Source: Cyanobacteria bacterium P01_D01_bin.156 (lineage in GTDB: Bacteria > Cyanobacteriota > Cyanobacteriia > Phormidesmidales > Phormidesmidaceae). From it: a stretch of DNA of 11,311 nt. The position numbers and the translations under genes were made by a program. Each line of letters starts with the position of its first letter. Within the stretch, counting starts at the first letter, position 1. Below, one piece after another: positions 1-11,311 of this stretch. The notes below the pieces were generated by a model. It did no database searches. It was not told the origin of the DNA and saw only the letters and a program-made list of their open reading frames with translations. The stretch is taken from the NCBI GenBank assembly GCA_039024555.1, contig JBCCQQ010000107.1, positions 1-11,311 of the forward strand. Direction: 5' to 3'.

Positions 1-36
1 CTTCTCTAGATAGCTTTGGTAGATTGACGGTATCAT
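1..36 (-). CDS. First 12 codons of a putative IS4-family transposase (partial)
   Basis: Hand translation: ATG ATA CCG TCA ATC TAC CAA AGC TAT CTA GAG AAG. Open to the window edge, only 12 aa visible. Confidence 0.5.
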   Translation of the reverse strand, partial: MIPSIYQSYLEK

Positions 37-140
37 AGGGCGTGATAGGTCGTGTTCGTAAAACTAGCCTATCTTTTTTTATCTACCCATTCTTAACCAC
101 TGAATTTATAAGGCTTGCAGCAGTTGTGTAACCCCGTCAG
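1..140 (-). mobile_element. Probable left end of an IS4-family insertion sequence, continuing beyond the window edge
   Basis: Minus-strand ATG at 36 reads MIPSIYQSYLEK to the edge, resembling the M(L/I)PxFYQxxL N-terminus of cyanobacterial IS4 transposases (recalled, not searched). CTGACGGGGTTACACA (140-125) resembles their terminal inverted repeat. The adjacent gene remnant begins right after 140. Confidence 0.55.
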
Positions 141-349
141 TTGAATTATTCAATTTTGCACTTATGACCAATCTTGAGGTGAAAGAATATATATTAAAAC
201 TCTCACCCAGAATGATAAAGCTTTTTGAGCTTTGGGATAAGTCTGATATAGGAGCATTTAATCTGACTACTGTTGGAGTTGCAATAGCTCAAGCTAACTT
301 TCGACGACGTACTGGTTTAAAGTTTGATCTATCACTTTGGGTCAATTAA
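141..349 (+). pseudogene. C-terminal remnant of a gene cut by the putative IS, resembling the LPO_1073/Vpar_1526 family C-terminus
   Basis: ORF 164-349 ends ...LFELWDKSDIGAFNLTTVGVAIAQANFRRRTGLKFDLSLWVN, matching my recollection of the LTSVGIAIxHAN...DLSIWIN ending of that family. The frame stays open upstream (ELFNFAL from 143) to the putative IS end. AT-rich. Confidence 0.45.
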
Positions 350-509
350 GCCTTATATAAGGACTTTAAGGAACACTTTCACATGGGGCAGCTAAGCTTG
401 TTTACACCCTGCCAGTCTCTACGATTTCCTTACAGGCTTCTCACCCGAATTCATTAAACCCGATAAAACCAAACAATCTCGTAGAGCCACAAGCCAACTG
501 AGCTTATTC

Positions 510-727
510 CTAGACTTTGTAACCCCTTGGCGTAATCATACGACCCTGATGCAAAAACGTTCGGGAATTGCCGATAAGCACCACGGTGAGCATATCAATG
601 GTGGTCACACCCACCTCCTCCAACGTGAGACAGCGGACTGACTCTCCTGAACGGTAGAGAGAACGCGCGATCCACAATCGGAGTCTCAGCCAAACAATGC
701 CGCTGCATAATCTCCAAAGCAGTCTCA
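510..727 (-). pseudogene. cobJ 3'-end copy A (218 bp, about the last 71 codons, 1-nt insertion near 673)
   Basis: Aligns with 2100-2316. 510-672 vs 2100-2262 has 13 mismatches in 163 nt (11 synonymous). 674-727 vs 2263-2316 has 12 mismatches in 54 nt (ETALEIMQRHCLAETPIV vs EIALEILRRHRLGKTPVA). Confidence 0.95.
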
Positions 728-955
728 TGCCGCACTTACCGAGGCCACTAGACGATGTTCGCGATCAGCTGCGAATTCCAGACAAGCCCTGATATCAGTT
801 TCTACTAACTCTGGAAAGTCATCAATAATTTCATCCGTAGACATACCTGCGGCTAGCCAGCCTAAAACATCGTAGACTGTAATCCGCATCCGCCGGATGC
901 AAGGTTTTCCACTCCGTTTATCTGGTTCGATAGTGATGATACTGCGATAGCTCAT
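725..955 (-). CDS. DUF433 (COG2442) family putative antitoxin, VapB45-like, 76 aa
   Basis: Characteristic ITIEPDKRSGKPCIRRMRITVYDVLGWLAAGMS-DEIIDDFPEL-DIRACLEFAA pattern. ATG start, typical length. Confidence 0.92.
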   Translation of the reverse strand: MSYRSIITIEPDKRSGKPCIRRMRITVYDVLGWLAAGMSTDEIIDDFPELVETDIRACLEFAADREHRLVASVSAA

Positions 956-1067
956 AGTGTATGTGTGTCCAGCATTTTATACCTGCATAAGTTTAAAGCA
1001 GGCTAATACCTTGCTGCAACGGACGGGCGTAGGAGCACTCCCTTGTGTAAACCAGCCGAGCTTACGC

Positions 1068-1173
1068 CTAGACTTTGTAACCCCTGGGCGTAATCATGCG
1101 ACCCTGATGCAAAAACGTGCGCGAATTGCCGATCAGCACCACGGTGAGCATATCGATAGTCGTCACATCCACC
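1068..1173 (-). pseudogene. cobJ 3'-end copy B (106 bp, VDVTTIDMLTVVLIGNSRTFLHQGRMITPRGYKV*)
   Basis: Aligns with 2100-2205 with 7 mismatches in 106 nt (6 synonymous, 1 K/R). No start codon within the copied segment. Confidence 0.95.
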
Positions 1174-1333
1174 CATAGAATCGCGCACTGGGCATGACTG
1201 AGGCTACTGATGTAGGCTTTAGTCATGGCTCGCACAGGGCTAGAGGATGCGTGTAACGTTTAGCCTATACCGTTTGAGCTTTTTTACCCATTGAAACCCT
1301 TTTCATACAGTCTCTAACTACGGAGAGTAACCC

Positions 1334-1612
1334 ATGCAAATAACCCTCGAACTTCCTGATGATCTGGTTCAACATTTGAGCCCTAACCAGATGGCTCGTG
1401 AAATTGTCGAAGCACTAGCTGTACACGCCTATCAAACTGAAAAAATTACTCATGCTCAAGTAGGGAGTGTCTTAGGGTTACCTTCGCGTTGGGCAGTAGA
1501 TAGCTTTCTCAAGGAAAACAATGCTAATTTACATTACGATGAAGCGGATTTAGAGTGCGATCGTGAAACCCTCCGTCAATTGCGCATTCAACATTCGAAG
1601 AGTACCTCATGA
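1334..1612 (+). CDS. UPF0175 (COG2886) family putative antitoxin, 92 aa
   Basis: MQITLELPD N-terminus and ALAVHAYQTEKITHAQVGSVLGLPSRWAVDSFLKE...YDEADLECD pattern. GGAG at 1322-1325. ATGA overlap with the downstream PIN gene. Confidence 0.88.
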   Translation: MQITLELPDDLVQHLSPNQMAREIVEALAVHAYQTEKITHAQVGSVLGLPSRWAVDSFLKENNANLHYDEADLECDRETLRQLRIQHSKSTS

Positions 1613-2073
1613 TCGTTGTTGCTGACACTTCACCGATTAACTACTTGCTGCTAATCGACCAGATTGATCTACTCCATCACTTATTTCGAGAGATTATCAT
1701 TCCCGATGCGGTACGAGATGAAATGATTGATCCCGGTGCCCCCGTTGTTCTTCAGCAATGGATTGATAACTCTCCTGATTGGATTAAATTACAAGCCGTA
1801 TCTGTCACAGATAAGAGTTTGAGTACCCTCGATCCAGGAGAGCAAGCTGCCATTACGCTAGCTCAAACCCTACCAGCAGATCTGCTCATCATTGATGAAA
1901 GGTTGGGAAGGCGTGCTGCAAGTAGTTTAGGAGTTCCTATTATTGGTACTCTGGGAATATTAAATGATGCTGCAAATCAAGGGTTGATAAATCTTGCAGA
2001 GGCCATTGACCGTTTGCAAAAAACGAATTTCCGCGTCTCTCGTCGTATTATTCAAACATTGTTAGAAAGTTAA
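1609..2073 (+). CDS. DUF3368 (COG2405) PIN-domain putative toxin, 154 aa
   Basis: MIVVADTSPINYL, IPDAVRDE, LDPGEQAAI, LLIIDERLGRR, IIGTLGIL and NFRVS motifs. The PIN acidic residues look intact. Confidence 0.92.
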   Translation: MIVVADTSPINYLLLIDQIDLLHHLFREIIIPDAVRDEMIDPGAPVVLQQWIDNSPDWIKLQAVSVTDKSLSTLDPGEQAAITLAQTLPADLLIIDERLGRRAASSLGVPIIGTLGILNDAANQGLINLAEAIDRLQKTNFRVSRRIIQTLLES

Positions 2074-2099
2074 GAGCGGTCTCTTCCAAGCCGACAATT

Positions 2100-3971
2100 C
2101 TAGACTCTGTAACCCCTAGGCGTAATCATGCGACCCTGATGCAAAAACGTGCGCGAATTGCCAATAAGCACCACGGTAAGCATATCGATGGTGGTCACAT
2201 CCACCTCCTCCAACGTGAGACAGCGGACTGATTCACCTGAACGATAGAGAGAACGTGCGATCGCAACCGGCGTCTTCCCCAAACGATGCCGCCGCAAAAT
2301 CTCCAGCGCAATCTCAATCCCCCGAGTACGAGTCTTCGAACGCGGATTATACAACGCCACCACAAAATCTCCCTGAGCCGCCGCCGCCAAACGCTTCTCA
2401 ATCACCTCCCACGGCACCAACAAATCCGACAGAGAAATCGCACAAAAATCATGCATCAATGGGGCACCCACCCGGGCCGCCACCGCCTGCAGTGCCGTAA
2501 TCCCCGGAAACGCAGAAACACCCGGTGTCTGACCATCCCAGCCCCGCTGCACCAGGCATTCCATCACCAGTCCCCCCATACCATAAATGCCACAGTCGCC
2601 GGAGGACACCATACCCACAGTTAACCCCCGTTGTGCCAGGGCCACAGCTCGCTCCGCCCGCTGGACTTCCTGAGTGATTTTGCTAGTCTCAATCACCTGG
2701 TTGGGATGAAACAGAGGCCGCAACAAATCTAGATAGAGGCCATAGCCAATGACAACATCACAGTCCAGGAGGGCCGCACGAGCAGCAGCGGTGAGCTGGC
2801 CTAGATCACCAGGTCCCGACCCAATCAGATACAAGTGGCCGGGTCGGGGATTATATTCCTGAGCAGCGCGGGCAACAGCAATGGTGCAGGCTCCGTCACC
2901 CTTAAAAACTTGTTTCGTAATCACTAGTGCCTGACTTTGGGATGCCAGCAGCGCAGCGGCTTCTGCGACGGACGGTGTGCCCACAGCCTGAGCAACAACA
3001 TCGGATGGGTTAGGCACCGATGGCTCGGCTAGTTGGGCCGCGCTAAAAAATCGAAGCGGCCATTGGTACTGCTCTGCCAACGCTTGAAAAGCAACTTCAT
3101 CCTGCTTGAGGTCAATGGAGGCGATACCAGCGATGGATTGCCAGGCCAGGTTTTGATCCCGTAACACCTGCTGAATACTGGCCTCAATTAACTCTGTTGA
3201 TGTCCCCCGTTCACAGCCCAACCCAACCCACAGCGTACGAGGATGCCAGCACACCTCTGGGGTCTGCTCTTCTGAATTTTGAGTAGGAGGTAGCTGATCT
3301 GAAATCCACAGTCGCGCAGAGCCCTCTAGGTCCGAGGCTGCAGGGGCTTGATCTACAAAACAAAAAGGAGACTCTTCACGCAACATTTGTCGCCACAAAG
3401 ACTCACCACAGGTCTGGTGAACCGAGATTGGCTGTCGCTGCGCCAGAGCAGACGCCACCGCCGTCCAATTGCCCTCTCCCCGTTGCCACCCGTAGGGCTT
3501 TCCCAACAGATCCAAAGCTGGTAGCTGTTGCCCTTCAGAGGCTGACATAACCACCGGTTCCGCTCCCAATAGGGCCGCACATTGTCGAGTTAGGGCATCG
3601 GCTCCCCCCTGGTGTCCTCCACTCACGCTAACGACAAACTTGCCCATATCATCAATGGCCACCACCCCTGGGTCCTGGTGTTTGTTGTTAAGTAACGGTG
3701 CAATCAACCGCACCACCGCCCCCACTGGCAAGAAAAATATTAGCTGTGTCGCTCGGCCCCAGCATTCTGACACCACAGAAGCGACAGACCCATCGTATTT
3801 ATAGATATCAAGGCTGACCGAGGTATCTATTAGAGTATCTTCCCTGGTCCATAATTCTAAAGGTTGTAGACTATCCCAGAGTTGCAGACTTTGCTGACAG
3901 CCCGCCAGGGTGGGAGCAATCATCAAAATCTTAGAGTCAGGCTTTGCAAAAGACTTAGAAGCAATAGTCAT
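2100..3971 (-). CDS. cobJ: CbiG-CobJ/CbiH fusion: cobalt-precorrin-5A hydrolase plus precorrin-3B C17-methyltransferase
   Basis: CbiG motifs (GAVVRLIAPLL-KHQDPGVV, SGGHQGGAD, GLGCERG, VGTPSVAEAAAL), then CbiH motifs (GSGPG, VSSGDCGIYGM, PGITA, GAPLMHDFCAISLSD, ALYNPRS, MITPRGY). ATG at 3971 preferred over the ORF-track start at 3983. Confidence 0.95.
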   Translation of the reverse strand: MTIASKSFAKPDSKILMIAPTLAGCQQSLQLWDSLQPLELWTREDTLIDTSVSLDIYKYDGSVASVVSECWGRATQLIFFLPVGAVVRLIAPLLNNKHQDPGVVAIDDMGKFVVSVSGGHQGGADALTRQCAALLGAEPVVMSASEGQQLPALDLLGKPYGWQRGEGNWTAVASALAQRQPISVHQTCGESLWRQMLREESPFCFVDQAPAASDLEGSARLWISDQLPPTQNSEEQTPEVCWHPRTLWVGLGCERGTSTELIEASIQQVLRDQNLAWQSIAGIASIDLKQDEVAFQALAEQYQWPLRFFSAAQLAEPSVPNPSDVVAQAVGTPSVAEAAALLASQSQALVITKQVFKGDGACTIAVARAAQEYNPRPGHLYLIGSGPGDLGQLTAAARAALLDCDVVIGYGLYLDLLRPLFHPNQVIETSKITQEVQRAERAVALAQRGLTVGMVSSGDCGIYGMGGLVMECLVQRGWDGQTPGVSAFPGITALQAVAARVGAPLMHDFCAISLSDLLVPWEVIEKRLAAAAQGDFVVALYNPRSKTRTRGIEIALEILRRHRLGKTPVAIARSLYRSGESVRCLTLEEVDVTTIDMLTVVLIGNSRTFLHQGRMITPRGYRV

Positions 3972-4698
3972 GGCGGCGCACAATCAAAATAGAAAAATAA
4001 GGGGGGTTATAGTCGGCCAGATTCACCAGGCTGGAATATTGTTTCTCCTCTAGTGAACCCACTCGCTCCACCAAACTGGCCAGTTCTAGAAGTCCTTTTT
4101 CTTTTAGTGTGTGCCATACCTGACCGAACACGGATGACACCTTCATCAAGACAACAACATCGGCCCACTCCAAGGCATGGGTGAGTTCAGACACGTCATA
4201 CAGAGCAGGCAGGATAGCAATTTTCTCTGATCCTAAAGACAGAGGCCGATTGAGGGCCGCCATCGCTGCTAAGGGAGAACACACTCCAGGTACAGTGGTA
4301 ATTTTTATAGCAGGGGCCAAACGATGCACTGCCTGGGCTACATAGCTAAAAGTGCTGTATAGACTGGCATCCCCCTCCGTGATAAACGCCACATTCTGCC
4401 CCTGGGCCAACAGAGGCACCAGTGTTTCTCCCGCTGCCGCCCAGGCCTGCTGTAGCTGCACCGGATCGCGCACAAAGGGCAGATCCAAGGGCAAGATCGT
4501 TTGCTCAGGCCGTAAATGAGATTTGACAATACTATAGGCCATACCAGGCTCTCCCTGTCTATTCTGGGGACAGGCCACCACATCGACGGTTTGTAAAATT
4601 CGCAGCCCTTTTAGGGTGAGCAATTCACTATCTCCAGGACCGACGCTAATTCCCCATAACCGCCCCCGATCATGTATCAGTAACTCACTGGATGCCAT
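3955..4698 (-). CDS. cobI: Precorrin-2 / cobalt-factor II C20-methyltransferase (CobI/CbiL)
   Basis: GISVGPGDSELLTLKG, FITEGDASLYSTFSY, VPGVCS, VVLMKV and PYFS motifs. ATG at 4698 is preceded by AAGGAG. Confidence 0.93.
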   Translation of the reverse strand: MASSELLIHDRGRLWGISVGPGDSELLTLKGLRILQTVDVVACPQNRQGEPGMAYSIVKSHLRPEQTILPLDLPFVRDPVQLQQAWAAAGETLVPLLAQGQNVAFITEGDASLYSTFSYVAQAVHRLAPAIKITTVPGVCSPLAAMAALNRPLSLGSEKIAILPALYDVSELTHALEWADVVVLMKVSSVFGQVWHTLKEKGLLELASLVERVGSLEEKQYSSLVNLADYNPPYFSILIVRRHDYCF

Positions 4699-5965
4699 GG
4701 CCTTCTCCTTGAGCTGCAACAGGTTGAGAGGCCTGTAACAAAATCACAGGGTTTAAGGGAACAAAACGGGTGGCCCCTGCCAAGGTGGCGGAGCGGGAGA
4801 TATTGACCTGCAATAGCTTTACATCCCAGCCGTTATCTTGTAGCTGTTGCTTGGCCAGCATACAGGTTTCGAGGGTGGCAAAGTTGGCGACAATGACTCC
4901 ATTGGGTTGGATGCGATCGCAACACACCTCTAAAATCTCTGGCATCGCCTTACCACCTCCACCAATCACGATCCGATCGGGGTATGGCAAAGACTCAAGC
5001 GCCGCTGGAGCAACACCTCGGAGAGGTGAAATGTGAGCCGTATCAAAGCGACGACAGTTTTTTTCGAGCAGGGTGAGCCCCGCTGCAGTTTTCTCAATGG
5101 CATAGATACGGGCATCGGGGACCAGACGTGCAATCTCGATAGAAATGGAGCCGGTTCCAGCTCCCACATCCCACACTGTAATCTTTGGCCGTAATCTCAG
5201 CAGGGACAGGGATAATGCCCGCACTTCTTGCTTTGTAATTAAACCAGGCTGATCGGGAAAGGTGTGAAAGTCTTGATCAGCAATGCCAAAGAAGGGCTGG
5301 GGCATCTGTGGGCTTAGACTCTGTGCTTCTAGCACGACAACATTCGGGCTGGGGAACGAATGGGTTATGGCCTCTTCTATGGCAATTGCCTGGATAGTCT
5401 CCTCAGCGGCTCCCAGATGGCTACATACGGTCATACGGTACTGGACGGGTGGGCGGACATCTCGAATCAATCGAGCAATCTCTCCAGGTGTATGGACAAA
5501 ATCAGTTAGAACTGCCAAGGGAGACTTTCCTTGTTTAAGGGCTTGCTCTAGGTGAGCGGGCTGGCGACCGTGGACACTGATGATGGTGGCTGACTGCCAG
5601 GGAATTCCCAGACGGTTAAAGGTCAGCTGGACAGAACTGACATGGGGATAAAACCGAAGACATTGGCGATCGAAGTGTTCGGTTAGTAAGCGACCCAGAC
5701 CAAAAAAAAGTGGATCTCCACTAGCCAGGACCACCATCGATTTCTGTTGCAGAATATCCGCAATTTGCTCAATCCAAGCAACAATATCGCCCTCTAGGGG
5801 CAATGGGCGAGCTGGATAAATAGCTACAGTTCGTAAATGGGCTTTGCTGCCTGCAATGACTTCAGCTTTTTCTAAACAAGCTAAAGCATCAGGGGTGAGA
5901 CTCTGGAGTCCGTTTAACCCTAACCCAATGACGTGCAATAGGTTTTTAGGACAAGATTGCTTCAC
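4685..5965 (-). CDS. cbiE: Bifunctional CbiE-CbiT (CobL-like) C5/C15-methyltransferase (decarboxylating)
   Basis: VIGLG, VVLASGDPLFFGLG and SVHGR (CbiE). LITKQEVR, WDVGAGTGSISIE and PDRIVIGG (CbiT). GTG start. Confidence 0.93.
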   Translation of the reverse strand: MKQSCPKNLLHVIGLGLNGLQSLTPDALACLEKAEVIAGSKAHLRTVAIYPARPLPLEGDIVAWIEQIADILQQKSMVVLASGDPLFFGLGRLLTEHFDRQCLRFYPHVSSVQLTFNRLGIPWQSATIISVHGRQPAHLEQALKQGKSPLAVLTDFVHTPGEIARLIRDVRPPVQYRMTVCSHLGAAEETIQAIAIEEAITHSFPSPNVVVLEAQSLSPQMPQPFFGIADQDFHTFPDQPGLITKQEVRALSLSLLRLRPKITVWDVGAGTGSISIEIARLVPDARIYAIEKTAAGLTLLEKNCRRFDTAHISPLRGVAPAALESLPYPDRIVIGGGGKAMPEILEVCCDRIQPNGVIVANFATLETCMLAKQQLQDNGWDVKLLQVNISRSATLAGATRFVPLNPVILLQASQPVAAQGEGHGIQ

Positions 5966-6019
5966 GCCTGAGAGCTGTTAAACAAAATAGGATGCATACG
6001 AAGGACTTTTATACGCTCT

Positions 6020-6979
6020 TTAGGGTACCTGCCAAGCCCGCTCATGGTAATTCTTCTCTTTAGGATAGAGGTCGGGAATGCCGTGATATAACGTTTGGCC
6101 TTCAGGATGTTCATGGTTATGCCCATGTTCGTGATTGTGGTCGTGATGGTGCCCGTGATGGCCATGGCCATGGGCGCTGACCGCCTGGCGAAACTTACAG
6201 GTGTAGCAGTTCATGGAGACTTGACCAGCTTGGGCTTCTTGCTCGCGATCGCGAATTAACTCAAACAAAATCGGATCAGCACCAATCACGGATAGGCTCT
6301 GCATCTCTATGTCAGGATGAGCTGCCTGCTCGTGCTCAATAATAGTTTGAATCCGCTTCGCTAGCACCCCAGTAAACAGCAGGTGAGGAATCACAATAAT
6401 CCGCTCTGGATTCCATGCCCGCGCGCGCTCAAAACCTCGTTCCATACGCGGGTGAGTAATACCGGTAAAACACACCTCTAGATCCTGGTATCCACTGCCT
6501 TCCCACAGCATCCGCGCCAGCTTATACACATCGCCATTGGCATCTGGGTCTGACGCACCTCGCCCCACAAACACCAGTACCGTTTTCTCACGAGGCACTT
6601 TACTCTCTTTGTCTGCCTGCTCCAAACGCTTTTGCCACAGCTCCAACCATCGTAATGACACGCCAAAATGGCGACCATAGTTTAGCTTGAGCTGGGGATG
6701 ACGTTGGACAGCTCGGTCTAGCTCATTGGTGACATCAAACTTACTATGGCGGGCCGCAAACAGTAGCACCGGTAGCACCGTGAGTTCGTGATAGCCCTGC
6801 TCAACACAGCTATCGATACCTGCCTGAATCAAGGGATCCGTCAGCTCTAAAAAGCAAGGTACTACTGGGCGGCTAGCATCATAAGTCTGAAACTGATGGG
6901 CAAAATCAAGAAATGCCTGACGCCCATTCGCATCACGAGTGCCATGGCCCAAAAGTAAAAGAGGGTGAGATTGACTCAT
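6020..6979 (-). CDS. cbiX: Sirohydrochlorin cobaltochelatase, long-form CbiX with His-rich tail
   Basis: [28 protein letters not shown] and [13 protein letters not shown] motifs, MNCYTCKFR Cys motif and His-rich C-terminus. ATG at 6979 ([10 protein letters not shown]) preferred over 7069. Confidence 0.92.
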
Positions 6980-7318
6980 GTCGTTATCGAGGCCCCTGGG
7001 CAATCCAGAGAGATAGATGTCAGTGGTTAACGTTAACACTTGTCGGCATCGAAGAAATAAGGAATCCACTATTTATTAAGGAGGCTTACTTTACACATTT
7101 TTTTATGTTTTGGAAACCTGTAAACTCTCATGGTCTGCCAGCATCAAATATCTTGTAGAGAAGTGCCATGTTAAGAAAATGGGCATTGCTGATCCCCGAG
7201 ATGACTTCAGCTGTGAGATACCGTCAAATAACAATGGTTCTAGATCGATTCAGCCCCTAAATCAGCAATCGCAAAAAATGTTATTTAACTAAAGGCCCTT
7301 TCCGAATAGTTTTACAGA

Positions 7319-8740
7319 ATGCCGATTCCCACACTTGTCATTGCTGGAACCCACAGTGGTGTGGGCAAAACGTCCATCGCCATTGGGTTAATGCGGGCGT
7401 TTACTAATCAGGGACTACAAGTACAGCCCTTTAAGGTGGGACCTGACTTTATTGACCCCAGCCACCATCGACAGGCAACGGGGCGGGTGTCTCATAATTT
7501 GGATGGATGGATGCTGAATCAGGCTCAAAATTGTCAAATTTTTGATCAAGCCTGTGAAGGGGCCGATCTGGCCATCGTTGAGGGGGTCATGGGCCTGTTT
7601 GACGGGTACGGCGCGGCATCTGAGGCGGGGAGTACGGCTGAAATGGCCAAGTGGCTGGGGGCATCAGTGCTGCTTGTGATTAATGCTCGCTCCTTGGCCC
7701 GCAGTGCGGCCGCCTTAATTGCCGGCTATAGCAACTTTGATTCAGATCTGACGGTGGCGGGGGTGATTTGCAACCAAATTGGCAGTGCGTCACACCTGGA
7801 GCGCATTTGTTCAGCGGTGAGACACACTGTCCGGGTACCTATTTTGGGCGGTATCCCTCGCACTGAACCGGTGAAAATCCCTGAACGTCATCTAGGACTC
7901 TGGCGAGCGGCGGAATTAACTGAGCTCGGCTATTTGGACACTCTGGCTCGACTGGTCACTGACAATCTGGATTTGCAAGCCTTAATAAACATTGCAAAAT
8001 CTAGATCACCCCGAGCGGTCGCCACGACTGAGCCAGATCGGAAAACAAATCGCCAAAAATGCTTGCCACCCTCCCCTAAAGTTCGCATTGGTATTGCTCA
8101 GGATCAGGCATTTTGTTTTTACTATGCCGTTAACCTAACCCTGTTAGAACAATTCGGTGCAGAACTCATTCCATTTTCTCCTTTAGAGGATACCTTACCT
8201 GAAAAATTAGACGGTCTCTATATTGGTGGGGGTTACCCTGAACTCCATGCAGAACAACTGGTCAAGAATCAGGAAATGCGGGATGCGATCGCACACTTCT
8301 GTCAAGCAGGACGTCCGGTTTATGCAGAATGTGGCGGCCTCATGTATCTTTCCCAGGGACTGCTAGAAAACGAGACCTATCCCTTTGTCGGCATTCTCCC
8401 CTTTTGGACAAAAATGGGAAACCGCGTCAAGCTCGGCTATCGTCAAGTAGACATGGTAGGCCCTTACAACGGCTTCCCAAACCAGGGAAAAATTCGCGGT
8501 CATCGGTTTCATTATTCAGATATTGTCGATGCTGAAGGCAATCTTCTAAAGATTGTCCCACCTTTCCCTGAGCATACCCAAAAAGAACAACTACAGTTCA
8601 ACTATCAATTGCAAGGCTGGAACAACTATCAAAGCTGGGAAGGATATCAGATTTACAACGTTCTAGCCAGCTACGTCCATCTACACTTTGGCAGTAATCC
8701 CACCTTTGCCCAAAGGTTTGTTCAGTACTGCAGATCTTAA
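7319..8740 (+). CDS. cobB: Cobyrinate a,c-diamide synthase (CbiA/CobB)
   Basis: GTHSGVGKT P-loop, PFKVGPDFIDP, VEGVMGLFDG, IPERHLGL, AFCFYY, GGGYPE, YAECGGLMYL and SYVHLHF motifs. Confidence 0.96.
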   Translation: MPIPTLVIAGTHSGVGKTSIAIGLMRAFTNQGLQVQPFKVGPDFIDPSHHRQATGRVSHNLDGWMLNQAQNCQIFDQACEGADLAIVEGVMGLFDGYGAASEAGSTAEMAKWLGASVLLVINARSLARSAAALIAGYSNFDSDLTVAGVICNQIGSASHLERICSAVRHTVRVPILGGIPRTEPVKIPERHLGLWRAAELTELGYLDTLARLVTDNLDLQALINIAKSRSPRAVATTEPDRKTNRQKCLPPSPKVRIGIAQDQAFCFYYAVNLTLLEQFGAELIPFSPLEDTLPEKLDGLYIGGGYPELHAEQLVKNQEMRDAIAHFCQAGRPVYAECGGLMYLSQGLLENETYPFVGILPFWTKMGNRVKLGYRQVDMVGPYNGFPNQGKIRGHRFHYSDIVDAEGNLLKIVPPFPEHTQKEQLQFNYQLQGWNNYQSWEGYQIYNVLASYVHLHFGSNPTFAQRFVQYCRS

Positions 8741-8797
8741 TCTCTATAACCACGGTTCTCGCTCCTAAGATCACCAATGTCAATCCCGTCGAGTAAA

Positions 8798-8842
8798 CAA
8801 AAAGAAAGCATGGTTGCTGCTTTGACTCAAAACAGCAACCAT
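8798..8842 (-). terminator. Intrinsic terminator downstream of cobW
   Basis: Minus strand reads ATGGTTGCTG-T-TTTG-agt-CAAA-G-CAGCAACCAT followed by GCTTTCTTTTTG. The stem's single mismatch is a U.G wobble only on the minus strand. Lies between the convergent cobB and cobW. Confidence 0.75.
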
Positions 8843-8878
8843 AGTTCCATCGCTATAAAACTTGTCCACTGACAAGAC

Positions 8879-9919
8879 CTATGCCGCCGCTGCCATCGTC
8901 TGGGCAATAGTCTCTTTATCTAGATGAGAGCCAATCACCACCAACCGGGTCTGACGAGCTTCATCCACTTGCCAGGCACGATCATAAAAGTGATCGAATC
9001 GTTGCCCTACCCCCTGCAAAACCAGGCGCATCCTTTTATTCGGCACAGATACAAAACCTTTTATTCGGTAAATTTCTTGCTGTTGTACCAACGATTGTAA
9101 ACGTTTCACCAGAACAGATGGCTCAAACATCTCGTCTAATTCAATATAAACTGACTCTAGATGATCGTCATGCTCGTGTTCTTCTTCATGATCATGATGA
9201 CTATGACGACTATCCAGATCATCTTCAACCGCTGCATTAAAGCCCAGCAAAATATCTGGATTAATTTCACCTTGATGACAGGGAACAACCTTAACGCCGG
9301 TAGGAGCTTCCTGCTGCAGCCATTGCTGCACCCGCTGACTACTCTCTTTTGAGAGCATATCGGTCTTAGTCAGCAATACCATATCGGCACAGGCTAACTG
9401 ATCCTCAAACAGCTCCTCAATCGGAGTCTCATGATCCAACGAATCATCGGCCTGTCTTTGAGCTTCTAGCGCTTCTAAATCACCAACAATCTGACCATGC
9501 GATAGGGCTTCACCATCTACCACGGTCACCACACCATCCACGGTCGCTCCTGTGCGAATTTCAGGCCAACGAAATGCTTGCACCAGTGGCTTTGGTAAAG
9601 CTAACCCTGATGTTTCAATGACAATACAATCAATGTCTTCCCTGCGCTTTAGCAGCGTTTGCATAGTGGGTAAAAACTCTTCTTGAACGGTGCAGCACAG
9701 ACAGCCATTAGCTAACTCTAGAATGTTGGTGCCAGGAGTCTCGTCCTCATCGCAGACTTGACAAGATTTAAGGATTTCACCATCAATACCAACTTCGCCA
9801 AACTCATTGACTAGCACAGCAATACGTCGTCCCTGATTGTTTTGCAACAGATGACGAACCAACGTAGTTTTGCCCGAGCCTAGAAACCCGGTAACTACGG
9901 TAACAGGAATTTTATGCAT
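8879..9919 (-). CDS. cobW: Cobalamin biosynthesis metallochaperone GTPase CobW (COG0523)
   Basis: GFLGSGKTT, VNEFGEVGIDG, ELANGCLCC (CxCC), IETSGLALPKPL, His-rich HSHHDHEEEHEHDDH and YRIKG motifs. RBS GAGGA just upstream. Confidence 0.96.
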   Translation of the reverse strand: MHKIPVTVVTGFLGSGKTTLVRHLLQNNQGRRIAVLVNEFGEVGIDGEILKSCQVCDEDETPGTNILELANGCLCCTVQEEFLPTMQTLLKRREDIDCIVIETSGLALPKPLVQAFRWPEIRTGATVDGVVTVVDGEALSHGQIVGDLEALEAQRQADDSLDHETPIEELFEDQLACADMVLLTKTDMLSKESSQRVQQWLQQEAPTGVKVVPCHQGEINPDILLGFNAAVEDDLDSRHSHHDHEEEHEHDDHLESVYIELDEMFEPSVLVKRLQSLVQQQEIYRIKGFVSVPNKRMRLVLQGVGQRFDHFYDRAWQVDEARQTRLVVIGSHLDKETIAQTMAAAA

Positions 9920-10059
9920 AATCCTCTTCAGACTTAATTTTTATAGTCAGCTTGCAAATTCAAGCAAGAAAAATCGATTCCATTTACGGCGTGGGTGGCG
10001 CATTTGTATTAACGCCGTCAATGGTGAAACTCGCAAATCGTAAACTTAAGATTGCATGG

Positions 10060-10266
10060 GAAATGAATTAGCCCAATTACCGAATGGGCCAACTCTGAGA
10101 AAAAGCCTTCAACAAGCGTATTCTCTGTTTACCCTCCCATAGCATGCTGTGCCAGGACAGGCGTCGTAGTGAAGAGAAACGCTATGGGCGCAAATCGCAT
10201 AAGCTTGAATGCGCCAAACACCGAGACAACCCTGAAACGCTTCAAGGCAAAAAAATATGACCTCAT
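10060..10266 (-). pseudogene. hupE: Decayed 5' fragment of a HupE/UreJ-family cobalt/nickel transporter
   Basis: Hand translation from ATG 10266: MRSYFFALKRFRVVSVFGAFKLMRFAPIAFLFTTTPVLAQHAMGG*TENTLVEGFFSELAHSVIGLIHF. This resembles a signal peptide plus the HupE AHHxMGG...EGFLSGLAHPVIGLDH motif. In-frame TAA at 10131-10129, and similarity is lost after about 10060. Confidence 0.8.
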
Positions 10267-10420
10267 CTGTACCTCGCAGATCAGTGAAACAGCAGGTTAA
10301 TCATCGGCGGGCATTCTGACTTAGAGGCATCACACCTCATTCACAGCTGCGGGACAGCGGCAGACTTGCACTGCACTTTCCCCGTTTCCTCCAGCGGCTG
10401 CTTTCCGCAAGAACCGATGA
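10265..10420 (-). promoter_or_regulatory. Cobalamin (B12) riboswitch: aptamer 10420-10301 plus RBS hairpin 10281-10265
   Basis: Minus strand: TCATCGGTTC...GGAAACGGGGAAAG...GTGCAAGTC...CGCTGTCCCGCAGCTGTGA...AGTCAGAATGCCCGCCGATGA, with the B12 box and a TCATCGG/CCGATGA P1 stem. Downstream hairpin ATCTG-CGAGGTA-CAGAT overlaps the ATG at 10266. Confidence 0.95.
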
Positions 10421-10432
10421 CAAAGTAACCTC

Positions 10433-10441
10433 AATCTAGCA
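10433..10441 (-). promoter_or_regulatory. Candidate extended -10 promoter element for the riboswitch transcript
   Basis: TGcTAGATT (TGn plus TAnnnT) ends 12 nt before the P1 stem, a plausible spacing. No clear -35. Confidence 0.45.
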
Positions 10442-10792
10442 TCTTCACATTCGCTTTGAGTATTACTGTTTTCTATCTCAATAACTTAATTCATGATTGA
10501 GAGTTGACTTATCCCTGAAATAACGCCTGATAATCTACTGGAGTTGAGATATATAATCCCCAGTTAGGTGAGAGCGAAACTAACTCCATGCTTGCTTGAA
10601 CCACGGACTCATTCGCATGTCAGGCCAAGTATCTGAGGATTTATCAGTCTCAGCATTCAAGCCTATTTGACTATTAGGCGTAATTTATGGCTAATTTGAG
10701 CCCGACTAGGCTTGCTTGTAGAGATATCTAACGAACACCACATTAGGTGTAACACTATAGATGTATATCAGACGTTGTCAGCGATAGGTTCT

Positions 10793-11242
10793 ATGCAAAT
10801 TTGGGTCGATGCAGATGCATGTCCGAATGTCATTAAGGAGATTCTGTACAGAGCTGCTAAACGGTTACAGATTCAGCTAACGTTGGTCGCTAATACACCT
10901 ATCCAAATTCCTGCATCACCTCACATTGATTCAGTGCTCGTGCGATCAGGATTAGATGTAGCAGACAACCACATCGTAAAACAGATGACATCCGGAGACC
11001 TGGTTATTACGGCTGATATTCCTTTAGCCGCAAATGTAATCGAACAGGGTGGAACTGCACTAAATCCCAGGGGCGAATTTTATGATGCAGGCAATATCCG
11101 AGAGCGTCTATCAATGCGGAATTTTATGGAAACTCTGCGCAATAGTGGAGTAGAAACAGGGGGGCCGCCTCCTTTGAATCATCGAGATCGTGAGGCATTT
11201 GCGAACCAGCTTGATCGATTTCTGCGCAAACATATAGATTAA
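10793..11242 (+). CDS. yaiI: YaiI/YqxD (UPF0178) family protein, 149 aa
   Basis: [40 protein letters not shown] and GGPPP...FANQLDR motifs. ATG at 10793 preferred over TTG at 10712. Confidence 0.93.
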
Positions 11243-11311
11243 GTGACCTTTACAGAGAAACCGAGTGATCGGTGTTGCACGCAACGCAGTAGCACTTATA
11301 TCACTTCACCA

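What the first reader, a model, noticed from the sequence alone, without database searches (positions are those of the whole stretch)
510..2316. Serial cassette array at the cobJ 3' end: three cobJ tails alternating with toxin-antitoxin cargo
Seen, reading downstream on the minus strand: functional cobJ end (stop at 2100), UPF0175/DUF3368 pair, cobJ tail B (106 bp), DUF433, cobJ tail A (218 bp), then a further accessory gene. All tails are direct repeats ending at the TAG. Known: integrative elements that target gene 3' ends carry a replacement end and displace the old one. Inference: these units are only about 1030 and 560 bp, no recombinase is visible, and the tail lengths differ. That suggests small [cobJ tail + downstream TA module] units are repeatedly added by single-crossover or homology-anchored recombination. 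The result would be an integron-like array that uses a housekeeping gene end as its attachment site.
Basis: partly seen in the sequence, partly recalled or inferred. Interest (0 to 1): 0.9.

Follow-up and report, generated by a model that had tools for sequence, protein, structure and literature searches.

The report
Toxin cassettes stacked behind gene tails
In this cyanobacterium small predicted toxin-antitoxin cassettes, most of which look like former integron cassettes, are stacked behind a vitamin B12 gene with a spare copy of the gene's end between them, relatives carry different stacks, and the stacking likely happens by ordinary recombination that uses the gene end as an anchor.

Summary
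Confirmed: the cbiG-cobJ gene is followed by two displaced copies of its 3' end (106 nt, 93%; 218 nt, 88%). A predicted UPF0175/DUF3368 TA pair and an orphan DUF433 antitoxin separate them. Relatives carry 0, 1 or 3 tails with reshuffled cargo, and empty sites exist.

The tails are not integron-like recombination sites. Both junctions vary, several lie at microhomologies (4 of 13 at HIP1), and the same layout occurs at ctaB and tex.

The cargo is largely ex-integron. Different attC-like sites abut one point 160-163 nt behind the cobJ stop in four related loci. Three cargo modules sit beside attC sites elsewhere and a fourth keeps half of one. The genome has three integron integrases, none nearby.

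Best model (inferred): integrase docks cassettes behind cobJ, and deletions remove attC. [cobJ end + cassette] units from relatives are then added by homology-anchored, microhomology-closed recombination, and the array erodes.

This is a serial, TA-cargo variant of the known 'insertion with long target duplication'. The scan has noted similar arrays on other DNA (rumA, actin, mutase; HIP1 junctions in another cyanobacterium).

The parts
2100..3983 (-). Functional cbiG-cobJ fusion gene (precorrin-3B C17-methyltransferase at the C-terminus); its 3' end is the anchor
2257..2264 (.). HIP1 octamer, the only one in the last 400 nt of cobJ; start point of two independent tail types in relatives
1609..2073 (+). 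DUF3368 PIN-family predicted toxin, intact, convergent with cobJ
   Evidence: family role from PMC5499597 passages
1334..1612 (+). UPF0175 predicted antitoxin; a 74% homologous pair in G024 is followed by a full attC
1189..1318 (-). Left end and first codons of an IS4/5-type (DUF4096) transposon, fused to tail B
1068..1173 (-). cobJ tail B, 106 nt, 93% to the gene, reading frame intact
1029..1067 (-). Copy of the post-stop flank. An X1 contig joins 1029 directly to the distal flank at 468, which would be an allele without the DUF433 unit
   Evidence: table 5c
1002..1028 (+). Remnant (about one third) of an attC site. Weak alone (4.4 bits) but aligns with the complete attC upstream of DUF433 in L082, G008 and G002
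725..955 (-). DUF433 predicted antitoxin, orphan
716..728 (-). First four codons of the DUF5615 toxin gene, joined to tail A at a near-perfect microhomology of about 11 nt
510..727 (-). cobJ tail A, 218 nt (510-672 at 92%; 673-727 degenerate)
365..509 (-). Original post-stop flank. It follows cobJ directly in tail-free alleles (G015, G016, L087) and follows the last tail in G007, G012 and L082; in four loci it ends at an attC-like site
1..140 (.). Repeated element at the contig end (also at 8 other contig ends); the array region may continue beyond it

Best explanation
The DNA behind cobJ is a strain-variable stack of small predicted toxin-antitoxin modules, each followed by a displaced copy of the cobJ end, and it likely grew in two stages: integron-type docking first, then homology-anchored additive recombination. 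Stage 1 (inferred): an integron integrase acting in trans inserts cassettes at a site 160-163 nt behind the stop, pointing towards cobJ. Stage 2 (deletion products shown): deletions remove the attC and most of the spacer, locking a cassette against the stop. Stage 3 (inferred): DNA from a relative carrying [cobJ end + cassette] recombines into cobJ by homology. Its far end is closed at a short microhomology inside the cobJ 3' region, either directly or after circularisation and a single crossover. cobJ stays intact, the old end is displaced as a tail, and resident cassettes are pushed distally. HIP1 is often that microhomology because it is so abundant. Stage 4 (shown by comparison): tails then serve as further exchange points, and toxins are lost by truncation or deletion while IS and intron insertions accumulate. 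Addiction would favour events that add to a resident TA pair over events that delete it (untested).
For: Copy number: 11 of 22 genus genomes carry this cobJ lineage; 4 of those 11 have tails (G000 two, G007 one, G012 three, G014 at least one). Tail-free alleles G015, G016 and L087 are followed by the same flank as the last tail elsewhere. The same modules occur in different orders in G012, G014, G007:C525, L082, L083 and L086. G014 and L082 are 98.7% identical over 1357 nt but switch to different flanks at the end of the tail. Tails look like pieces of functional alleles: 73 synonymous versus 25 non-synonymous codon differences over 9 tails, 25% synonymous expected, no stops in the in-frame 3' parts tested. 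None of the six tails of G000, G007 and G012 is uniquely closest to its own genome's gene; tail A ties. Junction microhomologies are shown with both parents for tail A (about 11 nt), G012 tail 1 (11 nt, HIP1 x HIP1) and ctaB (10 nt, HIP1 x HIP1). A profile trained on 15 attC-like sites elsewhere in G000 hits the cobJ loci of G007 (E 2.5e-17) and G012 (E 2.8e-16), partial sites in G014 and L082, and sites beside the same cargo in G024, G008, G002, G010 and G021. Four different attC-like segments (52-70% alike) start 160-163 nt after the stop behind flanks that are 81-91% alike. Three integron integrases lie on other contigs and none in the cob loci tested. ComEC and DprA are present. Precedent: one-ended homology gave 109-950 bp duplications in 56 of 60 E. 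coli clones (PMC3240628, passages).
Against: No event was observed; everything rests on comparison of draft genomes. The test for the chimeric tails predicted by circle-plus-single-crossover was not significant in 6 of 6 pairs (p 0.10-0.60), so the route of stage 3 is unresolved. Tail-downstream cases (6 genes) barely exceed tail-upstream cases (5 genes) in the genome scan. Only 2 of the 4 attC-like segments at the docking point score with the profile; L082 folds well (6 of 300 shuffles) and L087 is inconclusive. The window itself keeps only a weak attC remnant. The G007 tail starts within 1 nt of a conserved cassette boundary, which hints at integrase action rather than microhomology. The synonymous excess could also come from repeated gene conversion. 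The ctaB and tex loci show tails without attC (0 hits in 10 loci), so stage 1 is not needed for tails.
Confidence: 0.58

Rival explanations
1. The integron integrase itself makes the mobile unit: it excises a circle between a cassette boundary and a secondary site inside cobJ, the circle integrates by a single crossover through the tail, and later deletions blur the ends.
For: The G007 tail begins within 1 nt of the cassette boundary conserved in G021, G005, G004 and G050. Integrases are in the genome. attG secondary sites are described (PMC12901181, passages).
Against: The junction is one base off the expected crossover product and the cobJ site lacks the AAC triplet. Other junctions lie about 130 nt inside a cassette, inside DUF5615, or at HIP1. 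ctaB and tex tails have no attC.
Confidence: 0.15
2. The units are decayed remnants of larger integrase-bearing islands that target the cobJ 3' end in tandem (CIME-type accretion).
For: The geometry matches attL/attR accretion at protein-gene ends (PMC7563491, passages). Many junctions are demonstrably secondary deletions. TA erosion after mobile-element loss is described (PMC13617665, abstract and passages).
Against: No full-size element or distant tail was found among 173 genomes of the order. No integrase was found in the cob loci tested. Both ends of the repeat vary. The ctaB insert carries a piece of another housekeeping gene, tex.
Confidence: 0.12
3. Within-genome tandem duplication at microhomologies creates the tails; cargo is swapped later by two-ended homologous recombination between strains.
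For: L083 and L086 share about 60 nt of non-cobJ cargo sequence in front of a tail. Unequal exchange between tails would grow arrays without illegitimate joins.
Against: No array examined holds two full copies of one cargo, and tails differ by 4-12% from the resident gene with mainly synonymous changes.
Confidence: 0.12
4. Assembly artefact from mixed strains.
For: Run X1 holds several alleles, including a different cobJ-to-DUF3368 junction, and no listed contig spans the array.
Against: Independent assemblies give multi-tail arrays. X1 contigs bridge flank-tail A, DUF433-tail B and tail B-IS-UPF0175.
Confidence: 0.03

Closest known systems
Insertion with long target duplication of restriction-modification genes (PMC2853133; passages, section 15 and Discussion read)
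   Same: Selfish cargo between long, variable direct repeats that often span a stop codon; no mobility gene; empty site in relatives; mostly naturally competent hosts; a Microcystis case is listed.
   Different: Here the cargo is predicted TA modules of integron origin, insertions are serial (up to three tails) and reshuffled, and repeats are 4-12% diverged. No DNA-cutting cargo is present at cobJ in the window to supply the break proposed there.
CALIN, clusters of attC sites lacking an integrase (PMC4889954; passages)
   Same: attC-bounded cassettes far from intI, integrase elsewhere in the genome, IS nearby; secondary-site integration is a proposed origin.
   Different: Most attC sites are deleted and gene tails separate the cassettes. 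The window has less than one attC.
Additive flexible genomic islands (PMC4898812; passages)
   Same: Cassette number and order vary between strains; a repeat of the target gene marks each addition.
   Different: The target is a protein-coding B12 gene, units are 0.5-1.5 kb, and the repeat ends are not fixed.
CIME/microCIME accretion at fda, rpsI, rpmG (PMC7563491; passages)
   Same: Tandem units at a protein-gene 3' end, most decayed ones distal.
   Different: Those depend on a site-specific integrase and fixed att sites; none was found here.
Homology-facilitated illegitimate recombination and circularisation plus single crossover (PMC3240628; passages)
   Same: One homologous end, 3-10 nt microhomology at the other; 109-950 bp duplications seen experimentally.
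   Different: Laboratory events in E. coli; classical HFIR usually deletes recipient DNA rather than leaving a tail.

Membership tests
Insertion with long target duplication | Direct repeat longer than 30 bp flanking an insert under 20 kb | tested here: met
   106 and 218 nt repeats around 926 and 340 nt of cargo
Insertion with long target duplication | Empty site with a single copy in a relative | tested here: met
   G015, G016, L087; other species or bins, not the same strain group
Insertion with long target duplication | No mobility gene in the unit; variable repeat length | tested here: met
   Only a 130-nt IS remnant; lengths 106-374 nt
Insertion with long target duplication | Cargo is a restriction-modification system (as defined in PMC2853133) | tested here: not met
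   Cargo is predicted TA
Integron | intI next to the array | tested here: not met
   Integrases on C49, C92, C102 only; no tblastn hit in the cob loci. The window ends at a contig break.
Integron | attI site and Pc promoter | not tested
   No model available; the 160-nt flank was not characterised as attI
CALIN | At least two attC sites in a cluster | tested here: inconclusive
   Not met in the window (one weak remnant). L082 has one full and one half profile hit plus a folded third site. Home-made profile, not IntegronFinder.
Integron cassette (origin of cargo) | Same module bounded by attC elsewhere | tested here: met
   UPF0175/DUF3368 types in G024, G021, G050, G109; DUF433 in G008, G002; third cargo in G010; half attC after MazF in G014/L082
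ICE/IME/CIME accretion | Fixed crossover point in the target gene | tested here: not met
   Seven different tail starts
ICE/IME/CIME accretion | Cognate integrase element at the site in some strain | tested here: not met
   Not found in the loci fetched or among 173 genomes searched; drafts are incomplete
Type II toxin-antitoxin system | Toxicity and rescue by the partner | not testable with these tools
   Family-level prediction only

The most novel reading that the evidence does not exclude
An integron-to-chromosome relay. Cassettes dock behind a housekeeping gene, shed their attC, adopt the gene's tail as a new mobility handle and then spread and stack between species by transformation, with HIP1 serving as a universal joint for the free end. 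That would give HIP1 a concrete role in gene acquisition.
Probability: 0.3. Interest if true: 0.8.

Novelty: new variant of a known kind. Interest (0 to 1): 0.6.

Why it matters
It shows how TA islets that lack mobility genes can be gained, stacked and shuffled. It links two processes usually treated apart: integron cassette capture and recombinase-free insertion with long target duplication. It also gives natural junctions with both parents known that fall on HIP1, whose function is a long-open question. The calculation here shows that abundance alone would make HIP1 the commonest 10-nt joint in this gene end (45% of matches), which is a testable null for any enzymatic model. I found no paper on such an array in the library searched; subscription papers and supplements were not seen.

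Tried and rejected
1. Chimerism test for circle-plus-single-crossover: suggestive by eye in G007, not significant in 6 of 6 pairs.
2. REP/hairpin role for the post-stop flank: folds no better than shuffles (z -0.14 to 1.42) and is not a repeat family in G000.
3. Riboswitch in the flank: Rfam finds only the cobalamin riboswitch at 10289-10433.
4. A strict attC regex failed its positive control. A looser scan found sites near the integrases but none in the arrays. Only the profile search detected them; the negative control on the cob genes gave one hit at E 0.38.
5. Special HIP1 enzymology is not required. 4 of 13 junctions (tallied by eye, after seeing the data) gives P 0.003 at a 5% positional null but P 0.12 at 15%. 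HIP1 supplies 13.5% of 8-mer and 45% of 10-mer matches to the cobJ end.
6. cobJ tails outside the genus: none identified among 173 genomes. G042's two long matches were not examined, and G168's short frame is a split gene.
7. ctaB tails in relatives: 0 of 18 loci.
8. The second read-laying (G012 array) showed pieces of the cargo in four runs but nothing that spans units.
9. Tail-versus-head asymmetry in G000 is weak (6 tail-downstream, 2 head-upstream, 5 tail-upstream, 2 head-downstream, 2 middle).
Full report
OBSERVATION. The window is contig C107 of genome G000. It carries a cobalamin gene cluster whose last gene is a cbiG-cobJ fusion at 2100-3983 on the minus strand. Genome-wide BLASTN finds exactly two more copies of its 3' end, at 1068-1173 (106 nt, 93.4%) and 510-727 (218 nt, 88.1%), both ending at the TAG. 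Between them lie UPF0175 plus DUF3368 (plus strand) and DUF433. These families are predicted, not proven, TA components (PMC5499597, passages). Comparison adds three missed parts. A 130-nt IS4/5-type end is fused to tail B. The first four codons of DUF5615 are fused to tail A, so DUF433 is an orphan. A short attC remnant lies at 1002-1028. Record titles label this cobJ lineage as cyanobacterial.

VARIATION IN RELATIVES. Of 22 genus genomes, 11 carry this cobJ lineage. Tails occur in 4 of the 11: G000 two, G007 one (374 nt), G012 three (167, 222, 163 nt) and G014 at least one (233 nt; the contig starts inside the array). G016 and G010 have only 136 and 502 nt of downstream sequence. In G015, G016 and metagenome locus L087 the stop is followed directly by the flank that follows the last tail in G000, G007, G012 and L082, so these are empty alleles and the distal tail marks the oldest position. 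The same modules recur in different orders: DUF433 before a MazF pair (G014, L082), before a tail (G000) or before a third cargo (G007:C525); the UPF0175/DUF3368 pair after the gene (G000) or after a tail (L083). G014 and L082 are 98.7% identical over 1357 nt yet continue into different flanks at the tail end. Run X1 holds a junction that skips the DUF433 unit and a different junction in front of DUF3368. Among 173 genomes of the order, 149 have a cobJ end, but tails were identified only in this genus (6 matches were not listed and diverged tails could be missed).

WHAT THE TAILS ARE. Over the in-frame 3' parts of nine tails, differences from the nearest functional allele are 73 synonymous to 25 non-synonymous codons, against 25% synonymous expected, with no stops. 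None of the six tails of G000, G007 and G012 is uniquely closest to its own genome's gene. They are therefore pieces of working alleles, or are refreshed by conversion. Tail starts take seven different positions, and cargo starts range from 6 nt before to about 39 nt after the stop, which argues against one site-specific crossover. Where both parents are known, joins are microhomologies: about 11 nt for tail A and 11 nt including HIP1 for G012 tail 1. A third tail type also starts at the cobJ HIP1. Some joins are probably later deletions. A test for the chimeric pattern expected from a circle integrating by single crossover was not significant.

NOT ONLY cobJ. A scan of 4220 ORFs of at least 150 aa in G000 found displaced downstream tails at 6 genes, against 5, 2, 2 and 2 for the other configurations. 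At ctaB, a HepT/nucleotidyltransferase pair, a Uma2 gene and a piece of tex lie between the gene and a 149-nt tail (90.6%), and the join is a 10-nt match containing HIP1 in both tex and ctaB. None of 18 ctaB loci in relatives has a tail. Degenerate tex tails occur in G003 and G015. By eye, 4 of 13 junctions overlap HIP1. G000 has 2558 HIP1 sites, and the single site in the cobJ end accounts for 13.5% of 8-mer and 45% of 10-mer matches to the genome, so abundance alone can explain this. HIP1-linked recombination is reported in the laboratory (PMC4390886 and PMC13756078, passages; bioRxiv 10.1101/2024.09.10.611283, abstract).

THE CARGO IS EX-INTEGRON. G000 has three integron integrases on other contigs and none in the cob loci tested. 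A profile built from 15 attC-like sites outside C107 and C91 hits G007 and G012 strongly just behind the last tail's flank, and partially in G014 and L082. In G007, G012, L082 and L087 four different attC-like segments (52-70% alike) start 160-163 nt after the stop, behind flanks 81-91% alike; two score with the profile, one folds well, one is inconclusive. All are oriented so that the array points towards cobJ (strand assignment from recalled attC motifs). The UPF0175/DUF3368, DUF433 and third cargo types lie beside attC sites at other loci. A group II intron in G007:C525 sits at the DUF433-proximal end of that attC, as group IIC-attC introns do (PMC3001079, passages); I did not classify the intron. 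Next to the tails, most of these attC sites have been deleted. The G007 tail starts within 1 nt of a cassette boundary conserved in four genomes. No attC was found at ctaB or tex.

MECHANISM. Shown: structure, variability, empty alleles, microhomology joins, attC association, erosion (toxin truncations, a split DUF3368 in G012). Inferred: integrase docking behind cobJ; loss of attC; addition of [cobJ end + cassette] from relatives by one homologous and one microhomology join; later exchange between tails. ComEC and DprA are present. One-ended homology produced 109-950 bp duplications in E. coli (PMC3240628, passages). Small TA islets spreading by recombination in flanking genes are proposed in PMC13617665 (abstract, passages) and quantified for other species in PMC12359135 (abstract). 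Addiction as the reason for adding rather than replacing is untested. Confidence 0.58; rivals are integrase-made circles (0.15), decayed integrase islands (0.12), local duplication (0.12) and artefact (0.03).

COMPARISON AND VERDICT. It works like insertion with long target duplication (PMC2853133; I was led to this paper by scan note e1-9899280 and read sections 15 and 18), but with TA cargo and in series. It resembles additive islands, CIME accretion and CALINs without meeting their defining features in the window. Library searches found no description of this array; supplements were not read. Earlier scan notes report similar arrays on other DNA; they are unchecked and are not counted as support. 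Verdict: real, a new variant of a known kind, interest 0.6.

Noticed in passing
G000:C91:1-3058 (L111): ctaB followed by a HepT/nucleotidyltransferase pair, Uma2, an internally deleted piece of tex and a 149-nt ctaB tail; the join is HIP1 x HIP1.
   Followed up: yes
L118 and L120 (G003:C192, G015:C55); L117, L119, L122: The region behind tex is a TA and defence hotspot across the genus, with degenerate tex tails in two genomes.
   Followed up: partly
G000:C117, C120, C32 (two cases): Further displaced gene tails (561, 91, 164 and 86 nt) with inserted genes between; the C120 repeat starts at a HIP1 on the cargo side and ends just past a HIP1 in both copies.
   Followed up: partly
window 510-728 and 1068-1235: Both tails are in frame with a foreign start (DUF5615 and transposase), giving possible short chimeric peptides ending in the CobJ C-terminus; could be chance.
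   Followed up: no
window 2100-11311: This cob cluster type is found in only 11 of 22 genus genomes, and close versions occur in two other genera (G073, G144), suggesting the B12 cluster itself moves horizontally.
   Followed up: partly
G000:C49, C92, C102 and 15 scattered sites: Three integron integrases and dispersed single attC-like sites, many near contig ends.
   Followed up: partly
L098:946-2958 (G007:C525): Group II intron with a reverse transcriptase ORF inserted at the attC in front of DUF433.
   Followed up: partly
L162 about 2301-2390 (G021), also L163-L165: A conserved segment of about 88 nt lies between the UPF0175/DUF3368 cassette start and the next attC in G021 (similar start in G050); possibly an attI-derived piece.
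   Followed up: no
L031:8855-10800 (G012): An MvdD-type ATP-grasp gene with a small repetitive precursor-like ORF lies just behind the attC.
   Followed up: no
window 10289-10433 (-): Cobalamin riboswitch upstream of cobW (Rfam RF00174).
   Followed up: no

Follow-up and report, generated by a model that had tools for sequence, protein, structure and literature searches.

The two orphan 3' ends of cobJ that lie behind the working gene appear to have served once as working gene ends and to have been stranded as DNA from relatives recombined in out of register behind cobJ; we give this reading a probability of roughly 0.6. The window, by which we mean the whole stretch of 11,311 nucleotides analysed, carries on its minus strand a cob cluster whose last gene is a cbiG-cobJ fusion, with the two 3'-end copies (tails A and B) downstream of it. 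Read along cobJ, the order is cobJ, cassette B, tail B, 19 nt of duplicated flank, cassette A, tail A, flank and a repeat. The features are given below, with G denoting genomes (G000 is that of the window), L loci (L043 to L046 from metagenomes) and X sequencing runs.

2100 to 3983, minus strand: working cbiG-cobJ fusion gene, 627 aa, with CbiG_N, CbiG_mid, CbiG_C and TP_methylase matches; its 3' end anchors the array
2257 to 2264, unstranded: the sole HIP1 octamer in the last 400 nt of cobJ, at position -165 in 6/6 working ends examined
1174 to 2099, unstranded: cassette B, convergent on cobJ; copies 94% identical in L044 and L046
1980 to 2004, unstranded: putative crossover inside cassette B in the X1 strain, from the window allele to an L044-type allele
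1609 to 2073, plus strand: DUF3368 gene, predicted PIN-type toxin (family match)
1334 to 1612, plus strand: UPF0175 gene, predicted antitoxin (family match)
1068 to 1173, minus strand: tail B, the last 106 nt of cobJ; its 5' boundary is shared with the tail behind cassette B in L046
1049 to 1067, minus strand: 19 nt of post-stop flank, duplicated along with tail B (counterpart at 491 to 509)
728 to 1048, minus strand: cassette A, trimmed; longer copies (91-96%) in G014, L043 and L045
725 to 955, minus strand: DUF433 gene, predicted antitoxin (family match), its toxin partner gone
718 to 728, minus strand: first codons of a truncated DUF5615 toxin gene, joined to cobJ sequence at a 9/10-nt microhomology
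674 to 717, minus strand: putative older 5' layer of tail A, decayed; a 1-nt insertion at 674 coincides with the HIP1 position
510 to 673, minus strand: putative fresh 3' layer of tail A (1 private residue among 50 scored)
364 to 509, minus strand: ancestral flank, found directly after cobJ in G015 and G016 and after the last tail in G007, G012, L043 and L045

The UPF0175 gene presumably encodes the antitoxin and the DUF3368 gene the PIN-type toxin of cassette B, and we take the pairings of UPF0175 with DUF3368 and of DUF433 with DUF5615, and likewise PemK, to be toxin-antitoxin systems. As predicted from the families, the two-gene operon of UPF0175 and DUF3368 has a type II architecture, as have DUF433 with DUF5615 and PemK in the relatives; there, the long form of cassette A (G014, L043, L045) carries DUF433, a truncated DUF5615 and a PemK pair. 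The contigs listed for run X1 reproduce window positions 400-1096 with 0 differences and span both the joint at 718 and the inserted nucleotide at 674, which makes an assembly artefact unlikely, with the proviso that X1 is possibly the source sample and its agreement with the window not surely independent.

Several other elements were noted in the window. An identical 135-140-nt repeat is shared between positions 1-140 and the ends of eight other contigs; it is probably the end of an insertion sequence and the cause of the contig break. Positions 141-363, between the repeat and the ancestral flank, are low in GC and hold a 61-aa ORF (164-349) with no Pfam match. An imperfect inverted repeat, seen by eye at 1192-1226 upstream of the UPF0175 gene, is possibly an operator or terminator. 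Judged by eye, the leader upstream of cobW (10290-10400) resembles a cobalamin riboswitch. The cobM and cbiJ genes of G000 are on another contig, C89.

Divergence of the tails

The sequence-only reading had described both tails as formerly functional alleles, on the strength of hand counts that our recount reproduces. Tail A (510-672) differs from the cobJ end (2100-2262) at 13 of 163 nt, with 11 synonymous codons beside one D/G and one R/K replacement; tail B (1068-1173) differs from it at 7 of 106 nt (6 synonymous), and A from B at 9 of 106 nt, of which 8 are synonymous. The Pro codon does take a different form in all three copies (CCT, CCA, CCC). As the consensus residue is K, it is the working copy that changed in the R/K replacement.

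With pN/pS values of 0.04-0.08 across the three pairs, the dN/dS check proposed earlier gives a result far from 1. Neutral decay is ruled out by the comparison of A with B (binomial p=0.0003, both copies taken as neutral), and the corresponding values are 0.005 for A-cobJ and 0.035 for B-cobJ; a transition bias of 4 was used throughout, and the nulls of the latter two pairs let the working copy change only synonymously. The pS among the window copies (0.24-0.31) lies in the range of that among working cobJ ends of different genomes (0.22-0.34).

Forcing the three window copies into a clade private to this genome, the outcome named beforehand as fatal to separate origins, is rejected over the 95 alignment columns (p-AU 0.0006). 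The pairs cobJ+B (0.0014) and A+B (0.013) are rejected as well, while cobJ+A is not (0.22). Taken together, pN/pS, the tree test and the matching pS support the view that the tails are ends that diverged in the working cobJ of different lineages. The tree itself (21 ends, 95 columns of recombining sequence) is mostly unresolved, with 2 of 17 inner branches starred; a partial L046 tail (50 nt) and L045, a near-copy of L043, were omitted from it. The further expectation, that each tail should group with the strains that share its cargo, is borne out only weakly. Tail B does pair with the L043 end that precedes the DUF433 cassette (2/95 mismatches, support 90/73), and is just as close to G012_1 and L044_0 (2/95 each). 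The working end falls elsewhere, the carriers of cassette B not being its nearest relatives (L046 5/95, L044 7/95, against 3/95 for a G012 orphan).

Tail A is longer than first noted, since its homology to cobJ extends to position 717 once the 1-nt insertion at 674 is allowed for. At 718 the DUF5615 gene breaks off; its continuation is preserved in G014 and appears, intact, as loose ends at this position in runs X1, X5 and X6. The distance to the nearest allele is 8/42 in the 5' part of the tail and 8/150 in the 3' part (p=0.009), and private residues, scored against 11 working alleles, number 4/14 and 1/50, respectively (p=0.007). These values are suggestive of a tail that is not one frozen allele but an older, decayed 5' part joined to a fresh 3' part. 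As the G012 working copy has 3 private residues in the region of the 5' layer, this region varies among working alleles, so that the contrast is suggestive and not conclusive, and some of the apparent decay may represent an unsampled allele.

Arrays in relatives and routes of spread

A cobJ end was matched in 11 of the 22 genomes of the genus, and 4 of these 11 contain orphan tails: two in G000, one in G007, three in G012 and one in G014, where the full cobJ gene is not assembled. No cobJ was found in the other 11 genomes, four of which are at least 98% complete. In other genera of the family the cobJ end is present in 93 of 99 genomes and a clear orphan tail in none, in a search that short tails of distant genomes could escape; two long-frame matches, on different contigs, occur in G069, and one short-frame match in G114. 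Empty sites exist in G015 and G016, where cobJ runs directly into the flank that follows tail A. All four metagenome loci found (L043 and L045 being near-copies) have the cassette and tail structure.

The arrays of the relatives consist of one to three cassette and tail units and have the features of a 3'-end displacement array: an intact gene is followed by same-strand 3' fragments of variable length, the fragments of one genome are not most closely related to one another, and the last one joins the ancestral flank. Measured from the end of cobJ, the tails begin at -106, -163, -167, about -208, about -230, -241 and -374. The cargo belongs mostly to toxin-antitoxin families (three distinct UPF0175/DUF3368 alleles, DUF433/DUF5615, a PemK pair, a weak DUF2283 match), and one G012 cassette has no family assignment. 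At L035:4250-4340 in G012, a direct fusion with the end of a convergent DUF3368 gene, which itself has an internal stop, has given the working cobJ a new C-terminus. Beyond the last tail, L035, L040 and L043 contain genes for AIPR, EAD8-trypsin with a NACHT protein, a caspase and an MvdD-type ATP-grasp protein; in G012 and G014 these accessory genes precede cobM, forming a wider variable region that is possibly defence-rich.

Individual cassettes keep their tail boundary from genome to genome: cassette B has it at -106 in both the window and L046, the long cassette A (DUF433/PemK) at -241 in G014, L043 and L045, and a third cassette at -163 in G012 and L044. Judged by eye, loose ends in X5 (29/30 nt) match the end of the G007 cassette at -374, and those in X10 (28/30 nt) the end of the G012 cassette at -163. 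What follows a unit does change. The -163 unit runs into the ancestral flank in G012, but in L044 cassette B comes next, and the -241 tails of G014 and L043, which differ at 1/95 nt, have different last codons and flanks. Such changing neighbours behind a fixed unit are as predicted if the right-hand crossover falls within the tail. Between tail B and the L046 tail there are 3 synonymous differences within 50 nt, starting 13 nt from the shared boundary, which requires crossovers near the boundary or later conversion.

We propose that the arrays would have formed in three steps. In the first, presumably rare, a donor cobJ end with its cassette would anchor by homology in cobJ, and the far end of the donor DNA would fuse illegitimately into the resident cobJ, creating the first cassette and tail unit. 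In the second, for which part of the evidence is direct, the unit would spread by ordinary homologous recombination, with the left crossover in the body of cobJ and the right crossover in any shared sequence, be it a tail or a shared cassette. Where the right crossover joins an orphan tail of the donor to the working end of the recipient, a cassette would be added beside cobJ and the recipient's end demoted; the resulting orphan would combine the donor's boundary and old 5' part with a fresh 3' part. In the third step, microhomology deletions, often at HIP1, would trim cassettes and tails; here the junctions are observed and the process is conjectural. Natural transformation is the likely route of entry; comEC and dprA are present in G000, but comEC was not found in G007 and G015 (86% and 97% complete). 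The tails probably serve as landing homology and nothing else, and addiction through the predicted toxin-antitoxin pairs may slow the loss of units by tail-to-tail excision.

Homologous exchange at this position can be followed in run X1. Over window positions 1144-2078 (935 nt), its contig has 8 differences from the window, and the 6 of them that are listed, at 2004-2035, all correspond to the L044 allele, which differs from the window at exactly 8 sites in 2004-2078. The junction letters of X1 are those of L044, and the L044 difference at 1979 is absent from the X1 differences listed. Hence, the homologous tract has its limit between 1980 and 2004, some 100 nt into cassette B, and the X1 strain is window-like up to about 2003 and from there carries the allele of the other lineage as far as the cobJ stop. 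The tract is contained in one assembled contig, and which of the strains is the recombinant rests on parsimony; as read from this contig, it proves homologous exchange, but not the addition of a cassette.

The end of the tract inside cassette B bears on an alternative route, modelled by Jackson et al. for rhs genes, in which recombination between tails excises a circle of cassette and tail that integrates elsewhere by one crossover at a cobJ end. Such circles would yield the same architecture, the cassette-linked boundaries and the two-layer tails, and could coexist with linear exchange. A linear double crossover can produce the X1 tract, but a single crossover of a circle cannot, as an exchange in the tail leaves the first ~95 nt of the next cassette unaltered. 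In addition, no circle-type joint was identified in the contigs of 6 runs, which show presence only. We therefore consider circles an unlikely main route.

The ongoing allele exchange at this spot in X1 would also agree with old local duplicates having been overwritten repeatedly, through gene conversion, by cobJ alleles of relatives, so that the tail sequences were functional elsewhere but never formed the working end of this chromosome. The purely synonymous differences between tail B and the L046 tail, which share one boundary, point in the same direction. Overwriting leaves unexplained, however, the new cassette orders (L044 compared with G012) and the growth to three units, and gene conversion would be expected to work poorly on 100-160 nt enclosed by non-homologous flanks; we regard overwriting as improbable. 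It is more doubtful still that each cassette arrived in a separate homology-facilitated illegitimate event and that units do not travel. The many boundaries, some with microhomology, would fit such events, which the available excerpts of PMC5361080 propose for arrays of type VI secretion effectors, but the same cassette keeps an identical boundary across genomes and contexts, and the illegitimate route is given there as orders of magnitude rarer than homologous recombination.

Site-specific integration, in which an integrase recombines an attP site carrying a replacement gene end as in the case of e14 and icd, has very little in its favour here. The icd and icdC genes do show the same silent signature, and G000 has 7 PF00589 tyrosine-recombinase matches, but all of these are on other contigs, a scan of ORFs in the cassettes and around them detected no recombinase family (a contig break limits the window), and at least 7 boundaries, from -106 to -374, are in use. 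With respect to integron features, the spacers are cobJ coding sequence and one candidate motif occurs only twice in G000; a small shared repeat driving the junctions was rejected, window positions 141-2100 having no match elsewhere in G000. Finally, local duplication with neutral decay, or retention of the tails as selected short peptides, is practically untenable: tail A does lie in a 72-codon open frame starting at the toxin ATG and tail B in a 55-codon frame, but the binomial test and the rejected private clade speak against the former, and starts, lengths and frames are not conserved among the tails, several of which have indels.

Recombination between relatives, as in the preferred reading, also seems to involve the surrounding genes. 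At fourfold sites, the divergence of the cob genes from G007, G015 and G016 is 0.33, 0.33 and 0.35, compared with 0.62, 0.62 and 0.61 for control genes (p<1e-21; 4-5 genes, namely ctaB, ylqD, dprA and rpoB, plus comEC where found), and G012 is intermediate (cob 0.49, controls 0.61). The G012 cobJ is closer to that of the window at its 3' end (21/69) than at its 5' end (59/112; p=0.004), a gradient that is significant in this one of 9 relatives. From these values we infer that the cob cluster (window 2100-9919) moves between species of the genus, and B12 synthesis has likely been lost and then regained horizontally within it. Transfer of the cluster would imply donors close enough for recombination, which may explain why arrays are limited to one clade.

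HIP1 octamers and other duplicated gene ends

Of nine distinct tail boundaries, seven known from assemblies and two only from run contigs (X5 at 2366 and the X10 joint at 672-718), three fall on HIP1: G012_1, G012_3/L044 and the X10 joint. By a rough hand estimate, made post hoc, the probability of this is about 0.002. Two further tails have lesions at HIP1, namely the insertion in tail A and an 11-nt deletion in G012_2. G014 retains the untrimmed form of G012_1, and this reveals a HIP1-to-HIP1 deletion, so HIP1 may act in later trimming and not in capture.

According to excerpts of the literature, deletions and recombination at HIP1 have been reported, and HIP1 in homology arms raises the transformation efficiency of PCC 7002 (PMC4390886, PMC13756078, bioRxiv 10.1101/2024.09.10.611283); a 352-bp deletion at HIP1 is also on record (PMC13756078). 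The cases reported in these excerpts are laboratory or single-deletion ones, whereas here natural junctions of cassette and tail fall on HIP1 and offer material for the long-open question of its function. A broader proposal, which we put forward tentatively and consider rather unlikely as a whole, is that a cassette with a 100-370-nt end of a housekeeping gene constitutes a self-propagating, recombinase-free unit that stacks out of register behind a B12 gene, rides a B12 cluster exchanged across species and uses HIP1 as its natural joint. If so, HIP1 would have a recognisable part in natural gene capture.

Two more clear cases of duplicated gene ends in G000 emerged when 4,494 and 5,391 ORFs were scanned, together with two-copy direct repeats (17 pairs). 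At G000:C91:148-3058 (L051), a ctaB-like UbiA gene is followed by nucleotidyltransferase and HepT genes, Uma2 and a 149-nt copy of its own 3' end, with 7 of 12 changed codons silent; this tail begins exactly at the only HIP1 of ctaB. In a mirror case at G000:C67:19886-21330 (L052), about 265 nt comprising the upstream region and start of ylqD are duplicated upstream, with 7 of 8 codon changes silent and an 81-aa ORF between the copies. The ctaB and ylqD duplicates were found in G000 only (1 of 18 and 1 of 20 genomes with a match), hence neither gene is a shared hotspot in the genomes searched, and the flanks of both duplicates have no match in relatives. Duplicated 3' ends of 564 and 127 nt also occur behind apparently plasmid-like genes at G000:C117:2820-5696 and C120:1982-5711, and G004 has two full-length ctaB 3' matches on different contigs (C392 and C185).

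Comparison with known systems

A scar of this general kind is already known; the value of the locus lies in the evidence on mechanism and in the link to HIP1. The empty sites, the shuffled arrays and the near-clonal recombinant illustrate how a genome can gain genes repeatedly behind a housekeeping gene with neither integrase nor transposase, and the locus suggests exchange of the B12 cluster between species of the genus. Integrase-free gain has so far been modelled mainly for toxin loci. Our literature search, with supplements outside its scope, found no account of this locus or of tail duplication at cyanobacterial housekeeping genes.

The minimal mobile elements of Neisseria, in which regions are exchanged between conserved flanks (excerpts of PMC3787668), resemble the cobJ locus in having variable genes beside conserved ones, moved by homologous recombination in the flanks. 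A variable region of this type lies between cobJ and cobM in G012, G014 and G008. Duplicated gene ends, as found here, are not mentioned for these elements in the excerpts.

Displacement of C-terminal ends has been described for rhs genes (Jackson et al. 2009, PMC2935791). As far as excerpts of that work go, strings of displaced 3' fragments, varying in length, trail an intact gene in both systems, and in both, incoming ends push the incumbent downstream, exchange is restricted to close relatives and the model needs no dedicated recombinase. At cobJ, however, the array is anchored in the gene of a housekeeping B12 enzyme, incoming and resident ends code for one and the same protein, what varies is a separate convergent cassette instead of a toxin tip, and the X1 tract favours linear double crossovers over the circles of the rhs model. 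In the Vibrio effector-immunity arrays of type VI secretion, which grow by sequential displacement (Kirchberger et al. 2017, PMC5361080, excerpts), units are likewise added at the front by a proposed homology-facilitated illegitimate recombination and then shuffled by homologous recombination, and the copies of one genome do not cluster together. In contrast, the cobJ locus has neither a secretion system nor immunity genes and retains a useless gene end of the same function. Assignment to the orphan arrays of Rhs, CDI or type VI polymorphic toxins was rejected, as the anchor is CbiG-CobJ and the tails encode the same C-terminus.

A similar divergence pattern is seen where the e14 prophage sits in icd, with icdC as the pseudogene. 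Between icd and icdC we counted 12 mismatches in 165 nt, with 9 of 11 changed codons synonymous; PMC3636060 contains nothing on icdC. In both cases the replacement 3' end keeps the housekeeping gene intact and the orphan differs mainly at synonymous sites. The two differ in that e14 has intE and xisE and one fixed crossover, whereas cobJ has no integrase, its boundaries vary and its cargo measures 0.3-1.3 kb.
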